Source: a virus. From it: a DNA stretch of 64,000 nucleotides. Numbering within the stretch: position 1 is the stretch's first letter; each line of letters starts with the position of its first letter. Shown here piece by piece: positions 1 to 64,000 of the stretch. Position numbers and translations under genes: made by a program. The notes below the pieces were generated by a model. The model made no database searches, was not told the DNA's origin, and worked only from the letters and a program-made list of their open reading frames with translations. Location of the stretch: IMG/VR virus record IMGVR_UViG_3300042090_003221, positions 51,812 to 115,811 of that record. One strand, 5' to 3'.

Positions 1-61
1 CCGGAGCCCCGAGGGCTTCCACGAGGAGAATTCGCACGCCGGTTCGCTGACATGGAGCCAA

Positions 62-487
62 GTGGATGAGGCTTGGCTGACCTCGCGCGATGACGGCTAT
101 GGCGGCCGGTGCTGGCGGATCCGGATGGCGCCCGAGGGGCAGTTTGAGCCGCCCTTCGACGTGGTGTTGCTGCGCGGCCCGTGGAACGGCGACTATCCCG
201 CGGACTGCGACGCGGTCGCCTACTTCGACATGCGGAAGCGCTACGGGCGCGCCGACAGCCGGCCGCGCCCTTGGCACAAGGAAACGTTCACCGGCGGTGT
301 CTACATGACGCACGACCTCATCGTGCGCTTGCTCGCGCGGTTTCAGCCGCATCTGCGCATCGCGCGCGTCGAGCATCACGGCCGCGTCAGGATCGAGCCG
401 GTGAAGCCCGAATGGGACGCTCCGAAGTTCGTCATCATCGAGCGCGAGCGGCAGGAGTATCTGGCGAAGCGCCAAGCCGCGGAGTGA
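62..487 (+). CDS. Hypothetical protein, antisense to the late genes (may start upstream)
   Basis: 141-aa ORF with protein-like composition; no motif recognised. Confidence 0.55.
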   Translation: MDEAWLTSRDDGYGGRCWRIRMAPEGQFEPPFDVVLLRGPWNGDYPADCDAVAYFDMRKRYGRADSRPRPWHKETFTGGVYMTHDLIVRLLARFQPHLRIARVEHHGRVRIEPVKPEWDAPKFVIIERERQEYLAKRQAAE

Positions 488-499
488 GGCGGGCGAAAA

Positions 500-528
500 T
501 TGACAAACAGGACAAAAAGTCCTAACAT
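500..528 (+). promoter_or_regulatory. Sigma70-type promoter with an embedded palindromic operator
   Basis: TTGACA (500-505), 17 nt, TAACAT (523-528); inverted repeat AGGAC-AAAAA-GTCCT at 509-523. Confidence 0.75.
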
Positions 529-564
529 TCCCCGTACGGGGTTTTACGCAAAAGGACGGAACCG

Positions 565-1011
565 GTGACCCCAACCCTGATCGAGACCGAAGCCTTTGTC
601 CGCCGCCTGTTCTTCGGCGTCGTCGACAAGGCCGGGGAGCCTTACGTCGAGCATTGCGTCCGCGTCATGGAGGGTCTGCCCGCGGCCGCGACGGACGACG
701 AGCGCCACGCCGCGCTCTTGCATGATGTCCTCGAGGACACGGACCTGACCGCGCGCGACCTGCACTTGAGCGGCTACAGCGAGCGGACGGTCTGGCTTGT
801 CCAGCGCTTGACGAAGTGGAAAGGCGCCGACTATGGCGCCTACGTCGCCGCGATCACAGCCTCGCGCGACGCCGGCCTGATCGCCATCAAGCGCGCCGAC
901 CTAAAGGATAATTCCGACCCGGCGAGGCTCGCGTTGCTGCCGGCGCGCGAGCGCGAGCGGCTCGCGGCGAAATATGCGTCGGCGCGGGAGATCTTGGAGG
1001 CATGGAAGTGA
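565..1011 (+). CDS. HD-domain small alarmone hydrolase (SAH, Mesh1/SpoT-hydrolase-like)
   Basis: Motifs DKAGEPYVEHCVRV, AALLHDVLEDT, LTK, IKRADLKDN. Confidence 0.88.
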   Translation: MTPTLIETEAFVRRLFFGVVDKAGEPYVEHCVRVMEGLPAAATDDERHAALLHDVLEDTDLTARDLHLSGYSERTVWLVQRLTKWKGADYGAYVAAITASRDAGLIAIKRADLKDNSDPARLALLPARERERLAAKYASAREILEAWK

Positions 1012-1310
1012 AAACCTCGCACCCGGTAGACGGGCGGACGCTGAGGCGCACGCGCCCGCTGCCTCATGACCCCGCGCTGCGCAAGAGGGCGAGAAAGTTC
1101 TCGGCTCTCCTCAAGGTGCTCGATATGTCCCAGACGCAAGTCGGGCGGTTCCTCGACTTGGACGGGCGCACGGTGCGCCGCTGGGCGTCCGGCGACAGGC
1201 CGATTCCGATCGCCGTCGAGATCGTCCTGACCTACATGGCGAGGAATGGCCTGACGCCGAAGGAGATCCTCGCCGCCTGCAAGATCAAGCGACAGCTGGA
1301 CGTGAGATGA
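1002..1310 (+). CDS. XRE-like HTH transcriptional regulator
   Basis: LDMSQTQVGRFLDLDGRTVRRWASGDRPIP helix-turn-helix. Confidence 0.8.
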   Translation: MEVKTSHPVDGRTLRRTRPLPHDPALRKRARKFSALLKVLDMSQTQVGRFLDLDGRTVRRWASGDRPIPIAVEIVLTYMARNGLTPKEILAACKIKRQLDVR

Positions 1311-1341
1311 GCAGGTTCCTACCGAAGAAAAGGAGACTGAA

Positions 1342-1566
1342 ATGCAATTCAAGATCACGAACTACTGCGACCTCGACGGGGTGCCCGCCGTAGTCGCGAC
1401 GCTGGACACGCCGAAGGGACTCGGAACCTACTGCTTCGAATACGTCGAGGGCCGGTGGCGGGAGCCGGAAGACAACGGCGCCGACGTCATGAGCAAGTCC
1501 CGGGTCGTGACCCAGGACGTCTTCGAGCGCATGTTCCCTGACGTCGGCCTCCCGACGGCGCCGTAA
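1342..1566 (+). CDS. Small acidic protein, candidate antitoxin, convergent on the SAS gene
   Basis: Strong RBS (aaggag); stop codon 1 nt from the stop of the 1568-5194 gene. Confidence 0.65.
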   Translation: MQFKITNYCDLDGVPAVVATLDTPKGLGTYCFEYVEGRWREPEDNGADVMSKSRVVTQDVFERMFPDVGLPTAP

Positions 1567-1567
1567 A

Positions 1568-4500
1568 TCAGGCGACGTTCGGTCGGAAGATCGAATGCCA
1601 AGCCGGATCGAGCTTGTCCTGAACGCCCTTGTAAAGCGCGCTCATCTTGTTGGACAGCTCGGTCCGGGCGACCGGATCCTTTGACTTCTGCCATTCCTGA
1701 TACATATCGTGGCCGCCTTGCTTTTCCTTGGCGTCGAGCATGCCGGGCGCCCACATTTGGACCTCGCCGATCTGGCCGCTCTTGAAGCGCACCATCACCT
1801 TGCGGTCGAAATAGCCCTCTGGCGTCTTCGTCCAGCCCTCGTCGGCGACTTCGAAGTGACGCGCGAGCTGGCGCACCACCTTGTCGCTCTGGTCGGGCAT
1901 CGGGGTGTCGAAGCCGCCGCGCACCGCGTCGTTGACCTCCTGAACGGTCTTGCCGCGCTCGAGCTTCTCCATGATGCGATCGGTCTTCTTGACGCCCGGA
2001 TCCTTCCACTTGAGCCCGATGTCCTGGGCGGCCGCGGCGCAGACGTCGGCGAGCGCCTTCTGATTTTCGGGCGACATCGCGATGAGCTTGTTGACGTCCG
2101 ACGGCGCGGACTTGCGCCAGAGGTTCTTGCGCTCCGACGCCCATTCGGGGCCGTGCGCCTTCAGGCCGGGGCGGTAGGGGCGCGCCTCGGCGACCGCGGG
2201 CGCCGCAGGAGCCGCAGGAGCTGCAGGAGCTGCAGCGGGTTTTGCGGCCGCTGGCGCGGCGGGCTTGGCCGCCTGGGCGGGGGCGGGCTTTGCCGCGGCC
2301 GTTGGCGTCGGCTTCGCGGCGGGGCCGCCAGCGGGCTTCCCTACGGCTTTGGACACGTCAGCCTTCGAGGGCATGGGCTGGTAGCCGGAATGGCCGGTGA
2401 AAATCATGGGGCGGCCCTTGGCGTCTTTCGGCGGCGTGATGGCCTTTTCGCCGCCCTTGGCCTTCGACGCGGGCTTGGCCTCCGACTTGCCGCCCTTGGC
2501 CGGCTTCGCTTTCGCGCCGCCGCCGCCGGATCCGAACTGCCCGGCGTTGCCCGGCTGGCCGCGCTTGTGCTTGCCTTCGTCCCATTTGCCGGCATCGAGC
2601 GCGAGGGCGCGCAGGCCGCGGCGGAGCGGGTCGGCGTCCATCGCCGGCGCCGGGCAGTCGCGCGCAGGCGCACGCGAGGGCTTGGCGGCCGCGGCGAGCT
2701 TGCGCAGGCCGGCGGCGATAGGGCAGGCGTCCATAGCGGCGTCCTTGGCTTTGGGGCGGGCTGCAGGCTTATTTTCTATCGGCGAGACGTTGTATTCAGC
2801 GCCGCCGCGGGCGAATCCTTGCTTCTCGCGCTCGGTCGGGACGTAGGGCTTGCCGGTGCTCGCGTCGATCGGGCCTCCGCCAGATTTAGGGGAGGCCGCT
2901 CCGAATTTAGCCAGTGTTCCCTCGATCTGGCGCTGCAGGTCCGGGCTCTTGCCGTGAACGTGGCCGAGCGCTTGCTGAAGCGCGTCAATGGTCGCCTTGC
3001 GGTCGCCCTTGGCGTTAAACTCGCGCGCCGCGTTGATCGCTGTGTGAGCCGCGACCTCGTGCTGCGGCAAAGGCTTGTCGAGATCGCTCTCGGCGGGCTT
3101 GGCGGGGGAGGGGGAGGCCGCAGCGAGCTTTTCCGGATCGCCACGGCTAAGCCGATCAACAATACCGTGCATGCCGGCGTTCTTCAGCGCCTCAATCGAG
3201 CCGTGCTGCTTCAGGGCCTCGTAGTCTTTGTCGGTCGGCGCTGGCAAATTCGGCGCGCCGGTGATTTGCTGGCGGCCGAGCGACCCCTCCTTGTTCTGCA
3301 TGCGTTGGATATCGGCCCACTCGTGCCCGAAGATCTTCCCGCCGTCGTGGTGATCTTTCGGCGGCGTAGCCGGCTTACGCGCTGTGGCGGGAGCCTTGAA
3401 CTCGGCGGGCTTGGCGGCGGTGCTGCGGTTCGCGCGCGACCACTCTTGTACCGCGTCAACTTGGCTGCGGCCCTTGGCGCGTTCCTGACGGACGTAGTCT
3501 TGCACGCTCATGGACGTCGGCGAACCGCCCGCGGTAGCCTCGGGCTTGGCCGCAGGTTCCTTGGGGTCCTGCGACCCGACCGCCTGCGTCTTGCGCAGCT
3601 GGTGACCGCGCTCGCCGCCGGCGCCCTCCGGGGCGGCTTCGAAGGTGTGCTCGCCGTTCGACCACTGCGGCAACCGGCTGTGTTCGACCGGGTTGAAGCC
3701 GTTTGCCTTCATGTGCGCGTCGAGCTTGGCGAAATGGTCCTTGTCGGAGAAGGAGGCTTGCGACTTGTGGCTCTCGATCGCGCCGCCTTCGCCCGCGACC
3801 CTGCGGTAGCCGAGGCCGCCGAGCTTCAGGCCGGCGCCCTTGCCCTCAGCCGGCTTGCCCTTGGCCGACTGTGAGAACTTCGCGGCCCAGGCGACGTCTG
3901 GATTTCCGGCCGGTTCTTGAGCCGGGGCGGCGTTGCCGGACGCGCCGGCCGCCTCCTTCGGCGGGTCGACCTTCTGGACCTCCCACTTGCCGCTGCCCGA
4001 TCGCTTGTCCGCGTCGCGCTCGGCCGCGGCTTTGTTCACGCTCCAGCCGACGACGTGACCCGCCGGCTGCTCGCCACCTTGGCTGACGACGGCGTAAAGC
4101 GGCTGAGGCTTCGCGCCGCGCTCGGCTTGGCCTGCCCAGAACTTGCGCATCAGGTCGTTGGGTTTAGCCGGCACGCCAGTGCTGGCGCTGGCGGGCTTGG
4201 CGGCTTTGGCGGCGCCCTTGGCCAGGGCGGGGTCGTCGCTGCCGCGCATCTGCTCGTCGAGCAAGGCCTTCTTGTTCTTCAGCGTGGCGTAGCTCTCGCC
4301 GCCGAGCTTTTCGATCTCGGCGTTGGCCTTCGCGTAGTCGCTGAAGTGCTTGTCGCCCTTCGCGCGCGCGGCCCGCGTCGGGCTTCTGATCGCGGCCTCA
4401 TAGGCGCTGTAGGCCTCATGGGCACGGCGCGTTGCGTTTGCGAGATCCTTATCCACGTTGCGCCCGCCCGCGCGCATGGCCTCTTTCTCGGCGTTGCGGG

Positions 4501-5194
4501 CGGCGACGAACTCCTGTTCCAGGGCCTTCATTTCCGGCCCGTTCATCTTCTCGTCGTGGCGCTTGCCGTTCGCGCGCATCGCCTCTTCGTGCATCTTCTC
4601 GGCGGCGGCGACGTCTTTCGTCCGCGTCATGTGCTCGTGCGCTTTGGCGTAAGCCGCCTTGTCGGCCTCGTCGCGCTCCTTGAAGTGCTTGGCGGAGAGC
4701 TCGGAGATCGCGTTCTTGATCTCGTGCGAGGGGCGGGGCGCCTTCGGCTTCGGCTTGTCGCTCAGATGCTCGGAGCCCGGGCCGGAGAACGCGGCGTGCG
4801 CGCTCGTGCGCGAGTTCGCGCGGCCCTTGCCGGCGCCGCGCGCCTCGCCGATCGGCTTCCCGTTGAACTTGCCGCCCATGCCGCCCTTGATCTCGCCGTT
4901 CTCGCCGATCAGGACCGGTGTCCCGGGGCCGTTCGCGTTCGGGTGGACGGTGATCCACTTGTCGGCATCCATCGCGAGCCGCGCGAGGCCGCGCCGCACC
5001 GCTGTATCAAGCGCCATCGTTCCGTCGCCCGCCATCTCTTCCCCCGCGTCATCGTTGTCCGGATAATCGTCCCAGCCGCCGGTCGCGGTGAGCATCTTGT
5101 CGGTGTCGCCGGCGTCCGGGTTGCTGAACTCTTCCTCGGAGATCTCCGGCAGCTCGTAATTCGGGTCTTTCGGGACCGGCATGAGCTTACGCAT
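1568..5194 (-). CDS. Large modular head-cargo-like protein with a C-terminal RelA/SpoT synthetase (toxSAS-like) domain
   Basis: C-terminal VKKTDRIMEK / NDAVR / GYFD / GEVQ / AK..GHDMY; N-terminal LAMDADKWITVH module; internal WDEGKHKRGQPGNAGQF. Start moved to ATG 5194, coupled to the upstream stop. Confidence 0.8.
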   Translation of the reverse strand: MRKLMPVPKDPNYELPEISEEEFSNPDAGDTDKMLTATGGWDDYPDNDDAGEEMAGDGTMALDTAVRRGLARLAMDADKWITVHPNANGPGTPVLIGENGEIKGGMGGKFNGKPIGEARGAGKGRANSRTSAHAAFSGPGSEHLSDKPKPKAPRPSHEIKNAISELSAKHFKERDEADKAAYAKAHEHMTRTKDVAAAEKMHEEAMRANGKRHDEKMNGPEMKALEQEFVAARNAEKEAMRAGGRNVDKDLANATRRAHEAYSAYEAAIRSPTRAARAKGDKHFSDYAKANAEIEKLGGESYATLKNKKALLDEQMRGSDDPALAKGAAKAAKPASASTGVPAKPNDLMRKFWAGQAERGAKPQPLYAVVSQGGEQPAGHVVGWSVNKAAAERDADKRSGSGKWEVQKVDPPKEAAGASGNAAPAQEPAGNPDVAWAAKFSQSAKGKPAEGKGAGLKLGGLGYRRVAGEGGAIESHKSQASFSDKDHFAKLDAHMKANGFNPVEHSRLPQWSNGEHTFEAAPEGAGGERGHQLRKTQAVGSQDPKEPAAKPEATAGGSPTSMSVQDYVRQERAKGRSQVDAVQEWSRANRSTAAKPAEFKAPATARKPATPPKDHHDGGKIFGHEWADIQRMQNKEGSLGRQQITGAPNLPAPTDKDYEALKQHGSIEALKNAGMHGIVDRLSRGDPEKLAAASPSPAKPAESDLDKPLPQHEVAAHTAINAAREFNAKGDRKATIDALQQALGHVHGKSPDLQRQIEGTLAKFGAASPKSGGGPIDASTGKPYVPTEREKQGFARGGAEYNVSPIENKPAARPKAKDAAMDACPIAAGLRKLAAAAKPSRAPARDCPAPAMDADPLRRGLRALALDAGKWDEGKHKRGQPGNAGQFGSGGGGAKAKPAKGGKSEAKPASKAKGGEKAITPPKDAKGRPMIFTGHSGYQPMPSKADVSKAVGKPAGGPAAKPTPTAAAKPAPAQAAKPAAPAAAKPAAAPAAPAAPAAPAVAEARPYRPGLKAHGPEWASERKNLWRKSAPSDVNKLIAMSPENQKALADVCAAAAQDIGLKWKDPGVKKTDRIMEKLERGKTVQEVNDAVRGGFDTPMPDQSDKVVRQLARHFEVADEGWTKTPEGYFDRKVMVRFKSGQIGEVQMWAPGMLDAKEKQGGHDMYQEWQKSKDPVARTELSNKMSALYKGVQDKLDPAWHSIFRPNVA

Positions 5195-6800
5195 GGTCGC
5201 GCCCCTTGTGATCGAACAGCCAGTCGACATGATCTTCGAGCTCTTTCGGCAACGTGCCGCGCTTGTATTCCGGCGACGTTACCAGCGCGGCGAGCTCCGC
5301 GTCGGTTTCTTTGATGTTCGTCGTCGCGTATTCACTGATATTCTCGCGGATCCACTTCTGCCGCGTCGTGTAGTCGATATTCAGCTTTTGCAGCACGCCC
5401 ATAAGCCGGTCGGCTGACCGAACGCTCGATCGTAGGCCAAGGGCGTGCGCGAGTTCATGAACAATAGTCGCGCGCGCTTGGTCTTTGCTCGATGCGCTGA
5501 CGGACCAATTCGCCTTTCCCGCAGCGATGCGCGCGTCGTTGGCTTCGGCTTGCCCTTGATTGAATTCGCCCCGCTTCGACGGGCTGATCGAAAAATACCC
5601 GACATCACCCTTGCCGGGCTCATTCCTGTACCATGCATGGCCGCAGGACTTGCCCGTCGAGCCCGCCGCCAAGACGACATGAGCCTTCGACAGCGCCTTC
5701 TTGACGTCGAAGCCGTCGGCTTCCAACTTCGTCAGCGCGTCATTCACTTGCGAGACGATCTCCCGCATGCCCTTCGCCGAGGCGCCGGACTGCGTGATAT
5801 CGATCGGGGTGTGCCCCTTTATGCGGTAGCCCGGGTCGCTTCGCTTGGCCTCAATGATCTTATTGTATTGCTCACGCTTGGCCTTGCCATCTTCGCCGTC
5901 CTTATCCGGGTGTTTATACCACTCGGAGAACGCCTTCTTGTCGTCGCCGTGCTTAACGCCGTTGATGAAACCGAGGCCGAAGCGCTCTTTCATGTAGTCG
6001 TGAATTTCTTTTGGCGTATCTTTGGCAAACGATTTTCCGCCCGTCGATTCAGCCTTTTTCTTAGTCTTGGGCTGATCCTTTTTGGCTTCTTTTTCGAGGC
6101 GCTTAATTTCGCTTTTGTGTTTATTGTAACCAAAAGCGTGGTTGTTCATTTCATTTCGGCGGGTCTTCGCCCAATCCTTCCACGACAAATAAGCCGCATG
6201 GTGCGCGGCCATCGCCTTGCGGTGTTCGTCGAGCGTTTTGGCGTTCTCGCTGAGTTTGTTGGCCTCATCCGACAGATGGGCCTTCTTGACCCTCTCGAAC
6301 TCGTACGCTTCCTTGCTGCCGTAGGGGTGCGGGTTCTTGGCGCGCGGATCGAACGGCGGCGCTTCCGGCGGCTTCGGCGCTTCGGCGGGCTTCGGAAGCG
6401 CGAGCCGCTTCTCCGGTCCAGGGCCGAGCCAAATCGCCGGCGAGTGCTGGCTGGTCGAGCCGGACTTCGCCGCGCTCTTGCTGCTCGGATTGACGAACTT
6501 GCCGTTGAGCTTGCCGCCGGCGCCGCCGATGATCTGCCCTGCGCCGTTGATCAGCGCGGGCTGACCCTTGTTGTCGGGGCCGTTGGGATGGATCGTGATC
6601 CAGTGCTCGGCGTCCATCGCGAGCCCGCGCCAGCCCGCGGCGTCGTGCGCCGCGCCGCCGAAGCCCGTGAGATCGACGATCTCGGACGTCCCGCGGAAGA
6701 CGACGCCGGCGGCGATCTTCGGCGCGGCGTCGGCGGCAAGGCGCGGCTTTCCCAGCGTAGCGGCGAAAGATCGCCAACCGCTTGCGGATGCGTCGGTCAT
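5187..6800 (-). CDS. Modular protein: shared leader and WITIH module plus a C-terminal zincin metallopeptidase
   Basis: TIVHELAHALG ... ISEYATTNIKETDAE; N-terminal GWRSFAA..KPRLAAD, LAMDAEHWITIH. Confidence 0.8.
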   Translation of the reverse strand: MTDASASGWRSFAATLGKPRLAADAAPKIAAGVVFRGTSEIVDLTGFGGAAHDAAGWRGLAMDAEHWITIHPNGPDNKGQPALINGAGQIIGGAGGKLNGKFVNPSSKSAAKSGSTSQHSPAIWLGPGPEKRLALPKPAEAPKPPEAPPFDPRAKNPHPYGSKEAYEFERVKKAHLSDEANKLSENAKTLDEHRKAMAAHHAAYLSWKDWAKTRRNEMNNHAFGYNKHKSEIKRLEKEAKKDQPKTKKKAESTGGKSFAKDTPKEIHDYMKERFGLGFINGVKHGDDKKAFSEWYKHPDKDGEDGKAKREQYNKIIEAKRSDPGYRIKGHTPIDITQSGASAKGMREIVSQVNDALTKLEADGFDVKKALSKAHVVLAAGSTGKSCGHAWYRNEPGKGDVGYFSISPSKRGEFNQGQAEANDARIAAGKANWSVSASSKDQARATIVHELAHALGLRSSVRSADRLMGVLQKLNIDYTTRQKWIRENISEYATTNIKETDAELAALVTSPEYKRGTLPKELEDHVDWLFDHKGRDHA

Positions 6801-6918
6801 GTGTTGAGCTTCCCCTCGAATGATCAAAACTTCGGCCGATGCGTGGCAGAGGCGAAAAACGCCTTTGACTGCCGAGAGTCTGTGTGTGATGCTCCAATCA
6901 ACCAGGGAGCGTTATGTG

Positions 6919-7137
6919 ATGAAATATACCAAACAAGAATTGGACGAAGCAGCTATCTACGACTTAGCGATCGATGCCCGCACTTCGCGGGAGCAGGCAG
7001 AGAACGGCCCGTATTTTCCAGAAATCGGCATTACCCGCGAAAGCTGCATTGCCTACGCTGAAAAGTGCGAGCGCTCCATTGAGAGATACAAAGACGGTGG
7101 GGCGCACGCGTTTGTCTTGGGCAAAGAATCGCTTTAG
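6919..7137 (+). CDS. Small antisense protein, candidate immunity protein
   Basis: RBS agggag and TTGACT about 50 nt upstream; stop overlaps the stop of the 7134-7904 peptidase. Confidence 0.6.
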   Translation: MKYTKQELDEAAIYDLAIDARTSREQAENGPYFPEIGITRESCIAYAEKCERSIERYKDGGAHAFVLGKESL

Positions 7138-7904
7138 GTCTTCCGGGCCGTCTTAATCAGGTCCGACCACATGGCGTCAGCTAATTTCTGCGCGTGGTCG
7201 GAAAACATGCCGGCAGAGGATTTCTTGGTTTCATACGCGACGAAGCTTTCGGCCATGAACTCGAAAATGTTCTCCGCGCCATACGCTGAGGTCTGATTGT
7301 TAACAATGTTCAACGGACCTTTCCCACTATAACCCAGGTGCCCGTAGACGATTTTCCAGAATTTCTTGAAGCCTATCTTGTCTTCTAGTTTCGACGCGAG
7401 CAGGTGCCCGAATTCATGCGTCATGACGCCGCCGACGGAAGGGTCATTCATCATTCCGTCCCATTCCTTGGCGTATTTTTCTAGGCCTTCTTTTGTCCAT
7501 GCTTTAGGACTCAGATTTATGTTGTTTCCGGAGCGATAAGCCAGCGCTCCCTCGCGTTCGTTTTCTTCTACCTTCGGTGACCCCGCCTCCGGATATTTTT
7601 TCGAAAGCTCGGCGACCCTGGAGTGCGCGACGGTCTTATGGTCATTCTTTCCCCGGACCTCGGAAATGTTTTTGCCCGTAAATTTTCCGCCTAGACCGCC
7701 TTTGACTTCGCCGTTAGCGCCGAGCAATACAGGGGATCCGGGGCCTTCTTTGTTGCCGTGAACTGTGATCCACTTCTCGCCAGCATCCATTGCCAGGGCG
7801 CGCCATCCTGCCCGCGCCGCCCTCACCTTGCCGTCCTGCGCAAGGCGCGGCTTCGCTACAGCGGCGGCAAAGCTTCGCCAACCGCTCGCAAGTGCGTCGG
7901 GCAT
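7134..7904 (-). CDS. Modular protein: shared leader and WITVH module plus a zincin metallopeptidase
   Basis: VMTHEFGHLL ... SAYGAENIFEFMAESF; N-terminal GWRSFAA..KPRLAQD, LAMDAGEKWITVH; C-terminal part visibly AT-richer. Confidence 0.8.
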   Translation of the reverse strand: MPDALASGWRSFAAAVAKPRLAQDGKVRAARAGWRALAMDAGEKWITVHGNKEGPGSPVLLGANGEVKGGLGGKFTGKNISEVRGKNDHKTVAHSRVAELSKKYPEAGSPKVEENEREGALAYRSGNNINLSPKAWTKEGLEKYAKEWDGMMNDPSVGGVMTHEFGHLLASKLEDKIGFKKFWKIVYGHLGYSGKGPLNIVNNQTSAYGAENIFEFMAESFVAYETKKSSAGMFSDHAQKLADAMWSDLIKTARKT

Positions 7905-7939
7905 GGTGTAGAGGTTCCCTGTTTCAGGAGGCGGGTCTG

Positions 7940-8293
7940 ATGATCGACGCGGCGACGCTTGCCGAGGCGCTCCAAATTCCGGAGCGGTTCTTGACGGCGA
8001 CGGATTCGGCGCTTGGCGATTTTGTCGAGGCGCTCAATCTCGCTTCAGAGGCCGTGACTGTGGACACGGGGCGCGGCGCGCGCGCAATACTCCGTCCCGA
8101 CGGGAGCCCTGCCGAAGCCGGCGACTTCCGTCAAGGGGAGCGCATTGAGCTCCGCGAATATCAAGTAGGGAATATGGTCGCGAGCTCGACCGCCGGCCCG
8201 GTCTTCTGGAACGACGGCAGCTTCTTTATCGACGGCGGCGGCAACCGGAAACAGCGCCGGGCGGCGCGGTCTTCGCGCGCTGGTACGCGATGA
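7940..8293 (+). CDS. Hypothetical antisense protein
   Basis: AGGAGG RBS before ATG 7940. Confidence 0.55.
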   Translation: MIDAATLAEALQIPERFLTATDSALGDFVEALNLASEAVTVDTGRGARAILRPDGSPAEAGDFRQGERIELREYQVGNMVASSTAGPVFWNDGSFFIDGGGNRKQRRAARSSRAGTR

Positions 8294-8330
8294 CCGACTC
8301 CGCGAGGGGGCCGTTCAGAGGCGCCGCGGC

Positions 8331-8558
8331 TTAGTTGACCGTGGGCGCCGGCGTGGCGGGCGGCGACACCGGCGCCGCGGGATCGCGCGGGACAGCCGGG
8401 ACGTTGACCCAGAACTCGCCGTCCTGACCCTGCCATTTCTGTTTCAGGCTGCCGTCGGGGCCGAAGCACAGATAGGCCGTCGGGGTCGGATAGGCGCCAA
8501 CCGCGGCGTTGACCGCGGCCTCAGTCGCCTCGATGCTCTCGCGCATTGCATCAACCAT
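8331..8558 (-). CDS. Small hypothetical protein
   Basis: RBS aggagaa just after the MuF stop. Confidence 0.55.
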   Translation of the reverse strand: MVDAMRESIEATEAAVNAAVGAYPTPTAYLCFGPDGSLKQKWQGQDGEFWVNVPAVPRDPAAPVSPPATPAPTVN

Positions 8559-8573
8559 AGTCTCTTCTCCTTG

Positions 8574-9347
8574 TTAAAACGGGATAATCGGCTCTCCGAC
8601 GCATCGGCAATTGAAGATCTGGCCGGGCAGGGAGTGATGGTCCGGGGGATCGCAGAGCGGCGGGTTGAGGTATTCAAACGCTTTGCCGTTCAGCCTGCGG
8701 TGACCGGGGCGGACATCGGAGTCGCCGATCGTGCGCCAGATGAAGTGGGTGCATCCGATCGACTGCGCCCGGGTCTGCGTCAGCACGCTCCCGGTGCGGG
8801 CAACCTCGGTGCGCGCGATCAGCGTCGCCCTCGAGCGCGAGACCTCGCCGGTGCGCATGATCTCGGCGATGTAGGCCGCGGGTCGCTTCCCCTCGGTGAT
8901 GCCGGCGAGCGTGACCTTGCGGACGCGCTCCGCGGCCTCGCGCGGAATCGAGGTGATGAGCGAGGTCTGCTCGTTGAGCAGCGCCTGCATGACGCCGCCG
9001 ACGGGGGTGTCGTCGATCTCGCGCCGCAGGTTGCGGCCGATGCGCGCCGCGGCCTCCTTCCAGCCCTGGAGGTCGCGCGAAGACATCTCGGTGATCATGC
9101 GCGTCGTCACGGAGCGCGCCCAGGGATCAAGGATCTTGGCGTATTGCTCGAGCTGGATCTGGACCGCCTCATAGACCGCGGGGTCGGTGAGGTCGAACCC
9201 CGCGATGAGGTCTTGAACGACCTGCGCCACCTTGCGGAGCTGGCGCGCGTACTTGCCCTCGACAACGCGGGCGCGCTTGTACGCCTTGCCGGCCGGAGTG
9301 TCTCCGGCGCGGTCGAAGGCGTGGTCGAGGCGGACGAGGGCGTTCAC
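8574..9347 (-). CDS. Phage head morphogenesis protein (MuF / SPP1 gp7 family)
   Basis: RATLIARTE, WRTIGDSDVRPGH, PGQIFNCRC; GTG start overlaps the upstream TGA. Confidence 0.92.
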   Translation of the reverse strand: MNALVRLDHAFDRAGDTPAGKAYKRARVVEGKYARQLRKVAQVVQDLIAGFDLTDPAVYEAVQIQLEQYAKILDPWARSVTTRMITEMSSRDLQGWKEAAARIGRNLRREIDDTPVGGVMQALLNEQTSLITSIPREAAERVRKVTLAGITEGKRPAAYIAEIMRTGEVSRSRATLIARTEVARTGSVLTQTRAQSIGCTHFIWRTIGDSDVRPGHRRLNGKAFEYLNPPLCDPPDHHSLPGQIFNCRCVGEPIIPF

Positions 9348-9538
9348 GAGACGGCCCGCATCCGCAGCTCGCGCCGGCGTCTTGCGATGGCAGCCTTGAC
9401 CTCCTCGACGCCGAGAACCGACGGAAAGCGAGCGCTCATGCAATGACCCGTCACGTCGTCGAGATACGTTGCTGTCGTGCCGTATTGATCGCCGTAGACG
9501 TAGGGACGAACGATAATCATTGAAATAAAGTCGTTCAT
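9344..9538 (-). CDS. Small hypothetical protein
   Basis: ORF coupled to the MuF start (GTGA). Confidence 0.45.
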   Translation of the reverse strand: MNDFISMIIVRPYVYGDQYGTTATYLDDVTGHCMSARFPSVLGVEEVKAAIARRRRELRMRAVS

Positions 9539-9616
9539 GGTCCTACCCGTTCAAAACGCGCCTTACGAGGGCGCCGTGGATCCAGTCGACGTTGAGCCAC
9601 CACGCCATTGCCCCGC

Positions 9617-10030
9617 TCAACCGAAAGGATACCCCGCCCCCGCCATGAGCGGAGAGACGTGCATGCCGGTGAACATGGCGAGCGACTGCCCCGGCCCGAG
9701 CGCGAGGACGAATGTCTCGCGCGGTTCCCCCGCTGCGGCGCCGTCCCTGTCCGCGCCGAGGATTAGCAGAGGGGAGGCCTCAAGATCAGCGCTGCGGGTC
9801 GCTGCGCTGACCGTCAACCAGAAGCCCGGCAGATAGGCGTGTACGGTGACGGTCTGGCTGTTGCCGAACTCGTCCGTCGCCGTGGAGGTTGTGTCGCCCG
9901 CATCAGACCAGACCTGCAGGCCAAGATTGACGACGTCGAGTCTCCAGCCCTCAGCGGTGACGTAGGCGGCGAGTGCCGGGTCGGCGATGGCGTCGGCCGG
10001 CGTCAGAGCGCAGAAGAGGTAGTCGATCAT
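9617..10030 (-). CDS. Hypothetical protein, partner of the upstream fiber-like gene
   Basis: RBS gagg; directly follows the 10040 gene. Confidence 0.6.
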   Translation of the reverse strand: MIDYLFCALTPADAIADPALAAYVTAEGWRLDVVNLGLQVWSDAGDTTSTATDEFGNSQTVTVHAYLPGFWLTVSAATRSADLEASPLLILGADRDGAAAGEPRETFVLALGPGQSLAMFTGMHVSPLMAGAGYPFG

Positions 10031-10039
10031 CTCATCGCC

Positions 10040-11824
10040 TCAATTGTTCAAGAGATTGGGACCGCAAGATAAGGCCACGCGAGAAATTAGGCCATTGTAG
10101 GGGTTGTTGCCCTGTGCGTTGCCGATTGTGATTGGCGAAGCAAATGCGGGGAGGGCCGCTGCAACGGGAGCTGATAAGACACCATTGAAGCGGGACGTGA
10201 GCGTCGTTGTCGTGATGGAAGACGCAAACCTGCCAGAAACTCCCACGGACTGCGCCGCTTGCACTGTAGTGGCAAGGGTTGTCCCATTGTAGGACCACGC
10301 CGAGGGAATGCCGATAGTTCCATAACGTCGGTGCAGATAGTAACCAGAGCCAGCGGGCCAGTATAGCGCGACTTGATCCTGTGCGGTGCTGCCGGTGATT
10401 GGTTCATAGGGCGTCGAAACCGTCAGCATCGAACGCGAGGTAGACGCGCCGCAATTCGGGGCCGGGAGGTTGATTATCGTAAGCGCCCGTGTCACTGCGC
10501 CTGAACTCGTCAGTATCGGACCCGTGGCGAAACCCAGCGCCGAGTTGTCGGTTGGCGTCAGGTTGACGGTCGGGTTCGTCGTGAATAGCGCGCCTGTTAT
10601 CCCAATCGAGCCGACGTTCTGCGAGTTGTTGACAGTCCAACTAAGTCCGCTGCCGCCAGTGATGACGGTTCCGGCCGAAATTCCAGTACCAGTTAGTGTC
10701 TGCCCGATGACGATTGAGCCCAGTGAAACCGACGAGACGGTAAGCGTAGTTCCGGAAATGGCGCCTTGGAAATATGAGTCAAACAGGTACGCGCCAGCGG
10801 GGGGCAGGGAAGAGTAAGAACCTCCAACCGGGACAGAATTGACGCTTGCGACGCCGCCAGAAATGCTGACGTTGACCTGGGCGGTTGTAGTGCTCGTACC
10901 GAACGCAACGTACATATTTCTCGGCGTTGTGCCCGTTCCGCCAGCGCCGCCACTCGCAATCGCCGCGCTCGCGACGGTGGCGGGCAGGTTGGGGTTAAGC
11001 TCGATCTGCGGTTGCCAGAAACGTACCGTGACATCGACTGTAGCGGTCGATGAGTTTAAATTCACAACGAAAGCTGGATAAACAAAAGCCGTCGCGGACA
11101 GCAAGGGAGTCGCTGAAACGACCATCAATTGTCTATTAGCAAGAGCGGCTACCGACGTCGAAGACGTCTTGTTAGAGACAAACGATCCACCACTGTTGAC
11201 GAAGTCAACATTGTAACCTATTGAATTTATATTTGCGACATTCGGTGATGCGATAATCTGCGCATAAACGGACTGACTCCAAGTCTGTCCGTAACTCGCA
11301 GTGATCTGCGTTGACGCCTCGAATGATAAGCCAGGAAACTGATACGACGCCGTGCCGTAGAAGCGCACGTCGACGTAGTTCATGCCATAGCTGACGCCGG
11401 TCGAGACGATCTGCGTCGATAATCCCGGGGCGTAGAGAGACCAATACTGCGGCGGCGTACCCGGGGTTCCAACAACCGCACCCTGCATTGTTGAATTGCG
11501 AATCCCGTTCGTCCGCGCCTCCCACGCCCACAAGCCACAGCCCAGCGTGATCGCGGGAGTATTGGCGGGGAACGGGCCGTAGAGTTGGGCGTTGCAGACT
11601 TCATATTCCTGCGAGGCGCGCGAGACGTTAAGCTGGCTGGGCGTCAGGCCCCAATAGCGGGAGTGAGCGAAGTCCATGTCCGGGTTCGCGGCGGGCAAGA
11701 TCCAGCCGGGCGGATTCCCGATCACCGGGAAGATATTTTTCGAGACCGCGGCCGCGGAGCCGGCGCTGAGCAGCGCGCAAACCGCCGCGAATAGGCTGAG
11801 AGCCCTGATCAAACGCGAGGTCAT
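10040..11824 (-). CDS. Beta-rich fiber/spike-like protein with a signal-peptide-like N-terminus
   Basis: MTSRLIRALSLFAAVCALLSAGSAAA; S/T/G-rich; WEARTN..RNS motif seen in head spike/fiber proteins; LamG-like end. Confidence 0.6.
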   Translation of the reverse strand: MTSRLIRALSLFAAVCALLSAGSAAAVSKNIFPVIGNPPGWILPAANPDMDFAHSRYWGLTPSQLNVSRASQEYEVCNAQLYGPFPANTPAITLGCGLWAWEARTNGIRNSTMQGAVVGTPGTPPQYWSLYAPGLSTQIVSTGVSYGMNYVDVRFYGTASYQFPGLSFEASTQITASYGQTWSQSVYAQIIASPNVANINSIGYNVDFVNSGGSFVSNKTSSTSVAALANRQLMVVSATPLLSATAFVYPAFVVNLNSSTATVDVTVRFWQPQIELNPNLPATVASAAIASGGAGGTGTTPRNMYVAFGTSTTTAQVNVSISGGVASVNSVPVGGSYSSLPPAGAYLFDSYFQGAISGTTLTVSSVSLGSIVIGQTLTGTGISAGTVITGGSGLSWTVNNSQNVGSIGITGALFTTNPTVNLTPTDNSALGFATGPILTSSGAVTRALTIINLPAPNCGASTSRSMLTVSTPYEPITGSTAQDQVALYWPAGSGYYLHRRYGTIGIPSAWSYNGTTLATTVQAAQSVGVSGRFASSITTTTLTSRFNGVLSAPVAAALPAFASPITIGNAQGNNPYNGLISRVALSCGPNLLNN

Positions 11825-11832
11825 GCTCGATC

Positions 11833-12423
11833 TCAGTTCTGCGGGCCGGATAGCGACAAGGACAGCGTCGCGGAGGCGCCGGGAACGTCGGCGGCGACAG
11901 TTTGCAGGCAGGCGTAGAGGTTCTGCGTCGACGTGCCGTCCGCGTTCTTGTAGTCCCACGACAGATTCGTGAGGGGCGCGTAGGTTTTGGCGTCGCCGGT
12001 TGTGATCTGGGGGGCGGCAAACGAAATCGAGACCGGGCCAGCGCCGATGAGATAGGCGTCGTCGGTTGTGCTCGACGCGAAAGCTGCGTTGTCGGCGCAG
12101 GTCGTGTTGGTTGGGTTTTTGTTCCACACCCGCACGACATAGGTCTGCGTCGAGCCCCAAGAGGTCCAGGCGAGCAGCGACGTGATTATGCCTGAGCCTC
12201 CGTTGCTCCGCCCGAGCGGAATGGTGATCAGTCCGCCGACGGACACGCCCGCGGCGTGCGACGCCGCGGCAGGAGAGGTCGTCGTATGCTGTGGGCCGCT
12301 ATCATAGCCGCCCACCGCTCCGAGGCTGAGCCCAGGCAGCTGCGGCGGGTCAGCATACGCCGGGATGGTGGCAAGCATAGACGCCGCCAACAAGGCCGTC
12401 GACGCGAGGAAAAGCCTGTTCAT
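11833..12423 (-). CDS. Exported-looking beta-rich protein
   Basis: Signal-peptide-like MNRLFLASTALLAASMLATIPAYA; RBS ggag. Confidence 0.65.
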   Translation of the reverse strand: MNRLFLASTALLAASMLATIPAYADPPQLPGLSLGAVGGYDSGPQHTTTSPAAASHAAGVSVGGLITIPLGRSNGGSGIITSLLAWTSWGSTQTYVVRVWNKNPTNTTCADNAAFASSTTDDAYLIGAGPVSISFAAPQITTGDAKTYAPLTNLSWDYKNADGTSTQNLYACLQTVAADVPGASATLSLSLSGPQN

Positions 12424-12460
12424 ACGTAGATCTCCATGAGAGTTGAAGGGTCAGCGCCCG

Positions 12461-14467
12461 CTACGTGGAGGGCTTGAGCGGCTTGGTCACTTCGGGCGAT
12501 GCCGGCGGCGAGCCCTTGGCTGCAGGCTTCGGCGCCGGCTTCGGCAGCTTCGGCGGCTTCAGCGCGGCGAGCTGGTGCGCATGAGGCGCGGGGGCCGCCG
12601 GCTTCGGGGCCGCAGGAGCTGCGGGAGCACCGCCCTCGGCCGGGAGGTCACCACCCAGATCGCCCGGCTTTCCGGGGGATCCGCCTGGATTTGCGCCACC
12701 CAGAGCACCGCCCTGTTCCGTCCCGCCCGGGGCGCCGGGAGCGCCCGGCGGGCCGCCCATACCCGGCGGCATGCCCGGGGGACCGTCGCCCTGCGGCTCC
12801 GGCGGATCCTCGTCGGCCTTCGCGATGTCGTCGTCGGTTATCTCGATTCCGACGCCGGTGACCGCGGACGAGGTCCGGATCATCTGCAGCGCCTTCTTCG
12901 GCCCGATCAACTGCGCGTCGAGCATCTTGGTCACGGCGTCGACGACCGTGCCCGCCATCGTCGCCTTTTCAGCATGCGTCATCGGGTAGGGGACGCTCGC
13001 GTCGGAGTTAAGCGCGGCATAGGGGCCGTCGGTGTCGGCGGTGACGCGGTTGCGCTCCTCTTGACCCGAGATCGCGCGCGACTCCACCAGCGTCTTGCCT
13101 GTGTCCGCGTCGGCCTTGCGCAGGTCCGCCTTCTCCTGTTCGGTAAGCTCGATCAGGGGCACGAACTTGAAGATGATGTCCTCGTCGACGTCCCCGAACT
13201 CGTCGAGCTGGATCACGCGAACGACGGTCTCAAGATTCGGCCGCAGGGTCGCTTCCTGATAGGAGAGAACACGATCCTCCCAGCAACGCATTTCCTGATC
13301 GCCCGACGCGTTGAGGCCGCTCGGCGAAATGCCCGTGAGCTTGACCAGCGGGATCTGCGTGATCGACGCCATGTGCTCTTGCGCCTGGGACTGGATGCCC
13401 TCGAGGCCGGAAATGGGCGCGGAGACGTTGGCGAACGCCTCCTTGTCCTTGTCGATCGCCAAAACGCCGCTGTTCGTTTTCGTGGCGTTGAAGACGTCGA
13501 CGCGGTTGAAGAAGGCCTCGCCGCCGCCGCCCGCGAGGATATCGGCCATGTTCGTGGAGAGCACGAACGTCGAGAACGCCTTGACGATCGAGGTGACGCC
13601 CTGACGGACGTCCAGCCAGTTGTCGACGTAGGGGCGCGCCATCTGCGTGGCGCTGAGGCCCGCGAACGCATAGGCGGGCTTCAGAATGTCGGGGACCTCG
13701 CGCGCCACAAAGGTCAGGAACCGGCTCGCATGCACTTGCTGGCCGAGCACGAACCACTGCGAGGGCTTATAGAAGTCGGCCGCCAGCGGGTTGCTGGAAT
13801 TGTAGCTCTGGGGGAAACACCAGACGGGCTCCACGACCCTGATATCGCGCAGCGTGCCCTGTACGATCTTGGCTTTGGACACGTCGGAGTTGCCGCGGCC
13901 GATGTCCTCGATGAGCTCCGGCCCTTGGACGTCGCCGAAATCCATGAACCAGTGACCGCGGCCGAAGAGGCAGTCGTGCTCGAGAACCTCGCGCGCCTTG
14001 GACTGCAGGTTGAGGCGTGTGATCCTCTCCTCGATTTTCTTGATCCGCTCCTTCTTGTCCTTCCCACCGGCGCTTGAGAATTCGATCCAGTTGCGGCTCG
14101 CTTCGGTCGCGACCGTTTCGGCGATGAGGCGGTACTCGCCGCGCTGCGCGAGGATCGAAAGCAGCGGGAACCCCAGGAACTGCTGCCCTTCCTCGGAGCC
14201 CCAGCCGCCGCTATAGGCCCAGGACTCGACCTCTTGAGCGCTCGCCGCGTCGTCGAGCGCCATCTCGGGCGTCCCGGCCGGCACGACGCCGGGGCGGGGC
14301 TTGTAGGCCTCGAACACCCTGCCTCGCGCCGCGGACGCGCCGCGCCTGCTCTTGGCTCGCGCCGCCGTCGCTGCGGAGACAGCGAACTTCTCCGGCGCCG
14401 GCATCAGGGCAAGCGCGGCCTTCGCCGTCTTGCCGCCCGAGCGCTTGACTTTGGTCTTTTTACCCAC
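12461..14467 (-). CDS. Portal protein (DUF1073-type) with a Pro/Gly/Ala-rich tail
   Basis: Immediately after TerL; FLGFPLLSILAQRGEYR, IPLVKLTGISPSGLNASG. Confidence 0.88.
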   Translation of the reverse strand: MGKKTKVKRSGGKTAKAALALMPAPEKFAVSAATAARAKSRRGASAARGRVFEAYKPRPGVVPAGTPEMALDDAASAQEVESWAYSGGWGSEEGQQFLGFPLLSILAQRGEYRLIAETVATEASRNWIEFSSAGGKDKKERIKKIEERITRLNLQSKAREVLEHDCLFGRGHWFMDFGDVQGPELIEDIGRGNSDVSKAKIVQGTLRDIRVVEPVWCFPQSYNSSNPLAADFYKPSQWFVLGQQVHASRFLTFVAREVPDILKPAYAFAGLSATQMARPYVDNWLDVRQGVTSIVKAFSTFVLSTNMADILAGGGGEAFFNRVDVFNATKTNSGVLAIDKDKEAFANVSAPISGLEGIQSQAQEHMASITQIPLVKLTGISPSGLNASGDQEMRCWEDRVLSYQEATLRPNLETVVRVIQLDEFGDVDEDIIFKFVPLIELTEQEKADLRKADADTGKTLVESRAISGQEERNRVTADTDGPYAALNSDASVPYPMTHAEKATMAGTVVDAVTKMLDAQLIGPKKALQMIRTSSAVTGVGIEITDDDIAKADEDPPEPQGDGPPGMPPGMGGPPGAPGAPGGTEQGGALGGANPGGSPGKPGDLGGDLPAEGGAPAAPAAPKPAAPAPHAHQLAALKPPKLPKPAPKPAAKGSPPASPEVTKPLKPST

Positions 14468-16091
14468 GTCGCATCCCTCGCGGCGGCACGCCGGCCCGGC
14501 GCATTGCCTCTTGACTGATAATCATTGGTCGATTGACGCCTGACATTCGGATCATCACGGCGTCGGCAAGGTTCGGCGACTTTGTGCCGTCAGGCGCCTT
14601 GTTGATGACGATCTTGCCGACGGTGTTTGTTTTGAACGTCGGTTGCGATAGCTCGGCGACGAGCTTGGCACGGTGCTTGAGCCCTAACGGAATCGAGATC
14701 AGCTCATCAGGGCTGGCCTTGACGCCCTCAGTCACGGCGCGGAATGTTTTCTGAAAGCGGGTCCGCAAGGACCACCACTTTTGCGCCTTGAGGTTCAGGA
14801 AGTAGTCTTCGTTTTTGCGGCCCCTGACGTCCTCGGACGATGGCTCATCGACGCCAGCGGAGCCGCGGAACATTTGCACGCTGATGGTGCGAGCGTTGCG
14901 CTTAGCCCGCTCTTCATTGATCACGCGTGCGTCGCCGCGCACCCCAGCGCCTAGACCGTCGCCGTCGTAGGTGAAGCCGTCGTAGCCGTGCTCCTCGCAG
15001 AAGCCAAATACCTTGATGACGGTCCCGAATATGTCGTCGCCCTTGCCGGACCACTCCTCGAGCGCCTCGAGCACGACGCCGTGCGCGCCGCAGTACGCGT
15101 TGAGATCCTTGCCCTCGTCGGCGACATCGAGCGCGCCGTAGCGCGAACCGGTCGGCTTGAAGTCGAGCACGACATGGGCGTCGATCGCGGCCTGGACCCA
15201 GGCGGAGGGAATGAGGACGCCTGCGACCGAAGACGCGAAATCGATGTCGATTTCCTGCGCGATCGTGACGGGATCGAGGTCGACGAGCTGCTTCTGATAC
15301 CAGACCTCGTCTTTGCGAGGATCGTCACGCCAGTGGAAGCGGAAGACCCTCTCCTCGGGCCATTCGACGACCTTGCGGTGGAACGGGTTCCCGAGGCCGT
15401 TCGCGGTGCTGATATCGATGCGGCATGTCGTGGTTTGCGATAGCGCGGCGTCGACGGTTTCGGGCCGCTCGAGGTACGCGGCCTCGTCAACGAAATAGAT
15501 CGAGGCGCGGTCGCCGCGGCCGATGTTGTCGCCGGCCTCGCCGGTCATGATCGACTCGGTGTCGCGGAACATGATCCGCATGTACGGAGCGTCGTTCTTG
15601 GGGTCGAAGTTGCCGCGGAACTCCGGCGGCAGGAGCTCGACGAACTTTCGCGCCTTCCAGAACAGGGACTTCGGGGCGCCGAGCTTGTCGACGTATTCCT
15701 CTTTGCGTGACCCCCAGCCGATCGCGACGCCCTCGTTGAACAGGCAGAGCGTGCAGGACAGCGCGATGGCGACCCAGGACGCGCCGGACTCACGCGACTT
15801 CGGCGACACCCCGGGCTCGCAGGCGCGCCAGCGCGCTAGGATCCAGTTCACGAGCTCGCGCTGGCGCGGGAACAAAATAAAAGGAACGATCGGCGGGAGC
15901 CCAAGCGCGATGTTGCGCGGGTCGAAAGTGCAGCCCCAATCCGAGATGAAGTCGGCGGGGTTATCTTTGTAGTGCGCCCTCAGCGCCGGGAGGAGCTCAG
16001 GTTTGGCGCGGATCTCTCTATAAGTCTTGGTTCTTTGTGCGAAAACCCGGGGGTAGTCCGGATTCTTGTGGTCGAACCAATCAAGGTGCAT
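14460..16091 (-). CDS. terL: Terminase large subunit
   Basis: KSRESGASW Walker A-like, YFVDEAA Walker B, ISTANG, LDVADEGKD and SPNLADA nuclease motifs. Confidence 0.95.
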   Translation of the reverse strand: MHLDWFDHKNPDYPRVFAQRTKTYREIRAKPELLPALRAHYKDNPADFISDWGCTFDPRNIALGLPPIVPFILFPRQRELVNWILARWRACEPGVSPKSRESGASWVAIALSCTLCLFNEGVAIGWGSRKEEYVDKLGAPKSLFWKARKFVELLPPEFRGNFDPKNDAPYMRIMFRDTESIMTGEAGDNIGRGDRASIYFVDEAAYLERPETVDAALSQTTTCRIDISTANGLGNPFHRKVVEWPEERVFRFHWRDDPRKDEVWYQKQLVDLDPVTIAQEIDIDFASSVAGVLIPSAWVQAAIDAHVVLDFKPTGSRYGALDVADEGKDLNAYCGAHGVVLEALEEWSGKGDDIFGTVIKVFGFCEEHGYDGFTYDGDGLGAGVRGDARVINEERAKRNARTISVQMFRGSAGVDEPSSEDVRGRKNEDYFLNLKAQKWWSLRTRFQKTFRAVTEGVKASPDELISIPLGLKHRAKLVAELSQPTFKTNTVGKIVINKAPDGTKSPNLADAVMIRMSGVNRPMIISQEAMRRAGVPPRGMRRG

Positions 16092-16120
16092 TTGCGGCTT
16101 ACGGCTCTATCTATGAGGCC

Positions 16121-16159
16121 AAAACGAAGCGGCCCGGCTCATTGTGAGAACCGGGCCGC
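16121..16159 (-). terminator. Probable intrinsic terminator upstream of terL
   Basis: GCGGCCCGG...CCGGGCCGC stem followed on the minus strand by TTCGTTTT. Confidence 0.55.
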
Positions 16160-16274
16160 AGGCGTCGATCCGCGTCGACGCTCGCCTACTCGAACCGTCC
16201 GTCGCCACAGTCTGGGGCGCTCGGGTTGCCTTTGGTTCTTTCGCTAGTATTTCAGAACGGCAGTAGCCAGCGGG

Positions 16275-18957
16275 TTACGCGGCGTCGGGCGTGCCCTTGA
16301 TCGCCATGCCCGGAATCCATCCGAGCTCGCGGTTCCAGGCGCTCCGGACAGCCGCAAGCGCCTCGTCGGCGGTCAGGCTATCGATGATGAGGAAATCCAC
16401 GTTGATCTTGTCTTTGGCGAACGTCTTGCGGAGATAGACCTCGGTCGGCGTCACCTCGGCGATGACGGCGTCTGCAAGCCAGCTGACGCAAGCCATCCGC
16501 CTCTCGGGCGCCGTGACGAACGTGGCGCGCTCGTTGATCCAGAGCCGGTCGCCGTCGCGGGAACCGCCGACGCACGGGAGCGAGATATGATCATGCGGCA
16601 TCAGGCGCGTTCCGCAGCGCCGCGGCGCTCGCGGGGGACGGTCACCACGCCACCGACTGGACGCCATGCACGATCTGCCCGCGGTCATCGAAGCACGGCT
16701 TCTGCAACAGCCAGCGCTTCGCCTCTGCCTCGGCCATCACGCCGGAGCCGGAGCGGGCGCATGACGCGACGCCGTTGAGGTCGTATCGGATCTCGGTCCC
16801 GCATCCGTGCGTGGTGGAGTAGTGGCGGACTCGGACGTTCGAGATCACCCGCTTCAGCGCAGTCATCGCGCGCATCCGTCCGCCGCGGCGTTCAGGTCGC
16901 CGGCGATCCGGCGAGCTTCGTCTCGCGAGATCATCCATCCGCCGAGAAACTCTCCGTCGGCGGTGAGCTCGAACGCAACCTTGCCGGTCGCCCGGGTATG
17001 AGGCGTGCTGAAGACGCGAAGACCATCGGTCAGCGCCGGCGCGGGCTTTTGCTTTGCAAGCTCGGCGGTAGCCCAGCGGGTGAAGGCGTCGGACGGCGGC
17101 GGGGCGGCAATCGACCAATGCCTGGGCAGATCTAGGCAAGCCCGCTTGTCTTTGGCGTAGAAATCGCGAAGGGCGGCGTTCGGCGGGAACGCGACGGCGA
17201 GCACGCGGGCGCGGAAATCGGCGTCCGTCTCGTCGCGTTGGCGAGGCGCCCGGTAGGGGTAGTCGTCGGGCAGCGCGCCGAAACCGAACTCCTCGGAGGC
17301 GCGGTCGAGATCGGCGCCAGTCGCGGTCATGATGCCGGCCGGCTGAATGGACTCCGGCTCATATACGCGAGCGGGCGCGTCTATAGTGTCGCGCCAGAGC
17401 AAACGAACGTTGTCGGGTTGCATGCTGACGACGAGACGCTTTTCCGTGTCGGGAACGCGGCCGGTGACGGTGACGACGCCGGGCATGCCGTGATGCGCGT
17501 AACCAACGTCGACGTGCTCGGCGAGTTTGTCGTCGATCAGCGCGCGCAGCACTTGGTCGAATGAGGCCGCCTTCGGGTCATGTTCCATCGGGTGCCTTCC
17601 GGGTCAGGGTGTAGACGCGCTCGCGGTAACCGCCGGGTGCGCCGATCTCAGGAACAGATACGGTCTTGATGCCGCGCGCGGCGAGCTGCAGCCACTTCGC
17701 GCCGGCGAGCGCCTCGGCCTCGGTCGCAAACCCGTCGAGCGCGGCGACGTCAGTTTCGATCCGCCAGCCTTTGGCGGCCTTGATGGCGCGAGGTTCGGTC
17801 ACGCGTTTCTCATGTTGATTTGCTTTGCCCGGCGACCTTCCCAGCCTTGCGCATGCGGTCGAAGGCGACGGTGAGATTGCCCTCGTCGAAGGCGCGGCGG
17901 GCGCGCTCGAGATGCGCCTGCGGCCGTCTGCGCACGATCTCGGCGAGCGTCAGATACGGCGTAGACGGCGCGACGCCGTCGCCCCAGGATTCGATGCGGG
18001 CGCTCACGCCGCGGCGCCCTCGTATTTGGCCTTGAGCGCGGCGAGCGTATGCCGCTCCATTGCCTCCTGATGCGCGACGGCGCGCTTTAGCTGGACGGCG
18101 CGGTCTTCCGCCATGAGCTTCTCGCGCTTGGCCTCGACACTCTTCACGAGATGACCGAACGCGGTGTCATCGAGGTCGAAGATCTTCAGGTCGGAGACCG
18201 GAGCGGTGTGGACCTCGACCTCGCCGTCATGGTCGCCTCTAGACCAGCGCAGCCAGACAGTGTCGTCTCTGGCTTCGAGCCAGACCAGCGCATCTTCGTC
18301 GGGGGCATGAAATCCAGCCGCTTGCGCCAGCGGAACCGCGCGCTTGAGGGTCAAGCGATTGAGCTCGTCGATCAAGGCGATGACTTTGGGCGTGCTCTCG
18401 ACCGGCGCGAAATCCTCGCCGTCATGCCACCCCAGCTTCGGCTCCGCCGGCGCGCTCGCCTTCTCCGCGCCGCGCACCTCGACGCTCACCGTGACGACGG
18501 TTCCGGGCTCGACACTCTGCAGCGCGGTGCGGACCGGGGAATATTCGTCCCCGAACATGGCCTCCAGCCAGCTCGGGCAGCCGTCTATGTAGTTCCCGCG
18601 CGCCCCGCCATCGCGGAAGTTGTAGGTGAGCTCGACCTTCATTTACCGCTCCAGCGCCTTGCGTTCAGCTTCGCTGGCGATACCAAAGTCGTCGGCCTAT
18701 GCAGTTACCTTGAAGCTGCTCTCATCGAACTCGATCAGACGCCCCTCGATCTTGGCGGCGTGAAGCAGGATCAGATAGGCGAGCTGGCGCGCGAACGCCG
18801 CGGTGCAGCGCAGGGTTGCCGGGGAGCCCGTCGCGAAGTCGTTCAGGGCGAGCACGACCCGCTCCTCCTCCTCGCAATAGGTGACCTCGACGCCCTGCGG
18901 GTTCGCGACGGGGCGGCCGCGAGCAGGGGAGGGGATGGTCCGCGTCGACGCGGTCAC
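16275..18957 (-). other. Run of small coupled hypothetical phage ORFs between terS and terL (e.g. 16275-16601, 16863-17588, 17578-17802, 17810-18007, 18004-18642)
   Basis: Abutting or overlapping minus-strand ORFs; no recognisable motifs. Confidence 0.55.
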
Positions 18958-19559
18958 GCCGCGCCGCCTCTCATGAGCGCCTGATAGACCCTCGCCGCTT
19001 CGACGGGGTCGATGGGGGGCGGGGCCGTTCCCGGCGCCGCTCCGGCTCCCGGCGGCGGCGCCACGGCATCGAGGTTGAACGCCTGACGCTCCAGGGGGAT
19101 CAGCCGGGCGGTGACGCGCGAGAGCTTCTCGAGCAGGTCGCCCGGGCTCTCCTTCTCGCCCATGAAGTTCTCGACCCCGGAGCTGCCCCCATTGAGCTTG
19201 GCGGCGAGCGCGTCGGCGAGGACGCGCTTGATGCCGTGGAGCTGGCTGATATCGCGCCGGTGCGTCAGCGTGACATCGAGCCCGCGGAGCGATGCAGCCT
19301 CGACGATCTCGGCGTTGCTCGCCCGTGGGGACTGCGTACCGTCCTGCGTACCATCGACGCGTACCAGCTTCTCGCGTACCGCCTCGCGTACCTTGTCGGC
19401 GAGGGCGCGGGTCCATTGGTCCCTCTTGGCCCTCTTACGGATCGCGCCTTCGGTGACGCCGGATATATCTGCGATCTGGCGGATGGAGAGCTGGCCGGCG
19501 CGGAACTCGCGCTCGATCATCTCCCAATCGGCACGGGGCTTCTCGGGCTTGTCGGTCAC
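18954..19559 (-). CDS. terS: Terminase small subunit
   Basis: DWEMIEREFRAGQLSIRQIA...EGAIRKRAKRDQWTR HTH; LIPLERQAFNL; GTG start overlaps the upstream TGA. Confidence 0.8.
   Translation of the reverse strand: MTDKPEKPRADWEMIEREFRAGQLSIRQIADISGVTEGAIRKRAKRDQWTRALADKVREAVREKLVRVDGTQDGTQSPRASNAEIVEAASLRGLDVTLTHRRDISQLHGIKRVLADALAAKLNGGSSGVENFMGEKESPGDLLEKLSRVTARLIPLERQAFNLDAVAPPPGAGAAPGTAPPPIDPVEAARVYQALMRGGAA
19334..19392. repeat. Five GCGTACC direct repeats inside terS (candidate pac site)
   Basis: Copies start at 19334, 19346, 19359, 19374 and 19386, in two different codon frames. Confidence 0.6.
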
Positions 19560-20057
19560 GGCTTGAGTGTCTGGGTTAGGGTGGCGGGGTTCGTGACGAG
19601 GGAGGGCGCGGCCGCGGCGGCGCCCGCGTAGGGGGCCGAAGGGGCTGAGGGGGCACGGCGAGGGCAGAGCGCGCCCTTGCACGTCGCCTCGCTACCGGGC
19701 GGGCAGACGCAGCCATGGGGAGAGGGCGGGACGGGATGCACGGGCACGAACCAGCCCGGGTCGCGCGGCGGCATAGGCAAGCCAATCGGCGGATAGGGTG
19801 CGTAGGGCGCGCCCCCAAGCCCGGTCGGGCACCGGTAAGGAGGAACCCGGCAGGCTCCCGTACACGCGCACATCATCGCTTCGGCTTCCGTTTTGGTTTC
19901 GGTGGCTTCGGAGGCCTGGGGGCGGCGAGGGCCTCCCGGGCGGCGACGAGGCGAGCGCCCTTGTCGCGGGTCGGGCCGACGAAGACGGTCTTGGCGGTCG
20001 ACTTCGCGGGGTCCTTGGGGATGGCAAGCGGGGCGCGGGGCGCGTCGACGAAGCGGA

Positions 20058-20363
20058 TCACAGCCCGAGCTCATCCGCGGCGAGGTCGTCGGACAGCTTG
20101 AGGACCATCCTTCGGAACTGGTTGAGGCGCTTGTTGAGGCGGCTGAGCTTCGCGTCGACGTCGAGCGCGCGCGGGCGCTCGACCTTGTCGACGAAGTCGG
20201 CGATGGCGTCCCGGGCGCGCCCCAGGAGCACCACGGCGTCGGTGAGGCGCGGGTCGGCGCCGAGGCTCTCGACGAGGCGCATGGCCTCGAGGATGGCGTG
20301 CTCGACCGTGGTCTGGCGGAGCTCGTCGCAGCGGCGGAGCGGGTCGAAGGCGGGCGAGGACAT
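20058..20363 (-). CDS. Hypothetical protein
   Basis: ORF coupled downstream of the MTase. Confidence 0.55.
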   Translation of the reverse strand: MSSPAFDPLRRCDELRQTTVEHAILEAMRLVESLGADPRLTDAVVLLGRARDAIADFVDKVERPRALDVDAKLSRLNKRLNQFRRMVLKLSDDLAADELGL

Positions 20364-20365
20364 GG

Positions 20366-21130
20366 TCAGGCTGCCTTTCGGATGGCGAGCGCTTCGCTGA
20401 GGCGCCGGCGGGCGGCGTCGAAATATCCCGGGTCGATCTCGACCCCTATGAACTTGCGGCCGGACTCGACGGCAGCGACTCCGGTCGTGCCGGAGCCCAT
20501 CGCGAAATCGAGAACAGCCTCGCCCTCGTTGCTGTAGGTCCGGACCAAGTAGCTCATCAGGTCGACGGGCTTCTGGGTCGGATGGACCCGCTCCGGAGAG
20601 TCGTTGTTCAGGATGGCGAACTTCTGGACCGACCGCGGATAGCGAACAGTTTGGCCGCCGTAGGGATCTGACTCTCGCTGCGCGCCATAGTTGGGCGTGA
20701 ACGTCGTCCGCTTGGCGTAGTTGCCGGGCTTGTGGCCCACGGTCATCTGCGGGTTGTAGGTCATCGACCCGGAGCTGAAAACGAGCACGCTCTCGTGGTA
20801 GCGCATCGGCGACTTCTTGCAGTTCAGATGCCCCGTTCCCTTATTTTTCTCCCAGACCCACTCGTGGCGGAACCACTTCGGCCGGCTGCATACGAGCGCT
20901 GAGGCGAAGGGCTGGATGGCCGTCAGAACCACAGCGCCGCGGCACATACGGCCGATCTCTGCCCACAACGGGTCAAGCGGGATGACGGAGTCCCACGAGT
21001 TCTGCGTCGTGCCGTAGGGCGGGTCCCCGATGACGCAATCGACGCCTTCGATCAGCGGCAGGACCTCACGGCAGTCACCAAGCCAGATCTCGACGCCCTC
21101 AGCGAGGACCTCCTTGCGAGGCGGGCTCAC
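20366..21130 (-). CDS. Orphan N6-adenine/N4-cytosine DNA methyltransferase (beta class)
   Basis: DPPY, HPTQKP, VLDFAMGSGTT. Confidence 0.93.
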   Translation of the reverse strand: MSPPRKEVLAEGVEIWLGDCREVLPLIEGVDCVIGDPPYGTTQNSWDSVIPLDPLWAEIGRMCRGAVVLTAIQPFASALVCSRPKWFRHEWVWEKNKGTGHLNCKKSPMRYHESVLVFSSGSMTYNPQMTVGHKPGNYAKRTTFTPNYGAQRESDPYGGQTVRYPRSVQKFAILNNDSPERVHPTQKPVDLMSYLVRTYSNEGEAVLDFAMGSGTTGVAAVESGRKFIGVEIDPGYFDAARRRLSEALAIRKAA

Positions 21131-21802
21131 GTCAGACCCCGAGGCTCAGCGCAACACAGGCGCGCGAGAGCCAGATCAGGAGCGAGACCACGAGGGCGCC
21201 GCCGAAATAAAAGAGGCCCGAGGGATTGGGGAAGAAACCGCCGCCCGGCTCGTTGGCGGACGCCCAGGACGCCCAGCCGAACGCGACCACGGTGACGAGG
21301 ATCGCGATCAGCGTATAGATCGAGACCGAGACGGTGAAGTGCATAGGTCAGCTCCGGCTGTGACGGGCAGGGAGGACGCGCCAAGGAGAGAACCGGCGCG
21401 CCGCGCGCCGCGAGGACCGCAAGGCAGAGGAGAAGGCGCCGGCGGCGGCGAGGATGAGGGCCGCGGCGAAGCAGGCCGTGATGAAGAGGATTGCGCGGGA
21501 GACCACGGTCAGCGTTCCTCGGGCAAGCAGTTGCCCGGCGCGAGATCGAGGAGGGTCTTGCCGTCGACGCCGCGCACCTTCACCGGGCCACAGATTTTGC
21601 CGCCCGGGCCGAACTCGACCACGGCCGCGGGGATTGGGATCGAGCGTACGCCGTGAGCCGGAACCGTGGCCCCGACGAGGCCGGGGCGATCGTCGGCGTG
21701 CGCCGAGAGCGTCGCGCCTATGACGGCGAGCGCGATGACATACGCGGCGTAAATCGGAAGTGACAGCGGGAATTTCATGGCGGCTCCGATGATCTGGGTT
21801 GC

Positions 21803-22126
21803 TCAGACGAAATCGGGCTTCCCGCCGATCAGCGCCTCATCGACCGCGCGGCGCACGCGGGTGACGATGGCGTTGCGCCGCATCTCAACGGGGCCGATCG
21901 TGCCGGTGGAGAAGCGACCACCCTCGTAGCCGCGCGCGAACAGATCTTCGATGTCGCGCGCCACGTCCAAGACGAGAGCGTCGAGCTGAGCTGGATCCCG
22001 CCACTTCTGTGCCAGCCCCAGGAGGCGCTTCGCCTCCTCTGCCTGCAGGTGCAGGTCGGCCGATTCCTCGCCCTTGTCGGCGAGCATCTGCTGGAGCTCG
22101 GCGATTTTATCGGCGTCAGACGACAT
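21803..22126 (-). CDS. Hypothetical protein
   Basis: MSSDADKIAELQQ... after a gagg RBS. Confidence 0.5.
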   Translation of the reverse strand: MSSDADKIAELQQMLADKGEESADLHLQAEEAKRLLGLAQKWRDPAQLDALVLDVARDIEDLFARGYEGGRFSTGTIGPVEMRRNAIVTRVRRAVDEALIGGKPDFV

Positions 22127-22212
22127 GGATCCTCGGGGGTTGGAGTTGACGGCCATTCCCCTCTCGGGACGCTGGCCCATCGCTGCGCGCGCCGGAGCGC
22201 GTTCGTTAGGAC

Positions 22213-22288
22213 TGGTGCCGCCGGGGCGGTCTCGAACCCCCGGCCTGCCGCTTACAAGGCGGCTGCTCTACCCCTGAGCTACGGCGGC
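22213..22288 (-). tRNA. tRNA-Thr(TGT)
   Basis: Acceptor GCCGCCG/CGGCGGC-ACCA; D arm GCTC/GAGC; anticodon loop CT-TGT-AA; TTCGA T loop, with one extra base in the T stem. Confidence 0.88.
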
Positions 22289-22292
22289 GAAT

Positions 22293-22367
22293 TGGCTGAA
22301 GAGGCAGGATTCGAACCTGCAGCCACTCGATTAACAGTCGAGAGCTCTACCGTTGAGCTACTCTCCA
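22293..22367 (-). tRNA. tRNA-Asn(GTT)
   Basis: Acceptor TGGAGAG/CTCTTCA-GCCA; anticodon CTCGA-CT GTT AA-TCGAG; GCAGG TTCGAAT CCTGC. Confidence 0.92.
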
Positions 22368-22387
22368 AAGACGCCCGATCGGGCGCG

Positions 22388-22633
22388 TCACCAGAAATAT
22401 TTGTGCGGCTTGCGCCACGTCGGCCAGCACGCTGCATCGGCGTCGATGCGATCGAACAGGACGGCGCGCTCAAGGCGCTTGTCGCGCCGGCGCGGCGGGC
22501 GACGGTGAAAGACCAAATCCCACCAAGCAGGCCAGTTGCTCAACCAGCGCCAGTCGTCGACCCGGTCCTTGCGCTCACGCGGCATTTTGCCGCCGCGCGT
22601 GCGTGCGGCCGGCATTTTTCTTCGGAAATGCAT
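22388..22633 (-). CDS. Small Trp/Arg-rich hypothetical protein
   Basis: WLSNWPAWWDLVFHRRP ORF. Confidence 0.5.
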   Translation of the reverse strand: MHFRRKMPAARTRGGKMPRERKDRVDDWRWLSNWPAWWDLVFHRRPPRRRDKRLERAVLFDRIDADAACWPTWRKPHKYFW

Positions 22634-22890
22634 GACGTTGGGCTCCTTGTCCCTATGACGTCATGGCGGCCTCCTATGGTTGTCCGGCGTGGGTTCTCGT
22701 ACGGCGCTTTTGCCCAATTCGATCATTTCGGTGACGTCAACGAAATGATCCTCCGGCGGCTGGCGCGCCGATCGGGAATGCTACGTCCACGTTGCGCGCT
22801 CGCTAGGTTGATATGCCAGCGATCCGCCGAAGCTATATCCGGGCTCCCGTTCGTCGGACGGAGGGATAGCCGTGGAGCTTACAGGGTTCG

Positions 22891-23310
22891 TTACGCCGCT
22901 TCGGCGAGGCGGGTCAACGCCTCGTCTTTCCACGCCTCGAGCAGGCCTGCGACCTCGCGGCGGTCGCCTCTGCCGTAGCGCTGAACCAGCTTGGTGACCT
23001 TGTCCCAATCGGGCAGCGAGTACGTCGTCGGCTCGACCTGACGGTAGGAGCGGCCGCGCAAGAAAGCGTAGGCCAAGCATGCCGCGCGCGCCTCGGGGCG
23101 CACCACGCAGAGGCGGTGATTCCGCAACCCGGCGTAGGTCGACTCGAGATCGCGGCGCCGCGCCGGCTTGTCCATGCGCGCCGCGCGGGCGAGACAGACG
23201 ATCTCCTCGCGCTTGATCAACACCGCCTCAGCGGCGAGGCTCAAGACCTTGATTTTCAGATAGGCTTTCATCAATTTTCTCCGATGGTTGGTGAAGTTCT
23301 TGCCGTCCAT
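22891..23310 (-). CDS. Hypothetical phage protein
   Basis: LKIKVLSLAAEA...RPEARAACLAYAFLRG; start probably at MKAYLK. Confidence 0.6.
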   Translation of the reverse strand: MDGKNFTNHRRKLMKAYLKIKVLSLAAEAVLIKREEIVCLARAARMDKPARRRDLESTYAGLRNHRLCVVRPEARAACLAYAFLRGRSYRQVEPTTYSLPDWDKVTKLVQRYGRGDRREVAGLLEAWKDEALTRLAEAA

Positions 23311-23409
23311 CGGGCGGCGGGGGACCGCGGATCGATCTACAACATGACCAGCCTCATAGTTGGCGCTCGCACGGCGCTGGGATACCCGTCTCGTGGGCTA
23401 GACGATCTT

Positions 23410-23480
23410 TGGCGCCCGCACGCGGGTTCGAACCGCGACGCCGTAGGAGTAGAAGCCCTGACGTGAGCCAGTCTGCGGGC
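23410..23480 (-). tRNA. Atypical 71-nt tRNA-like gene (anticodon TCT, Arg-like)
   Basis: Perfect acceptor stem with GCCA and perfect T arm; non-canonical D arm and a 4-bp anticodon stem. Confidence 0.55.
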
Positions 23481-23707
23481 AAAAGGTCGGAGTCATGCGC
23501 CCTGGTCGAACGCTACCCAGGCAGCCGAAGAGGATGCCCCGGACGTCGCCGCGACCGGCTCGATACGGCGGGGAACGGACGACTCCGGAAGCTGCAGGCT
23601 CGCCAGCGGCGCGGCGTCGCGGCGGAGATCGGCGAGGAAAGCCGCCTCCTCGCGCTCGTCGTAACGGACCTCGTCGTCTGAGACGATCTTGCGAGAGCGG
23701 CCGCGAC

Positions 23708-24055
23708 TCATGCCGGCGCTTGCTGTTTCGCAGCGCGCGCCCAGCGTGCTGCGGTGTCGTCGTCAAGGTAGCGGGCGATGGCGCGATAGACGCGCTTGTG
23801 ATCAGGCCTCTTGACCCAGGCAGGGACCGGCAACTTGTGGGGGACGTAGTCCTCAACCACGTGCCAGATCAAGCCGGGCCGGCCGGGCGGACGGTCGCCG
23901 CCCACGGGTTTCGTGGACGCGACAGCGCCGAGCTCACGCATCTGGACGAGCTGCTCGTAGACGCTTTTCGGTTTCAGGTTGGTCGCCTTGATAATCTGAC
24001 CCGAGGTCCGGGCTCCCCGGCGCATCGCGTCGAGGATCTGATCGCGATGCGTCAC
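23708..24055 (-). CDS. Winged-HTH-like hypothetical protein
   Basis: RDQILDAMRRGARTSGQIIKATNLKPKSVYEQLVQM. Confidence 0.5.
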   Translation of the reverse strand: MTHRDQILDAMRRGARTSGQIIKATNLKPKSVYEQLVQMRELGAVASTKPVGGDRPPGRPGLIWHVVEDYVPHKLPVPAWVKRPDHKRVYRAIARYLDDDTAARWARAAKQQAPA

Positions 24056-24930
24056 GGGCGCGCCACGCTTGCGTTGCGTTGGTCGAGTGCGGAGCGGCCG
24101 GGCGGCGGAGTGCCCGCGATTTCGCAAAGACCGGTCACGCGATGGTCGATGATGCGCGGCGCCAGCGCGGAGCCGCGTACTGTCTTGGCGGCGCGCATCG
24201 CTATCGCGGCGCTGGCGAGGGCGGCGGCGGCCGGCGAGGGTGTCAGGCGCGGCGTCGGTGCAGCGATCGGGGCACTGCTAGGAGCCTTTGGCGGGTTACT
24301 GAGAGCTTTCGGCGGCTTCACGAGAGCCTTCGGCGGCGAGGGCTCGACGTCGCGCATGACGGCGTCGTAAGCGCGCTGGATTTCCTTCGGTGGGTGCGTG
24401 AAGACGACCTCGACAGGCTCTCGCGCGGGCGCGGGCACGAGGGCGGTAGCGACGCGCTGCGCGATCTTGCTCAGCGGGCGGGTGACGACGGCGGGGGCGT
24501 CGAGCTTAGGCTCGACAGGGGTCGTCGGCGGTGGCGCGGCTGCTGCTCCCGGCAGGAGCTCGGTCCAGTCACGGCCGCAATAGGTCAGGGCGGCGTCGAT
24601 CGCCGCGGCCGCCGTCATCGCCGTCCAGTTGCAGGCGCCGCGAACGTCGTTGAGGCGGCCGAGATCGAACCACTTCAGCGAGCCGCTCTTGAGGCCGGCG
24701 CGATAGCTCGCGAGGCAGCCGGCTTGACCTATACGGGAGCCGAGCGTGAGGCGCGGCGCCGTCGGGTACTCGTGTGCCAGAGCGAGGCCGGCATAAAGGC
24801 GCGCGCGCGACCCATGCATGCCCTGGAGGACATCGATCGGGTCCTCGCCCTCACGCGCGGCCGCGGCGCGCACGGCGCACAAGATTTCGTCCGCAGTCGG
24901 CCAAACGACCGCGATGTCGGCAGGGGACAC
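24052..24930 (-). CDS. Hypothetical phage protein
   Basis: 292-aa ORF ending GTPPPGRSALDQR. Confidence 0.55.
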   Translation of the reverse strand: MSPADIAVVWPTADEILCAVRAAAAREGEDPIDVLQGMHGSRARLYAGLALAHEYPTAPRLTLGSRIGQAGCLASYRAGLKSGSLKWFDLGRLNDVRGACNWTAMTAAAAIDAALTYCGRDWTELLPGAAAAPPPTTPVEPKLDAPAVVTRPLSKIAQRVATALVPAPAREPVEVVFTHPPKEIQRAYDAVMRDVEPSPPKALVKPPKALSNPPKAPSSAPIAAPTPRLTPSPAAAALASAAIAMRAAKTVRGSALAPRIIDHRVTGLCEIAGTPPPGRSALDQRNASVARP

Positions 24931-25392
24931 GTTGAACTCCAGAAGAAGCGAGGTTAGGCGCCGTTCAGCCCTTGCCGAAGACGTGCCGCACCAGTTCGTC
25001 GAACGCGCTGGCGTTGGCCTCGCGCCGCTCCTCGCGCTCGATGCGGTGGATCAGGACCCAGGCTGAGAAGCCGGCGGCGTCGATCGTGAAGGCCTCGGCC
25101 GGGACCAACAACGAGCGCTCATCGTCGTCGAGCCAATGTAGCCGGAGACCGAGATCGCAGCGCGTCAGCCAGCGGGATTCCGCGGCCGACGGGCCAAGCT
25201 CTCCCATGCCCCGGGCGAACGCCACGGCGCGAGACAGCAAGGCCTCATAGGCGGCGAAGATCTCGTCGGGCGCCATCGGACGCCCGTCATAGCGCGAGAC
25301 AGCCCAGAAACGCAAAACGCGCCAGCGAATGTCGCGGCGCGTTGTAGGCAAAGAGGTCCCGCAAAGGCGATTACGCGATTTGCGGGCAGGCG

Positions 25393-25713
25393 TCAACCCG
25401 ATTGAGACGCTCGCTTCGGCCATCGCGCACTGACGACGCCGAGGGGTAACCCGTATTTTCCCCGAACCCTCTGAATCGTCTTCTGCGAGCACCCGAGGAT
25501 CGAGGCCGCCTCCTTGTATGTTCGTCCCGGCAGGGTCTCGCGGATCTTATCAACCCATTCTGCCGTGTAATAATGTTCAAAAAGCGGGCGGCAAATATCA
25601 CCACTCATGTTGCGCAGGTCACGGCGATAGTGCGTGTCGCACATTCCGCGCGCGTGACCGGTTTTGTTGCAGTTGGGAACCGAGCAGACGAAAGACATGG
25701 CCGCTCCCATCAC
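25393..25713 (-). CDS. Zn-finger (CxxxxC...CxxHY) plus HTH protein
   Basis: CSVPNC...GMCDTHYRR; TYKEAASILGCSQKTIQR. Confidence 0.6.
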   Translation of the reverse strand: MMGAAMSFVCSVPNCNKTGHARGMCDTHYRRDLRNMSGDICRPLFEHYYTAEWVDKIRETLPGRTYKEAASILGCSQKTIQRVRGKYGLPLGVVSARWPKRASQSG

Positions 25714-26420
25714 GCCGAGTGCCGGCCGCGGTCCCAGACGCCGTAGCGCATGGCGAGCAGGTAGAGGCCGTGCTTGAGCATATCGACGTCATGGGCCAGC
25801 GGCTCCGTGTAGTCGTAGCAAAGCCGGACCATAGCCGAGGGACAGCGCGGCATAACGGAGCGGAGCTCCGCGTCGGCGCCGGCGAGCGCGAGCTCGGCGG
25901 CCTGGATGAAGGCGCGGTCCTCTTCGATCTGCTCTTTCGTCGGGTCGCCGCCGGCCCCGTCGCCGTGCGGGATCCCGGCGTCGCAGTCCTCGACATTGAA
26001 GCCGCGCGCGACCTTCACGGCGCGGATCTCCCCGGCATAATGCTCGCCGGCGGCATGCATCGAGTCGGCGAAGCGGCGGTCGCGCGGCCAGTTCTTGGCG
26101 CAGAAGCGACCCAGCGGAAACGCGAGGCGCGGATCGTCCGGCGATATCTCGCCGACGCGGTGCGGCTGCGCCAGCGCCACCGACATCGCGGAAGCGCGCG
26201 CCGCCGCCGCCTTGCGCTCGTCGGCGGGGCGGCGGTCGTTCTCGGCCGTCGGAATCTCGGGCGTCGCCTTCGGCTTCGACAGGGCCGTCGAGGTCGTGAC
26301 GGGAATCGAGCTCACCACCGGCGCGCGAGCAACGACGTCCTTCGCGCGCTTGCCCGTCGGGCATAGCGTCACTCCCGGGTCGGACACCGGGGCGAAGTCG
26401 GAAACGGTCATCTCAATCAT
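25710..26420 (-). CDS. Hypothetical protein at the usual late-regulator position
   Basis: ORF with PLGRFC...HAAGEHY...LKHGLYLLAMRY; function inferred from position only. Confidence 0.45.
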   Translation of the reverse strand: MIEMTVSDFAPVSDPGVTLCPTGKRAKDVVARAPVVSSIPVTTSTALSKPKATPEIPTAENDRRPADERKAAAARASAMSVALAQPHRVGEISPDDPRLAFPLGRFCAKNWPRDRRFADSMHAAGEHYAGEIRAVKVARGFNVEDCDAGIPHGDGAGGDPTKEQIEEDRAFIQAAELALAGADAELRSVMPRCPSAMVRLCYDYTEPLAHDVDMLKHGLYLLAMRYGVWDRGRHSA

Positions 26421-26550
26421 TGCCACGGGCGGTCTCTCCTGGGGATAGGCGAGACGGTCCGAGGCATTCTCGGGGCGCAAAGTTGCCTTGCCTGAGACGG
26501 CTCGGGGTTGCAAGCCCCCGAGCCGCTGCGGGCCTGTGGATTCCCCAGCC

Positions 26551-26913
26551 TTACGCGCGAGTGCGCACAAGAGGGGCGAAATCATAGGTCTGCCTGAGAT
26601 AGGAGCCGAGCCGCGTGCAGCCGTCAGCGTCCCCTGGAAGCTCGCCGCCGCGCTCGGCGATCCAGACTTCCGGCGCCCGGTCGTCGCGCTTCCCGTTGCA
26701 CTCCAAGCAGGCCATTGCGAGGTTTTGGATCCCGTCCTTGCCGCCTTCGGCCTTGCGCTTCAGGTGCTCACGCGTCGCCATACGTCGTGGATCTCGGGGC
26801 GATGTCCAAGGGAGCCAGCACAGCTCATCGCAGTAAAAGCAAAGACCCTCCTGCTCCTTGAATAGGCGACGGAGGCGGTTGCGCTTGGTGTTGCCGCTCG
26901 CCATTTTTTCCAC
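26551..26913 (-). CDS. HNH endonuclease
   Basis: CFYC...ATREH...GG...NLAMACLECN. Confidence 0.85.
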   Translation of the reverse strand: MEKMASGNTKRNRLRRLFKEQEGLCFYCDELCWLPWTSPRDPRRMATREHLKRKAEGGKDGIQNLAMACLECNGKRDDRAPEVWIAERGGELPGDADGCTRLGSYLRQTYDFAPLVRTRA

Positions 26914-27022
26914 CCTCCAAGCGTGACGACGAGGACGGTCTTCCAGCCCTTGCCTTTGATTTTCATGAGGCGGCGCTCGGTGCGCGCGCGCCGCCAGATC
27001 GGACGACGACTCGCGGAACCCA

Positions 27023-27763
27023 TCACACGCCGAGCGCTTTGTGGATGCGGTCGACGTTCTTGCCGACGCGGTCCGCGGCGCCTTTCAGGGACTTGATCGC
27101 CTCCGTGAGATCGGATTGGCGCTTGAGCGAGGCCTCAGCCTCCGTCTGCAACTTCTCCGCCTTCTCGAGCACGAGCTGGACGTCGGCGAGAACCGCGCGC
27201 GCCTCCGTGAGTTGGGTGCGGATTTCCTCGTTGGCGGCCTCGGGTCCGAAATTCTCGTCGCGGATCCCGCTGACCCATGCGCGCGGGACGCTGAGGTCGT
27301 CAGCGATGCGCTGATCTGTCCAGCCGGCGGAATAGCCCGCGGTCTCATTCAGATAGACGTCGTTCAGTTTCGCGAAGATGATTCGCTTGTCGTCGCGCGT
27401 CATCGCCGGCGGCGGCTCCACTAGGACTGCCTGGATCGCTTGAACCGGCTCAACCAGCGCCGGCGGCGCAGTCGGGACAACGCTGAGAGTCACCTTCGTC
27501 ATGTCCTTTTCCTTTTCCTTTTTCTTATTCGCAGGGTTGCATTCCGGGCACAGGTCACGGCCCCGGCGCCCGTCGCTACAGTCCCATCCGCGCGCTTCGA
27601 ATTTCCGCGCCGTGATGTCCGGAGGAAACCGGCCTCGTGTCCCCAGAGAGATTTGCTCGAACTCGCCGCACGTCCCGCAACGGGCGATCATGACTCCGGC
27701 AGATCCGCCGCCGGCGACGGTAATGCCCGCTTTCTCAAATTCTTCGTTTCGTTGATGTTTCAT
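27023..27763 (-). CDS. Zn-ribbon plus coiled-coil hypothetical protein
   Basis: CGTC...DLCPEC; WTDQRIADDLSVPRAWV; C-terminal heptads. Confidence 0.6.
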   Translation of the reverse strand: MKHQRNEEFEKAGITVAGGGSAGVMIARCGTCGEFEQISLGTRGRFPPDITARKFEARGWDCSDGRRGRDLCPECNPANKKKEKEKDMTKVTLSVVPTAPPALVEPVQAIQAVLVEPPPAMTRDDKRIIFAKLNDVYLNETAGYSAGWTDQRIADDLSVPRAWVSGIRDENFGPEAANEEIRTQLTEARAVLADVQLVLEKAEKLQTEAEASLKRQSDLTEAIKSLKGAADRVGKNVDRIHKALGV

Positions 27764-28009
27764 GGATTTCCCCTTCCCTCTCTCGATGTCATCGGCGTCC
27801 ATGCCGTTCTGCGTAGCGTTGCGCGTCCTGCCTCGCCGCCTGCGGGTATTGCCGGGCGTCCTCTTGCTGGAGAAACTTGAGGTCCTCTGCGCTCAGCGTC
27901 ATTCCGCGCTCTCGCGCGAAGCGGCGCCACCAGTCGCCGAGCGTTTCGCGATGCAGCCACGCAACGAGGCGCGTCCCGTCGCCGGCATCAGGCTTCTCGT
28001 CATCGACGG

Positions 28010-29899
28010 TCACTCCGCGGCGATCGGGGCGGCGCGGCGGCGCGCGAGCTCGACCAGCGCGGCGCGCCCGATGTGCTCCGCGTAGGCCGGAGGAATCGCC
28101 TCGCTCATCTCCGCGAGAGTCATCCAGTCGATCCCGAGAGCCTCGCTGGCCGCGGCCTTGTGGCCGCCAACCCAGACGTCGCGCGTCCCGCGGCCGCCGG
28201 CGCGCGCCGACCGGCGTCGGGCGTGGCCGCCGTAGACCCCGATCACGGGGCGCGGGTCGCGCGCGCAGACGCATTCGGGTTGCGGGATTGAGAAGCTGGC
28301 CTCGAACAGGCGACGCCGCTGCAGCCGGCAGCCCTGGGCACCGAGGCCGAACATGCAGCCGCAGAGGGTGACCGGGCTCCGCATGCTCCAAGCGGCTTCC
28401 TCGACGTTTTCAATGACCCAGAGGGCTCCGGTGGCCTGGAGCCGTTCGCGCATCGCGTCGATCAGCAAGGGGGCGCCGACAGCGCCCGGCGCGTGGCGCA
28501 TTGCTGAATATCCTTGGCAGTTGTGTACGACGATACCGTCGGCGCAGTAGGTTTCATCCTCATCAACCGAAAGGTTGAAAACCCGCTGCGCAACCGGAGA
28601 CGAAACAACGGATCGAACAAGGCCCCATCCGTGCTGGTCGTCAAACCGAAACGACCTCGCGGTTTTGGAAAACCTTACCTGGAAGTGGGGGCGCTCGCGC
28701 ACGGTTCGCCCCTCGATTTCAGTCGTGCCTATTCCCCCCGGGCGCCTCGGCTCGCTCTTAGTGATCGTCGCGCTAAGCCCGGATTGGTTCAAGAGCATGC
28801 GCACCCCAACGGCGAGGGCGCGGGAAACCGTCGTGAAGCCCGTTACGGCGCCGCCCGTGTAGCGCGGGTCGTTTTTCACGTACCCGTCGGCGAGTTGATA
28901 ACCGTCCAGAAAGGACTGGCGGTATTCGCGGCTCGCGCCGTGAAGCCAAGACGGAATCTTTTTGTTGGCGGCGCCGATGCCGAAATGCTCCTTAAGCCAA
29001 GCACATAGACGCCTTGACCCTGACCTCGCCTTGGCGGAGGTTCGCTCGATTGAAACGCTGCAACGCAAACCTGCCTCAGCCATTAGGGAGCGCAACAATT
29101 CGGCGTCTTGCTGAGCGCCGCAGATCAGCACGTCGTCGCGCGTGACCCATCCGTCTCCAACCCAATAACCGAGGAATTTGGCGAACCCCAGCGTGGCCGC
29201 GTCGGCCGCGGGCGCGCCCCTGACATCAATCATGCCGTCGGAGATTGCGTAGGCGCGCGCCGACGACGCCTCGGCCTCGGTGTCGTAAGAGCCGATGTAG
29301 ACCGTGCGGCTCCCTTTCGAGCCATACGCGCGGTAGCGTTTGACCTTTTCGTCAAAGACGTAGCCGGCCGAGCTTGGCGGAATTGGCGGGACGCTGGCTT
29401 CCGGGACTAAGGCGACGGTCGCCCACCTTTGCCCCTCCATAGCGCCGGCGTCTGTCCACTCAGCCGCGTCGGACAAGCTGACATAACCGTCCGGCGCTCG
29501 CCGGCTCGTTTTCGAGTAGAACGGGTGCTCTGCGGTCGTCGTGAGGCCCCAGTGGCCCTGCCCCTTCAGGGTTACGGTCGGCGACCACGCCGATCCAATT
29601 TGCGTCACCCTTCGCCAGCGCGCGTTGTGCGTGAGGACAAGGTCACCAACCACTACCTGCTCGATCGGCACTTGCCCGCGCGCCGTGAAAATTAGGGTTC
29701 CGGCGGGGAAGCAGGGCGGCGACGCCCACACGAGGTCAAAACCGGAGAAATCGAACTTCAGCGCGTCGGCCTGGACGAACGCGAACGGATAGCGCTTGCG
29801 TGCTTTGATATCGACGCCGACGACGCTGAACCCGGCGCGGTGGAGACCCATTCCGGCGCCGCCGGCACAGGAAAAGAGATCGAGCGCGCGGGGCTTCAC
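28010..29899 (-). CDS. Compact C5-cytosine DNA methyltransferase precursor containing an intein
   Basis: LDLFSCAGG (motif I), SPP|C (IV), IENV (VI), QRRRLF (VIII), EAIPPAY (X); GTG start 29899. Confidence 0.9.
   Translation of the reverse strand: MKPRALDLFSCAGGAGMGLHRAGFSVVGVDIKARKRYPFAFVQADALKFDFSGFDLVWASPPCFPAGTLIFTARGQVPIEQVVVGDLVLTHNARWRRVTQIGSAWSPTVTLKGQGHWGLTTTAEHPFYSKTSRRAPDGYVSLSDAAEWTDAGAMEGQRWATVALVPEASVPPIPPSSAGYVFDEKVKRYRAYGSKGSRTVYIGSYDTEAEASSARAYAISDGMIDVRGAPAADAATLGFAKFLGYWVGDGWVTRDDVLICGAQQDAELLRSLMAEAGLRCSVSIERTSAKARSGSRRLCAWLKEHFGIGAANKKIPSWLHGASREYRQSFLDGYQLADGYVKNDPRYTGGAVTGFTTVSRALAVGVRMLLNQSGLSATITKSEPRRPGGIGTTEIEGRTVRERPHFQVRFSKTARSFRFDDQHGWGLVRSVVSSPVAQRVFNLSVDEDETYCADGIVVHNCQGYSAMRHAPGAVGAPLLIDAMRERLQATGALWVIENVEEAAWSMRSPVTLCGCMFGLGAQGCRLQRRRLFEASFSIPQPECVCARDPRPVIGVYGGHARRRSARAGGRGTRDVWVGGHKAAASEALGIDWMTLAEMSEAIPPAYAEHIGRAALVELARRRAAPIAAE
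28520..29713 (-). mobile_element. 398-aa intein with a LAGLIDADG homing endonuclease
   Basis: Starts CFPAGT; TTAEHPF block B; LGYWVGDG and FLDGYQLADG; ends VFNLSV...VVHN|C. Confidence 0.93.
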
Positions 29900-30168
29900 A
29901 GCGCGCCCCCGAACAGGTCGGGACCTCGCGGCGCCCCCTTGGTCACGACGTTGATGGCGTCCTCGATGACGCCGCGGAAGGCCTCCGGATAGACGGCGAA
30001 GCAATGGGAGCCCCGGCCGCTGGCCTTCGCGCGCAGCTCCTTGGCGGGGAGGCGGCCGTAGCGGTCGACGAAGCGGTCGCGCACCGCGGCGCCGACCGCC
30101 CATGTCAATTTCGGCTCGGGCTCAAGCCCCTTTGCCTTGAAGACGTCAATCACGGTGATGCGGGTCAC
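29896..30168 (-). CDS. Hypothetical protein
   Basis: Coupled at both ends by GTGA overlaps. Confidence 0.55.
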   Translation of the reverse strand: MTRITVIDVFKAKGLEPEPKLTWAVGAAVRDRFVDRYGRLPAKELRAKASGRGSHCFAVYPEAFRGVIEDAINVVTKGAPRGPDLFGGAL

Positions 30169-30632
30169 GCGCGCTCCAATGCGGTTGAGGGATAGAGGAC
30201 GAGCTCGACGCCGGCTTCGGCGAACATCGTGGCGCCGTGCGCGAACGTGTCGTTCCAACGCGGATTGTTGCTCGTGAGGGAAACGACGCGCTTAATGCCC
30301 GCCTGGATGATCAGGCCGGAGCAGTTGTTGCCGCCATCGGCGCCGCTGCAGGGCTGAAACGGCCAGGAATAGAGGGTGTAGCCGTGGAGCGACTCCCGCG
30401 CGGTGACGATCGCGTTCGCCTCAGCGTGGACGGTACGCGCGTACTTGGTCGCGCGCTCATCGTAGAGGTGAGAGTCGTCACAGCAACCCCGGGCAAATCC
30501 ATTGTACCCGACGCTCGCGACCGTGCGGTTCGGCCGCACGATGACGGCGCCGACCTGGGTTGAGGGGTCCTTCGAAGCTTCGGCCATGTATTTGGCGAGC
30601 CCGATGAAGAACGCATCCCACTCCGCGCTCAT
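30165..30632 (-). CDS. dCMP deaminase family protein
   Basis: SKDPSTQVGAVIV, GYNG, HAEANA, PC...C. Confidence 0.92.
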   Translation of the reverse strand: MSAEWDAFFIGLAKYMAEASKDPSTQVGAVIVRPNRTVASVGYNGFARGCCDDSHLYDERATKYARTVHAEANAIVTARESLHGYTLYSWPFQPCSGADGGNNCSGLIIQAGIKRVVSLTSNNPRWNDTFAHGATMFAEAGVELVLYPSTALERA

Positions 30633-30874
30633 GCCGCGACTCCGCGCTTGCGGAGCTCGTCGGACCCGACCGGGCGCCAGCCGTACAAGCCCGACATCGC
30701 GAACTCGCGCTCATCGCCGCTCTCGACGCAGTAGGCTTTGAAGAGGTATTGCGGGTCAGTGTGCCAGTCGTTCGCCCCGAACCGGAAGCTGCCCTCGATC
30801 ACGCGAACGATGCGTTTGCGGCGCTCCCCGCGCCAGTTCAGATAATCGATTTCGACATAGTCGCGGATATGCAT
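30629..30874 (-). CDS. Stand-alone WYL-domain protein
   Basis: IDYLNWRGE..KR.V ... QYLFKAYC...REF. Confidence 0.7.
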   Translation of the reverse strand: MHIRDYVEIDYLNWRGERRKRIVRVIEGSFRFGANDWHTDPQYLFKAYCVESGDEREFAMSGLYGWRPVGSDELRKRGVAA

Positions 30875-31405
30875 CAGGCGTTCCCTTCGCCGGTCTTGAG
30901 CCAATGGATTTCCAGGGCGTCGAGCAGGCGCTCGATGCGGTTGAGTTCGGCCAGCGCCTCGTCTTGCTCGTCGAGCAGAAGCGAGGCCTTTCCCTTGGAC
31001 AGCGCGACCTCGAGGTCGGTGCGGCGCGTTTTCAGCGACGCCACCGCGCCGCTCGGGACTCTCGGGATCCGACCCGCGGCTAGGGCGTCCAAGCCGTCAT
31101 CGAGCGCCAGCTTGACGGCATAGTGCATCGGGGACGGGAACCTCATTGGACGGCCTCGCGATCGTCGTGATGGTCGGGCTCGGCGGGCTCCGGCGCCGGC
31201 GGCGGGAGCGGCGGGAGACCAATGACCGGGCTCGCCAGAGCGCGGTTGCTGAGGCGCATAGGCGTCGCCTTCGACCGAACGGTGAACGCCACGATCTGCT
31301 CCTCAAGCGCGTCGTCGACGATCACGGCGCGCAAATCGTTCATCGCCGTTCTGCGGGCAGCCAGATTGTCAATCGAGCGCCGCACCTCATCACGGAAGGA
31401 ATTGC

Positions 31406-31981
31406 TCATGCGCCGATTCCTCTGATCAGGGCCTTCAGCTCAGCGAACTTCGCCGGCGAGATCGGCACAGGCTTGGGCTTGGTCAGCGCCGGGGCATCGA
31501 GCAGCTGGCCGATGCGGCACAGCTCGCCGCGGGGCTCGACTTCGAGCTCACGCGCCCGCACGTACAGGTCGCCCGCGGACGGCCGCCACCGGCCATGTTT
31601 GCCCTGCCGGTACTCCCTCGCGGCCGCCTGGAGCGACGCCAGCGTGAGCCCGTCGAGGTCCTCGAGATCCTGACGCACCAGCGCCAGCGCCTCGTCGGGG
31701 TTCGTCACGGTCTGCGACGGCATGCCCCCCAAGGTCGCCAGCACGACCGCAATCTCCTTGCGCGACGCCGGGTAGAGCGCGGCCGTAAGAGCCTGTCGGC
31801 GGGCCTGCAGCGCCGCGAGCGCGGTGGCGGGGATAACCTCGCGGTGCAGCGAACCGTCAGCGAGCGCCGACAACCCAGCCGTCAACGCAGCCCGAACCTC
31901 CAGCGGCATGATCGCGGGGAGGGTCGGAGTCGCCGCTGGCCGCACCGTCGTCTTCACTTTGGTCAGTTGGTTCGTCGTCAT
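31406..31981 (-). CDS. Protein downstream of the replication initiator (possible helicase loader/inhibitor)
   Basis: Position; LQAAAREYRQG..WRPSAGDL motif. Confidence 0.5.
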   Translation of the reverse strand: MTTNQLTKVKTTVRPAATPTLPAIMPLEVRAALTAGLSALADGSLHREVIPATALAALQARRQALTAALYPASRKEIAVVLATLGGMPSQTVTNPDEALALVRQDLEDLDGLTLASLQAAAREYRQGKHGRWRPSAGDLYVRARELEVEPRGELCRIGQLLDAPALTKPKPVPISPAKFAELKALIRGIGA

Positions 31982-32738
31982 CGGAGGCGGCTTCCATCAG
32001 GGCTTGCATGCGGGGCGAGAGGGGGGCGTCGCGTGGCGGCGGCCGGGCGGACGGGGGCGGGATCCGCAGCGGCCCCGTGCTCGCCGGTGCGTCCTCCCAG
32101 CGACGCTGGTTGAGGAACGTCGCCGGGTTAAGCCAAGGTCGATCGGGGGGCTTGTCGCGGACGTAGGCGGCGACGCCGGTCATGATCGCGTCGATCTCGT
32201 CGGCGTGCCGGGAGAACGCGCGCTCCGCTACCGGACGCCCGACCTTGTTCGGCCACGCTTTCCAGAACCGAGAGAACGCGAGGCGCGCTTGCGCGATTTT
32301 CTCTGATACTACGCTAGTAGTATCTAGCCCTTGAGAAGATGGCAGAGGTTCGCTTGGTTTTTGCTGATGCTCTTGCTTTGGCGGATCGTTAGCTTTTGCT
32401 AGAAGCGCCTCTTTTGTTTTCAGAGCTTTAGCGTTACCACCACGCGAACCACACTCGGCTCTTGCCTCCGCCTTCGAGAGGGCCTTAGCCCTCTCCATTT
32501 CGAGACGAGAATTGACCCAATCCGCGGTGAAGAACTCCTGCAGAACGGGCTTCGACGCGCTCCACTGCCGGTCCGTCATGCGGGCGATGCGGGCGAGAAA
32601 ACGGTCCTCTTTCGGCAGGCTCCCCTTCTGCCAATAGTGCATGAGAAGGTGCAGATACGCGCCGCTCTCGGCCGCGTTCAGGTGCGTGGTCGCCGAGAGG
32701 TAGTCGGCGACGTACAGGGGCATATACGGCGGGCTCAT
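31857..32738 (-). CDS. Phage replication initiator (YdaU/DUF1376-type N-terminus)
   Basis: YMPLYVADYLSATTHLNAAESGAYLHLLMHYW; C-terminal FWKAWPNK...PATFLNQRRWED. Confidence 0.85.
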   Translation of the reverse strand: MSPPYMPLYVADYLSATTHLNAAESGAYLHLLMHYWQKGSLPKEDRFLARIARMTDRQWSASKPVLQEFFTADWVNSRLEMERAKALSKAEARAECGSRGGNAKALKTKEALLAKANDPPKQEHQQKPSEPLPSSQGLDTTSVVSEKIAQARLAFSRFWKAWPNKVGRPVAERAFSRHADEIDAIMTGVAAYVRDKPPDRPWLNPATFLNQRRWEDAPASTGPLRIPPPSARPPPRDAPLSPRMQALMEAASDDDEPTDQSEDDGAASGDSDPPRDHAAGGSGCVDGWVVGAR

Positions 32739-33175
32739 GCGAGTGTCGCCTCTATGCCGAATTCCGCGCCGACGGCGTCTAGAGCCCAATCTTCGGGTTT
32801 GCCGGCGGCGATAAAATATTGAACCGCCTCGCGCGGCGACATGCACCAGACTTCAACAGCCTCGATGCATACGATTCCCTCAGCTTCGCATGAGAGGCCA
32901 ATTGGGTCGGCGAAGAACCACTCTCCGCAGACACGGAAGCGGTCGAGCTCGGTGTGGAGCGTCCGCTCTAATCCTGCAGCAAGCGCGCGCGACGGCGCGG
33001 CCCAAGCCTCGTTGAGTTGAAGTCGATAAGGGCTTGCCGTCTGCAGGGTGGCGAGCCGAGATTTCACATTCGCGCTCACGCCAATCTTGAACATGCGCGC
33101 GCTGGAATTGAGGTCGATCGGCGCGCCCGGCGGCGCCGGCGCGTCTGACTCGATCAGGTAGACGTAGCAGCTCAT
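32735..33175 (-). CDS. GIY-YIG family (T5orf172/MUG113-like) protein
   Basis: YVYLI...KIGVS...RLATLQTASP...E..LH...GEWF. Confidence 0.85.
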   Translation of the reverse strand: MSCYVYLIESDAPAPPGAPIDLNSSARMFKIGVSANVKSRLATLQTASPYRLQLNEAWAAPSRALAAGLERTLHTELDRFRVCGEWFFADPIGLSCEAEGIVCIEAVEVWCMSPREAVQYFIAAGKPEDWALDAVGAEFGIEATLA

Positions 33176-33798
33176 GGCTTCTCGCCTCCTAGGACCGCGC
33201 CCATGATCGTCTCGACCTCGGCGAGCAGCTCGGCGTCGACCTTGATCGCCGCCTCGATCCGGCGGAATCCATGTAAGATCGTTGTGTGATCGCGATCTCC
33301 GAAGGCCCACCCTATCGTCGGTAGCGAGTGGGTCGTGAGGCGTCGGGCTAGATACATCGCGACATGACGAGGGCGAATGATTTTCAAGGTTCTGCGCTGG
33401 CCAATCAGGTCGGTGCGGGAGACGTAATAGAAGCTGCAGCAAGCCCTGATGATGAACGCGATTGACGGCTCGCCCAGATGCGATAGCGGGGCGCGCACCA
33501 TCACCTCCAGGCGCTCGATCGGCGTCAGGATCGACGGCGGCAAAGCGGTGGACTTGGCGATCGGCAGATCAGCCGTGGGCGCACGCACGGGCGTGGGCGA
33601 CCTGCGCGGCCATACGCGAGCCTCTGGCGGGACGTCGTCACGCTCCCTGCGCGCCACGGTCATCGCGACGCGGTAGACGCCAGCGGCCCGCGCGGCCTTA
33701 CGGTAGGCCGCCCACTCGGCTAAGCTGGCGCCGGCGCGCGGCGGAGCGATCACGCAGGGCGGGTTGACCTCTGAGGGGTCGATATACAGCGCGAGCAT
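33172..33798 (-). CDS. DnaA domain-IV-like DNA-binding protein
   Basis: RHVAMYLARRLTTHSLPTIGWAFGDRDHTTILHG. Confidence 0.85.
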   Translation of the reverse strand: MLALYIDPSEVNPPCVIAPPRAGASLAEWAAYRKAARAAGVYRVAMTVARRERDDVPPEARVWPRRSPTPVRAPTADLPIAKSTALPPSILTPIERLEVMVRAPLSHLGEPSIAFIIRACCSFYYVSRTDLIGQRRTLKIIRPRHVAMYLARRLTTHSLPTIGWAFGDRDHTTILHGFRRIEAAIKVDAELLAEVETIMGAVLGGEKP

Positions 33799-33802
33799 GG
33801 CG

Positions 33803-34150
33803 TCACGCCTCGCCGATCGAGATTTGGCGGCGCCGCTTCGCGCTGACTGGCGCTGGGCGGTCCTCGCCGGCGACGAATTGGCTGCAGGCCTTGGCGTGAT
33901 GCGGGACCGCGCGGCCGGCGATGCCTTGGGCGAGGCTCGTGCGCCTGTGGCAGCGCTTGGGCTCCAGCTCGCCGCCGGCGACCGCGGGCTCATAGCCAAA
34001 ATTGCCGCGCCCCCAATGCGAGCACTCGCGGCACGTATGCGGCGAGCCCGGAATCGCGAACGACGCCTGTCCGGCAAATGTCGCTTTGAGCCACGCGTTG
34101 ACCTCCGGCGCATGGGCGTGGGTCAGGCCCTCCGTGAGGAGCTCCTTCAT
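33803..34150 (-). CDS. Cys-rich hypothetical protein
   Basis: GQASFA...TCRECSHW...ACSQF. Confidence 0.55.
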   Translation of the reverse strand: MKELLTEGLTHAHAPEVNAWLKATFAGQASFAIPGSPHTCRECSHWGRGNFGYEPAVAGGELEPKRCHRRTSLAQGIAGRAVPHHAKACSQFVAGEDRPAPVSAKRRRQISIGEA

Positions 34151-34755
34151 TTCCCGACCCCTATTAGCCAGCGAAGCTGCGTGCATCCCGGCGGCGGAGG
34201 CGGCGCGAGCTTGTCCCAGACCAGCCACAACCAATCCGCGGATCCGCCTTCGGCCTTGTTGCCGGCGAGCAGGTATTCGCCGGGAGGGCACGAAATGCGC
34301 GGCGTCACGATCCAGGCGCGGTGCGGCGTGAGCTCGGAATAGAGCCCGCCGGCGCGGTCTGCGCCGGCCAGGAACCGGATATCGAGGAACATCGCGATCT
34401 TGCCGGCTGCGAGCTTGTGCGCCTGACGGATGAAGGCCTCGGCGCCCTTGGCGCGATAGAAAGGCGGGTTGCAGACGATATTCGGGGCGAGCTCGGCGCC
34501 GTCGGCGAGAAAGTCTCGCTCGCCGACGAACCACGGCTCGTTGGTGCGGCGCTTGATGTCGGTTCCGACGACGTCGTAGCCGGCGCGCGTCGCGGCTTCC
34601 ATGATGTTTCCGCCGCCGCAAGAAGGATCCCAGATAGCTCCGGAGAAGCGCTCGACTGCGAACAGGGCGTCGCTGGCGCATTGCCCCTCGACATACCAAT
34701 CTAAGGGGTCGCGCTCGAAAACCTTCGCATTGAGATCGCGGGTCGGCGCGTTCAT
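34147..34755 (-). CDS. SAM-dependent (N6-adenine-type) DNA methyltransferase
   Basis: IWDPSCGGG; IVCNPPF. Confidence 0.8.
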   Translation of the reverse strand: MNAPTRDLNAKVFERDPLDWYVEGQCASDALFAVERFSGAIWDPSCGGGNIMEAATRAGYDVVGTDIKRRTNEPWFVGERDFLADGAELAPNIVCNPPFYRAKGAEAFIRQAHKLAAGKIAMFLDIRFLAGADRAGGLYSELTPHRAWIVTPRISCPPGEYLLAGNKAEGGSADWLWLVWDKLAPPPPPGCTQLRWLIGVGK

Positions 34756-35114
34756 TTCGGCGCTCCAACCACGCGCCAGACCACTTCCAGGGCGCCCCGG
34801 CCCGGGCCTGATCTCCAGGCGTGGAATTCGACATCGCCGCGCTCGCGAAGCCTGTGCAGCATGCGCCGCGCCCCATGAGCCTTGATCCCGAGCAGGGGCG
34901 CGAGATCGCTCGCGGTTTGCGGGCAGGACCGGAGCGCGTCGATGGCCTTCACCTCGCGGCAAACGTGCGGCGGGACAATGGAGATGCTGTACATGCGCAG
35001 CAGCTTGCGATGGACACTGCCGGGGCGGACGCCCAGGATTGGCGCGAGAGCGACATAGCTCGCTCCGTTAGCGAGCATTTCGCTGATGCTTTCAGGCAAC
35101 GTTTGCGTGGACAT
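34752..35114 (-). CDS. HTH-containing protein
   Basis: Two HTH-like segments (LAPILGV.., TASDLAPLLGI..). Confidence 0.55.
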   Translation of the reverse strand: MSTQTLPESISEMLANGASYVALAPILGVRPGSVHRKLLRMYSISIVPPHVCREVKAIDALRSCPQTASDLAPLLGIKAHGARRMLHRLRERGDVEFHAWRSGPGRGALEVVWRVVGAPK

Positions 35115-35135
35115 AGCTCACCGGGTCTCTTGTGA

Positions 35136-35495
35136 TTAGTGGGCGGCCGTCGACGAGCTCGCGTCCGAGGCCTCAACCAGCTTGCGGCGCTCGTCGCCCG
35201 TTAGCCTGACGAGCGTGGCCGATGCAGCGGTCGCGTATTCAATCAAAGACCTGAGCCGCTCCCCTCGGGGCGCCCGCTCTCCGCCGCTTACGACGGAAAT
35301 CATTCGCTCCACGGCGAGCGGCTCGAGCGCGCGGGTGCGGTCGGCGTACTGCCTTGCGAGCGTGTTCGCGGCGGCTCTGGCCTGCGTGAGCAGGAAATCT
35401 AGCTGCGCACCCTTGGGAGCGTGCTTGTCTCCTCCGGACACGATCGAGATCATGGATTTCACGGCGGAGGCTTGGCTGGACAGGGACGTCGTCAC
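35136..35495 (-). CDS. Hypothetical protein with an internal two-fold repeat
   Basis: MISIVSGGDKHAPKG.. and MISVVSGGERAPRG.. Confidence 0.55.
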   Translation of the reverse strand: MTTSLSSQASAVKSMISIVSGGDKHAPKGAQLDFLLTQARAAANTLARQYADRTRALEPLAVERMISVVSGGERAPRGERLRSLIEYATAASATLVRLTGDERRKLVEASDASSSTAAH

Positions 35496-35866
35496 AACAC
35501 GATCTCCTCGATTTTTACGCCGTGGTAGAGCTCGATCGCCTTGCGCCGGAGCTTGTAATAGGGGTCCTTCGCCGTCCCGTCGGACTTGACCTCTTCGAGG
35601 ACGTAGCGCGCCTTGGCGTGATCGAAATATTTGAAGTCGACCGTGAGCGAGCAGAGCAGCGCGGTTCCAATAAACGCTTTCAGCTCATGCTGCGGCTCCA
35701 GCTCGGAGATCTCGCCGATGCGCTGGCGAAGCTTCAGCGTTGCAAAGACGGACGCCTCCATGGCGCTATCAAAGACGATCCCGTCGACGGTGCGCGCCTC
35801 AACCTTGGCGACGCCGTAGCGGCCGCGCTTGGGTTTGTCTGACGGGAGGCGGACGGGGATAGCCAT
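35492..35866 (-). CDS. DUF1064-like PD-(D/E)XK nuclease
   Basis: TVDGIVFDS..EA; VDFKY; EEVK. Confidence 0.8.
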   Translation of the reverse strand: MAIPVRLPSDKPKRGRYGVAKVEARTVDGIVFDSAMEASVFATLKLRQRIGEISELEPQHELKAFIGTALLCSLTVDFKYFDHAKARYVLEEVKSDGTAKDPYYKLRRKAIELYHGVKIEEIVL

Positions 35867-35869
35867 GAC

Positions 35870-36628
35870 TTAGCCCGCAGCCAAGAGAGGCGACTTCACC
35901 CAATCCCACTTTGCGCGATCGGCCTTGATCTGCGCATAGTTGGTCGGGTGCTGCGCCGCGAAGTCAGGCATGTGCGGGCCAGCGACGTAGCCTTCCGGCG
36001 TCTTCGTCAGCCAGCCGAGACGCGCCTCTGTCCAGCGGCCCGGGTCGACGCCGGCGGAGCGAAAATCAGATCGCGTAATCGGCCGCGTCTCTAGCAGGAC
36101 CGCCAGCTTGATCGCCTGGATCTTCCAGTGCGTGAGTTGGACCGGGGCCGAGGCGCCGGCGGCGACGTCGGGGACATAGTCCGGCAGAACGTGACGCTTC
36201 ACCGGCGCCCATTCGTGCCAATCGTAGAACGGGCCGTTCCTGTCGCCGGGGAGCGATGGGCTGAAGAAAAACGGAAAGCGGGAGTTCCTGTCGCGACGCA
36301 GTGAGATCACCGTGATCCCAAGCGCGTGGCAGATCGGCGCGAGATCATTTTCGCACGCATAGCCCGGGACGAGCACGGCACGAAAATCGGGGCCGACGAC
36401 CCCATGGGAGTAGCGCTCCGGCAGCGCCTGCGCGACAACCTTGTTGTTGAGGCGGAGCTTGGCCTCGATGCCGACCTGCGCGCCGTCAGCGCGGACGGCA
36501 AGAATGTCCCACCCAGCGGTTTCCGCGAAGAAGCGCCAGCCCGAATACCGGTCACGCTTCGCGGCCTCAATGAAGGCGGCGCAGAGCTCGGACTCGAGCT
36601 CGAACCGCGGCTCCTTGTCGGCCATCAC
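35870..36628 (-). CDS. Hypothetical protein with a PD-(D/E)XK-like motif
   Basis: E...WDIL...GIEAK. Confidence 0.55.
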
Positions 36629-36933
36629 GAGGAACCCAGCGCCGCCAAGTAGAGATCGATCAGGGTCTCTTCCTCGGTCCGCTCGGACGGGTCCTTCGCC
36701 CGGATGCGGACGACCGCCTTGAGGATTTTGGGATCGAAGCCGTTGCCTTTGGCCTCGGCGTAGACCTCTTTGATGTCCTCGCCGAGCGCCTTGCGCTCTT
36801 CGTGCAAGCGCTCAATCCGCTCGACGTATGAGCGGAGGTGACCGGAGTTGATCTCATCGGTCGCTTCGGGCGCTTCGGGCGCCTGCACCCGTGCGCGTTG
36901 CATGTCGTGTGCCATCTCGACGTGTGTCATCAC
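36625..36933 (-). CDS. GapR/DUF2312 (UPF0335) family nucleoid-associated protein
   Basis: [35 protein letters not shown]. Confidence 0.9.
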
Positions 36934-37039
36934 CTTGACCCGTAAGCGGAAGGAATGGACGGGTCGGCAGCCGTAGCCACCAACCCGCCGCGCGCCCCGT
37001 CGAATGCTCTCGCACCGCCGGTAACTTTGATCTCAAAGG

Positions 37040-37498
37040 TCATTCGCTAGCTCTTTCTCCAGCGCGGCCTGAAGCGTCGCCTGCGCTGTCGATCGCATCC
37101 GCTCCGCTTTCGAGCGCAGCGGCGACAGCGCCGAGAGCCTTATCGAGCGCACCCGCCGTGCCATCCATCGCATCAGCCAAGACAAGTACGATCTTGGCGA
37201 TGGCGGTGCGTGGGGTGATTTCGACGGGCATTCTGCCGGCTTTTTTTTGTTTGCCATAAGCCAATCCGAGTTTCACAAAGTCGGCTGTGTCGACTTTTTT
37301 TGGTGGGTTGTAGTTGAGGGCCTTCAGGGTAGCGAAGCTGACCCCAAACTTGCGGGACACGCGGCGCATGGCGTTCCCGTAGTCGCCAGCCCGCACCATG
37401 TCGCCAAGCGTCAGCGCCTTGGCGAAGTCTGATGCATCGTCCACATATGCGCTTGCGCCAGTCATAGGTTCATGACTCCGGTTAATTTTTTCCTGCAT
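37040..37498 (-). CDS. Hypothetical regulator at the CII position
   Basis: HTH-like AMRRVSRKFGVSFATLKAL; downstream of cro. Confidence 0.45.
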   Translation of the reverse strand: MQEKINRSHEPMTGASAYVDDASDFAKALTLGDMVRAGDYGNAMRRVSRKFGVSFATLKALNYNPPKKVDTADFVKLGLAYGKQKKAGRMPVEITPRTAIAKIVLVLADAMDGTAGALDKALGAVAAALESGADAIDSAGDASGRAGERASE

Positions 37499-38200
37499 TA
37501 GGAATTGCCCTCATGCCAAACAACCAATATGAGGGAACAGGATGACGCAGACCAAGACTTGAGCTTCACCCGACTGTGTTACTGGACCTGGGCCGTCGTG
37601 AAGAAATCCAACGCCGCCCGTCGCGCGCCAACGCGTCAGGCCGCAACTCAATCAGTCAAACCTAGCGTGATCGCTGCGAATTTCGCCAAACAGAACATCG
37701 CAGGACCAGCCGATAACCGCGCCAACGGTCTCGGAAATCCTGACGGAAAACAGACAGCCGAGAAAGAGGGCTGCGTTGCCGACGAGCCAGCCGGCCGCCA
37801 TGTCGATTAGCGTGTTCATGGGAGACCCTGATGATGAGGAAAGAGGCGGCGCTGATGAGAGCAGCGCCGCCAGTGAACGCGGGCCTGGGAGGCATGGCTC
37901 GCGTTGTTCATGCCCGCGCCCCATCGGGGATTAGGCGGGCTTCAATGCGTAGGAGGGCGTGGCCGGCGATAGCCCGCAGCCGTGCGCGATCTGGGCCGTC
38001 CGTCGGGAGGCCAGCCACTGCGAAATCGATGCGGCCCGCCTCGGGATTGGGAAACACGGCGACTGCCGACAAGCCAGTCACGTTGCGCAGGAACTGCTGA
38101 TATTCAGCGTCGGACGGAGAGGATGACGGGCTCATGCCCCCGTGAGAGATGGCGTAATCGCGGATGAAGGTCAGCGCGGCGTGCTGGCGCGGAGTCATGG

Positions 38201-38437
38201 TCAGGCGGCCTTGCCGCTATTAGCGCGCTCGGCGAACCTTGCCGAGTGCATCCGCACAAGGGCGTCGTATGCTCCAAACACGGAGCCGCGCCGATCACCC
38301 TCAGCGGCAATGGCCTGCCAGTATTTCGGCGGGATCGAGTCCCGCGCCTTCATCGTGCGAACATGGCTGCCGGGGATCGACAGAATTTTCGCGAGCGGCT
38401 CAATGCCGATTTCGTCAATGACGTCTTTGAAGGTCAT
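38201..38437 (-). CDS. Cro-like repressor
   Basis: Divergent from the repressor; LAKILSIPGSHVRTMKARDSIPPKYW. Confidence 0.75.
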   Translation of the reverse strand: MTFKDVIDEIGIEPLAKILSIPGSHVRTMKARDSIPPKYWQAIAAEGDRRGSVFGAYDALVRMHSARFAERANSGKAA

Positions 38438-38443
38438 TTTGCA

Positions 38444-38509
38444 TCGCTACAACGGGTAGCGACAGAAGTCAACACGGCACGTAGCGATTTTGACGCTACA
38501 CTAGGTAGC
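38444..38509. promoter_or_regulatory. OR-like operators GCTAC-N5-GTAGC
   Basis: TCGCTAC-AACGG-GTAGCGA (38444-38462), GCTAC-ACTAG-GTAGC (38495-38509), half-site GTAGCGA at 38481. Confidence 0.75.
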
Positions 38510-39037
38510 ATGGATGCGGGCGGGAAATTGCGAAGAGAGCAGGGCGCACGGCTTCGTCTGGCGCGCGAGGCAGCGGGCTTTAAGTCGGCGCGCGCCGCGG
38601 CTATGGCAAACGATTGGGCGGAAAGCTCATATCGAGCGCACGAGTCCGGCACGCGCACAATAGGACAGGACGACGCCGAAGCCTATGCCCGAAGGTTTAG
38701 AGCGAGCGGCGCGGATGTCTCGGCAAGCGAGATTTTGTTCGGTGGGCGCGGCACATCGCAAGTCCGGCGCGGCGCCCCCGCCACGGGGGGCGCTGGCAAT
38801 AGCGATGACGCCGACCAGTTGACGCCCGATCACATCGAGATGGCCGTGAACCTTTCGGCGTACATGCTGGAGACGCAGGTGAGTGCGAAGATTGCTGAGG
38901 CATGGCGCGAGCTTGTTCGAGAAGCAGCTCGCAACAGAGAAAGCAATCAACGTCTACAAGATCAATTGGCCCATCAGAAAGAATCCGCCGCAAAGCGCGA
39001 TCCTGCAAAATCAGCGTTGCGTTCCAAAGGTCGATAA
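38510..39037 (+). CDS. CI-like XRE repressor with no S24 peptidase domain
   Basis: RLRLAREAAGFKSARAAA...YRAHESGTR...ILFG. Confidence 0.8.
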   Translation: MDAGGKLRREQGARLRLAREAAGFKSARAAAMANDWAESSYRAHESGTRTIGQDDAEAYARRFRASGADVSASEILFGGRGTSQVRRGAPATGGAGNSDDADQLTPDHIEMAVNLSAYMLETQVSAKIAEAWRELVREAARNRESNQRLQDQLAHQKESAAKRDPAKSALRSKGR

Positions 39038-39353
39038 CTTTCACCCCCCCCCCCCCCGCACACACAAATCACGCCTCCGATGCAATGTTGATATGGCGAT
39101 TACGTAGTGGCCTCACGCTAATGTCGTCAATGTCCTAGAACATAGGCGGGATTGCCCGCTTTCTGTGGCCTGCGCTTCAAGCCTATGTTTTCACAGCAAT
39201 ATGCGTAGATGGGGTTCGATTATAATCGAAACACGGTTTGACCGAAGCGGTTAACATAACAAGCAAATAGTCAGTAAAAGATTGGCGGCTTTCAAGATGG
39301 GCGAGGAAAAGCCGGCCTCGCATGTGGCAAAACCGCGCATCAAGTGGTAAAAA

Positions 39354-39617
39354 ATGAGGAAATCGCCCATGCGGAGCGACGAGGGGTTTTTGGCAAAGCA
39401 TTGGACAAGGATTGGCGTCTTCGAAATAACTGATGTTTACCTAGCTGGGACGAGGTGTTACCGTCTTTATATAGACGAGACTTTGCTTGGAAACTATTTT
39501 GAATGGGCTGATGCCGTAAAAAGCATATCCCTGGGCGAGCGCGACGCTAAATTGGCGGAGCCGGGGAGGTCGCTAAACGTCCCGGCTCACTGGGGCGACT
39601 GGAACGACCTCAGATAG
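39354..39617 (+). CDS. Small low-GC protein in the immunity region
   Basis: AT-richer ORF downstream of cI. Confidence 0.5.
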   Translation: MRKSPMRSDEGFLAKHWTRIGVFEITDVYLAGTRCYRLYIDETLLGNYFEWADAVKSISLGERDAKLAEPGRSLNVPAHWGDWNDLR

Positions 39618-39848
39618 CACGCTGAGCGCGCCCGCAATCATTGCTGCGCTCGATGTCGTCAGCGAGACCTCGAAATCCTCGCCGCCAGCGCGGAATCCGA
39701 TAGTGACGCCTTCGGGGCAATCCCCCCAGACGGCGAACACCGAAGCGTCCAGGAATCTACCCGGCCGGAACGGCGCTGTGGCGAGCCCTGCAAGGCCCCC
39801 TGGGATGATCCTGCGGCGAGTTCTCATTCACACCCCTTGAAGCGTTGC

Positions 39849-39872
39849 AAGCGGCCTCCGGGCCGCTTTTTT
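39849..39872 (+). terminator. Intrinsic terminator
   Basis: AAGCGGCC-TCCG-GGCCGCTT followed by a T run. Confidence 0.7.
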
Positions 39873-39924
39873 GTTGCGGCCACGCCTCCCCTATAGCGGG
39901 TGAGCGGGGGAGGGGGAAGAAAAA

Positions 39925-39980
39925 TCGCTACACGGCGTGCTGAAACCGCTTGACCGGTATCGCTACCGCATGTAGCGATA
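39925..39980 (+). promoter_or_regulatory. OL operator / PL-like promoter
   Basis: Perfect TATCGCTAC-N5-GTAGCGATA at 39958-39980, directly after TTGACC (39950); half-site at 39925. Confidence 0.75.
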
Positions 39981-40865
39981 AGCCATCGACGCAGCCGAGA
40001 GCAAGCAGATGGCGACCGAAACCCACGCAGACCTAGACGCCTTCCTCGACGCCGAGGATTTCGCGCTCGACCAGCGCCGGGCCGCCGTTCGCGCCGCCTC
40101 TCCCGCGATCACCTACGCCGATGATGAGGATGACGAAGAGGCCGAGGCGTGGTCGCGGCAACTGCTTTCCACGCGTGCCTGCGCGCAAAGCAAGCTTTGA
40201 CTGGAGTAACAACCATGACCGACTTCGCAACCTACCACGCCGCTACCTCTCTCGCTTCCGATCTCCACGCCAAGCTTGATGCCATCCGTGCCGATGCGGC
40301 CAAGCGCGGCGGATACTCCACCACAGACATGGAAGACATTCTGATGGCCGAAGTTGGCGTCGAGCGCGTGCTGCGCCGGCTGCTGCGCCTGACGCAGATG
40401 GCCGCGAACGCCGAAGCGCCCGCCCTCAACATCGCTGCGGAGTAGCAAACATGCGCCTGACTTATGCTCTCGCCGATCTCGCAATCGACTGCGTCGGAGC
40501 CCTGGGCATCATGGTCGTCCTGATCGTGGTTTTCTCGTGAATCCGTTCCAAATCCCGGCAGTCGGCGATATCGAGCCGGTCATGACCGAAGCTGACCGCG
40601 AGGCCGCGGTCGACCGGGTCGTCAAGGCGTGCTGCGGCTCCTACACGATGCATACCGCGCTGACCGTGGCGAGCGGGCTCGGGCTCAAGTTGCTCAAGAT
40701 CGGATATCCTCGGATCCAGCGCGCGCTCAATGACGCCCGCGCCGCGCAAGAGGCCGCGGAGCGCGCCGCGAAGAGTTTCCCCACTGGCTTGGACGCCAAC
40801 TAGCGCGCGGCGGCGGGTTCAATCAACCGCTCCCGGCGGACCCGGGAATTTAAAGGGAAGTCCAA

Positions 40866-41279
40866 ATGAAGCTTACTCTCGCCCTCGCGGCGCTTCTGAT
40901 CGCGGCGCCCGCGTTCGCCCAAGATTATCAGAAGGTCCGAAACGCGCCCAGCCTCGGCGACTACAACGCGAAGCTGGAGGAGGTTCATGTCTCCCCGATC
41001 AACGCTGACGCGCTGCATGGTTCGCCACTGGTCGCTGTCATCAACAAGACCCATTCCGCGATCCGCGAGATCTCCTGCGACGGCCATCTCTGGGGCACGC
41101 TGGCTATCGCGGTCCCGGGCGGCCGTATCCCCTCGGGCGGCATCGGCATCGTCAACTTCGACAAGGGCAACTGCAACAAGGGCCTCCACGTCAAGACCGG
41201 CGACGGCCAACTCCACGACGTCCCGGGTCAGGACGTCAGCGCCCTGACCATCCTGACGATCGAATCCGAGGAGTGGTGA
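40866..41279 (+). CDS. Secreted/periplasmic protein
   Basis: Signal peptide MKLTLALAALLIAAPAFA; two cysteines. Confidence 0.7.
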   Translation: MKLTLALAALLIAAPAFAQDYQKVRNAPSLGDYNAKLEEVHVSPINADALHGSPLVAVINKTHSAIREISCDGHLWGTLAIAVPGGRIPSGGIGIVNFDKGNCNKGLHVKTGDGQLHDVPGQDVSALTILTIESEEW

Positions 41280-41726
41280 TGAGCCGGAGCGACGACAAGG
41301 CGTCGACGGCCGGAGAGGCCGTCGGCAAGGCCGTCGACGCCGCGGCTAGCGTCGTCACCGGCGGCGTCGACCTCGCGAAAGGCGCTATTGCGGATCCCGC
41401 GGGAACCGCGCGCGGACTGCTCGGAAAGGCGGGCAGATTCTTGTCCGGCTTAGCCGAGAAGCCGAAGGACAAGTAACCGCCCGGCCCCGAGCGGAATTTT
41501 CGGGGCCAACCCTTTTAGGACATTTTCAGGAGGTCGAGTTGGTCAGGCTTAAATCGTTTTCGTTCTGGAACATGCTCGCTGCGATTGCTGCGACGCTGCT
41601 CGGCGTCACGGCGTTTTCTGTGGTGTCGGTCTTGATCGCGCTCATCGCCGTCACACTCATCGTCCTGCTTTGGTTGATCTCCTGGGTTGAGGGACAGCGC
41701 AGCGCCATCGCATATGGAGTTGCGAA

Positions 41727-42734
41727 ATGAACGCGCACACGCAGGCCCCTGTCGATCCGTGGTCGCACTGGCGCGACGCTATCGCGGCTCGCAAGCAGGT
41801 CGATATGCCGGTCAACGAGGTCGCGCTCGGCTACTATCGCGCCCGTGATGGTGAGTGCGTTGCGTTCCTGCCTGATGGCGCCGGTCATATCTACGTCTGG
41901 CGCACGAGCGATTGGCCGCCGCCGAAGCATTGGGACGCCGTCGTCGAGCTGTTCGCGAAGGTCTGCCTCCGCCCGGTCAGCCATGAGGACGCGACACATT
42001 ACGGCGAGCACGGCCGCTGGCCGGAGGAGGTCGCGCCCGTCGAGGTCGACGCCTCGCTGCCGCCGCACGAACAGGCGGACGCCAAGATCACTGCGCAGCG
42101 CGCGGCTATGGTGGCGTGGCTCAAGGAAACCGGCGAGATCAAGACGCAGGAGCAAGCGGACAAGTGCGGCAACTTCGCCGACACCTTCCACAAGATCTGG
42201 CAGGAGGCAGAAGCCGCCCGCAAGGCTGAGAAAAAGCCGCACGATGAAGCGGGGGCCGCGGTCCAGAAGAAGTGGGTTCCCGTCGTTGACCGCGCGAATG
42301 AGCTGAAGGTCTACGCGAAGAAGGCCACGGAACCGTTCCTGATCGCCGAGAAGGCGCGCATCGCCGCGGAGGAGAAAGCCGCCGCCGAAGCCCGCGCCAA
42401 GGCCGCGCGCGAGGCCAAGGAGGCCGCCGACGCCGCCGCGATAGCTGCCGCGAGCGCTGCCGCCGCCGCGGGCGAGCCGGCGCCCCTTCCTGTAGCCGCT
42501 CCCGCGCCGGTGTTCGCGCCGCCGCCGCAGAAAGCCAAGGCCGGACGGGTGCATCTGCGCACGCGCACGGTCCATGAGATCACCGATATGCGCAAGTTTC
42601 TCGCGCATCTCGCCGACATGAACGAGATCCCGCGCGAAATCACTGACGCATTCCAGCTGATCGTCAACCGCTGGCGCTTCGCCGGCGTCGAAGTCCCGGG
42701 CGTCGAAGCCAAGACCGTCGAGGGGGCCGCGTAA
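41727..42734 (+). CDS. Coiled-coil phage protein of the recombination module
   Basis: EAARKAEKKPH..AG..VQ motif; upstream of HNH and bet. Confidence 0.6.
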   Translation: MNAHTQAPVDPWSHWRDAIAARKQVDMPVNEVALGYYRARDGECVAFLPDGAGHIYVWRTSDWPPPKHWDAVVELFAKVCLRPVSHEDATHYGEHGRWPEEVAPVEVDASLPPHEQADAKITAQRAAMVAWLKETGEIKTQEQADKCGNFADTFHKIWQEAEAARKAEKKPHDEAGAAVQKKWVPVVDRANELKVYAKKATEPFLIAEKARIAAEEKAAAEARAKAAREAKEAADAAAIAAASAAAAAGEPAPLPVAAPAPVFAPPPQKAKAGRVHLRTRTVHEITDMRKFLAHLADMNEIPREITDAFQLIVNRWRFAGVEVPGVEAKTVEGAA

Positions 42735-42735
42735 G

Positions 42736-43308
42736 GTGAATTCGATCTGCGCTGTCACTAACTGCCAAGGCGTCGTGACGGCGAAGGGCTATTGCGATCG
42801 GCATTACCGACGCTTTCGCGTTCATGGAGACCCGCTCGGTGGCCGAACAGTTCCGGGTGAGCTGACCGCGTTCGTCGAAATGGCGGCGAAGTGCAAAGAC
42901 GAAGAATGCCTCATGTGGCCATTCGGCCGGAATAGCGGCGGATACGGCGTGGTCAAATATCAAGGCAAACAAGACGGGGCGCACAGGGTGATTTGCAAGA
43001 TCGTCAACGGAGCGCCACCGACTCCTGAGCATCAGGCCGCGCATTCTTGCGGGAAGGGCAAAAGCGGCTGTGTAAACGGATCACACCTTCGCTGGGCAAC
43101 TCCGCAAGAAAATTCTGACGACAAGGCTGTTCATCAGACCGTGTCCAGGGGGGAGTCTGTGTTTGGCGCAAAACTCACAGAAACAGACGTCAGGGCAATT
43201 CGATCGACGCCGGGGATAAATCAAAGTGAGATGGCTAAGAAGCTAGGCGTCACAGTGTCTGCGGTGAACTTTGTTGTAACAGGCAAAACATGGAGGCACG
43301 TTCAATGA
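42736..43308 (+). CDS. HNH homing endonuclease
   Basis: C..WP...GYG...AHR...AAHSCG...CVNGSHL.W...EN; C-terminal HTH; lower GC. Confidence 0.85.
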   Translation: MNSICAVTNCQGVVTAKGYCDRHYRRFRVHGDPLGGRTVPGELTAFVEMAAKCKDEECLMWPFGRNSGGYGVVKYQGKQDGAHRVICKIVNGAPPTPEHQAAHSCGKGKSGCVNGSHLRWATPQENSDDKAVHQTVSRGESVFGAKLTETDVRAIRSTPGINQSEMAKKLGVTVSAVNFVVTGKTWRHVQ

Positions 43309-44450
43309 GTAACATCACTACGCTACCCGCCGCACGCAAGGACATTGTGACGAGCGTCTCTTTCAACGATCTGCGCTTGCCGTATCACGAAGCATTCGCC
43401 GATGGGTTCGGAATCGACAACATTCGTTGGAAGGTTTTGATCGACACGGTTTTCCCGACAGCGAAGACGGTCGATTCGATCGCGATGGCTCTTTCCTATT
43501 GCAAACAGCGAAGCCTCGATCCTTTCAAAAAACCGATTCATATCGTGCCGATGTATTCCACCGCTAAGCGTGAATACGTCGAGACGGTCTGGCCCGGGAT
43601 CTCCGAGCTGCGCACCACAGCAACGCGGACGGGCGAATATGCGGGATGCGACGCCGCCGTGTTCGGCCCGACGATCAAGCGCGAGTTCAAAGGCATCGGC
43701 GAGGTCTGGGAAAACCGCCAGAAGGTTGAACGCGAAGTCAGCGTCACCGTCGAATATCCGGAGTGGTGTCAGGTCACCATTCATCGCGCGATCCGCGGGC
43801 AGCGCGTCGCTTTCGTTGGCCCGAAAGTCTTCTGGACTGAGTCCTACGCGCGCCGCGGCAAAGCCGACATTCCGAATGAAATGTGGTGCAAGCGTCCGTT
43901 CGGTCAGATCGAAAAATGCGCCGAGGCCGCCGCGCTGCGCCGCGCCTTTCCCGAGGAAATCGGCAACGAGTACACCGCCGACGAGATGGAAGGGCAGATC
44001 CTGTTCAGCGCGCCCGCGGCCGCTGAGCAGCCGGCGAAGTCGAAGCTCCCCCCGACGCCCCCGCCGCCGGCTTTGGAAAAGCCCCGTCCCGAGACCGACG
44101 AGCGCGCCGAGACGCGCTCGCCTGATGTCGGCGCCGGGAAACCCAAGGTCCCGCCCGGCCCTCCGCCTGTCGTCAGTAGCGGCAGAACGCCTCCGCCTCC
44201 GCCTCCGCCTCCGCCGCCCAGCGCCGGCGCGCCGAAGTCCGACGCGAATCCGGCCGCGCCCTTCAGCTTCGACGCCTACCTGGGCAAGTTCCGCAAGGCT
44301 ATCGTCGCCTCGAATACGCAGGATGAGGCGAACGCCACCTACGACCGCATGGTCCTGAAGGGCGCGTACAAGTTCAGCGACGACGAGACGACCGAATTCG
44401 ACAGCATCCTCTCCGAGGAATGCGAGCGGTTCTGGACGCCGGAGAGCTGA
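43305..44450 (+). CDS. bet: Single-strand annealing recombinase (Bet/RecT family)
   Basis: LDPFKKPIHIVP, GISELRTTATRTGEYAG, QIEKCAEAAALRRAFPE. Confidence 0.88.
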   Translation: MSNITTLPAARKDIVTSVSFNDLRLPYHEAFADGFGIDNIRWKVLIDTVFPTAKTVDSIAMALSYCKQRSLDPFKKPIHIVPMYSTAKREYVETVWPGISELRTTATRTGEYAGCDAAVFGPTIKREFKGIGEVWENRQKVEREVSVTVEYPEWCQVTIHRAIRGQRVAFVGPKVFWTESYARRGKADIPNEMWCKRPFGQIEKCAEAAALRRAFPEEIGNEYTADEMEGQILFSAPAAAEQPAKSKLPPTPPPPALEKPRPETDERAETRSPDVGAGKPKVPPGPPPVVSSGRTPPPPPPPPPPSAGAPKSDANPAAPFSFDAYLGKFRKAIVASNTQDEANATYDRMVLKGAYKFSDDETTEFDSILSEECERFWTPES

Positions 44451-44454
44451 CGCG

Positions 44455-44664
44455 ATGGGGACCACGAGCAAGGAAACGCTCCAAGTCGTGCTGCACAAGC
44501 GGACCGAGAAAGCCGTGCTCGTGAGCACGGACGGCAAGGAGCCGTCCGCGGTCTGGCTCCCGCTGGGCCAGATCGAAATCGAGGACGGAGCGGCAGCCGG
44601 TGACGGAGTCTTTTACGACGTCATTGCGCCTGTCTGGCTTCTCGAAAACAGGGGGCTTATCTGA
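44455..44664 (+). CDS. Small phage protein
   Basis: TEKAVLV...VWLP..QIE...PVWL..RGL. Confidence 0.6.
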   Translation: MGTTSKETLQVVLHKRTEKAVLVSTDGKEPSAVWLPLGQIEIEDGAAAGDGVFYDVIAPVWLLENRGLI

Positions 44665-45089
44665 TGGCGCGCGCCCTGCTCATCCTCGCAAGCGACACCC
44701 AACGCGCCACCGCGCGCCGTTGGCTCGAACAGGCGCCGCCGGGAAGCCGAATCGAGTTCAAAGGTCCGGTACGCACGCTCCCTCAGAGCGCGAAAATGTG
44801 GGCGATGCTCACCGACGTCGCGACGCAGAAAGAGCACTGCGGCCGCAGGTATGTCGCCGACGACTGGAAGATCCTGTTCATGCACGCGCTTGGGCGCGAG
44901 GCTCGCTTCATCCCAGCCCTCGACGGACACGGCTTCATTCCGATCGGCCAAAGCTCGTCGGACCTTTCGAAGGAAGAGATGAGCGACCTGATCGAATTTA
45001 TGACCGCGTGGGGCGCCGAGAAGGGCGTTGAATGGACGGATCCGGCGCTGCCGCCCGGCCTGGAATGCAACCCGAGGGACGCAGCATGA
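44664..45089 (+). CDS. ninB: NinB/Orf family recombination protein
   Basis: RTLPQSAKMWAMLTDVA; WK..F; SSDLSKEEMSDLIEF. Confidence 0.88.
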   Translation: MARALLILASDTQRATARRWLEQAPPGSRIEFKGPVRTLPQSAKMWAMLTDVATQKEHCGRRYVADDWKILFMHALGREARFIPALDGHGFIPIGQSSSDLSKEEMSDLIEFMTAWGAEKGVEWTDPALPPGLECNPRDAA

Positions 45090-45967
45090 ACATGAGAGAG
45101 ACCGTGATGTCGGCTGCGATGAAGGTCGCCTGCGTCGACACCGACGAGGCGCTCTTGCGCTCGATCGCCGTGGCCGAGCTTCAGCGCACCGACGTCAACG
45201 TTTATGCCGCGCTGACGCGCTTCACCAACGAAGTGCGCGGCGCCGGCGGCGTCTTGGCGAAGCTCATCCCCTACGGGGTGACGCGCGACCATGCGCGCGA
45301 ATATCTCAACCGCGTCGCGGCGGACATGCGCGGCGAGGGTGTGGTTCCTGCGAAAGCAGGCGACGGGGTCCGTGAAGGCTATGATAGCCATGGCGTCTTT
45401 GGCCCCGTCGATAATTCGGAAGGTGGAGGGTCCGCCGTCGTCGTGCGAGGCCAGAATACCTATGGCCCTTCGCCTTCCGATTCAGTTCCGGCGCAAGCCG
45501 GCGGGGGAGTCCTGATCGCCGATGAAAGCCACAAGCATTTTGGCTCCCCCGAACAAAGAGAAGACAAAGGGTCCGTTGGCTGTGTGGAAGTCCGGCACGG
45601 GTTTGGCCCCTCGTCTTCTCCCCCCAACAGGAACGGCGCGGTCCACCGCTCGAGTGACAACCGCCAGATGACCTCTGGCCGCGCCGTTCCTGTCCCCAAG
45701 CCTGCGCGCGGTCTGTCCGCGATGAAAGACTACGCTGCGGCGCGAACCTTGTTCGACACCTATCAAACCCGGCAAGGTCCGATTGGCGATCTTGTTTGGT
45801 CCGCGATCCCACGGATCATGTCCGAGAACACGCGTGAGGCCGCGCTGTTGAAGCTGATCTATCAGCACGCGAGGCCGGGCTACGCGAACGCCCGAGTCCG
45901 CGACGTGATCAAAGAAACCGATTTGCAGCGCATGATCAAGAAAGCGGCGGAGATCTCCAATGGTTAA
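45086..45967 (+). CDS. Tas-associated protein whose central linker is encoded by a five-unit guide array
   Basis: Coupled to ninB (ATGA); helical N- and C-terminal parts flank the array at 45361-45693. Confidence 0.65.
   Translation: MNMRETVMSAAMKVACVDTDEALLRSIAVAELQRTDVNVYAALTRFTNEVRGAGGVLAKLIPYGVTRDHAREYLNRVAADMRGEGVVPAKAGDGVREGYDSHGVFGPVDNSEGGGSAVVVRGQNTYGPSPSDSVPAQAGGGVLIADESHKHFGSPEQREDKGSVGCVEVRHGFGPSSSPPNRNGAVHRSSDNRQMTSGRAVPVPKPARGLSAMKDYAAARTLFDTYQTRQGPIGDLVWSAIPRIMSENTREAALLKLIYQHARPGYANARVRDVIKETDLQRMIKKAAEISNG
45361..45693 (+). ncRNA. Stem-loop TIGR-like array, units 1-5
   Basis: Units at 45361-45410, 45416-45480, 45502-45551, 45558-45620, 45627-45693; each is an inverted-repeat stem enclosing CCN-9nt-TG-loop-CCN-9nt-TG. 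Confidence 0.85.
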
Positions 45968-47198
45968 GCGCGCAGCAAAGAATTCTAGCGACGGGTCCGT
46001 GCTTATGCTGGCTTCACGTAAGCCTAGGATGCTGTTGGCCCGCTCGCTGGAAACCAAAACCGATAGCGGCGGGTCCGTTTCGAGAGCGATGGCCGTGAAA
46101 CCCATGGCCTGTCCACTATCGGCTCCCAAATCCAAGAAAACCGCCGACAGCGGGTCCGTAGGTGGCATGCCTCCCGCGAAGGATATGGCCCGCTCGTCGG
46201 CGGCTCCAAAATCCAAGAAAAGCGTCAGCGGCGGGTCCGGAATGTGTTTGAAGGCCAATGATCGTCTGGCCCGTCCGCTGACGCCTCCCGAACTCGACGT
46301 GATATGCACTCAAATCCAAGAGGCCCAAGTAGACCGGAAATACTCGATCCAGACCCAGGCCGGGATTATGCAGCGCCTATCCGCCCTCGCCGTCAGGGCG
46401 TGCGATCTCTCTCACGACGCCAACGAGGCGCAGCGCAAAGCCGCCTGGACGCGAGCGGAGCGCATTGTGAGCCGTGGGCTCAAGGGCGAAGTGCAAGATG
46501 ACGACGATGTCGAAATTGGCGCGACGCTCACCAAGTACTTCAAGATGGCGGCCGCCTCACTGAAGCCGGTCGCCGAATTCCGCAAAGAGATTGAACGGTT
46601 CATGAAGGCGAAGGCGGCACAGCTCCCCGGCTTCGCCATGACCGAGCGTGTCCCCAGCTTCAAGCCACTCGGATTGGCCGTCATCGTTGGCGAAGCCGGG
46701 AACCTCTCGAACTACGCGACCGAGCGCAAGCTCTGGCGGCGCCTTGGCTTCGGCATGGCGCCCGGCCACGAGGAGCATGCCTATTCGACGTGGAGGATGA
46801 TCAAGGGGTTGACAAGCGAGGATTGGACGGCCGCTGGCTACTCGCCAAAGCGCCTCGGCCAGATCTACGGCGTCGTCACGGTCCCGCTCGTCATGCACAA
46901 GGCCAAGAGCAAATATGGCGAGGTCTACGCCAAGCGCCGAGCGCGAACGCTGGAAACGCATCCGGAATGGTATCTCGACAAGAACGGCAAGCCGAAATTC
47001 GACAAGGACGGCAACCCGCGCAGCGCTCACGCGAGCATGGATGCGGCGCGCATCATGACGAAGGAATTGATTTCCGACCTGTGGTCGGAATGGAGGGGGT
47101 CCGTTTATCAGCTGGCGGAAACGCCCGCTTACCTTGTGGCCCCCTCCAAATCCATCCCCGCTGAAACGCGCCGCGTCGAAGAGGAGGAGCTGGTCTGA
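45960..47198 (+). CDS. Nop-domain/IS110-related RNA-binding protein lacking a nuclease domain (TasA-like)
   Basis: Coiled coil, then GLAVIVGEAGNLSNYATERKLWRRLGFG, Y..VY.KR, AHASMDAARIMTKELISDLWSEWR; no DEDD/RuvC or HNH motif seen. Confidence 0.8.
   Translation: MVKRAAKNSSDGSVLMLASRKPRMLLARSLETKTDSGGSVSRAMAVKPMACPLSAPKSKKTADSGSVGGMPPAKDMARSSAAPKSKKSVSGGSGMCLKANDRLARPLTPPELDVICTQIQEAQVDRKYSIQTQAGIMQRLSALAVRACDLSHDANEAQRKAAWTRAERIVSRGLKGEVQDDDDVEIGATLTKYFKMAAASLKPVAEFRKEIERFMKAKAAQLPGFAMTERVPSFKPLGLAVIVGEAGNLSNYATERKLWRRLGFGMAPGHEEHAYSTWRMIKGLTSEDWTAAGYSPKRLGQIYGVVTVPLVMHKAKSKYGEVYAKRRARTLETHPEWYLDKNGKPKFDKDGNPRSAHASMDAARIMTKELISDLWSEWRGSVYQLAETPAYLVAPSKSIPAETRRVEEEELV
45983..46284 (+). ncRNA. 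Stem-loop TIGR-like array, units 6-9
   Basis: Units at 45983-46052, 46060-46122, 46141-46203, 46222-46284; linker CTCC(C/A)AAATCCAAGAAAA repeated. Confidence 0.85.
47091..47148 (+). ncRNA. Solitary TIGR-like unit 10 in the 3' end of the tas gene
   Basis: TGGAGGGGGT-CCG-TTTATCAGC-TG-loop-CCG-CTTACCTTG-TG-GCCCCCTCCA. Confidence 0.8.
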
Positions 47199-47491
47199 TG
47201 ACCGCCCTCACGAGAGTCGTCTGGCGCGAGTGGTTCAACGCGCCGGCCGTCGCCCGAATGACCGAGATGCGCACGCTTCCGCGCGAGGAAGTCGAGCTGA
47301 ACCTCGCGCTCATCCGCGACGGCGCCGATCTCGCCGAGGCTATCGCGGAGGATGCGACGCAGGACGGGTCGGAGCTTTTCCGCTCCGAGACGGAGATCGT
47401 CATTCTCGAGCCGGCTGAATTCGCCGGCACGTACCGGGTCTGCGTCGACTACGAGCCAACCTATACGGCTTTTGCGGCGGATCTGGACTGA
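47198..47491 (+). CDS. Small acidic hypothetical protein
   Basis: TGATG coupling to the tas gene. Confidence 0.6.
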   Translation: MTALTRVVWREWFNAPAVARMTEMRTLPREEVELNLALIRDGADLAEAIAEDATQDGSELFRSETEIVILEPAEFAGTYRVCVDYEPTYTAFAADLD

Positions 47492-47889
47492 TGGCTCGCC
47501 AAGAATTCCGTCAGTCGGTCAAGATCGAGATCCGGTTGCGGGCGACGCGCGACAACGTCGTCTACTGCGAGATATGCGGACTCCCGGCGAAGAAGTGGCA
47601 TATCGACCATATCAAAGCGACCGCGCTCGAGGTCGACAAGAGCAAGCCACTGACTGCCGCTGACGGGCAACTCCTTTGCGCCGGCTCGCGCTTCAGTTGC
47701 CACGGGATCAAGACCGCCGAAGAAGACGTCCCGGCCATCGCGGAAGCAAAGCGCCGTCAGGCGCTACACCTGGGCGTCGAGCCGAAGACACAGAACCCGA
47801 TCAAACAGCGCCCCAAGGCGGAGAAGACGCCGCCGCGCCCGGCCGCTGCAGGCATGAGTGAAATCGCCAGAAGGTTTGGACTGCAATGA
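47491..47889 (+). CDS. HNH-like nuclease
   Basis: CEICG...IDHI...LC...CHGIKT..D..AIAEAKR. Confidence 0.8.
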   Translation: MARQEFRQSVKIEIRLRATRDNVVYCEICGLPAKKWHIDHIKATALEVDKSKPLTAADGQLLCAGSRFSCHGIKTAEEDVPAIAEAKRRQALHLGVEPKTQNPIKQRPKAEKTPPRPAAAGMSEIARRFGLQ

Positions 47890-49487
47890 CGCGCCGTCGC
47901 CCGGTCCATGACGCCCAGCAAGCCGCGGCGATGGTTGATCAGATCCTACGCCTGGGCTACTTCGTGCAAGAATTCTCGGAATATCACGTCCGGATCCAAG
48001 ACGCCGTCGACTTCTGGCCGACGGCCGGGAAATGGCGCGCCCCCAAGGGCTACAAATTTGATCGCGAGGGCGCCGGGCTCTCATCGCTCAAGGACTATCT
48101 CGCGAGATATCACCCGCTTACGGAGACAAACGATGCCCCAAAAGATCAGCCTGACGGAATGTGAGGCCGTGCTTTTGCGCCGGCTTGCTGGTGGCGGAGA
48201 TCCGCTGAAAACAACCTCGAATTCGGTCGCCGTGGCTGCCCTCTACAACCTCGGACTGATCGATATCCGGTCCGTCTACACAATCAACGAACGCGGCGCC
48301 GCCGCGCTGCGTGCGCTGCAAACCGAAGGAGCAAAAGCATGATCAACTTGGTTGCGATTTCCGTCCTATTGCCTGAGATTGACGAGGAAGAGCTCGCGGT
48401 GCGGCTGATTGAGAGCCAAATCGGCTACAAGCGCCCGCCCGACCTCGATGCGAAGCAGCTCATCGCGAAAACACGCGAGGCCTGGGAGTCTGTCGACGCC
48501 GGCCCGTATCCGTTCTTGGATCTGGCGAAGGTCGCCATCGCTTACTGCGGCGAATGCCTGACGAAGGCCAGCCCCGCCGTAGTCGGCGGCGAGGCGGTGC
48601 AATAGTGGCTTACGCCCTCGGCCTGACCGCCCTGGAGGCGGAAGCGAAGCGGCGCTGGGATGATCTGCGGGCTATGCCGCTCGCGTGGATAGATATCGAC
48701 CCGCAAGTGCGGATGCGAAAGATGCAGAGCGTGCTCGACGACGCGCTTCGCGCCGCACCGAAAGGACGATCCCTACGTGATCGAGGCCATGCGGGGCTTG
48801 CCGGCGGTCATCTTTGTCCTGCGCGACAGGAGCAACACGCCGAAATGAACGCCGCGACCAAACCGCAGGCCAGCGCCTGCGTCCGCGAGCGCGGGGGCGG
48901 CCCCTGCCGCCTTGCGATGGCAGGGAATCACAAATGCACGTCCGGCCCGGGCCGGAGCTGCGTCGAGACCTCGACCGAAGAGGCGATCGAGCGCTGCGTC
49001 GCCGCGGCACTGGCGGCGCACCGCTGCCGCAAGCAGCCCTGGGGCCTTCCGGAGATCGCGATCCGGCCGGCTTGGCACACCGAGGCCATCCGCTTGTTCG
49101 ATGCTGGGAGCCACACCCAGCGCGCTTTAGCCGCGCTGTTCGGCAAGGCCCGAGGCTCCGTCAGCTACGCGTTATGCCGGTCCTTGGTGGCGCGTGGACG
49201 ACAGGTGACGTCGTCAGCGAGACGCCTTCACCGTTCTCGCGAATACGCGAGGAAGTGCGCGGCGGCGGCCCGAGAGGCGAGCGCAAATGTCTGACGCCGC
49301 AAGGAAGATCGCGGCGACGCGGGTCACCGAAGCTGCCGAAGACAAGATCCAGCGCGTCCTGCTCGATCTCGACGAGGAGATCGGGCCTCTCGGATTCTGC
49401 ATCGGTTTCGTCGAGGTCGATACGCGCCGATGGAGCCAAATAAAGCCTGAAATCGCGCTCAGCGAGAAGCCAGAAGGAAGCAAATGA
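47886..49487 (+). other. Run of small early phage ORFs (47886-48164, 48133-48342, 48339-48605, about 48845-49294, 49287-49487)
   Basis: Coupled ORFs; no function recognised. Confidence 0.5.
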
Positions 49488-50002
49488 TGACCGCCAGCAA
49501 ACCCAAGAAAGCCGCCGCCAGAAAGCGCGCCATCGAGCTCACGCGCACCATGCTGGTCGCCGCGTTTCCGAAGTGCTTCTCGCCGAAGCGCGCCGCGAAG
49601 GTCCCACTCGCGCTTTGTCTCCACAACGAGATCCTCGCCGCGCTGCCGGAGATCGGTTTTCGCCGCCTGATGGAAGCGCTCGGCGACTACACCTCCGGCC
49701 CGACATATCTGCGCAACGTCCTTGAAGGCACGCCGCGCGTTGGCCTCCAGGGGGACTTCAAAGGCAAAGTCACCGCCGCCGAGGCCGCGCACGCCGCGGG
49801 CCGCCTTGCCGCGTTCAGCGCCTGGGCGGACGCGAGCAAACCGAAGGGCGCCGAGGAGGCGCGCGACGAGCGTCTTCACGCCGAGCTTGTCGAGCTCGAC
49901 GAGATCGCAAGCGGCGCATGGGGCGACGGTCCCGCAAAGCGCGGCGCCGCTCGAGATCGCGCGGCGGATCTGCGCAAGGGAACCGAGCAATGTTCAGGAT
50001 GA
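49484..50002 (+). CDS. ProQ/FinO-family RNA chaperone
   Basis: FPKCF...KVPLALCLHNEIL...ALGDYTSGPTYL...RVGLQG...GKVT..EA.HA. Confidence 0.85.
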   Translation: MMTASKPKKAAARKRAIELTRTMLVAAFPKCFSPKRAAKVPLALCLHNEILAALPEIGFRRLMEALGDYTSGPTYLRNVLEGTPRVGLQGDFKGKVTAAEAAHAAGRLAAFSAWADASKPKGAEEARDERLHAELVELDEIASGAWGDGPAKRGAARDRAADLRKGTEQCSG

Positions 50003-50545
50003 CGACGGAGATGGCGACCGCCATGGGCTACGACGAGGCCGGAAACTGCGCGAAGTTGCTTGCTCGCGTCGACGCTGAGGCGCTTGAGGCGGGCGACTTC
50101 CGGCGCGTCGCCGGCGAGGCGCGGTGTCCGCGCTGCGGCAGCGCCTACCGGCTGCATCCGCCCGTTCAGGGCGCGCTATGGCTCACGCGCGGCTGCGACG
50201 GGCTGGTGAAGCTGTGACAGTCGCCCCTGTCCGCGTCTACGAAGTCCGCGTCGACGACTTCCCGCCATCTCGCTACAGCGCGCGCTCGCGGTCGAAGGCC
50301 CGGTATCAGGCTTGGCTCGACTTCAGCGACACTTGGGGCGGGTCGTTCAAGGACTTCGCCCGCATGACGCGGGTCAGGCTTTCCGCCGACCCGACGCCGC
50401 CACGGCGCGCGTTGATCGCCGGCCGCCCGGGGACAATCGCCGAGGGCTCAAACCGCCATCGCGTCCAGTTCATTTATGACGGCTCCGACGCCGTGAACTA
50501 CACGCACCCGTCCGAGGTCAAACCGCTCGTCGACGAGGCCCAGGC

Positions 50546-50962
50546 ATGACCCGCCCCGAAGGCGCGCCGCCAGCCTTCGTCGACGACGAGGGCTTGCACG
50601 CCTTCATTGCGCCGCACATGACGCACGCAGCGTTTCTGCGCGCCATAGCTGAGCTCGAGCACAGAGGCTTTCCTAAGCCAAACCCGACCTTCAAGGGCCG
50701 CTACATGCCCGCCGTGCGGCGATGGCTGGACGGTCACGCCGGTTTAGGTGCAACTCGGCCGCCCAGCCTAGCGGCAGCGGACGGACAAGAGACGTGGGGA
50801 GACACAAGCGATGCGGTCACAGGCTCCGGGGCTGAAAAGGCGCCGGCGAAAGGACGGGGAGGCGCTCTATTGGAGCGCGGCGGCATTGTCCCCGAAAGAC
50901 GCGAAGCGTTACCCCGACGCCTGGATCCGTTTACCGCAAAACGCCACGCCCGCGGAGATTGA
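50546..50962 (+). CDS. Excisionase-like protein overlapping the integrase
   Basis: GFPKP...GRYMPAVRRWLD, directly upstream of int. Confidence 0.55.
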   Translation: MTRPEGAPPAFVDDEGLHAFIAPHMTHAAFLRAIAELEHRGFPKPNPTFKGRYMPAVRRWLDGHAGLGATRPPSLAAADGQETWGDTSDAVTGSGAEKAPAKGRGGALLERGGIVPERREALPRRLDPFTAKRHARGD

Positions 50963-51986
50963 AGACCTATGTCAGGTCTACGCCGAGCGGTTCGATGCTT
51001 GGCGCGCCATGGGTGACCGACCGCGCTATCTCTACGACGGAACCGTCGGGAGCCTATGCGACGCATTCGAGCGGCACGACGAGAGCCCGATGCGAGACGT
51101 CAAGGCGTCGACCGCGGGCTCTTACAGCGATTCTCTGAAGGTGATCCGCGGGACCGTCGCGGCGCGCGCCGTGCGCGCCGTCACGCCAATCGACGTCAAA
51201 ACATGGTTCCGGAAGTGGAAGGAACCGAAGGAGCCGGGCGGCCCGGAGCGGACCAAGCGCGCGCACGACGCAATTTCGATGCTGCGCCAGATCCTCAACT
51301 TCGGTCGTTCGCTCGGCTATGCCGAATGCGGCGAACTGTCCGAAGGCTTGTCGTCAATGCGCTTCGAACGCTCCGGCCGGCGGACAACGGCAATGACGGT
51401 CGATCACGCCCGGACGTTCATTGCCGCCGCCTTGGCGCGCGGGGACAGCCGCGGTCTTTACATGGCGATCGGCGTTGCGGCGCAATTTGAAACGATCTTG
51501 CGCCAGATAGACGTCATCGGAGAATGGGTCGACGAAGGCGCCCACGAGGTCTGGCGCGGATCTTTTACCTGGGAAGCCATCCCGGGCGGCATTCTGCGCC
51601 TGAAGACCAGCAAGACCGGCTCGCCGATCTCGCACAACCTGACCAAGCTCGAATTGCTTTGGCCGCTTATGCAGGCGGTCCCGCAAGCCGAACGTTTTGG
51701 CGCTGTCGTGAAAGGGGAGGGCGGGCTCCCAATTCGGACCCGCTCTTATCGGAAGTGGTTCGCCGAGATCCGCGATGCCGCTGGCCTGCCGAAAGACCTT
51801 TGGGCGATGGACGCGCGCGCCGGCGCGGTGACCGAAGCGCTTGACATGGGCGCCGACCTGACCGACGTCAGCCGGACCGCGACGCACTCGACCGTGACCA
51901 TGACGCGCCGCTACGACCGCGTCGCCGAGGAGTCGGCGGCGCGTGTAGCTGAGGTCCGCAAGCAGGGCCGGAGCCGCAAGCCATGA
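50811..51986 (+). CDS. int: Tyrosine recombinase / phage integrase
   Basis: ILRQID (R), KTSKT (K), MDARAG (R), ATHS (H), TRRY (Y); next to att. Confidence 0.88.
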   Translation: MRSQAPGLKRRRRKDGEALYWSAAALSPKDAKRYPDAWIRLPQNATPAEIEDLCQVYAERFDAWRAMGDRPRYLYDGTVGSLCDAFERHDESPMRDVKASTAGSYSDSLKVIRGTVAARAVRAVTPIDVKTWFRKWKEPKEPGGPERTKRAHDAISMLRQILNFGRSLGYAECGELSEGLSSMRFERSGRRTTAMTVDHARTFIAAALARGDSRGLYMAIGVAAQFETILRQIDVIGEWVDEGAHEVWRGSFTWEAIPGGILRLKTSKTGSPISHNLTKLELLWPLMQAVPQAERFGAVVKGEGGLPIRTRSYRKWFAEIRDAAGLPKDLWAMDARAGAVTEALDMGADLTDVSRTATHSTVTMTRRYDRVAEESAARVAEVRKQGRSRKP

Positions 51987-52079
51987 TCGGAACCGACACC
52001 GTCAATCACGCCTCAAAATTCGCAGCTTTGATTGCTCGGCTAAGAACAGAGGCCAACAAAATCAAAGGCCGGGAGCCGT

Positions 52080-52102
52080 TTCGAATCCTGCTGCCCCGAC
52101 CA
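52080..52102 (+). other. att core: duplicated 3' end of a tRNA (Pro-like)
   Basis: TTCGAATCCTGCTGCCCCGACCA (T loop, T stem, acceptor strand, ACCA) with no 5' tRNA half upstream. Confidence 0.8.
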
Positions 52103-52331
52103 GATAAATGGCTGAAAAGTTTAGCTCAAACCGCAAGGCTTCGGCAGCCGTGTTGCGGAAAAGCAGAAAAATTCTTGACGCTTACGCGGTTTCCGGCGAT
52201 ATTGGCTATGTTGGAACCAGAGCGCCTAGAGCCGCTCGGGGCCTGACTTTCCCCATCGCACGCGTTTGTCTGCCGCCGCTCGTCGGGCGGGGGCCTGCGC
52301 TTTGCGACGACGCTCCCGCGAGGCGCGCCCA

Positions 52332-54788
52332 TTGCCCATTCTCACCGGCGTCCACCTGCTGCCCGCCACGGGCGAATTCACCTATGACACGCAAGCCTAT
52401 CTCGGCCAGCGCGCAACCGAGCCGGCGCTGAGCGCGATCAATACCTACAGCGGCCAGAGCCCGACGACGGACTATTCCGTCAGCATGAACCAACTCGCCA
52501 GCCAGCACCCCGAATGCGCGACGGTTTCGCTCGTGTGCGCCTGGTTTTGCGACGGGACCACGGCGGGCGCCGCCCGCGTCTATCCGACCACGACTTACAT
52601 CGGCGGGACGTTCCAGAAGAGCGGCGGCGGCGCGGACGTCTGGCGCTGCTCAGGTCTGACGCAGGCGAGCGCCGGCCTGATCGCTATGCCGACGGCGAGC
52701 GACGGAAGTTTCATCTATGGCGGCACGCCGAGCGATTCCTCGATCGTGCGCTGCATTCAGGATCTGAAAGCGCGCGGCTTCAGAGTCGTGTTCTACCCAT
52801 TCCTGTTGATGACCGCGCCGGGGCTGCCGTGGCGCGGCGAGATCACATTTTCGCCCGACATGACCGCGGCGGCGACGGGCGCCGTCTCGGCCTTCCTTGG
52901 CGGCGCGGCGCCAGCGCAGTTCACGCGCGACCCGGTCAACCTGACCGTCGGCTATTCCGGCTCGGCGACGGACTGGACCTATCGGCGCATGATCCTGCAC
53001 TACGCCAATCTCTGCGTAGTCGCGGGTGGGGTCGATCTGTTTGTAATCGGCTCCGAGTTGCGCGGGTTGGAGACGATCCGCGGACCGGGCTGGACCAAGG
53101 CCGGGACGACGGACGGCGGCGGTCTTGCGGTCTGGGATTATCCATTCGTGGCGGGATTGACGACGCTGGCCGCCGACGTGCGCAGCGTGTTCGACGGCGC
53201 GGGTCTGACGAAGAACACGACGACGCTGAAGAACCTGATCGCCTATTCGGCCGATTGGTCGGCCTGGATGGGCGTGCAGCATGCGGGCGAGAACGGACAA
53301 TGGCCGCATCTCGACCAGCTCTACGCTTCCAACGCCATCGATCTGGTGGCGTTCGACAATTATCTGCCGCTGTCCGACTGGACGACGGCTTCGGGCGGGC
53401 TCGACGCCGCCAACTGGCAGGCGCCGCCGCCGGCGTCGTGGCCGACGCCGACGCCGGCCGCGCGCGGCTTCGGGCTCTCCGGCGCGCCGACGATCTATTC
53501 CAGCGCCTATCTACAGGCGAATATCGAAGGCGGCGAGAAGTTCGATTGGTATTACTCCGATTCGAACAACCTCGGCGCCGGTGACGACCCCAACGGCTCG
53601 GGACTGATGGTCTCGTTGCCCGAGGGCGACCGGGCGACGCAGACGCGCCAGCCTTACTACGCCGGCCAGCAGATCCTCGCCAACAAACAGCTGCGCTGGT
53701 GGTGGATGAACCCGCATCGCGCGATCTACGATAGCGGCGGCGGTTGGGTCGCGCAGGGGCCGGCGACGGAATGGGTCGCGCAGTCGAAGCCGATCGTGTT
53801 TCTCGAATACGGCGTCCCCAGCGTCGACAAGGCGACCAATCAACCGAACCTGTTCTATGCAACCTCCTCGGTGGAGAGCGGAACGCCGTATTGGTCGATC
53901 TGGACTTCCGCCGCGGGCGACAAGCTCCTGCCGCTGCGCGACGACACGATCTCCGAGATGGCGCTCGACGCAATCTACGCCTACTGGCAGGCCAACAACG
54001 CCAGCGCGTCCGGAGTTTCCATGCTGCAGTGGACGTTCTGCTGCGTGTGGAACTGGGACGCGCGGCCGTTTCCGTGGTTCCCGGCGCTGTCGAGCGTCTG
54101 GGGCGACGCGGCGAACTGGCCTTACGGCGACTGGCAAGGGGCCGGCCGCATGCCGACGCCGCCGGCGCCGGCCGCGGCCGATCCTTTGCCGGGAAGCTAT
54201 CCGTCATTTCCGACGCTCGCGACGCTCTGCTGGTCGACGCAGGCGCGGCCGCGGTTCGAGACGGAGGTCGCCGCGCATGTCTCGGGCCGGGAAAGCCGGC
54301 GGCCGGGGCGGGCGCTGGCGGTCTACGACATCGAACTCAGCTATGACGTCCTGCGCGCCGGAGCGCAGGCCGAGATGCAGGCGATCGCCGGCTTCTACGC
54401 GCAGCGCCAAGGGCAGGACGGGGCGTTCTGGCTGGCTCTGCCGGGGCTCGCGGCGCTGAGCGGACAGGCGCTTGGCGCGGGCGACGGCGTGACGACGCGG
54501 TTTGCGCTGGTGCGCAGCCTCGCCGGCTATGTCGAGCCGGTTGCGGCCACGAGCGGCGTGTCGGCGGTCTATCTCAACGGCGCGCCGCAAGCGACCGGCT
54601 GGAGCGTCTCGTCGGGGTTCTATCCCGCGATCAGCTTCGCCACGGCGCCCGGACCCGGCGTCGCGGTGTCGGCGGATTTCGGCGCGCTGTGGCTCTGCCG
54701 CTTCGCCGAGGACGTCGCCGACGTCGAGAACTTCATGGCGCTGCTCTGGCGCTGGGGATCCGTGAAACTGCAGACGGCGAGGCCCTGA
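52332..54788 (+). CDS. GTA baseplate TIM-barrel-like domain fused to a DUF2460-like domain
   Basis: YGGTPSD, IGSELRGL, YSADWS, DNYLPLSDW, WNWDARPFP; C-terminal SGRESR..GDG.TTRF.LVR; TTG start after gagg. Confidence 0.8.
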   Translation: MPILTGVHLLPATGEFTYDTQAYLGQRATEPALSAINTYSGQSPTTDYSVSMNQLASQHPECATVSLVCAWFCDGTTAGAARVYPTTTYIGGTFQKSGGGADVWRCSGLTQASAGLIAMPTASDGSFIYGGTPSDSSIVRCIQDLKARGFRVVFYPFLLMTAPGLPWRGEITFSPDMTAAATGAVSAFLGGAAPAQFTRDPVNLTVGYSGSATDWTYRRMILHYANLCVVAGGVDLFVIGSELRGLETIRGPGWTKAGTTDGGGLAVWDYPFVAGLTTLAADVRSVFDGAGLTKNTTTLKNLIAYSADWSAWMGVQHAGENGQWPHLDQLYASNAIDLVAFDNYLPLSDWTTASGGLDAANWQAPPPASWPTPTPAARGFGLSGAPTIYSSAYLQANIEGGEKFDWYYSDSNNLGAGDDPNGSGLMVSLPEGDRATQTRQPYYAGQQILANKQLRWWWMNPHRAIYDSGGGWVAQGPATEWVAQSKPIVFLEYGVPSVDKATNQPNLFYATSSVESGTPYWSIWTSAAGDKLLPLRDDTISEMALDAIYAYWQANNASASGVSMLQWTFCCVWNWDARPFPWFPALSSVWGDAANWPYGDWQGAGRMPTPPAPAAADPLPGSYPSFPTLATLCWSTQARPRFETEVAAHVSGRESRRPGRALAVYDIELSYDVLRAGAQAEMQAIAGFYAQRQGQDGAFWLALPGLAALSGQALGAGDGVTTRFALVRSLAGYVEPVAATSGVSAVYLNGAPQATGWSVSSGFYPAISFATAPGPGVAVSADFGALWLCRFAEDVADVENFMALLWRWGSVKLQTARP

Positions 54789-54807
54789 CGATGGGAGTTA
54801 CAATCCA

Positions 54808-55920
54808 ATGACGAGCCCGTCGATCTTTCCCGCGCTGGCGGGCCAGGGCTGGAGCGTGCGCAAGAAGCCGACCTTCGCCACGATGGTGGCGAGCCATGTC
54901 TCCGCCCGCGAAGTCCGCAGCCCGAATTACCTCAATCCTATCTGGCAGTTCGAGCTGAGCTTCGACGGGCTCGACGGCACGGCGGGCGGGCAATACGGCG
55001 GCCTCGGCGCGTCTTCGCTGCAATCGCTGATGGGTCTGTTCCTGCAATGCCAGGGGCAATACGGCGCGTTCCTCTACTACGACCCGACTGATTATCAGGT
55101 CAGCGCGCAGCCGTTCGGCGTCGGCGACGGGACGACGATCAGCTTCCAGCTCGTGCGCTCGCTCGGCGGCTTCTCCGAGCCGGTAACGCAACCTTTCGCG
55201 CCCGCCGCGCCGACGCTGTTTCAGGTCCAGGGCTCGGCGGCGGCCTATGCGCCGAACAATCTCGCCAACCATTCCGGCGACTTCACCAACGGCGTTTGGA
55301 GCAAGACAAACGCGAGTCTGGCGAGCGGCGTCGCCGATCCCTTCGGCGGCGCGGCGGCGCAGACAGTCACGGCGACTGCAGCCAACGCCCTCGTCAGTCA
55401 ATCGGCGACGGCGATCGGCTCCAACTATGTCAGCTCGATCTGGATGCGCCGGAGAACTGGCGCAGGAACCGTTTCTCTATGCACGCCGGCCAACGTCAGC
55501 GCCGCGGTTTCGCTCACCTCCTCTTGGCAGCGTTTCAGCGCGTCCGGGGCGCCGGCCGCCGGCTCCGCCTATTGCGCCGTGCAGTTGGCGACATCGGGCG
55601 ACGCCGTCGACGTCTACGGTCCTCAGCTCGAACAATCCTTGCTCTCGACGCCGGGCCCGTATTTCCAGACGCTCGCCACCGACTATTACGGCGGCCCCTG
55701 GATTGCGGCGAACGGCGCACTCGTCGATCCCTCGGCTTACACCGTCTCGAACGGGCTGGTGAAATTCTCGTCGCCGCCGGCGAACGGCGCGGCGCTCGCC
55801 TGGACCGGATATTTCGGCTTCCTCTGCCGCTTCGACGGCGACGATCTCGATTTCGAGCAATTCATGGCCAACCTCTGGCGCGCCCAGAGCGTGAAATTCC
55901 GATCCTTGAGGGCGCAATGA
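54808..55920 (+). CDS. DUF2460-like distal tail protein with an inserted carbohydrate-binding-like domain
   Basis: KKPTFAT..SAREVR; GDGTTISFQLVR; LCRFDGD. Confidence 0.8.
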   Translation: MTSPSIFPALAGQGWSVRKKPTFATMVASHVSAREVRSPNYLNPIWQFELSFDGLDGTAGGQYGGLGASSLQSLMGLFLQCQGQYGAFLYYDPTDYQVSAQPFGVGDGTTISFQLVRSLGGFSEPVTQPFAPAAPTLFQVQGSAAAYAPNNLANHSGDFTNGVWSKTNASLASGVADPFGGAAAQTVTATAANALVSQSATAIGSNYVSSIWMRRRTGAGTVSLCTPANVSAAVSLTSSWQRFSASGAPAAGSAYCAVQLATSGDAVDVYGPQLEQSLLSTPGPYFQTLATDYYGGPWIAANGALVDPSAYTVSNGLVKFSSPPANGAALAWTGYFGFLCRFDGDDLDFEQFMANLWRAQSVKFRSLRAQ

Positions 55921-56786
55921 AAGCGACATCAGCGCCCGTCCTGGCGGCGATCAACGCGGCGCGCGCCGCGCCCGACGCGCCGCTCGTCTTCGCCGAATGT
56001 TTCACCTTCACGCTGGCGACGGGAACGATTCTCACCTGGACCAACGTCGACATGCCGGTGACCTACAACGGCGCGACGTTTTCGGCGACCGGGCCGCTGG
56101 TGCAGGGCCTCAAGTACAAGGCGAGCGTCGGGCTCGAAGTCGACAAGCAGCAGATCACGATCGCCGCGCGGCCGAGCGACACGATCGGGGGCGCGGCGGC
56201 GCTGATCGCGATAAGGCAGGGCGCGTTCGACGGCGCGACCGTGCAGCGCGACCGGGTATTCCTCACAGCCATCGGCGGGACGGTGATCGGCGGTGTGACG
56301 TTGTTCCACGGCCGCGTCTCGACGGTCGACAGCGTCGGCCGCACGCAGGCTGCGATCACGGTGGCGAGCGATCTGATCGTGCTCGACTACGACATGCCGC
56401 GCAATCTCTATTCGCCCAGCTGTGTGCATACGCTGTACGATTCCGGCTGCGGCGTCATCCGCGGCGCCTATTCGGCGAACGGGACGGCAGGGGCAGGGTC
56501 GACCGCGAGCCTGATCCTGACGAGCGTCGCGCTCGCCGGTCATATTCAGGGTTCGATCTTGTTCACCAGCGGCGTCAACGCGAATGTGCGCACGACGGTG
56601 AAGGGCGTCATCGTCGGGGCGTCGCTGTTGCTGATGTATCCGCTGCCTTCGCTGCCTGCAGCGGGCGACGCGTTCTCCGTCGCCTTCGGCTGCGACCATA
56701 CGCGCGGGACGTGCCAGAGCCGGTTCAACAACCTCGCCAACTTCCGCGGCTTCCCGTTCGTGCCGCCGCCGCAGATCGCTTACTGA
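55917..56786 (+). CDS. DUF2163/BR0599-type baseplate hub protein
   Basis: C.HTLYD..C; GCDHT..TC..RFNN.ANFRGFPFVP. Confidence 0.85.
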   Translation: MKATSAPVLAAINAARAAPDAPLVFAECFTFTLATGTILTWTNVDMPVTYNGATFSATGPLVQGLKYKASVGLEVDKQQITIAARPSDTIGGAAALIAIRQGAFDGATVQRDRVFLTAIGGTVIGGVTLFHGRVSTVDSVGRTQAAITVASDLIVLDYDMPRNLYSPSCVHTLYDSGCGVIRGAYSANGTAGAGSTASLILTSVALAGHIQGSILFTSGVNANVRTTVKGVIVGASLLLMYPLPSLPAAGDAFSVAFGCDHTRGTCQSRFNNLANFRGFPFVPPPQIAY

Positions 56787-56884
56787 AAGGCGGCAGGCGT
56801 GGTTCGCAAACGCCTGCTTGCCAAGCGCGCAGCGGGCGCGTGAGCTGCCTGCGGCCTGACGCCTGCCGCCACAAGGACAATCAG

Positions 56885-57340
56885 ATGAGTGACGTCTCCC
56901 CCGAGCGCGCCCGCGTCGTCGAGGCGGCGCGGGCGTGGCTCGGCACGCCCTATCATCACGCCGCCGACATCAAAGGCGTAGGCGTCGATTGCGCGATGAT
57001 CCTGGTGCGCGTGTTCTGCGATCTCGGTCTCGTCGCGCCGTTTGATCCGCGCCCCTACGTTAAGGATTGGATGCTGCACCGCGGCGAGGAGCGATATCTC
57101 GGTTTCCTGATCGACCACTCGCGCGAGATCGAAGCGCCGGAGCCCGGCGACGTCATGCTGTTTCGCGTCGGGCGCTGCTACGCGCACGGCGGGATCGTCA
57201 CGAAGGCCGATCCGCTGACGATCATTCACGCGTTTGCTCCGGCGGGAAGAGTCGTCGAGGACGAAGTGCGTCGGGCGGCGGATCTCGCCGAACGGCGGCC
57301 CCAAGCGAAATTCTTCAGATTGTGGAGTCTCGACCCTTGA
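56885..57340 (+). CDS. NlpC/P60 tail-associated peptidase
   Basis: WLGTPYHH...GVDC...PGD...HGGI. Confidence 0.88.
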   Translation: MSDVSPERARVVEAARAWLGTPYHHAADIKGVGVDCAMILVRVFCDLGLVAPFDPRPYVKDWMLHRGEERYLGFLIDHSREIEAPEPGDVMLFRVGRCYAHGGIVTKADPLTIIHAFAPAGRVVEDEVRRAADLAERRPQAKFFRLWSLDP

Positions 57341-59709
57341 GTTGGTTTCGCTCGCCCTCAAATCAGACCAAGCCGGACTACACCGGCCTGCAACTGCAAA
57401 CATCGGTCTCGACGCTGCCGATTCCGATCTGCTGGGGCCAGACCAAACTCGCGCCGAACATCATCTTCTACAGCAATTTTCAAACGAACGCCGTCAGGAG
57501 CGGCAAGGGCGGCCTGTTCAGCGCGCCGACGACCGGATACACCTACAGCGCCGACATCATCATGGCGCTGTGCGAAGGGCCGATTTCCAACATCGGCTAT
57601 ATCTGGCGCGACCAGTCGACCTACACGCTCGCAAACCTCGGCCTGGCGCTCTACGAAGGCGCGACGCCGCAGACGATGTGGGGCTATCTCGCGAGCACAT
57701 ACCCGACCGAGGCGCTCGCCTATCAGGGCACGGCCTATGTGTGCGCGGCCAACTATCAGCTCGGAGGCGCCGCCGACGTCGGCAACCACAATTTCGAGGT
57801 GATGGGCGCCCTCGCCGGCACCGGAATCAACGGCGTCGACGCCGACCCTGCGCAGGTCGTTTACGATTTCCTCACCAATGCGCAGTACGGCGCGGGCTTC
57901 AATCCCGCTTCGATCAATCTGACGACGCTGTACGGCTCCGGCGGCGACGCCTCGCTGCAAACCTATTGCAAGGCGATGGGCATCGCCTTCTCGCCGCTGT
58001 TGACCAGCCCCGAGCAGGGGTCTTCAGTCCTCGCGCGCTGGCTGCAACTCGTCAATTGCGCGGCGGTCTGGTCGGGCGGGCAGCTCAAGTTCATCCCCTA
58101 TGGCGACCTGCCTATCGCGTCGGGCGATGTCACGACGACGCAGACGGCGCCGATCCCGATCCCTGCGCAGGAGAGCAACGGCAGCTACCCCGCGCCGGCC
58201 ATCGTCATCGCGACGCCGGCCAATTTCGTCGCCGACGGCGGGGTGGTCTACTCTTTCACGGGTCGGGCGCTGACCTATGTCGGGACGAGCGCGCCGGGCG
58301 CCAACGGGCAATACGGAATCTCGCCTGCAGGAACCTATCTGTTCCACTACGGCGACCAGGGTGCGCCGGTGACGATCACGGCGACCGTCGCCGTGCCGGT
58401 CTCCTACGTTCCCAATCTGACGCCGGTCTATTCACTGACCGATCTCGATTTCATCGACGAGAGGGGCGACAAGGACCCGGTCCAGGCGCAGCGAGTCGAT
58501 CCCTACAGCCTCCCGACCATCCAGCGCATCGAATGTCTGTCGCGCGACAATCAATACGCGACGACGCCGGTCGAGGCGCGCGACCAGTCGCAAATCGAGC
58601 TTTTCGGGACGCGGGTGGGGTCGACGATCCAGGCGAACGAGATTTGCGACGAGGTCATGATCGGTCCGATCGTCGCGCAGACGATTCTGCAGCGGCAGCT
58701 TTATGTCCGCACCCACTACACGTTCAAGCTCAGCTTCGAATATTGCCTGCTCGATCCGATGGACGTGGTGACGATCACCGACGCCAACCTCGGCCTTGTC
58801 GCTTATCCCGTCCGCATCGTCAGCATCGACGAGGACGATCGGGGGGTGTTGGCGGTCACGGCGGAGGAGCTCGTTCTCGGCGTCTCCACGCCCAGCGCCA
58901 ATCCTTCGAGCGGCGCCGTTTCGTTCCAGCCCAACCAGGGCGCGGCGGCGGCTTCGATCAATCCGCCGCTCCTTTACGAGCCGCCCCCGGCGCTGACCGG
59001 CAATATCGCGCAGGTCTGGGTCGGCTCGAGCGGCGGCTCCGGCGGCGTCGCCGACCCCAACTGGGGCGGCGCGTTCGTCTGGGCGAGCGTCGACAATGCG
59101 ACCTACTCACAGATCGGCGTGATCACGCAAACATTGCGTCAGGGTGTGCTGACCGCGCCGCTGGCGAGCGCGAGCGGCTGGGATACGACGAACACGTTGA
59201 GCGTGAGCCTCGCGGAAAGCGGAGCGACGCTGTCGGGCACGAGCCTGGCGTCCGCGCAGGCCGCCGCGACGCTGACGCTCGTGGACAGCGAACTGCTCGC
59301 CTATGAGAACGCAGCTCTGTCGGGCGCGAACGCCTACAACCTGACTGGCCTGCAACGGGGCTACGCCGGCACGCCGCCGGCGGCGCACGCCGCGGGGGCG
59401 GCCTTTGCGCGCCTCGATTCGGCGGTAGTCAAATATGATCTGCCGGACACTTGGATCGGCGTGACGCTCTATTTCAAGTTTCAGTCTTTCAACGTCTTCG
59501 GCGCGGGTGCGCAGGATCTGTCGACCTGCGCGGTCTACAGCTATGCGCCGACGGGGGCCTCCTCGATCGGGCCGGTGACGCAGGCGCTGATGATCGGGAC
59601 GAACCTGGATTTCGGGCTCGTCAGCTCGCCGGCCGTCGAATCCGACGATTGGGGAACCGTTGCCGCCGCGGTGTTCGCGAGCGTCGATCTCGGCAACGTG
59701 ACGTCGTAA
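57337..59709 (+). CDS. Phage tail tip / host-specificity protein
   Basis: LQTS...PIPICWG, ALCEGPI, LLDPMDVVTI, LYFKFQSFNVFG. Confidence 0.85.
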   Translation: MSWFRSPSNQTKPDYTGLQLQTSVSTLPIPICWGQTKLAPNIIFYSNFQTNAVRSGKGGLFSAPTTGYTYSADIIMALCEGPISNIGYIWRDQSTYTLANLGLALYEGATPQTMWGYLASTYPTEALAYQGTAYVCAANYQLGGAADVGNHNFEVMGALAGTGINGVDADPAQVVYDFLTNAQYGAGFNPASINLTTLYGSGGDASLQTYCKAMGIAFSPLLTSPEQGSSVLARWLQLVNCAAVWSGGQLKFIPYGDLPIASGDVTTTQTAPIPIPAQESNGSYPAPAIVIATPANFVADGGVVYSFTGRALTYVGTSAPGANGQYGISPAGTYLFHYGDQGAPVTITATVAVPVSYVPNLTPVYSLTDLDFIDERGDKDPVQAQRVDPYSLPTIQRIECLSRDNQYATTPVEARDQSQIELFGTRVGSTIQANEICDEVMIGPIVAQTILQRQLYVRTHYTFKLSFEYCLLDPMDVVTITDANLGLVAYPVRIVSIDEDDRGVLAVTAEELVLGVSTPSANPSSGAVSFQPNQGAAAASINPPLLYEPPPALTGNIAQVWVGSSGGSGGVADPNWGGAFVWASVDNATYSQIGVITQTLRQGVLTAPLASASGWDTTNTLSVSLAESGATLSGTSLASAQAAATLTLVDSELLAYENAALSGANAYNLTGLQRGYAGTPPAAHAAGAAFARLDSAVVKYDLPDTWIGVTLYFKFQSFNVFGAGAQDLSTCAVYSYAPTGASSIGPVTQALMIGTNLDFGLVSSPAVESDDWGTVAAAVFASVDLGNVTS

Positions 59710-59879
59710 GGCGGGAGAATCGGATCGGCCGCAGCGCGGCCCCAGCCGCTTTGGCGAAGGCGCGGAAAGCGTTGGACGCGAAGCTGTCTCGACGGCGCGA
59801 AGCGGCGAGCGCCGGTCGCGGCGAGATGTGAATCAGTGAAATTGCAGCCGCCACAAAGGCTCAGCGCAAAGAGGTCACC

Positions 59880-61196
59880 ATGAAACAAATTCCTATCGCG
59901 CTGGCGGCGACGCTGGCGGCGATCTCGCTTGCTTCAGCTCAGACTTACATGGACAGCAAGGGAACCGTCGTTCCCGGAGTCGCGCCGCTCGTGGGCTGCT
60001 CGGCAGGCGGCAACTGCGCCGGGCCGGTGTCGGCGACTAACCCGTTGCCTGTCTCCGGCTCCCTCTCGGCGACGCTTAACGGCTTCCAGCCCGGCTCCGC
60101 CTATGCGACGCCGCTCGCCGCGTCGACCACATCGAGCCGCGTCGCGCTGCCGGCGGGCGCGGTCGTCGTCGTCTACAACACGGGCGCCAGCGCAGCCTAT
60201 GTGCAGCTCGGCGGGTCGAGCGTCGCGGCGACAAATGCGAACGATGTCGTCCCAGCGGGCGGCTGGATGGCGTTCACTGTCGGCGCCAACACGTATCTCG
60301 CGGCGATCACGTCGAGCGGGACAACGAGCCTCAACATTTCCGGCGGCTCGGGCTTGCCGACCGGAGTAGGCGGGGGTTCGAGCGGCTCGATCCCGACGGG
60401 GTCGGCCGGGTCGCCCAATGCGAGTGTAGTGAGCGTTCAAGGCGTCGGCGGCGGTTCGGCAGTTCCGGTGTCGGGAACGTTCTGGCAGACGACGCAGCCC
60501 GTCTCGCTCGCTTCTATTCCCGCGTTGACGGCCGGCGCCAACACCATCGGCGCCGTCACACAGGCAAGCGGGCCCTGGTCCGTCAATCACACCCAACTTA
60601 ATGGTGCGGCGCTCGGTTCGCCTACGACCTGGGGAACGGCGCCTACAGGCGCCGCCGTGCAAGGCGTCAACGCCGACGTGCTGGCGCTGCCGAGCCTGCC
60701 GACCGGCGCCAACACCATCGGCGCCGTCACACAGGCAAGCGGGCCCTGGTCTGTCAACCACACCCAACTTAATGGCGCGGCGCTCGGCTCGCCTACGACC
60801 TGGGGAACGGCGCCCACGGGCGCCGCCGTGCAAGGCGTCAACGCCGACGTGCTGGCGCTGCCGAGCCTGCCGACCGGCTCCAACACCATCGGCGCCGTGA
60901 GCGTGAACGGCAATTCCGGCGCGCCGACGCAGACGAGCGTCAGCGTCGCAACTTCGAGCACGACCGTGCTTGCCGCCTCGACGGCGACTTCGTTTCTCAA
61001 GCTGTGCGTTGCGCTCGGCGCGGCAAACGGCGTCTGGGTGCGCTGGGACGGCGCGACGGCGACGCTGGCCGCGCCGGCCGAATACATTCCGCCCGGCCAA
61101 TGCGACGCCTGGGTCAAATCGACCGGCTTCCTTCCGACATCGCAGATCAACGCCATCGCTTCGGCGACGGTCGCGGTCTCGCTGATCTACAATTGA
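59880..61196 (+). CDS. Signal-peptide-bearing beta-repeat protein
   Basis: MKQIPIALAATLAAISLASA; 57-aa tandem repeat. Confidence 0.7.
   Translation: MKQIPIALAATLAAISLASAQTYMDSKGTVVPGVAPLVGCSAGGNCAGPVSATNPLPVSGSLSATLNGFQPGSAYATPLAASTTSSRVALPAGAVVVVYNTGASAAYVQLGGSSVAATNANDVVPAGGWMAFTVGANTYLAAITSSGTTSLNISGGSGLPTGVGGGSSGSIPTGSAGSPNASVVSVQGVGGGSAVPVSGTFWQTTQPVSLASIPALTAGANTIGAVTQASGPWSVNHTQLNGAALGSPTTWGTAPTGAAVQGVNADVLALPSLPTGANTIGAVTQASGPWSVNHTQLNGAALGSPTTWGTAPTGAAVQGVNADVLALPSLPTGSNTIGAVSVNGNSGAPTQTSVSVATSSTTVLAASTATSFLKLCVALGAANGVWVRWDGATATLAAPAEYIPPGQCDAWVKSTGFLPTSQINAIASATVAVSLIYN
60532..60898 (+). repeat. 171-bp tandem repeat (about 2.1 copies)
   Basis: Copies start at 60532, 60703 and 60874; nearly identical DNA. 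Confidence 0.9.
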
Positions 61197-61206
61197 GGCC
61201 ATCATC

Positions 61207-62204
<998 letters not shown>

Positions 62205-62205
<1 letters not shown>

Positions 62206-62663
62206 TGCGCACCCGCATCTTCGTCCTCGTCCTCGCGGCGGCCTCGCCGGCATTTGCGTCGCCGCAGCGGTGCGCGCACATCACGGCCGGCGGCGTCGAC
62301 AACGTCGTGATCGCGGACCCCGTCGCGGGGCTGCCGGCCGGCGTCGATTGCTCCAACCCTGTCGCGCAAATCGGCTGGACCTTCGCGGGCGGCGTCTACA
62401 CGCCCGTCACGCCGCCTGTGGTCTATCAGATTAGCGGCCTTTCGTTCCTGCAATTCATGGCCCTGTTCTCGGCCGCCGAGCAGGCGGCGATTGTCACGTC
62501 TGCGGACACGCAGGTGCGCCTGTTCGTGCTGATGGCGGGCGGCGCCGGGTCGATTGATCTGACGAATTCGCAAGTCGTCGCGGGCGTCAACTATCTTGCG
62601 TCAATCAACCTCATCGCTCAGTCGCGCGCGGCCGCGGTCCTGTCCGGCGCGCCGCCGACCTAA
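62205..62663 (+). CDS. Fiber-associated hypothetical protein
   Basis: Coupled ORF; AQIGW..GG; FLQFMALF..AE.AAI. Confidence 0.6.
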
Positions 62664-62765
62664 CGTGCTGCGAGCGCCTTTGCATCTTCTCTCCGCCTGA
62701 ATGGGTCGTCGCCGCGGGCGCGCACGTTCGCGCCTCGCGATTTCGCCAGCAATGTGAGGCTGTCC

Positions 62766-63614
62766 ATGGATGTTATCCTGCCGCCTGTCGTGCAGAGGCC
62801 GACGCCGAACTACACGCCGTCGCTCATTCGACATGACCTCGTGGTCGTGCATCGCACCGAAGGCGGGTACGCGGGGGCTGTCGCGTGGTTGTGCGACCCG
62901 CGCGCGTGCGCGTCCGCGCATCTCGTCATGAAGGCGGACGGCTCCGAAGCGACGCAACTTGTCCCGCTGCAATATAAGGCGTGGGCGCAATGCGCGTTCA
63001 ACTCGGCGGGCGTCTCGCTTGAAATAGAGGGCTACACTGCGCAGGGGCTCGCCGACGACACGGCGAAGGCCGCCGCGCGAATCGTAGCTTGGCTATGCCG
63101 CGCCTATGCGATCCCGCCGACTTGGGCGCAGAGCGGGCAGGGGCGCGGAGTTTGCCAGCATCACGACCTCGGCGCCGCCGGCGGCGGTCATGTCGATTGC
63201 TCGGGCGTCGGCAGCGAAACCTGGCTTCGCTTCATGGGCTTCGTCAAGGAGTCGTTCGATGCTTTCGGCCCCGGCGCGCTTCCCGCCTTCGCGCTGCACG
63301 GGCTGCCGCAGCCGCACGAGATTGCGGTGGCGTCCGCAGCCGCGCCGGCGCCCTCGCATGGCGGCGCGGCGCGTTGCGAGCCCGGCGACGCGCCTGCGCA
63401 TCCGACCGCGTCCGGCTATCCCGCCGGCAGCGTCGCTGACCTGCAATGGCGGCTCAACAAGGCCGGCGCGTCGCCGGCGCTGCTTCTGGACGGCTTCATC
63501 GGCGATCGCACCCGCGAGGCGGTGGCCGCTTTCCAGAGCGCGCACGGGCTTTACCGCAATGGCGTCGCCGGGCCGATGACCCTCGCGGCGCTCGACGCTT
63601 TGACCCGGGCATGA
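62766..63614 (+). CDS. N-acetylmuramoyl-L-alanine amidase (Amidase_2) with a peptidoglycan-binding domain
   Basis: VVVHRTEG, SAH, AW, SLEIEG, HHDL..HVD; LQWRL..DG.IG..T..AV.AFQ..GL..GVAGP.T. Confidence 0.88.
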   Translation: MDVILPPVVQRPTPNYTPSLIRHDLVVVHRTEGGYAGAVAWLCDPRACASAHLVMKADGSEATQLVPLQYKAWAQCAFNSAGVSLEIEGYTAQGLADDTAKAAARIVAWLCRAYAIPPTWAQSGQGRGVCQHHDLGAAGGGHVDCSGVGSETWLRFMGFVKESFDAFGPGALPAFALHGLPQPHEIAVASAAAPAPSHGGAARCEPGDAPAHPTASGYPAGSVADLQWRLNKAGASPALLLDGFIGDRTREAVAAFQSAHGLYRNGVAGPMTLAALDALTRA

Positions 63615-63676
63615 ACTGACGCGCCCGGCCCCGGGACGCGGCAGCTTTTTTGGGGCGCAATCAAACGAGGTGAAAC

Positions 63677-64000
63677 ATGAGCATCAACTTCTCCGCCATC
63701 GGCTCCACGCTTTCCGGCATTCTCACGTCCGCCGGTCTGACTGGAGCCAACCTGACCTCGACGCTGTCGAGCCTGATCAAGTCGTCCAACCCCAACCAGT
63801 CCGACGAGCTGGCGATCTGCACGCAAATCCTGGTCGCCAGCGGCAACACCGCGTTGCAGCAGGCGCTGGCGACGAAACTTGCGACGGAGGTCGGCATTCC
63901 CGCCGACGCCGCCGCTCTGGCGATGTCGCTCGGCTCGCCCGGCGTCGATATTCCGAACCGCGTGTTGCAGATCGAGTCGCTGATCAGGGCCGGGACCTGA
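63677..64000 (+). CDS. Hypothetical protein
   Basis: RBS gaggtg; 107-aa ORF. Confidence 0.55.
   Translation: MSINFSAIGSTLSGILTSAGLTGANLTSTLSSLIKSSNPNQSDELAICTQILVASGNTALQQALATKLATEVGIPADAAALAMSLGSPGVDIPNRVLQIESLIRAGT

Follow-up and report, generated by a model that had tools for sequence, protein, structure and literature searches.

The question raised by this locus is whether a domain at the end of a long viral protein and a small operon on the opposite strand form a toxin–antidote system, and if so, what the toxin makes and how the antidotes act. The window, a stretch of 64,000 nucleotides, covers positions 51,812 to 115,811 of the virus record IMGVR_UViG_3300042090_003221; the features discussed are collected in Table 1. 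A sequence-only reading had proposed that the lysogen expresses two layers of immunity against a toxin delivered by its own virion. We consider the locus as a whole to be probably best explained by a head-cargo toxin of the Tas1/EAS clade faced by an antisense antidote operon of hydrolase, HTH and orf74 genes.

Table 1. Features of the toxin–antidote locus and its surroundings, in window coordinates
Feature	Position	Strand	Evidence
Sigma-70-type promoter: -35 TTGACA (500-505), 17-nt spacer, -10 TAACAT (523-528)	500..528	+	10/12 consensus matches
Operator-like palindrome AGGAC-N5-GTCCT within promoter spacer, right arm overlapping -10 box	509..523	.	six exact copies in record
Perfect 12-bp palindrome CCCCGTACGGGG at expected transcript start	530..541	+	read from sequence
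Aph1-type small alarmone hydrolase, 148 aa, predicted enzymatic immunity	565..1011	+	7smg, TIGR00691, phrog_990 matches
Small Xre/homeodomain-like HTH protein, 102 aa, candidate regulator	1002..1310	+	HTH_23 26.4 bits, cut-off 24.6
orf74, 74 aa, predicted protein inhibitor (structural immunity) of toxin domain	1342..1566	+	complex model, antisense relatives
Late-strand head-cargo effector, 1220 aa: header, Ala/Lys/Gly/Pro-rich linker, junction motif, toxin domain	1568..5230	-	
Tas1/Apk1-EAS-clade RSH synthetase (toxin) domain, residues 1044-1219	1574..2101	-	
syn motifs of toxin domain	syn1 1961-1996; syn2 1913-1933; syn3 1799-1816; syn4 1751-1768; syn5 1700-1717	-	
Junction motif LALDAGKW-x-E-x-x-H-K-R ... 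G-x-F-G-GGGG	2516..2605	-	
N-terminal header LAMDA-x-KWITVHPN ... GG-x-GGK, ~45 residues	4856..4978	-	common to two neighbouring zincin-like proteins
Free-standing MuF (head morphogenesis) gene, 289 aa, upstream of three header-bearing effectors	8574..9443	-	PF04233 E 1.5e-17; phrog_324 E 1e-57

The three plus-strand reading frames downstream of the promoter are of coding type (GC3 0.86-0.89), and the first two overlap by 10 nt. The stop codon of orf74 (1564-1566) and that of the late-strand gene (1568-1570) are separated by a single nucleotide, so the genes are convergent. The tail-to-tail arrangement of the hydrolase, HTH and 74-aa frames against the late-strand gene had been noticed from the letters, and it was borne out in every coordinate. 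The length of 1208 aa given earlier for the late-strand protein is right from the methionine chosen there; counted from the first ATG (5230), the protein has 1220 residues.

The C-terminal domain of this protein was correctly taken for a toxin-class RSH synthetase. Even at E 10, Pfam RelA_SpoT (PF04607) does not match the whole protein or its C-terminal 210 or 410 residues, a result that the sequence-only reading had named as a refutation of its own assignment and that formally speaks against it, but profile and structure comparisons identify the RSH synthetase nonetheless. The domain belongs to a family of 626 representatives (E<=1e-3). Searched against the PDB, a profile of 26 members finds Tas1 (6ox6_A, E 1.3e-17, Tas1 residues 243-435) and SaEAS (8vx3, E 1.3e-5) and nothing else. 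The same two structures head the Foldseek matches of the AF2 model of the domain (pLDDT 95.8; 8vx3 at 5e-8, 6ox6 at 1.4e-7). In VIA-align comparisons, Tas1 (Z 15.2, rmsd 2.5, 161 aligned) is followed by SaEAS (Z 14.5, rmsd 2.6, 167 aligned), SAS1/2 and RelP (Z 13.2-13.6), CapRel (Z 11.2, rmsd 3.5, 166 aligned) and FaRel2 (Z 7.3, rmsd 4.1, 141 aligned); RSH synthetases account for every top match in Foldseek and VIA, at Z values from 15.2 down to 8. The subfamily guess of PhRel/FaRel2 type must therefore be given up, Tas1 and SaEAS being nearer than CapRel and FaRel2 by these measures.

The D..R, GY.D, EVQ and AK..H..Y motifs on which that guess was built are present, at residues 1101/1104, 1139-1142, 1156-1158 and 1167-1177. 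Residues K71, K79, R94, Y130, E146 and Y167 of the syn motifs are invariant in the 26 family members; D91, G129 and Q148 are nearly so (>=90%), and H164 is invariant only in a closer set of nine sequences. All of these positions align with Tas1. At syn2 the domain has D-A-V-R, the form found in (p)ppGpp synthetases; syn3 is GYFDRK, which is neither the G-x-N of Tas1 and Apk2 nor the S-x-H of (p)ppGpp synthetases. The Tas1/EAS clade includes (p)ppApp-only, promiscuous and (p)ppGpp-only enzymes (PMC12691689), and the acceptor nucleotide cannot be read from the toxin-domain sequence.

The first gene of the operon encodes a clear relative of Aph1, as expected from its earlier description as a small alarmone hydrolase. 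Its best solved relative is 7smg (Aph1, a (p)ppApp hydrolase; E 3.6e-14 over residues 3-142), with the next match at 5e-6, and it also matches the hydrolase region of TIGR00691 (E 7e-11) and phrog_990 (E 1e-33). The protein is a single HD domain of ~150 aa, in which H30, H53-D54 and E57-D58 align with Aph1 and SpoT. The (p)ppApp signature of Aph1 consists of D24, R96, D116, R119, K133 and Y134, and mutation of the pair D24 and R119 relaxes specificity so that ppGpp is accepted (PMC10083569). Five of the six signature residues are kept in the viral hydrolase: D21, D118, R121, K136 and Y137 correspond to Aph1 D24, D116, R119, K133 and Y134. The sixth, R96, is replaced by alanine at a position away from the active site. 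This signature suggests that the toxin makes (p)ppApp rather than pyrophosphorylating tRNA.

The 74-aa frame had been proposed as a small antitoxin, and a complex model makes it a plausible inhibitor of the toxin domain. The orf74 gene has a GC3 of 0.89 and an AAGGAG ribosome site. Modelling of its product with the toxin domain gave ipSAE values of 0.79, 0.78 and 0.80, against 0.00 for the best of three controls; of 80 solved complexes 58 attain this ipSAE mark, as do 2 of 110 mismatched pairs, though these counts are approximate here, since our own alignment was used. The runs agree in at least 96% of contacts, with a partner pLDDT of at least 89. The predicted interface on the toxin comprises residues 121, 124-128, 130, 163, 167-168 and 170-186, that is, the surroundings of syn3 and syn5, and would place orf74 at the acceptor site. 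Genes of the orf74 family occur at 16 of 111 toxin loci (the window and 15 others), on the opposite strand in every case, with the 3' end -12 to +39 nt from the end of the toxin domain; at nine loci, eight of them distinct, it lies within a polyvalent-protein gene. A PDB sequence search with orf74 or a 10-member profile returned no match. The single-sequence model of orf74 (pLDDT 77, folded without an alignment) gives nothing in Foldseek below E 0.5, reaches Z 4.1 at most in VIA, and resembles no solved immunity protein, although a model of this kind may be too poor for the comparison. We regard orf74 as the member of a probably new inhibitor family.

The HTH protein between hydrolase and orf74 also matches, more weakly, Xre-like antitoxin HTH and MqsA-type proteins. 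In L203/L204 and L227, which represent two distinct sequence types, a homolog of it immediately precedes the orf74 homolog, and the HTH–orf74 pair of L203 has its own TTGACG ... TATATA promoter. The conserved core of the system is the HTH–orf74 pair convergent on the toxin domain, to which the hydrolase is an add-on between promoter and HTH.

The TTGACA-17-TAACAT promoter with a palindrome in its spacer was located exactly where it had been described. A promoter scan of 2.4 kb yields two such sites, where shuffled sequence would give 0.1. The 5+5 palindrome by itself is not significant in the window (3 matches with at most one mismatch, 1.24 expected). The exact form AGGAC-N5-GTCCT has six copies in the 115.8-kb record, all in the plus-strand block and each 3-5 nt past a TTGAC box, and in L002 the palindrome gives 10 strand-hits against 0.03 expected. 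The six exact copies mark six promoters of an 11-kb antisense block, of which the promoter of the antidote operon is the last. The operon had been called probably self-regulated; the palindrome behind this claim is real, but it is not private to the operon, and its distribution indicates regulon-wide control. With an operator common to six promoters, the operon's HTH need not be its binder, though it is the only recognisable DNA binder among 14 block ORFs scanned. The 12-bp palindrome that follows the promoter is missing from the other five operator-bearing promoters and may form a 5' hairpin or serve as another operator.

The 1220-aa protein is encoded within the head module, in which the genes run in the order terminase, portal, MuF, three header-bearing effectors, the 11-kb antisense block, prohead protease and major capsid protein. 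All three header-bearing proteins match phrog_25904. The header recurs at 76 viral loci, on a protein next to portal and MuF or in fusion with a preceding portal domain, and a motif of the W-x-E-x-x-H-P-R type precedes the toxin domain in many homologs. No MuF match was found in the 1220-aa protein by Pfam-type and phrog searches. The position among head genes and the header common to head-module proteins fit the earlier idea of a virion-borne toxin and suggest that the protein would be packaged in the virion.

Taken together, these features outline a probable mechanism. The 1220-aa protein would be a phage head-cargo effector whose last ~175 residues form a RelA/SpoT-type pyrophosphokinase that looks active and falls in the Tas1(Apk1)/EAS clade. 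The domain most likely moves pyrophosphate from ATP to ATP or ADP, and the resulting (p)ppApp synthesis would drain ATP and block growth of the entered cell. The Aph1-type hydrolase would break (p)ppApp down, providing enzymatic immunity, and orf74 would cap the acceptor-nucleotide site as structural immunity, a functional counterpart of IapK/Tis1; the small HTH protein is the putative regulator of the operon. The two layers of immunity proposed earlier agree with the bicistronic immunity described for Apk2 toxins (PMC10083569, PMC12226406). Because the antidotes have a separate sigma-70 promoter, opposite in strand to the toxin gene, their supply would be independent of late transcription. 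Contigs identical to 547-854 and 973-1792, the second spanning HTH, orf74 and the toxin 3' end, are present in an RNA library, from an environmental-sample run picked with this stretch, and carry neither strand nor level. Expression of the operon in the lysogen is an evenly balanced proposition.

Other explanations differ from this one in the product of the toxin. A tRNA 3'-pyrophosphokinase of the PhRel/FaRel2/CapRel type, which would block translation, is highly improbable: such enzymes share the RSH synthetase fold, CapRel and FaRel2 appear in the structural list, and the divergent DRK of syn3 leaves the acceptor open, but the family profile passes over the CapRel and FaRel2 chains present in the PDB, their structural scores fall well below those of Tas1 and SaEAS, and the adjoining hydrolase carries the adenosine-alarmone signature of Aph1, with no obvious activity in the repair of pyrophosphorylated tRNA. 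Synthesis of (p)ppGpp or of both alarmones, as by some EAS, paired with a hydrolase broader than Aph1, is unlikely as well. It would agree with the promiscuous and (p)ppGpp-specific members of the clade (PMC12691689), with the syn2 motif and with the one missing signature residue; against it, the equivalents of D24 and R119, the pair whose mutation lets Aph1 accept ppGpp, are both kept, and the closest profile relative is the ATP-specific Tas1.

The antidote operon itself can be read in other ways. The hydrolase may be one of ~30 small genes of a co-regulated block for host takeover or counter-defence, for instance removing host or defence alarmones, with only HTH and orf74 cognate to the toxin. 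Although we think this somewhat unlikely, an adjacent synthetase is missing at 70 of 71 viral Aph-like loci, no Aph-like gene was found at 47 viral and 54 metagenome toxin-domain loci (up to 9 kb each side of the match), the conserved partner of the toxin family is orf74 with or without HTH and never the hydrolase, and the promoter belongs to a six-promoter regulon. With Aph-like genes so rarely beside a synthetase, the link between hydrolase and toxin is supported by their being neighbours here and by similar pairs in a few further phages. In L167, L168, L171, L173, L175 and L178, header, synthetase, small ORF and SAH-like gene follow in this order on one strand, and in L112 an EAS-like synthetase lies directly upstream of an Aph-like gene. 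This recurrence argues against a pure takeover role, as do the translational coupling of the hydrolase to HTH–orf74 through the 10-nt overlap, its distance of ~560 bp from the toxin stop, and the fact that published Aph1 enzymes are interchangeable and protect against Apk toxins. The antidote and takeover roles of the hydrolase are compatible with each other. As to timing, the operon may be silent in the lysogen, with a repressor on the shared operator, and come on in step with the other five promoters when the phage infects or is induced; in that case the antidotes would protect the producing or newly infected cell and would not give the lysogen superinfection immunity. We take this possibility seriously without favouring it. 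Six promoters with one operator overlapping the -10 box are typical of a repressed early block, and immunity is most needed when the toxin is made late, but RNA contigs on the operon (from an environmental sample, without strand, level or cell state) and the steady low expression that an autoregulating HTH within the operon would give point the other way.

The reading as a head-cargo toxin with antisense antidotes has its closest parallel in the Apk2-IapK(BcTis1)-Aph1 modules of MuF polymorphic toxins, known from prophages of Bacteroides caccae, Streptococcus pneumoniae, Mannheimia and Pasteurella (PMC10083569, PMC12226406). As in these modules, a prophage head-module protein ends in a Tas1-like pyrophosphokinase and is accompanied by two antidotes, a predicted protein inhibitor and an Aph1-type hydrolase. 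Unlike in Apk2, the toxin is not fused to MuF, whose gene lies two genes upstream; it has a different N-terminal header, common to two zincin-like neighbours; and its toxin domain is a separate subfamily, unrecognised by Pfam RelA_SpoT. The Apk2 antidotes, iapK/tis1-like and aph1, follow the toxin on the same strand, whereas here the antidote genes run antisense to it from a promoter of their own, together with an HTH gene, and the inhibitor has no detectable similarity to Tis1, as judged from PDB sequence searches and a single-sequence model (pLDDT 77).

The closest solved relative of the toxin domain is Tas1(Apk1) of the Tas1-Tis1 pair, a type VI (p)ppApp synthetase effector of Pseudomonas aeruginosa (6ox6), and like Tis1/IapK as published, the inhibitor is predicted on the acceptor side of the active site. 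The differences from Tas1 are an identity of only 22%, different syn3 and syn4 residues, an immunity protein probably of another family, and probable delivery by the phage head instead of PAAR/T6SS. SaEAS (8vx3, PMC12691689), second closest by profile (1.3e-5) and structure (Z 14.5), likewise represents toxin-class RSH enzymes on varied delivery domains; EAS genes, however, lack immunity genes and have a broader product range, and the toxin here lacks a signal peptide. As in toxSAS pairs (FaRel-ATfaRel SAH, FaRel2, PhRel, CapRel), an RSH-fold toxin is set against a small hydrolase or binding protein, but toxSAS are free toxins in bicistronic operons, in contrast to a domain of a 1220-aa structural-module protein, and profile and structural similarity to them is clearly lower (CapRel Z 11.2, FaRel2 Z 7.3). 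Relatives of the toxin domain are also found inside multi-domain virion proteins of 1000-2900 aa, some with ddrB-ParB, as in polyvalent proteins (Iyer et al. 2017, PMC5512222). Unlike these, the cargo here is a single-effector protein. The omega-epsilon-zeta system is a tripartite regulator-antitoxin-toxin arrangement in which regulator and inhibitor are separate small proteins. The same separation is seen here, but the antidote cassette is antisense to the toxin and not upstream and co-directional. The window system is a variant of the published Apk2-IapK-Aph1 system without MuF fusion, with an inverted antidote cassette under its own promoter and with a probably new family of inhibitor, and it represents a new layout of a toxin–antidote system first described in 2019-2025.

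The first 2.4 kb of the window has the layout described in the sequence-only reading: a promoter with a palindrome in its spacer, followed by three plus-strand ORFs converging on the stop codon of a 1220-aa minus-strand protein. The GC3 of the three ORFs ranges from 0.86 to 0.89, like that of the clear genes of the record. ORF1 runs 10 nt into ORF2, and the stop codon of orf74 (1564-1566) is separated by 1 nt from that of the minus-strand protein (1568-1570).

Features of the antisense operon (window positions)
Feature	Position	Strand	Remarks
Promoter	TTGACA 500-505, TAACAT 523-528	+	17-nt spacer; top promoter-like site of first 2.4 kb
Spacer palindrome	509-523		AGGAC-N5-GTCCT
ORF1	565-1011	+	148 aa
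ORF2	1002-1310	+	102 aa
ORF3 (orf74)	1342-1566	+	74 aa; AAGGAG site

The last ~175 residues of the 1220-aa protein had been taken for a RelA/SpoT synthetase of the PhRel/FaRel2 type. Searches of the protein and its pieces against Pfam and NCBIfam found no family, even at E 10 for the C-terminal pieces. The unmatched RelA_SpoT model formally speaks against a synthetase, but a profile match to Tas1 and the predicted structure speak for one. In a single-sequence search Tas1 was the best solved relative, although a weak one. An exhaustive search collected 626 representatives at E<=1e-3, many of them in proteins of 1000-5000 aa, and a 26-member profile matched Tas1 (E 1.3e-17) and the exported synthetase SaEAS (1.3e-5) and nothing else. 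The AlphaFold model of the domain is an RSH synthetase (pLDDT 95.8), which VIA-align superposes on Tas1 with Z 15.2 and rmsd 2.5 over 161 aligned residues; the Z scores are 14.5 for SaEAS, 13.2-13.6 for small alarmone synthetases, 11.2 for CapRel and 7.3 for FaRel2. Since Tas1 and SaEAS are closest by both profile and structure, the PhRel/FaRel2 assignment is unsupported. The toxin domain is a member of the Tas1/EAS clade, whose members produce (p)ppApp, (p)ppGpp or both (PMC12691689). Across the family its syn-motif residues vary little or not at all, and its syn3 sequence, GYFDRK, differs from that of Tas1/Apk2 as well as from (p)ppGpp synthetases. With tblastn the domain had no match in INPHARED cultured phages or PLSDB plasmids. 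Scans with the single protein recovered nothing from species genomes or viral contigs; scans with the alignment reached three MAG loci in the former and toxin-domain loci in the latter. A W-x-E-x-x-H-P/K-R ... G-x-F ... GGG motif (2516-2605, minus strand) stands ahead of the toxin domain in many proteins that are otherwise unrelated (alignment A1; P0008-P0067), and has the appearance of a junction for recombining or processing cargo domains.

The window covers bases 51812-115811 of an IMG/VR provirus. The toxin gene belongs to a head module on the minus strand, in which terminase and portal are followed by two unknown genes, then by MuF and after it by three genes whose products measure 256, 546 and 1220 aa. 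These are followed by ~11 kb of plus-strand genes, and then by the prohead protease, the major capsid protein and the tail sheath on the minus strand. The 256-, 546- and 1220-aa proteins have an N-terminal header in common. The header was found in 76 viral loci, where it either heads proteins encoded next to portal and MuF, frequently in tandem, or directly follows the portal domain in a fusion. Together, the placement in the head module and the header support the view that the toxin would travel in the phage head. In one locus (L204) a portal-phosphatase fusion ends in the same toxin domain: a 1027-aa protein (L204:2838-5921, plus strand) joins a portal, a histidine-phosphatase-like (RHG) domain, a W/F-x-E-x-D-H-P-R junction motif and the toxin domain, with HTH and orf74 homologs lying antisense behind it.

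Several other features of this region were observed. A 72-aa ORF (6919-7137, plus strand) between two minus-strand genes (5187-6827 and 7134-7904) reaches 4 nt into the stop of the 256-aa zincin-like effector (HEFGH), tail-to-tail as with orf74 and the toxin. A contig from an RNA library (6922-7152) sits exactly on this ORF, a possible second immunity gene of antisense orientation. The G+C content drops to 0.51-0.64 in 5000-8000, compared with 0.65-0.72 in the surroundings, and the GC3 of the two zincin-like effector genes is 0.64-0.76; these genes resemble cargo cassettes gained more recently behind a header that was conserved. Further along, the gene at 28010-30103 (minus strand, 697 aa) has Hint and LAGLIDADG domains and thus contains an intein. 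The plus-strand block just upstream of the window encodes a 457-aa protein with DUF4942 and methyltransferase domains (record 50060-51433; L002:18061-19434, plus strand), a pair with PHROG relatives inside very large phage proteins.

The suggestion that the 74-aa ORF is a plausible toxin inhibitor gained support from a complex model and from conserved antisense placement. The protein has no family and no solved relative, and a word-indexed protein search and a viral-contig scan returned only orf74 itself. The modelled complex with the toxin domain reached ipSAE values of 0.79, 0.78 and 0.80, with 0.00 for the best of three controls; among solved complexes 58 of 80 attain this mark, and among mismatched pairs 2 of 110, counts that apply only roughly here because the model used our own alignment. 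From run to run, 96% or more of the contacts agree, and the pLDDT of the partner is 89 or higher. The model thus supports binding of orf74 to the toxin domain. The predicted interface surrounds syn3 (G1139, Y1140) and syn5 (H1174, Y1177), that is, the acceptor side, which is also the reported site of IapK/Tis1 action. The single-sequence model of orf74 (pLDDT 77) has four strands and two helices, and yielded no match, to Tis1 or to any other structure, by Foldseek or a VIA-wide search; sequence and profile comparison gave no support for a likeness to Tis1 either.

A metagenome scan located orf74 relatives in antisense where the toxin domain ends, in L202, L203/L204, L205 and L227, and a family HMM added L007-L010, L012, L014, L016, L206, L209 and L212. 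In total, the family is present in 16 of 111 toxin loci including the window, with an offset to the domain end that is always between -12 and +39 nt; all relatives come from loci fetched with the toxin domain. This geometry adds independent comparative support. orf74 is also present on a 214-kb contig, which is consistent with integration.

In eight distinct loci (L007, L009, L010 = L206, L012, L014, L016, L209 and L212) the frame of the toxin-bearing ORF continues uninterrupted for a further 100-2055 codons across the antisense orf74-like gene. In L010, for example, the orf74-family gene (9564-9788, minus strand) lies wholly inside, and antisense to, a giant polyvalent-protein ORF, just past the toxin domain. 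An ATG is retained in every nested gene and a GGAG-type ribosome site in most, and in L010, L209 and L212 a TTGACx-like box, 17 nt and TACATT are found ~48 nt upstream. The sense peptide across the nested gene is a low-complexity linker. A codon-position test of the nested genes was set aside: substitutions concentrate at position 3, and the third positions of both strands coincide, so the test cannot tell the coding strand. A second antisense ORF family, of 65-69 aa with an MRFF start, occurs in 61 further toxin loci; in ~1090-aa marine phage proteins it ends 3 nt inside the toxin-domain end (e.g. L013:9519-9716, minus strand). Its substitutions in the antisense frame number 460, 265 and 750 at positions 1, 2 and 3 (pos2 < pos1 < pos3), a pattern that mildly favours the antisense frame as coding.

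ORF2 encodes a small HTH protein (HTH_23 score above the cut-off). No other HTH gene was found among the 14 ORFs of the antisense block that were scanned (13 against Pfam), making ORF2 their sole recognisable DNA binder and a candidate regulator. In L203/L204 and L227 an ORF2 homolog immediately precedes that of orf74, the stop codon of the one overlapping the start codon of the other, and L203 has its own promoter-like TTGACG ... TATATA. This indicates that an HTH gene and an inhibitor gene in this order, converging on the toxin domain, are a conserved unit, and in the window the hydrolase gene is inserted between promoter and HTH.

The reading of ORF1 as a small alarmone hydrolase is upheld by sequence comparison: its best solved relative is Aph1 (7smg, E 3.6e-14), a (p)ppApp-specific hydrolase from a Bacteroides caccae prophage (PMC10083569), and SpoT/Rel hydrolase domains come next at 5e-6 or weaker. 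Mapped through the 7smg alignment, ORF1 retains five of the six Aph1-type defining residues, including D24 and R119, whose double mutation in Aph1 leads to ppGpp cleavage (PMC10083569). Of all the evidence, these residues point most strongly to (p)ppApp as the putative toxin product. No Aph-like genes were found in the loci fetched with this toxin family, and 70 of 71 viral Aph-like loci are without a synthetase. In one phage (L112) an Aph-like gene lies directly behind an EAS-like synthetase. Six related low-GC phages (L167, L168, L171, L173, L175 and L178) have a synthetase and a SAH-like gene in one row: a header-zincin protein, a protein joining a header-like part to an RSH synthetase, an ORF of 110 aa and the SAH-like gene. 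In L168 (856-8164, plus strand) a tandem array of header-bearing cargo genes, among them the zincin and the RSH synthetase with its small ORF and SAH-like gene, stands right behind the portal gene; the header system thus spans very different hosts.

The proposed self-regulation of the operon stands only in part. The spacer palindrome has exactly six copies in the 115.8-kb record, all within the plus-strand block at record 42.4-52.3 kb, each 3-5 nt past a TTGAC box and with its right arm overlapping the -10 box. With six identical copies at six promoter boxes, the operator is real but regulon-wide rather than private to the operon; the HTH protein is its candidate binder. An inverted-repeat search of 440-600 with seed 6 reported none, palindromes there being shorter than the seed or loopless. 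Terminator-like hairpins occur at 1661-1678 (plus strand) and 1376-1349 (minus strand), each the only one of its operon and each lying within the final gene of the operon that faces it, so that the two transcripts would overlap by about 100-300 nt. Contigs from a wetland metatranscriptome are identical to 547-854, beginning 19 nt past the -10 box, and to 973-1792, spanning HTH, orf74 and the 3' end of the toxin gene; these contigs carry neither strand nor level and come from a run selected together with the window, and gaps in the 20-kb cover are uninformative.

We tentatively propose, at somewhat less than even probability, that the toxin domain travels together with an orf74-type gene as a single cassette using both strands, whose antisense orientation is functional. 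An antidote with its own promoter would always read back from just behind the toxin domain; where the cassette has landed in a giant polyvalent virion gene, the sense frame would read through the antisense strand of the antidote as a linker. The window would hold the free-standing, fully equipped form, in which a (p)ppApp hydrolase is added to regulator and inhibitor. Antisense orientation could uncouple antidote supply from late transcription, and convergent transcription could restrain toxin expression. We found no paper describing a two-strand antisense toxin-antidote cassette.

Phage-borne (p)ppApp-synthetase toxins came to light only in 2023-2025, and the locus makes their role in phage biology more testable. 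The toxin class is not bound to MuF fusions, appearing here on a separate head-cargo header beside two other cargo enzymes, and an Aph1-type hydrolase antidote is paired with a new, unrelated inhibitor family. The position of the inhibitor gene, antisense and abutting the toxin domain, is kept from free-standing to polyvalent-nested genes, the latter of which would escape standard gene callers. The antidotes and about 30 other small genes appear to share one repeated operator, which would give a handle on when the phage needs protection against its own injected weapon.

The locus is a toxin-antidote locus of the published Apk-IapK-Aph1 kind, for which we infer product, toxicity, binding, regulation and timing. 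It differs from that system in that its toxin represents a separate subfamily and carries a non-MuF header, its antidote operon is antisense, separately promoted and includes an HTH gene, and its inhibitor belongs to a new family with conserved antisense geometry.

Follow-up and report, generated by a model that had tools for sequence, protein, structure and literature searches.

A conserved module in front of swappable cargo in the head-gene cluster of a Mu-like prophage, a candidate handle for loading phage heads

The stretch of 64,000 nucleotides of viral DNA analyzed here (referred to below as the window) contains three minus-strand genes, designated A, B and C, that have a module of about 55 residues in common and that end in different domains. 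Because hundreds of phage protein clusters carry this module before freely swapped enzymes and toxins, we consider it most likely, at somewhat better than even chances, that the module is a reusable handle by which unrelated cargo is taken into, or held inside, the procapsid or phage head. This capsid-loading reading is well supported by the gene context; what we infer is packaging, cleavage and ejection, the binding partner of the module and the step in which it acts. The locus is the head-assembly block of a Mu-like prophage, in which A, B and C lie between the genes for MuF and the prohead protease. The gene order is TerL, portal, MuF, C, B and A, followed by the protease, scaffold, cement and capsid genes. 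The MuF gene encodes the MuF domain alone, without a toxin extension, and it is the only gene in which Pfam finds Phage_Mu_F.

14460-16091, minus strand: large terminase gene (phrog_2 at 4e-27)
12461-14467, minus strand: portal protein gene (phrog_146 at 6e-99)
8574-9443, minus strand: MuF head-morphogenesis gene, 289 aa (Phage_Mu_F 1.5e-17, phrog_324 1e-57)
7134-7904, minus strand: gene C, 256 aa, with SGWRSFAA leader, module and helical HEFGH domain
7632-7799, minus strand: module copy in C, residues 36-91
5187-6827, minus strand: gene B, 546 aa, with SGWRSFAA leader, module, Lys-rich middle and HExxH zincin domain
6471-6623, minus strand: module copy in B, residues 69-119
1568-5230, minus strand: gene A (longest ORF, 1220 aa)
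4823-4996, minus strand: module copy in A, residues 79-136 (phrog_25904 at E=2.5e-9)

A preliminary description of this DNA had seen a WIT(V/I)H module in three genes, and all three ORFs indeed exist on the minus strand, each with a copy. The copies share 21 invariant columns, including LAMDA, WIT.H.N, G.P.L and GG.GGK..GK, and a profile built from the three rows found each of them in the record at E ~1e-35 and detected no further copy there. These E-values, together with the invariant W, T, P and N, rule out the possibility that the likeness is a matter of chance or low complexity. At the DNA level the copies are only ~69% identical, with many synonymous differences, and they are therefore old paralogues under selection; the same identity value rules out a recent tandem duplication as their origin. 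The module core, about 45-60 residues in length, reads A-x-D-A-D-K-WITVHPNG-x3-KG-x-P-x-LI-x4-G-x-I-x-GGMGGKFNGK. In the model of C it forms three short strands (44-48, 57-61 and 66-69) and then a Gly-rich loop (pLDDT 91-95), and it is predicted to fold as a three-stranded mini-sheet followed by this glycine loop. The leader SGWRSFAA..KPRLA.D, which had been noted in two of the three genes, is common to B and C and also occurs in an unrelated 124-aa database protein. The peptidase parts had further been described as AT-richer than the leaders. This holds for B, where GC3 is 0.86 over the leader and module and drops directly behind the module to 0.71-0.76 in the cargo, but not for C, in which GC3 is low throughout, module included (0.65 and 0.64). 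The GC3 composition of A is in line with that of the phage everywhere.

The C-termini of the three proteins differ, as the preliminary description had stated, with a HELAH motif on a zincin-fold model in B, HEFGH in C and a RelA/SpoT-type synthetase in A. The parts concerned, and the genes that face A, are the following.

5190-5837, minus strand: zincin metallopeptidase domain with the HELAH motif in B (residues 331-546)
2534-2605, minus strand: second motif in A, residues 876-899, LALDAGKW-DEGKHKRGQPGNAGQF
1571-2215, minus strand: Tas1/Apk-like synthetase domain of the RelA/SpoT type at the C-terminus of A (residues ~1006-1220)
1342-1566, plus strand: 74-aa ORF that ends 1 nt from the stop of A, listed by position only
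565-1011, plus strand: Aph1-like HD hydrolase (PDB 7smg, '(p)ppApp hydrolase', E=3.6e-14 over its full length; phrog_990 1e-33)

The AlphaFold model of the B domain (pLDDT 82.6, pTM 0.83) was aligned by VIA-align to the catalytic domain of anthrax lethal factor (1yqy; Z 9.2, rmsd 3.9 over 162 residues) and to the Pro-Pro endopeptidases PPEP-3 (Z 8.1) and PPEP-2 (Z 7.8), and zincins made up most of the top 50 rows. Foldseek alone gave nothing significant with this model, and Pfam Reprolysin_3 matched B weakly (0.003). Judged by its modelled fold and its HExxH motif, B ends in a lethal-factor/PPEP-like zincin. The HEFGH part of C was modelled with a pLDDT of 35-78 and had no fold match; it is a putative peptidase by its motif. 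The peptidases of B and C may be processing enzymes rather than effectors.

Gene A probably starts at Met17, at 5182 and 4 nt past the stop of B, and the start of its leader, MPVPKD, resembles that of the database protein P0014. Its parts are, in order, an acidic leader, the module, a long Lys/Ala-rich middle without any Pfam, NCBIfam or PHROG match, a second motif, a Gly/Ala/Pro linker and a Tas1-like synthetase. The second module WDEGKHKRGQPGNAGQF that had been reported for this largest gene is present at residues 883-899, with a second PAMDA site 14 residues before the second motif. Its H(P/K)R..G(Q/K)F motif precedes the Tas1-like domain of the homologues P0152, P0155 and P0156 as well, and it is also found in 7 large proteins among 150 module-bearing representatives; four of these 7 were scanned with Pfam, and in two of them InPase and LPD1/LPD3, domains of the polyvalent type, were seen. 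When 7 homologues of the C-terminus of A were made into a profile, it matched Tas1 (PDB 6ox6) over the toxin domain with E=1.3e-6, and the RelA/SpoT synthetase motifs D..R, GY, E.Q and H..Y are invariant in these homologues (D100, R103, G138-Y139, E155, Q157, H173 and Y176; n=7). Tas1 was found by the profile alone: single-sequence phmmer searches of PDB with the ends of A and B returned nothing, and Pfam RelA_SpoT was below detection in A. By this profile evidence the C-terminal domain of A is a Tas1-like (p)ppApp synthetase, of which product and toxicity are predicted. As in Tas1/Apk-type systems, a candidate for cognate immunity lies nearby: the Aph1-like hydrolase gene, which is convergent with A, is the probable immunity gene against its synthetase. 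Since Apk2 toxins come with pairs of IapK and Aph1 immunity proteins (PMC12226406), the 74-aa ORF, for which no family match was found, is by analogy a candidate for a second, binding-type immunity protein.

The three-copy profile was run against 1.84 billion proteins and retrieved 901 clusters at E<=1e-3, of which 322 at E<=1e-10. W, I, T, V, P, N, G and GG.GGK hardly vary across 156 module copies. The hosts of module-bearing phages range from Bacillota to Pseudomonadota, Planctomycetota and Cyanobacteriota. In a tblastn search of 50,697 records of cultured phages, only 5 contained the module. Module-bearing phages include the Morganella phage Mecenats66 (ORF61), the Vibrio phage 1.112.O (gene 26) and prophages of Mannheimia and Gallibacterium. 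Neither Pfam nor NCBIfam has a model that matches the module, in whole proteins or in isolated modules, up to E=10; its PHROG coverage is limited to phrog_25904 (unknown function) and the N-terminus of phrog_62, and the cluster names of 10 relatives all read 'hypothetical protein'. A word-index homologue search with the module region of C, which is of low sensitivity, matched C alone, and a look-up in the ESM Atlas gave no usable lead. No relative was detectable among solved structures, either by sequence (profile against PDB sequences) or by fold. Foldseek with the whole-C model gave no meaningful match; this model is good over the module alone, and the module is too small for the method. A complex prediction with four chains (prohead protease, capsid protein, MuF and module), a job unlike those on which the tool was calibrated, returned 'no answer' with score 0.00, which speaks neither for nor against binding. 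A weak Pfam Phage_cement match over the module of P0004 was judged spurious because the true cement protein of this phage (L004:8056-8562) has no match to the module and no cement protein appeared in the PDB-sequence profile search. We found no paper that describes the module in the literature searched on polyvalent and MuF proteins and capsid targeting. Not all of the 40 LPD domains described by Iyer et al. 2017 have a Pfam model, and the module could be one of those without; none of the Pfam LPD models matches it.

What stands behind the module varies widely. Among 110 proteins the cargo falls into 42 unrelated clusters, which is the variability of C-termini that the preliminary description had set as a test of its proposal. 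The search it had suggested with a profile of the module lists ART, Gln_amidase, NUDIX, ddrB-ParB, LPD1/3/5, DUF5710, ATLF and RelA_SpoT as Pfam domains that occur together with the module, with 13 matches to ADPrib_exo_Tox/ART and 6 to Gln_amidase in module-bearing relatives. SNF2 helicase proteins of 1400-2000 aa also carry the module, and in a Nitrosomonas locus such a gene adjoins a Ulx-like gene and one for a DarB-like methylase-helicase. These cargo domains are typical of head-packaged proteins. Cassette swapping right behind the module is directly seen in three loci (L013, L049 and L051) with 100% identical capsid proteins, where the proteins of the module genes show 70-99% identity in their first 90 residues and no relation after that.

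The module lies inside the first 100 residues in 127 of the 150 top representatives (85%), and 12 of the 150 have 2-4 copies. It also stands behind portal and protease domains and is thus not strictly N-terminal. Among 131 Pfam-scanned representatives, 5 have a portal-module-X architecture (the peptidase domain of B follows portal-module in L075/L076 and P0026), and in 11 the module is joined to a DUF2213 prohead protease, in the forms protease-module, module-protease-scaffold and NUDIX-module-protease-scaffold. It further occurs several times within polyvalent proteins such as P0011, which has InPase, LPD3, LPD1 and three modules; relatives of this type have at least two disparate effector domains in one polypeptide, as defines polyvalent proteins. 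B and C have one recognisable domain each, and A has one plus 700 residues without assignment. A MuF domain was found in none of the 131 relatives, which fits a tag used in place of MuF fusion. The proposal that effectors use a separate capsid-loading tag instead of being fused to MuF is thus partly supported: variable C-termini, head context and lack of MuF agree with it, the module is not confined to the N-terminus, and either the module or the variable leader before it may be the loading signal.

The second test that had been set, clustering of module homologues with head genes, likewise gave a positive outcome. MuF and a module gene share a strand and are 0-6.8 kb apart in all 30 viral records in which Pfam finds MuF, and DUF2213 is present in 39 of 41 records, both counts overstating independence because the fetched loci are phylogenetically clumped, with many from one metagenome. 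The order portal-MuF-protease-capsid is syntenic across module loci, tandem arrays of 2-4 module genes recur, and in Pasteurellaceae prophages and the Morganella phage Mecenats66 a module gene sits exactly between MuF and protease. Moreover, module genes occur in head-gene clusters of two different head types, one with a DUF2213 protease and one with a phrog_1028 protease.

This context bears on the possibility that A, B and C are not virion cargo at all, being late cytoplasmic or lysis-released polymorphic toxins of the prophage in which the module is an oligomerisation or trafficking domain. The role of MuF-linked Apk2 toxins is unsettled and, in the manner of competition toxins, they are accompanied by immunity genes (PMC12226406); an Aph1-like immunity gene accompanies A as well, and the swapping of C-termini resembles that of secreted polymorphic toxins. 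We nonetheless regard this as very unlikely, since portal and prohead-protease fusions put the module inside procapsids by construction, module genes lie inside head operons of both head types, and DarB-like helicases and Alt-like ARTs, the known relatives of which are head-packaged (PMC5512222, PMC9024508), are among the cargo.

In phages of the DUF2213 type the module is directly preceded by the motif hydrophobic-A-(Q/M)-D-x-x-K. The A-x-D of this motif is invariant at the N-terminal boundary of the capsid protein in these phages (A66, D68) and is found three times in the scaffold of the present phage, where 11 of 19 such sites fall in the scaffold, A, B and C, which together make up 9% of residues. 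In the second head type, hydrophobic-LK-(A/S) stands before the module instead; it also starts the phrog_1028-type protease and recurs in a scaffold-like protein. The motif before the module thus changes with the head type and, in the sequences compared, recurs in capsid or scaffold proteins of that type, a recurrence that suggests that it is probably a cut site of the head protease. An excess of A.D[AD] was seen only in the capsid protein (O/E 3.8) and protease-scaffold (O/E 1.7); in other phages the module genes were not enriched for it (O/E 1.1), their site being A-Q-D-E/D-A.

If the cut is made before the module, mature cargo would begin with the module. The leader rather than the module could then be the loading signal, by analogy with T4, and the module would serve another step. 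It also counts against a loading handle that such a tag would be redundant in fusions that already hold scaffold or portal. Alternatively, the leader, or covalent fusion to portal or protease, may do the loading, and the module may be a docking site (exosite) of the prohead protease for the adjacent cut, so that it would flag where every mature fragment begins, be it in a single protein, a fusion or a polyvalent protein. The position of a head-type-specific motif always directly before the module speaks for this, as do the frequent presence of DUF2213 and the adjacency or fusion of the module to the protease in many lineages, and cuts in portal-module-X, protease-module-X and multi-module polyvalent proteins would free module-X units. 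We still consider this rather unlikely: one module with two unrelated protease types and two upstream motifs is odd for an enzyme-specific exosite, a near-invariant fold of 45 residues far exceeds the needs of known head-protease sites, and in the protease P0107, where the module is close to the C-terminus, only 43 residues follow the module, leaving little to release.

The module might instead act during exit or after entry, by threading the portal and tail, contacting the DNA end or a membrane, or finding a conserved host component. It would be the new N-terminus of every cargo after the presumed cut, its conservation from Bacillota to Cyanobacteriota fits a partner that is constant across hosts and capsid types, and its loop, rich in Lys and Gly, might contact nucleic acid. 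On the other hand, our searches found no nucleic-acid-binding or membrane family that matches the module, and in several lineages it is carried by the prohead protease, which need not exit the head, so that we hold such a role to be quite unlikely.

Returning to the module as a loading handle, we propose that A, B and C are late, head-cluster cargo composed of a variable leader, a head-protease cut site, the conserved module and swappable cargo. They would be made together with the head genes and would enter a procapsid built of portal, MuF, prohead protease/scaffold and capsid protein, in which the prohead protease would take the leader off at the motif just before the module; A would probably be cut again before its second motif. 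The mature cargo, now starting with the module, would stay in the head and exit with the DNA. What other phages achieve by fusing cargo covalently to MuF, portal or protease would here be the job of the module, and the lysogen would be shielded from the synthetase of A by the facing hydrolase.

This arrangement is a variation on known capsid-targeting and polyvalent-protein themes, and the domain itself is unnamed. Encapsulins offer a likeness in role, in which shell binding by the module is hypothetical: their cargo-loading peptides, mostly C-terminal and 10-30 residues long, are short conserved Gly-rich tags that send diverse enzymes into an HK97-fold shell. MuF polymorphic toxins (PMC12226406, PMC10083569) share with A, B and C a prophage head context and a constant N-terminus with swappable C-terminal toxins, and Apk2, which is MuF fused to a (p)ppApp synthetase, pairs this domain with an Aph1-type hydrolase as A does. 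In contrast to MuF toxins, A, B and C have no MuF domain in the same polypeptide, MuF being a separate toxin-less gene here; their constant part is another, much smaller domain, and the probable immunity gene of A belongs to a block that is regulated separately and lies on the other strand. With the polyvalent proteins of Iyer et al. 2017 (PMC5512222) there are common cargo domains (ART, ddrB-ParB, LPD1/3/5, InPase, SNF2 helicase, zincin peptidase and RelA/SpoT) and similar head-gene neighbourhoods, and some true polyvalent proteins contain the module 2-4 times; those proteins join activities in one polypeptide, whereas here several single-cargo genes share one tag, and we found no common N-terminal tag in the main text of that paper. 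The N-terminal capsid-targeting signals of P1 DarB (first 30 residues) and of T4 internal proteins (IPI-III, Alt) suffice to load foreign proteins and are, as the module is proposed to be, addresses on unrelated head-internal proteins (PMC9024508). In DarB-like helicase proteins the module occupies the end at which P1 DarB has its signal; the module HMM did not match P1 DarB, DdrB, DarA, Ulx or DdrA (best E=0.28). The T4 targeting sequence is removed by the prohead protease (PMC9024508), whereas the module would remain on the mature protein, and the T4 and P1 signals are short lineage-specific peptides, in contrast to a conserved folded domain found across many phyla and two head types.

A more far-reaching idea, suggested by analogy with the encapsulin loading peptides and in our view doubtful, is that HK97-fold capsids have in the module a universal domain for cargo docking, across phyla and at least two head-protease types, whose first strand mimics the N-terminal arm of the capsid protein. 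The arm reads A-Q-D-A-A-x-x-T-x-P-N-x-G-x-P and the module A-Q-D-A-A-K-W-I-T-V-H-P-N-G. If this were true, cargo would be co-assembled and cut like a capsid subunit, and ~60 added residues would load any protein into many unrelated phages.

To our knowledge, how tailed phages choose the proteins that they pack and inject is known for few models (T4, P1 and N4), with signals that are short and lineage-specific. If the module is a loading domain, the effectors that uncultured phages and prophages inject, including toxins, anti-restriction helicases and ADP-ribosyltransferases, could be predicted genome-wide, and it would explain how effectors are exchanged as cassettes. It would also be a candidate portable tag to load proteins into phage heads, and it offers a way into the cleavage specificity of the DUF2213 prohead proteases, which are uncharacterised.

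The source record is an IMG/VR provirus of 115.8 kb, of which bases 51812-115811 form the window. Genes A, B and C, three neighbours that carry a common module between a leader and a cargo part, are located inside the head-morphogenesis block of a Mu-like myovirus, with MuF on one side and the protease on the other. This placement follows from the gene order, which runs from terminase through portal, MuF, C and B to A, and then to the protease, scaffold, cement and capsid genes.

Head-block genes of the window
14460-16091, minus strand: large terminase
12461-14467, minus strand: portal, between the large terminase and a 706-aa ORF
8574-9443, minus strand: MuF, a separate gene preceding the 75-aa ORF and C in reading order
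between MuF and C, minus strand: 75-aa ORF
7134-7904, minus strand: gene C, module and HEFGH end
5187-6827, minus strand: gene B, module and zincin end
1568-5230, minus strand: gene A, module, second motif and Tas1-like end

A plus-strand block of about 11 kb left of the window interrupts the minus-strand head genes. Beyond it the minus strand resumes with a prohead protease of the DUF2213 type (DUF2213 being the family of this phage's own prohead protease), followed by scaffold, cement protein, major capsid protein, neck protein and tail sheath. The 706-aa ORF between portal and MuF (10040-12160, minus strand) contains a signal-peptide-like stretch in its interior and extended regions rich in Ser/Thr/Gly/Ala, and its GC content is lower (0.50-0.60); it had no match in a PHROG search and resembles an insertion in the head operon. 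The gap between the start of B and the stop of C is exactly filled by a 105-aa ORF that runs opposite to both genes (6820-7137, plus strand). Its GC content is low (about 0.53), its real start is perhaps an internal MKYTKQ, and it had no family match; its product could inhibit B or C, the two HExxH proteins, or give immunity to one of them. The longest ORF of A overlaps the end of B by 44 nt (5182-5230, minus strand). The more likely start of A is Met17 (MPVPKD...), which lies 4 nt past the stop of B and agrees with the beginning of a related database protein.

The preliminary description proposed that A, B and C are capsid-packaged effectors with a reusable loading tag. The shared module on which this proposal was built is real: it is about 55 residues long and has 21 columns that do not vary among the three proteins, and the leader SGWRSFAA..KPRLA.D is indeed common to B and C. 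The whole record holds exactly three copies (each with an E-value of about 1e-35), and because their DNA is only about 69% identical, they are old paralogues. The suggestion that the peptidase parts are AT-richer held for B (GC3 of 0.86 in leader plus module versus 0.71-0.76 in the cargo), but not for C, where GC3 is low throughout (0.65); the GC3 of A is native along the whole gene. When a profile made from the three window copies only was run against 1.84 billion representative proteins, it matched 901 clusters at E<=1e-3, of which 322 also reached E<=1e-10. Across 156 copies there is hardly any variation in the core A-x-D-A-D-K-W-I-T-V-H-P-N-G ... K-G-x-P ... G-G-M-G-G-K-F-N-G. Neither Pfam nor NCBIfam has a model for the module. 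Only two PHROG families include it: phrog_25904, whose function is unknown, and phrog_62 ('DNA helicase', about 1900 residues long), where it forms the N-terminus. AlphaFold modelled C with confidence in the module alone (pLDDT 91-95), predicting three short strands followed by a glycine loop, and searches by sequence and by fold found no relative among solved structures.

Architectures were analyzed for the best 150 of the 901 profile matches. The module lies within the first 100 residues in 127 of these 150, and 12 of the 150 carry two to four copies. As anticipated, the C-termini are variable: the downstream parts of 110 proteins fell into 42 unrelated BLAST clusters. Among the 131 representatives scanned with Pfam, the domains beside the module were ADP-ribosyltransferases (13), DUF2213 (11), DUF5710 (9), glutamine deamidase (6), Phage_portal_3 (5), ddrB-ParB, LPD1, LPD3, LPD5, NUDIX and DUF3560 (2 each), and ATLF and RelA_SpoT (1 each). 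Phage_Mu_F was never found in these 131, in agreement with the view that the effectors are not fused to MuF. The Phage_portal_3 and DUF2213 matches reveal portal and protease architectures, since DUF2213 is a prohead protease family here; the arrangements comprise portal-module-X, protease-module(-X), module-protease-scaffold and NUDIX-module-protease-scaffold. A role of the module unrelated to the capsid fits poorly with such fusions, and we regard it as very improbable. The peptidase domain of B also stands behind portal-module in two fetched loci (L075/L076) and in the database protein P0026, and several module copies occur inside true polyvalent proteins (InPase, LPD3, LPD1). Direct evidence of cassette swapping of cargo came from three viral contigs (L013, L049, L051) with 100% identical capsid proteins. 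Their module genes, at the same position, encode 297, 351 and 599 residues; identity is 70-99% up to residue 90, and the sequences are unrelated from there on.

The expected clustering with head genes was observed as well. An IMG/VR scan gave 291 confirmed module loci; in the fetched loci, which are clumped by sample, Pfam detected MuF in 30 of 39 records, every time encoded in the same direction as the module gene and at a distance of 0-6.8 kb, and our own profiles found a MuF-like gene in 3 of the other 9 (L010, L034, L038). DUF2213 was present in 39 of 41 records, including 12 of 12 near-complete ones, with the same clumping. In the usual arrangement one or two module genes come last, after portal, MuF, protease-scaffold, capsid and neck; in other phages the module gene is upstream of the portal. 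Scanning one genome per species gave 66 module loci in total, spread over Bacillota, many Pseudomonadota, Planctomycetota, Bacteroidota, Cyanobacteriota, Actinomycetota, Spirochaetota, Myxococcota and further phyla. Pasteurellaceae prophages have the arrangement of this phage (portal, MuF, module gene, protease, capsid), Enterobacteriaceae have the module fused to the protease, and gut Bacillota have arrays of 3-4 module genes. Only 5 of 50,697 cultured phage records contain the module; ORF61, the module protein of Morganella phage Mecenats66, has the annotated minor head protein on one side and the protease on the other.

The module is also found with a second head type, represented here by the two annotated loci L101 and L103 out of a larger set with about 30 more loci of similar large proteins. 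Both have a phrog_1028 protease and a phrog_752 capsid, and the module is carried by SNF2-helicase proteins encoded directly upstream of the protease gene: the L101 protein (about 1500 aa) has it at the N-terminus, the L103 protein (about 1960 aa) near residue 620. The module gene of L103 comes after a weakly matched minor-head gene; that of L101 lies beside a Ulx-like gene and a DarB-like methylase-helicase. The latter protein of this Nitrosomonas prophage (L101:1258-7617, plus strand; 2119 aa), adjoining the Ulx-like gene and the 1511-aa module-bearing helicase, is without module, so the tag is not used by all Dar-like proteins of one phage.

The residues ahead of the module vary with head type, while the module is constant. 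In DUF2213-type phages the module tryptophan is preceded by hydrophobic-A-(Q/M)-D-(A/D/E)-x-K, and the capsid proteins of the same phages have an invariant A-x-D at residues 40-70, where the conserved fold begins. This capsid A-x-D continues A-A-L-x-T-x-P-N-x-G-x-P, like the first strand of the module, A-x-D-A-x-K-W-I-T-V-H-P-N-G (L004:6992-8122, minus strand; capsid genes of L007-L080), a likeness that could reflect mimicry of the capsid N-arm or merely a common cut site. In this phage the scaffold has 3 A-x-D-type sites, and B and C have 2 each. A has 4, of which two precede its second motif, one precedes the module and the last is in the leader, 19 residues upstream of the module site. Together these four proteins make up 9% of the residues examined and contain 11 of the 19 sites. 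The second head type instead has hydrophobic-L-K-(A/S) about 8-10 residues before the module. In L101, L103 and Mecenats66 (L082), hydrophobic-(L/I/V)-K-(A/S) also opens the protease (MLKAT, MLKAS), and across this head type the same K-small motif recurs several times in an acidic scaffold-like protein (LVKS, LIKS, MIKS), which makes it a candidate cleavage motif of phrog_1028 proteases. From these patterns we infer that the motifs ahead of the module are prohead-protease cut sites, in which case the mature cargo would start with the module. That the module itself is a docking site for the protease seems unlikely to us.

The cargo ends of A and B agreed with the enzyme families proposed for them. 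A profile of the last 219 residues of A and six homologues matched the toxin domain of Tas1 (6ox6; E=1.3e-6), consistent with the toxSAS assignment, and the synthetase motif residues are invariant among them. The convergent gene at 565-1011 matched a solved (p)ppApp hydrolase (7smg; E=3.6e-14), and the pair parallels the way Apk2, Aph1 and IapK are arranged in MuF toxins (PMC12226406). This Aph1-like hydrolase, a small HTH protein (1002-1310) and a 74-aa ORF (together 565-1566, plus strand) all converge on A. The second motif of A, K-W-D-E-G-K-H-K-R-G-x5-G-Q-F (residues 883-899, within residues 876-899 at 2534-2605, minus strand), has its own LALDA/PAMDA sites ahead and recurs, as H(P/K)R..G(Q/K)F, directly before the Tas1-like domain in three homologues (P0152, P0155, P0156), of which P0152 is also fused to NUDIX. 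A variant, HPR..G(R/K)F, occurs in large module-carrying proteins, and the motif may be another kind of start-of-fragment handle. The modelled end of B (pLDDT 82.6) was closest to the catalytic domain of anthrax lethal factor (Z 9.2), followed by Pro-Pro endopeptidases (Z 8.1 and 7.8), which identifies the predicted structure as a zincin and upholds the peptidase assignment. It may process cargo, a role that Iyer et al. proposed for peptidases of polyvalent proteins (PMC5512222). The end of C has HEFGH and no confident fold in its model.

The nearest experimentally proven analogues of the module are the N-terminal capsid-targeting signals of T4 internal proteins and P1 DarB (PMC9024508); the P1 Dar proteins had no match to it. 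The portions consulted of Iyer et al. 2017 (PMC5512222) and of a NAD-ADPr survey (PMC9503650), among other sources, describe effectors fused to MuF, portal or capsid protease and free ARTs beside head genes, and no description of a shared tag on head effectors was found in them. A role of the module in exit or after entry is in our judgement quite unlikely, and loading or retention is the step we prefer. On balance, we lean towards the module being a reusable head-cargo handle, which would replace covalent fusion to MuF, portal or protease.

What the first reader, a model, noticed from the sequence alone, without database searches (positions are those of the whole stretch)
45086..47198. The guide arrays are dual-coded inside protein genes
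Seen: units 1-5 form the in-frame central linker of ORF 45086-45967 (3' stems read FGP, YGP, FGS, FGP, SGR). Units 6-9 form the N-terminal ~110 codons of the tas ORF, all in the same frame (GSV/GSG), and unit 10 begins right after the conserved DLWSEWR end. No stops occur, and ninB, this ORF, tas and the next ORF overlap at start and stop codons. GNRA mini-hairpins (CCTGC-GAAA-GCAGG, CCGGC-GCAA-GCCGG) precede units 1 and 3, and AAATCCA recurs after units 7, 8 and 10 and shortly after unit 9. Inference: guides are cut out of the mRNA, so maturation would destroy the tas message (negative feedback), and spacer change is limited by the need to keep the frame open. The upstream gene may be an undescribed Tas partner.
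Basis: partly seen in the sequence, partly recalled or inferred. Interest (0 to 1): 0.85.

Follow-up and report, generated by a model that had tools for sequence, protein, structure and literature searches.

The report
Guide RNAs embedded inside two genes
In this phage, all ten guide-RNA hairpins of a TIGR-Tas DNA-targeting system lie inside protein-coding sequence: five in the flexible linker of a previously undescribed partner gene and five at the ends of the tas gene. One transcript would therefore have to serve both as message and as guide precursor.

Summary
Ten stem-loop units (variable outer stem, GGGUCC[A/G], 9-nt spacer A, UG-loop, 9-nt spacer B, UGGCC) lie at 45366-47141 on the + strand and nowhere else in the window. 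Their outer stems covary across relatives.

The 412-aa ORF is a nuclease-less Tas. Its core (aa 109-386) matches solved TasH/TasR structures. Its N-terminal extension (units 6-9) and its tail (unit 10) are modelled as disordered.

The upstream ORF is one real gene with two folded domains joined by a disordered linker that holds units 1-5.
- Its homologs number 3,949 clusters and lie just upstream of tas in 100 of 117 loci.
- Their linkers run from 14 to over 200 aa.
- Whole units are gained or lost in frame.

Between the partner stop and the Tas core, the tas frame is open in 36 of 61 loci, against 9 of 122 off-frames. The other loci carry stops there and start tas just before the core. The 3' tail shows no such selection.

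Units inside tas were already reported (Xu et al. 2026 preprint). Guide units inside a second, conserved partner gene are not mentioned there or in Faure 2025. Feedback through mRNA processing remains untested. No RNA data were available.

The parts
44664..45089 (+). ninB gene. Its stop overlaps the partner gene's start (ATGA). It is context only.
   Evidence: Pfam NinB, E 1.4e-28. It is not conserved next to tas in other loci.
45086..45967 (+). Partner gene, 293 aa. N-terminal helical domain about aa 1-88 (45086-45349). Disordered linker about aa 89-205 (45350-45700), which holds units 1-5. C-terminal domain about aa 206-293 (45701-45964).
   Evidence: AF2 gives pLDDT above 90 for aa 20-85 and 220-292, and below 50 for the linker. 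The N and C domains share one stop-free ORF in 82 loci and lie in different ORFs in 3. The family has 3,949 cluster representatives, mostly matched as one stretch across both domains. The gene lies upstream of tas in 100 of 117 unique loci.
45347..45360 (+). GNRA mini-hairpin CCUGC-GAAA-GCAGG, just before unit 1.
   Evidence: It appears in the MFE fold. L117 has CCCGC-GAAA-GCGGG, a compensatory change.
45366..45404 (+). Unit 1 core, 39 nt. Spacers UGAAGGCUA and UGGCGUCUU. The outer stem adds about 6 nt on each side.
   Evidence: Covariance model 56.3 bits. Parse.
45428..45467 (+). Unit 2 core, 40 nt, with a long outer stem.
   Evidence: Covariance model 25.4 bits, E 0.003, not a training sequence. 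Fold.
45488..45501 (+). GNRA mini-hairpin CCGGC-GCAA-GCCGG, just before unit 3.
   Evidence: L117 and L037 have CCGUC-GCGA-GACGG, a compensatory change in the stem with a loop that is still GNRA.
45507..45545 (+). Unit 3 core, 39 nt, with the GAGUCC anchor variant.
   Evidence: Covariance model 48.5 bits. The same variant sits at the same place in L117 and L037.
45569..45608 (+). Unit 4 core, 40 nt.
   Evidence: Covariance model 18.1 bits, E 0.1. The outer stem is conserved in L117 and L037.
45639..45680 (+). Unit 5 core, 42 nt. Its 15-bp perfect outer stem is 45627-45641 with 45679-45693.
   Evidence: Inverted repeat I3. Covariance model 28 bits, E 8e-4. Unit 5 is absent from L117 as an in-frame 66-nt gap and present in L037.
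45960..47198 (+). tasA ORF, 412 aa. Disordered N-terminal extension aa 1-108 (units 6-9). Folded core aa 109-386. Tail aa 387-412 (unit 10).
   Evidence: AF2 gives core pLDDT about 97 and below 50 for the extension. The top 10 Foldseek hits in the PDB are all TasH or TasR chains, probability 1.0. An SD-like GGAG lies 7 nt before ATG 45960, and no SD-preceded start lies near the core.
45993..46040 (+). Unit 6 core, 48 nt. Its loop carries an extra hairpin, GGCUU-CACGU-AAGCC.
   Evidence: Anchors and outer stem. Fold. The covariance model missed it.
46071..46109 (+). Unit 7 core, 39 nt.
   Evidence: Covariance model 32.3 bits.
46152..46190 (+). Unit 8 core, 39 nt.
   Evidence: Covariance model 32.4 bits.
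46233..46271 (+). Unit 9 core, 39 nt. Its outer stem is 46222-46241 with 46265-46284.
   Evidence: Covariance model 39.5 bits. Inverted repeat I1.
47097..47141 (+). Unit 10 core, 45 nt. Its loop carries the hairpin GGCG-GAAA-CGCC. It lies in the tas 3' tail, right after DLWSEWR.
   Evidence: Covariance model 30 bits, E 3e-4, not a training sequence. Homologs carry WRGS...LAPA at the same place.
46128..46140 (+). A-rich linker motif AAAUCCAAGAAAA between units. It recurs at 46209, at 46312 (read in another frame) and at 47148.
   Evidence: The same nucleotides read KSKK in homologs P0003-P0006.
47198..47491 (+). Next ORF, 97 aa, whose start overlaps the tas stop. It is not part of the conserved module.
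   Evidence: No homolog next to tas in the 196 fetched loci (L001-L196).

Best explanation
This is a phage-borne stem-loop TIGR-TasA module made of two conserved genes, a two-domain partner gene and tasA. All ten guide units lie inside translated sequence.

- Units 1-5 form the disordered linker between the partner protein's two folded domains. They must be translated whenever full-length partner protein is made.
- Units 6-9 form a disordered N-terminal extension of TasA. Translation most likely starts at ATG 45960, coupled to the partner gene's stop.
- Unit 10 is read through in the TasA tail until the first stop.

Shown here:
- The units are structured RNAs.
- The partner is a single gene.
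- The partner gene and tas are conserved neighbours.
- Whole units are gained and lost in frame.
- The partner linker and, in most loci, the tas 5' extension are kept open.
- The loop's conserved UGA forbids one of the three reading phases.

Inferred:
- No promoter-like or terminator-like site was found on this strand, so one polycistronic transcript probably serves as both mRNA and pre-tigRNA.
- Each transcript would then yield either proteins or guides.
- Tas binding or RNase cleavage at the A-rich linkers would cut off partner and Tas synthesis, which is negative feedback.
- TasA with its guides probably acts as an RNA-guided DNA binder or repressor against other mobile elements. No target was found in the phage's own 115.8-kb contig.
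For: Units:
- The outer stem is paired in 91% of cells, against 38-52% when the partner columns are slid.
- There are 84 double-change cells, and 0 of 500 shuffles reach the observed covariation score.
- Covariance-model hits lie only in this stretch of the window. In relatives they lie almost only on the tas strand, beside tas.

Tas identity:
- The ten best Foldseek hits are TasH or TasR cryo-EM chains, followed by IS621 and Nop5.

Partner is one gene:
- The two domains share one ORF in 82 loci and lie in different ORFs in 3.
- Homologs with 14-35 aa linkers have no room for several units.
- In 35 unique loci with long linkers, the off-frames are open in only 20 of 70 cases.
- Most of the 150 listed representatives, 167-428 aa long, match as one stretch across both domains.

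In-frame gain and loss of units:
- L117 lacks unit 5, L037/P0070 lacks units 1-2, and P0069 lacks units 3-4.
- Stems are conserved and spacers are all different.

tas 5' extension:
- The tas frame is open in 36 of 61 loci, against 9 of 122 off-frames (Fisher 8e-14).
- W, L117, L037 and L042 have an SD-preceded ATG at the partner stop and no SD-preceded start near the core.

Disorder:
- The array-encoded segments are modelled as disordered.
Against: - No RNA or protein data exist for this phage. Translation through the arrays, co-transcription and processing are all inferred.
- Four of the ten closely inspected relatives (L054, L047, L048, L038) carry stops in the array between the partner gene and tas, and have an SD-preceded start just before the core. 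Tas therefore does not need the extension.
- L045 keeps the frame open but also has an SD-preceded ATG near the core.
- GC3 in the array segments is 0.64-0.67, against 0.74-0.86 in the folded domains, so codon usage gives no support for translation.
- The tas 3' tail is no more open than the off-frames.
- The partner has no recognisable fold or family, so its role is unknown.
Confidence: 0.72

Rival explanations
1. Only the partner gene is truly dual-coded. In this phage tas starts inside or after unit 9 (ATG 46242, TTG 46248 or GTG 46299). Units 6-9 would then be a 5' leader whose open frame is not used.
For: About 40% of related loci have stops in this array and start tas just before the core. 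The window's own gene call in the protein collection starts at M24, not at ATG 45960. GC3 in the extension is low.
Against: None of the internal starts close to the core (46242, 46248, 46299) has an SD-like motif; the only internal start that does is TTG 46035 inside unit 6, still upstream of units 7-9. GTG 46299 would remove the first five residues of the modelled helix. ATG 45960 has GGAG at -7 and overlaps the partner stop, as in L117, L037 and L042. Across the family the tas frame is open about eight times as often as the off-frames.
Confidence: 0.2
2. The embedded units are relics or purely structural RNA, or are transcribed from internal promoters, and are not cut from the mRNA. Coding and guide functions would then not compete.
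For: The preprint leaves open whether intragenic tigRNAs come from a long transcript or from promoters inside tas. Several units here have degenerate loops: U2, U4 and U8 lack the UGA.
Against: No sigma-70-like promoter is found in 42500-48500, but this scan is weak. Stems are kept by compensatory change while spacers turn over completely between relatives. That pattern points to working guides rather than relics.
Confidence: 0.1
3. The repeats are a repetitive low-complexity protein linker, and the RNA hairpins or open frames are by-products of high G+C.
For: The window has 65% G+C, and long spurious ORFs are common in it.
Against: The same units occur between genes with stops in all or varying frames (L054, L045, L047, L048). 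They are read in two different phases. Their stems covary. Off-frames are open in only 7-29% of cases.
Confidence: 0.03

Closest known systems
Intragenic stem-loop tigRNAs inside tas (Xu et al. 2026, bioRxiv 10.64898/2026.09.09.750476; BlTasA small-RNA sequencing)
   Same: Stem-loop units lie at the 5' end, 3' end or inside tas without breaking the frame. They fall in disordered segments. A link between maturation and translation is proposed.
   Different: Here half of the units lie in a second, non-tas gene, a conserved two-domain partner. That paper's text mentions no such gene and no such host for units. Here all ten units are coding and none is intergenic.
Stem-loop TIGR-TasA arrays (Faure et al. 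2025, Science, PMC12045711)
   Same: Tandem hairpin units, each with two short spacers flanked by short conserved motifs, lie beside a nuclease-less Nop-domain protein of phage origin.
   Different: That paper describes arrays as intergenic subarrays. It reports no clear protein partner for TasA apart from an occasional ParB-like gene. The partner here has no ParB match.
Box C/D snoRNAs hosted in protein-coding genes of eukaryotes (general knowledge, not tested here)
   Same: Guide RNAs that bind a Nop-domain protein are released from the transcript of a protein-coding host gene.
   Different: snoRNAs lie in introns, so message and guide can both come from one transcript. Here the units lie in translated sequence, so one RNA molecule can hardly give both.
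Archaeal L7Ae autoregulation through a kink-turn in its own mRNA leader (general knowledge, not tested here)
   Same: An RNA-binding protein of the box C/D machinery could repress its own message by binding its cognate RNA motif in it.
   Different: There it is a single motif in an untranslated leader. Here there are ten guide units inside coding sequence, and any feedback is only inferred.

Membership tests
Stem-loop TIGR array | Tandem units on the tas strand, next to a tas gene | tested here: met
   Ten units lie at 45366-47141 on the + strand, within and beside tas, and nowhere else in the window.
Stem-loop TIGR array | Each unit is closed by a variable palindromic stem | tested here: met
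   The outer stem is 91% paired, with 7 of 11 pairs changed on both sides. 0 of 500 shuffles reach the score. Folds.
Stem-loop TIGR array | Two spacers of 8-12 nt per unit, flanked by short conserved motifs | tested here: met
   Every unit parses as GGGUCC[A/G] + 9 nt + UG-loop + 9 nt + UGGCC. Spacers differ completely between relatives.
Stem-loop TIGR array | Units are expressed and processed into Tas-bound tigRNAs | not testable with these tools
   No RNA run holds this sequence.
Tas protein (TasA type) | Coiled-coil plus Nop-type C-terminal RNA-binding fold | tested here: met
   AF2 core pLDDT is about 97. The ten best Foldseek hits in the PDB are TasH or TasR chains (E 4e-4 to 4e-3, probability 1.0, TM by target up to 0.65), followed by IS621 and Nop5.
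Tas protein (TasA type) | Sequence match to the Pfam Nop domain | tested here: not met
   No Pfam family at E 0.01 and no PDB sequence match. Membership rests on fold and context.
Tas protein (TasA type) | No HNH or RuvC nuclease domain | tested here: met
   Residues 1-108 are disordered and array-encoded. No nuclease family is found. A separate HNH gene lies two genes downstream.
TasParB-TasA operon | A ParB-like gene in an operon with tasA | tested here: not met
   The partner and 62 homologs have no ParB match in Pfam.
Canonical box C/D sRNA | Box C (RUGAUGA) and box D (CUGA) motifs that form kink-turns | tested here: inconclusive
   The loop carries a (C/U)UGA like box D'. No RUGAUGA is seen, and the terminal anchors pair as an ordinary helix with a bulged U. 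No Rfam family matches.

The most novel reading that the evidence does not exclude
The partner is an obligate accessory subunit of this TasA clade, and its interdomain linker is an expandable, in-frame landing pad for guide units. Partner and Tas can only be made from unprocessed transcripts, and guides only from processed ones. The module would then set its own protein-to-guide ratio from a single transcript. New guides would be acquired under a no-stop, phase-restricted rule.
Probability: 0.3. Interest if true: 0.8.

Novelty: new variant of a known kind. Interest (0 to 1): 0.62.

Why it matters
TIGR-Tas is a young field, and how stem-loop tigRNAs are made and regulated is still open. This locus is an extreme, fully coding case of intragenic guides.

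It also brings to light a large unannotated protein family (3,949 clusters at 50% identity). This family accompanies one TasA clade in 85% of loci and carries guides in its linker. Earlier work reported no clear protein partner for TasA.

Two questions become directly testable:
- Does guide maturation compete with translation of the effector genes?
- Does this TasA clade need an accessory protein?

The no-stop and forbidden-phase rules would also limit which spacers can exist in embedded units.

Tried and rejected
- The search for related loci with the wide partner alignment found no stretch conserved enough to search with. The narrow alignment only brought back contigs already held. The reverse question, whether every partner gene has a tas next to it, therefore stays untested.

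RNA evidence:
- No RNA holder is listed.
- Laying two wetland DNA metagenomes gave only identical contigs, with no variants or indels.

Targets:
- Searching both spacer arrangements with gaps of 0-3 nt in the 115.8-kb contig gave only chance-level hits: one with 2 mismatches and the rest with 3.

Partner identity gave nothing usable:
- Pfam and PHROGs.
- Foldseek against the PDB, best E 1.6.
- VIA wide search, best Z 6.9, generic helical bundles covering the N domain only.
- ESM Atlas.

Other checks that gave nothing:
- Rfam: no family.
- Promoter and terminator scan: nothing on the + strand.
- GC3 periodicity does not tell translated from untranslated array sequence.
- The tas frame after the core is no more open than the off-frames.

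A cultured Rhizobium phage (RHph_X2_25) holds only a distant version, with a weak partner match and no clear units.

The reading that the units are protein repeats, and the reading that the ORFs are G+C artefacts, were both considered and rejected (see the rival explanations).
Full report
**What is there**

The stretch 45086-47198 holds two overlapping ORFs on the + strand. They lie in a run of translationally coupled early phage genes (RecT, a 69-aa ORF, NinB, ORF 45086-45967, ORF 45960-47198, a 97-aa ORF, then HNH).

Eight of the ten GGGTCCG heptamers of the 64-kb window lie in this stretch. Each opens a 39-48-nt core that ends in UGGCC. All ten cores parse the same way: GGGUCC[A/G], a variable 9-mer, a loop of 9-18 nt that starts with UG (consensus in relatives: UGA[A/C]AGCCA), a second variable 9-mer, then UGGCC. 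Each core is closed by an outer stem whose sequence differs from unit to unit.

**The units are structured RNAs**

I took 39 units from this window and nine related loci and tested the outer stem.
- It is paired in 91% of cells, against 38-52% when the 3' partner is slid by 1-3 columns.
- 84 cells have changes on both sides.
- None of 500 shuffles reaches the observed covariation score.

A covariance model built from these units finds nine of the ten window units, four of which were not training sequences. Nothing elsewhere in the window scores below E 0.38. In the 196 related loci its hits lie almost only on the tas strand, next to tas.

Both arrays fold into rows of separate hairpins joined by single-stranded A-rich linkers, with z = -5.7 and -4.2. 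The two GNRA mini-hairpins are kept in relatives through compensatory changes. No Rfam family matches.

**The 412-aa ORF is a nuclease-less Tas**

It has no Pfam match and no PDB sequence match. An AlphaFold model built from 63 homologs gives pLDDT of about 97 for aa 109-386. It gives below 50 for aa 1-108 (units 6-9) and about 50-60 for the tail (unit 10). The ten best Foldseek matches in the PDB are all TasH or TasR cryo-EM chains (probability 1.0). IS621 recombinase and Nop5 follow.

The architecture agrees with the stem-loop TIGR arrays of Faure et al. 2025 (PMC12045711).

**The upstream ORF is one real gene, and it is a conserved companion of tas**

- Its N-terminal part (aa 1-88) and C-terminal part (aa 206-293) are found in the same stop-free ORF in 82 fetched loci and in different ORFs in 3.
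- The linker between them ranges from 14 to 118 aa, and this window has the longest. Relatives with 14-35 aa linkers show that the two parts belong to one protein.
- AlphaFold models two confident domains joined by a disordered linker.
- A profile search of 1.84 billion cluster representatives finds 3,949 members (2,064 at E 1e-10 or better). Nearly all match as one stretch across both domains, in proteins of 167-428 aa. One of them, 428 aa long, has about nine unit-like repeats in its linker.
- The gene ends within 1 kb upstream of the tas core in 100 of 117 unique loci that have enough flank. The other neighbours of tas are not conserved.
- The partner has no Pfam, PHROG, PDB-fold or Atlas match. 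It is not ParB-like.

**Dual coding in the partner linker**

In close relatives the stems and the sequences between units are conserved, while every spacer differs. Whole units are present or absent with the frame kept.
- L117 lacks unit 5.
- L037/P0070 lacks units 1-2.
- P0069 lacks units 3-4.
- P0065-P0068 and P0118 keep all five.

In 35 unique loci with linkers of 40 aa or more, the other two frames are open across the linker in only 20 of 70 cases. A more distant relative, L119 (Tas 39% identical), also folds its linker into four long-stem hairpins, with z = -5.7.

The same kind of unit also occurs between genes, with stops in all or varying frames (L054, L045, L047, L048). The units are therefore RNA elements first, and they are tolerated in coding sequence.

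**A phase rule**

The loop's conserved UGA closes one of the three reading phases.
- Units in the partner gene are read as GG|GUC|C in 20 of 23 cases.
- Units in tas are read as GGG|UCC in 13 of 17 cases.

**The tas 5' extension**

I looked at unique loci with at least 60 nt between the partner stop and the conserved Tas core. The tas frame is open over the whole gap in 36 of 61 loci. The off-frames are open in 9 of 122 (Fisher 8e-14). For gaps of 220 nt or more the figures are 24 of 44 against 4 of 88.

The frame is therefore kept open by selection in most loci, but not in all. L054, L047, L048 and L038 carry stops in these units and have an SD-preceded start just before the core.

In this window the only start near or upstream of the first units with an SD-like motif is ATG 45960, which overlaps the partner stop. 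L117, L037 and L042 are built the same way. Among the internal starts only TTG 46035, inside unit 6, has an SD-like match. No in-frame start lies between 46248 and 46299, and GVG-type start GTG 46299 has no SD and would shorten the first helix.

I put the odds that units 6-9 are translated here at about 0.7.

**The tas 3' tail**

Unit 10 lies between the end of the core and the first stop, so it is read whenever tas is translated. Across 140 loci, however, the tas frame after the core is no more open than the off-frames. About half of the close relatives place the stop before the unit. This embedding looks incidental.

**What is inferred, not shown**

No promoter-like or terminator-like site lies on the + strand (a weak test), so one transcript probably carries both genes and all ten units. 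If the units are cut out, as shown for other stem-loop loci, each transcript gives either proteins or guides. That would act as negative feedback.

No RNA data exist for this phage. No target of the 18-nt spacer pairs lies in the 115.8-kb contig. Spacers have 51% G+C, against 65% for the window.

**Novelty**

Xu et al. 2026 (bioRxiv 10.64898/2026.09.09.750476) already report stem-loop tigRNAs inside tas at the 5' end, 3' end or internally. They note that the frame is kept, that the units fall in disordered segments, and that maturation may be linked to translation. That part of the finding is known.

That paper and Faure et al. 2025 do not mention a conserved two-domain partner gene or guide units hosted in a non-tas gene. 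I rate the finding a new variant of a known kind.

Partner-Tas binding and the reverse association from partner to tas could therefore not be tested.

Noticed in passing
window 46128-46140, 46209-46221, 46312-46318, 47148-47154: The linker motif AAAUCCA(AGAAAA) follows units 7, 8, 9 and 10. At 46312 it is read in a different frame, inside the conserved Tas core. In homologs P0003-P0006 the same nucleotides read KSKK. It may be a processing site. AAATCCA is also over-represented in the whole window, 16 matches against 3.65 expected.
   Followed up: partly
window 47491-47889: A free-standing HNH endonuclease gene lies two genes downstream of the nuclease-less tasA. HNH homologs also lie about 1.5-2 kb upstream of tas in L054 and L042. 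No link to Tas was tested.
   Followed up: partly
L010, L031, L062: In three loci the partner's N and C domains lie in different frames. These could be frameshifts in the array, assembly errors or pseudogenes. They were not examined.
   Followed up: no
L145:4235-4945, L150:4016-4723: In two loci the partner-like gene lies downstream of tas instead of upstream.
   Followed up: no
P0190 (428 aa partner homolog): This is the longest partner found. Its linker of about 250 aa carries about nine unit-like repeats.
   Followed up: partly
L197 (Rhizobium phage RHph_X2_25, MW960032.1, 23652-25718): A cultured phage with a known host has a distant Tas-like gene (28% identity). Before it lie a weakly partner-like 199-aa gene (hhalign probability 68%) and a 412-nt gap. 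No clear units were found with this model. It could serve as an experimental system for the wider family.
   Followed up: partly
window 45993-46040 and 47097-47141: Units 6 and 10 carry an extra small hairpin inside the loop between the two spacers. This recalls the stem between spacers that the preprint describes for some stem-loop tigRNAs.
   Followed up: no
window 44600-47600: The sequence comes from a wetland metagenome. A second wetland sample from another study holds identical fragments at low depth.
   Followed up: yes

Follow-up and report, generated by a model that had tools for sequence, protein, structure and literature searches.

A probable stem-loop TIGR-TasA system with guide units inside two overlapping genes of a phage contig

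Ten hairpins of nearly uniform internal layout lie close together on one strand of a viral contig, and all of them fall inside open reading frames. The locus raises the question of whether these hairpins are RNA elements in their own right and, if so, which protein they serve and how they would act. The original prediction, made from the sequence of a 64,000-nt stretch of the contig (the window), had described them as a TIGR-like array accompanied by a TasA-like protein. Our analysis supports this description, and the locus is very probably a stem-loop TIGR-TasA system carried on a phage contig. Neither of two outcomes that the prediction had named as refuting it, a protein without a Nop fold and homologous loci lacking the CCN-9-TG geometry with variable spacers, was observed. 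Its features and the evidence for each are as follows; tigRNA denotes the putative RNA of a unit.

45086–45967, + strand: companion gene, 293 aa (sequence, 222 homologues, model)
45347–45360, + strand: GNRA-tetraloop hairpin CCTGC-GAAA-GCAGG, directly 5′ of unit 1 (folding, L010 comparison)
45361–45410, + strand: tigRNA unit 1, spacers TGAAGGCTA / TGGCGTCTT (scan, folding, stem/spacer comparison)
45416–45480, + strand: tigRNA unit 2, spacers CCGTCGTCG / GAATACCTA (scan, folding)
45488–45501, + strand: second GNRA hairpin CCGGC-GCAA-GCCGG, 5′ of unit 3 (folding, L010 comparison)
45502–45551, + strand: tigRNA unit 3, spacers GATCGCCGA / CAAGCATTT (scan, folding)
45558–45620, + strand: tigRNA unit 4, spacers TTGGCTGTG / GCACGGGTT (scan, folding)
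45627–45693, + strand: tigRNA unit 5, spacers CCGCTCGAG / GATGACCTC (scan, folding)
45960–47198, + strand: tasA ORF, 412 aa from an ATG overlapping the companion stop (sequence, model, Pfam comparison)
45983–46052, + strand: tigRNA unit 6, spacers TGCTTATGC / GGATGCTGT; second box C CTA (scan, folding)
46060–46122, + strand: tigRNA unit 7, spacers TTTCGAGAG / TGAAACCCA; first box D CG (scan, folding)
46141–46203, + strand: tigRNA unit 8, spacers TAGGTGGCA / CGAAGGATA (scan, folding)
46222–46284, + strand: tigRNA unit 9, spacers GAATGTGTT / ATGATCGTC (scan, folding)
46284–47117, + strand: Tas/Nop-like core of TasA, aa 109–386 (model, structural and profile matches)
47091–47148, + strand: tigRNA unit 10, spacers TTTATCAGC / CTTACCTTG; overlaps the tasA 3′ end (scan, folding)

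Both strands of the entire window were scanned with the regular expression GTCC-N-[9 nt]-YG-[4-13 nt]-CYN-[9 nt]-TGGC, which yielded exactly ten units, all on the + strand at 45361–47148 (pattern matches at 45368, 45430, 45509, 45571, 45641, 45995, 46073, 46154, 46235, and 47099), and none elsewhere. A relaxed scan of 40–52 kb added no further units. Each unit took the form stem / U-CCN-[9]-UG-loop-CCN-[9]-UG-G / stem, and the spacers were exactly 9 nt long in 10/10 units, with box C (CCN) before and box D (UG) after. Single-base box deviations were found in two units: the second box C of unit 6 is CTA, and the first box D of unit 7 is CG. All twenty spacers were distinct, with a Hamming distance of 6.7 of 9 on average and 2 at minimum. 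The unit count, the spacer list, and both deviations given in the original prediction were thus reproduced by the scan. By MFE folding, each unit has an outer stem of about 9–20 bp, and all ten stems are intact. Stem pairs 1–3 are conserved across the ten units (U.G, G-C, and G-C or A-U), while 3–4 pair types occur among them at pairs 4–7 and the outer stems vary from unit to unit. The 13-nt loop of unit 6 forms a small hairpin of its own, and the loop of unit 10 is a GAAA-capped hairpin.

The expectation that repeat finders would overlook the array was also supported: Tandem Repeats Finder returned 0 rows at the locus, and Rfam gave no family above threshold, with one sub-threshold chance match only. 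A CRISPR array was considered and rejected on the basis of the Tandem Repeats Finder result, the differing outer stems, and the lack of a PADLOC match for either protein. A promoter and terminator scan within the locus gave nothing exceeding the shuffled background.

The units are not intergenic. Units 1–5 lie within the ORF at 45086–45967, and units 6–9 and unit 10 within that at 45960–47198. The used frame contains no stop, against 2–6 in the other two forward frames, and disorder is predicted for the segments that the units encode. These observations would fit hairpins that are a by-product of repeated peptide or low-complexity linkers in two proteins, that is, coding repeats and not RNA elements. 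However, the units in the companion linker occupy two different codon phases and therefore encode different peptides with the nucleotide geometry unchanged. The family-wide comparison spoke against coding repeats as well. The TasA family comprised 63 protein clusters, and 88 related loci were collected, 80 of them on viral contigs. These homologous loci keep the CCN-9-TG geometry with variable spacers, and in many of them the same units stand outside detected coding domains. When 81 non-redundant related phage loci were scanned for the core motif flanked by a stem of 5 bp or more, 248 occurrences fell on the tas strand and 3 on the opposite one, a strand-specific linkage of units to tas across the family. 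Over 108 units, 87.3% of stem cells were paired, compared with 50.2% after shuffling and 43–53% after sliding, and the stem covariation score was 0.88 versus 0.19 for the shuffled units. With these data and the random spacers between orthologous units whose arms are kept (below), an origin of the hairpins as coding repeats is highly improbable.

The closest relative, L010, whose TasA is 56% identical, allowed orthologous units to be compared directly. In the four orthologous units, the arms were 75% and 91% identical with compensatory changes present, whereas only 17/72 spacer bases matched (24%), which is the random level. The GNRA hairpin 5′ of unit 1 is retained in L010 via a compensatory change, and that 5′ of unit 3 reads CCGTC-GCGA-GACGG there, again a compensatory change. 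The spacers have been wholly replaced while the scaffolds were preserved, which points to continuing selection on the guides rather than decay. An array that is real but decayed, or kept merely because it is locked into coding sequence, with guides no longer working, would be in line with the box deviations of units 6 and 7 and with target searches that found none for any guide. The ten intact stems, the intact and, in the family, highly conserved TasA core, and the complete spacer turnover against preserved scaffolds argue against this, and we regard decay as quite unlikely.

The protein encoded at 45960–47198 was examined by modeling. In the AlphaFold2 model, pLDDT exceeded 90 over most of aa 109–386, which form a helical core consisting of a predicted coiled-coil hairpin and a C-terminal RNA-binding domain. 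Residues 1–108, encoded by units 6–9, are disordered in the model, and nothing is folded beyond the Nop core. The C-terminal tail is encoded by unit 10, the 5′ arm of which begins at the codon of the invariant Trp378. The public gene call for tasA begins at Met24 of the 412-aa ORF. In a Foldseek search of the PDB, the top ten matches were all TasH or TasR with a probability of 1.0. VIA-align gave Z 14.5 for TasH 9vzx (202 aligned residues, rmsd 3.5) and Z 14.2 for TasR 9mty (187 aligned residues, rmsd 2.8). At the sequence level, a profile of the 63 TasA homologues matched TaTasR (9mty) with an E of 2e-6, and the NCBIfam model NF052498 'TIGR_Tas_endo' matched TasA with an E of 3.8e-12 and 46.6 bits, below its equivalog cut-off of 100. 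The TasA sequence alone had no Pfam match, no PDB match by single sequence, and no PADLOC match. RuvC/DEDD (including PF01548) and HNH Pfam models were matched by none of the 63 family members (0/63), in agreement with the claim that the protein lacks RuvC and HNH. Because residues 1–108 are disordered and a nuclease domain is absent, the protein is, as judged from its model, TasA, a nuclease-free Tas protein.

The next-best structural matches, at VIA-align Z 12.1 and 11.6, were ISCro4 and IS621 of the IS110 family, which share with TasA the coiled coil and the RNA-binding C-terminal fold and whose guide loops, like those proposed here, read both DNA strands. PF02371 was weakly matched by 17/63 family members, TasA matched PHROG 4285 'transposase' (E 1e-7), and genes for an exonuclease, RecT, and NinB lie just upstream. 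The locus might therefore be viewed as an IS110-type element in which a degenerate bridge-RNA recombinase is directed by hairpins acting as bridge-RNA-like loops. However, the Tas structures fit better than the IS110 structures, and the DEDD catalytic domain of the IS110 family is missing, the corresponding evidence being the disordered residues 1–108 and the lack of any family member matching the DEDD model. Whereas an IS110-family element has one bridge RNA with target and donor loops, this locus has ten equivalent symmetric dual-9-nt units. The flanking recombination genes are not conserved beside tas in related loci. An IS110-type element is accordingly extremely improbable.

The Nop fold, and a box C/D layout with dual guides like that of archaeal sRNAs (PMC12045711), also suggest a box C/D sRNP-like role, in which the units would guide the protein to RNA, not DNA, for RNA modification or translational control. 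In box C/D sRNPs, the boxes are the K-turn-forming RUGAUGA and CUGA and the partners are L7Ae and fibrillarin, whereas the boxes here are CCN and UG, and no methyltransferase, fibrillarin, or L7Ae partner was found among the neighbors examined. Nop56/58, Nop5, and Prp31 matched TasA far worse than Tas proteins did, at about Z 7. In published work, TasA and TasR proteins bound DNA, and TasR was inactive on RNA (PMC12045711; bioRxiv 10.64898/2026.09.09.750476). We assign very little probability to RNA guidance.

The TIGR-TasA reading was compared with the described systems. Stem-loop arrays with TasA, box C CCA, and box D UG have been published (PMC12045711), as have guides embedded in tas with the frame unbroken and TasA acting as a repressor (bioRxiv 10.64898/2026.09.09.750476). 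For this reason, the word 'hidden' in the original prediction was too strong. The known stem-loop TIGR-TasA systems are those of PlTasA (Peromyscus leucopus gut contig), BlTasA (Bifidobacterium longum), and MbTasA (Faure et al. 2025, PMC12045711; Xu et al. 2026, bioRxiv 10.64898/2026.09.09.750476; Guan et al. 2026, bioRxiv 10.64898/2026.08.11.744272). In common with them, the present locus has a Nop-domain protein that lacks a nuclease and begins with a disordered segment; tandem hairpins, in each of which two 9-nt spacers sit between box C (CCN) and box D (UG) motifs; palindromic stems that vary, with loops that also vary and in some cases fold into a hairpin of their own; units upstream of tas and in frame in its 5′ and 3′ ends, arranged in sub-arrays; and a phage host. 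On the other hand, the closing pair is U.G in the present clade, the protein is 12–17% identical to solved Tas proteins, and half of the guides fall within the linker-coding part of a second gene that is not tas, an arrangement of which we found no description in the accessible TIGR-TasA papers. A CUU trinucleotide at the stem base is reported to mark processing boundaries, as a frequent rather than a defining feature (bioRxiv 10.64898/2026.09.09.750476). Here, CTT was found at the stem bases in 0/10 units (searched from 8 nt outside to 4 nt inside either base; background 0.10 per 12-nt window), and a C-run followed by an A-run comes after 8/10 stems. Since CUU is absent from all ten stem bases, guide maturation may differ here from the CUU-linked maturation of the preprint.

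The dual-repeat TIGR-TasR and TasH systems (TaTasR 9MTY, SpTasH 9VZX/9W04), which supplied the best structural matches, share the principle of dual 9-nt spacers with box C/D. Unlike the present protein, TasR and TasH have a RuvC or HNH nuclease. Their guides are fixed at 36 nt with conserved edge and loop repeats, whereas variable-length stems replace the edge repeats here, and they carry a C-terminal Tyr/His processing loop where the tail of the present protein is specified by a guide unit. The locus adds little as a further case of TIGR-TasA, the class, stem-loop form, intragenic guides, and repressor activity all having been published. Its value is that of a clean comparative case for questions left by that work: how spacers are renewed, given orthologous units of two phages with scaffolds 75–91% identical and spacers unrelated; how stem-loop guides are matured at a locus lacking the CUU motif; whether a conserved companion, with half of the guides in its own frame, belongs to the machinery; and what is targeted by spacers of about 50% GC when the phage itself has 65%.

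By analogy with published relatives, we infer transcription and processing of the units, a 2:1 protein-to-RNA complex, dual-strand DNA binding, and repression. NinB, the companion gene, and tasA would most likely be transcribed as one operon RNA, from which the ten hairpin units would be freed as tigRNAs. Each tigRNA would have an outer stem closed by the conserved U.G pair and would display its two 9-nt spacers between box C and box D. The two box C/D pairs of one tigRNA would be bound by a TasA dimer (Nop-like coiled coil and C-terminal domain). In an 18-bp DNA site, each of the two spacers would base-pair with a different strand, and the complex would thereby occupy and block the site but leave it uncut. 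The function in the phage would most likely be to silence genes belonging to competing mobile elements or to the host.

The genes near the locus encode an exonuclease, an HNH protein, RecT, and NinB. The companion start overlaps the NinB stop (ATGA), and the companion stop overlaps the tasA start. The original prediction had assigned the system to the early operon of a prophage. The evidence for each of these two points is partial: the exonuclease, RecT, and NinB genes share the strand of the locus and are translationally coupled with it, and an integrase-like gene is present on this viral contig. The companion, with 222 homologues, has a helical N-domain (aa 7–82) and a C-domain (aa 210–292) separated by a disordered linker (about aa 90–205) encoded by units 1–5. 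It had no Pfam, PHROG, NCBIfam, or PADLOC match, and its fold searches gave no convincing match (Foldseek best E 1.1, VIA-align best Z 4.1); its nearest neighbor in the ESM Atlas is a mostly viral cluster. A second gene in the tasA operon, and arrays upstream, downstream, and between genes, are also features of tasParB-tasA operons (Faure et al. 2025, fig. S14, Methods). No ParB signal was detected in the companion, either with Pfam models (0/52 homologues) or among the fold matches. The tasParB loci have dual-repeat arrays, not a stem-loop array. The predicted complex of the TasA core and the companion C-domain scored 0.02, which is evidence neither way. It is conceivable, though we consider it doubtful, that this clade is a two-protein module in which the companion is a required partner of TasA and guides are renewed by precise exchange of both 9-nt spacers within conserved hairpin scaffolds. 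The companion may, for example, act in guide biogenesis, couple translation to guide release, or serve as an effector. We know of no adaptation machinery for replacing spacers inside TIGR hairpin scaffolds.

Natural targets were sought for all ten guides in the orders A + rcB and rcB + A with gaps of 0–2, A and B being the two spacers of a unit and rc the reverse complement. Such adjoining sites had been proposed as the place to look, and none rose above chance across the record, locus, IMG/VR, and genome searches made. Against the whole 115,811-nt record, no site had two or fewer mismatches, and the eleven matches with three mismatches were near the chance estimate. Against 91 loci (713 kb), there were three 2-mismatch matches, at chance level, in addition to the matches of guide 1 in IMG/VR. 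The latter numbered three for the exact pattern, had three different gaps, and were about what chance predicts for an 18-mer. In 201 genomes from the order to which Xanthobacter tagetidis belongs, guide 2 gave 0 matches versus 2 for a control pattern, a search of low power. In the reverse direction, none of 266 guides of related loci matched this record with one mismatch or fewer. The runs listed as containing the sequence were two DNA runs from wetland metagenomes, with no RNA run among them. The spacers themselves had a GC content of 50.6% in a phage of 65% GC, and spacer GC was lower than locus GC in 34/40 related loci. This compositional difference points away from the phage's own bulk DNA.

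A regular expression (GTCC-N-[9]-YG-[4-13]-CYN-[9]-TGGC) run over the entire 64-kb window in both orientations yielded exactly 10 matches, all on the + strand. They fell at the same places as the ten hairpin units of the original prediction, with the same twenty spacers (9-nt spacers A and B in each unit), and the deviations noted there were present (CTA as the second box of unit 6 and CG as the first box D of unit 7). No further units were found by a relaxed scan of 40–52 kb. Folding gave each unit an outer stem of about 9–20 bp, and the long loops of units 6 and 10 made small hairpins of their own. Among the ten units, the closing pairs were kept (U.G, then G-C, then G-C or A-U), and stem positions 4–7 had three to four pair types. 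At the array, Tandem Repeats Finder detected no repeat, and Rfam gave no above-threshold family. The locus is composed of the following features.

Features of the locus and its flanks (window positions)
Upstream flank: exonuclease, HNH, RecT, NinB
45086–45967 (+): companion gene, 293 amino acids
45347–45360: GNRA hairpin, 5 bp, GAAA tetraloop, immediately 5′ of unit 1
45361–47148 (+): units 1–10
45488–45501: GNRA hairpin, 5 bp, GCAA tetraloop, immediately 5′ of unit 3
45960–47198 (+): tasA, 412 amino acids
Downstream flank: small ORFs, an HNH

The 412-residue protein had no match in Pfam and 63 homologous protein clusters. In the AlphaFold2 model based on the alignment of homologues, residues 1–108 were disordered, and the helical core was confident, with pLDDT >90 over most of residues 109–386. 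The best ten Foldseek matches in the PDB were all TasH or TasR. VIA-align of the core gave Z 14.5 for TasH (9vzx) and 14.2 for TasR (9mty), followed by the IS110-family proteins ISCro4 (Z 12.1) and IS621 (Z 11.6), and then by Nop56/58, Nop5, and Prp31 at about Z 7. At the sequence level, the family profile matched TaTasR (E 2e-6) and TasH (E 4e-4), and the NCBIfam model TIGR_Tas_endo matched residues 156–379 (E 3.8e-12) with a score under its equivalog cut-off. The IS110 C-terminal domain (PF02371) matched weakly in 17 of the 63 family members, and no DEDD/RuvC or HNH model matched any of them. Because of these Tas fold and sequence matches and the lack of nuclease matches, the protein, predicted from the sequence to be a nuclease-less Nop-type protein, is a nuclease-free Tas, namely TasA.

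TasA relatives were encoded on 80 viral contigs and at 8 loci in bacterial genomes, most of the latter from Hyphomicrobiales and relatives. The scan of these loci at first used the core motif alone, CCN-9-TG-loop-CCN-9-TG, and required a flanking stem only in a second step. In 81 non-redundant loci, stems of 5 bp or more flanked 248 units on the tas strand versus 3 on the other, and 49 loci had at least two units. Among distinct units whose loop is 4 nt long (n = 108), 87.3% of stem cells were paired, compared with 50.2% for shuffled partners and 43–53% for slid partners, and the covariation score was 0.88 versus 0.19; in these statistics, pairing had been a selection criterion for the inner five pairs, whose pair type was free to vary, but not for the outer five. 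Many loci carried a unit at the extreme 3′ end of tas, its 5′ arm opening, as in unit 10, at the TGG that encodes the invariant Trp378. The original prediction had staked itself on a Nop fold and on homologous loci keeping the geometry with variable spacers, and these points, where testable, all came out in favor of the reading. By far the largest array of the 88 loci was observed in a viral contig (L024:635–3520), which has three blocks, comprising at least 25 units in total, around its own companion gene and tas.

Faure et al. 2025 (PMC12045711, section 9) described stem-loop TIGR arrays in which box C (CCA) and box D (UG) flank two 8–12-nt spacers, variable palindromic stems replace the edge repeats, and the loops vary as well; in one TasA example, three sub-arrays made up a total of 13 units. 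Xu et al. 2026 (bioRxiv 10.64898/2026.09.09.750476) catalogued 2,559 stem-loop arrays and showed that TasA represses transcription in an RNA-guided manner, and Guan et al. [quoted passage not shown] The present locus agrees with published stem-loop TIGR-TasA feature by feature. None of the ten units had, at its stem bases, the CUU motif that has been described for processing boundaries. The observation is confirmed and the stem-loop TIGR-TasA reading is supported, for a class already known from these publications; the remaining value lies in the companion gene with its translated guides and in spacer replacement within conserved scaffolds.

Units 1–5 were located within the frame of the companion gene, and units 6–9 and unit 10 within that of tasA. 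Both array regions had no stops in the used frame versus two to six in the other two forward frames, and no unit occupied the codon phase giving an in-frame UGA (box D followed by a loop starting with A). The companion gene is real and conserved, having 222 homologues of which many are full length; no description of it was found in the TIGR literature compared. Its model consisted of a helical N-domain and a C-domain separated by a disordered linker, which is the array. Structure searches gave nothing convincing for its fold, no Pfam family is known, and no ParB signal was found in its family. In profile searches of the 88 loci, the C-domain was encoded directly upstream of tas in 41 and the N-domain upstream of tas in 28, always on the tas strand. 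All 18 non-redundant loci having both domains encoded them in one open frame, and 13 of these had at least one strict unit between them. The other flanking genes were not conserved beside tas in the related loci, so the companion gene, tasA, and the arrays form a module travelling together.

In the closest relative (L009/L010), whose TasA was 56% identical and whose gene order was the same, four linker units were orthologous to units 1–4. Identity of their arms was 75% (5′) and 91% (3′), compensatory changes were present, and spacer bases agreed at only 17 of 72 positions, equal to random expectation. Both GNRA hairpins were retained in L010 via compensatory base changes, and they therefore look like selected RNA structure. 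Within the array itself, units 7, 8, and 9 (46060–46284) were spaced by exactly 81 nt (27 codons) and had near-identical linkers, and their spacers and distal stems were unrelated to one another; this looks like a duplicated scaffold with replaced guide parts.

The genes for NinB, the companion, and TasA overlapped (ATGA and ATG/TAA), and no promoter-like or terminator-like site above background was found within the locus; these features point to a single predicted transcript. By analogy with characterized relatives, the hairpins would be released as tigRNAs, each held via its two box C/D pairs by a TasA dimer. One spacer would base-pair with one strand of an 18-bp site and the other spacer with the opposite strand, and the bound complex might, without cutting the DNA, block transcription or some other DNA transaction. 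From the 8-nt 3′ overhang described in the literature and the "C-5 rule", we infer a target order of 5′-spacer A followed by the reverse complement of spacer B. The order is not stated in the text of the TIGR papers, and natural targets were searched in both orders. Every search remained at chance level; the searches covered the whole record, a viral contig, and 91 other loci with all ten guides, the record with 266 guides from related loci, IMG/VR with guide 1, and 201 genomes of the order of Xanthobacter tagetidis with guide 2. The runs containing the sequence were exclusively DNA runs of wetland metagenomes.

The GC content of the 20 spacers was 50.6% versus 65% for the record, a value reached by only 0.02% of random 9-mer samples from the record, and of 40 related loci, 34 also had spacers lower in GC than the locus (means 54.6% versus 60.7%). 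This result suggests that guide composition is constrained or that the guides target DNA richer in AT, for example promoters or foreign elements. The nine bases of spacer A in unit 10, TTTATCAGC (47104–47112), recurred unchanged as spacer B in a unit of a distant related locus (L081:396–404), with unrelated partner spacers; about 0.04 exact matches are expected in 20 × 532 comparisons, and the identity may be due to chance.

A C-run followed by an A-run, CC(G)AA, a motif defined post hoc after being noticed, followed eight of the ten stems (linkers after units 3–10, 45551–47160; background 0.10). AAATCCA was common to four linkers (46128, 46209, 46312, and 47148). These linkers may contain a clade-specific processing signal or may merely reflect the encoded Pro-Lys-rich peptide.

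Elsewhere in the window, a 697-residue ORF (28010–30103, −) is a putative intein-bearing phage gene because of its Hint and LAGLIDADG domains. Genes for tRNA-Thr(TGT) and tRNA-Asn(GTT) were located side by side within this phage record (22213–22367, −).
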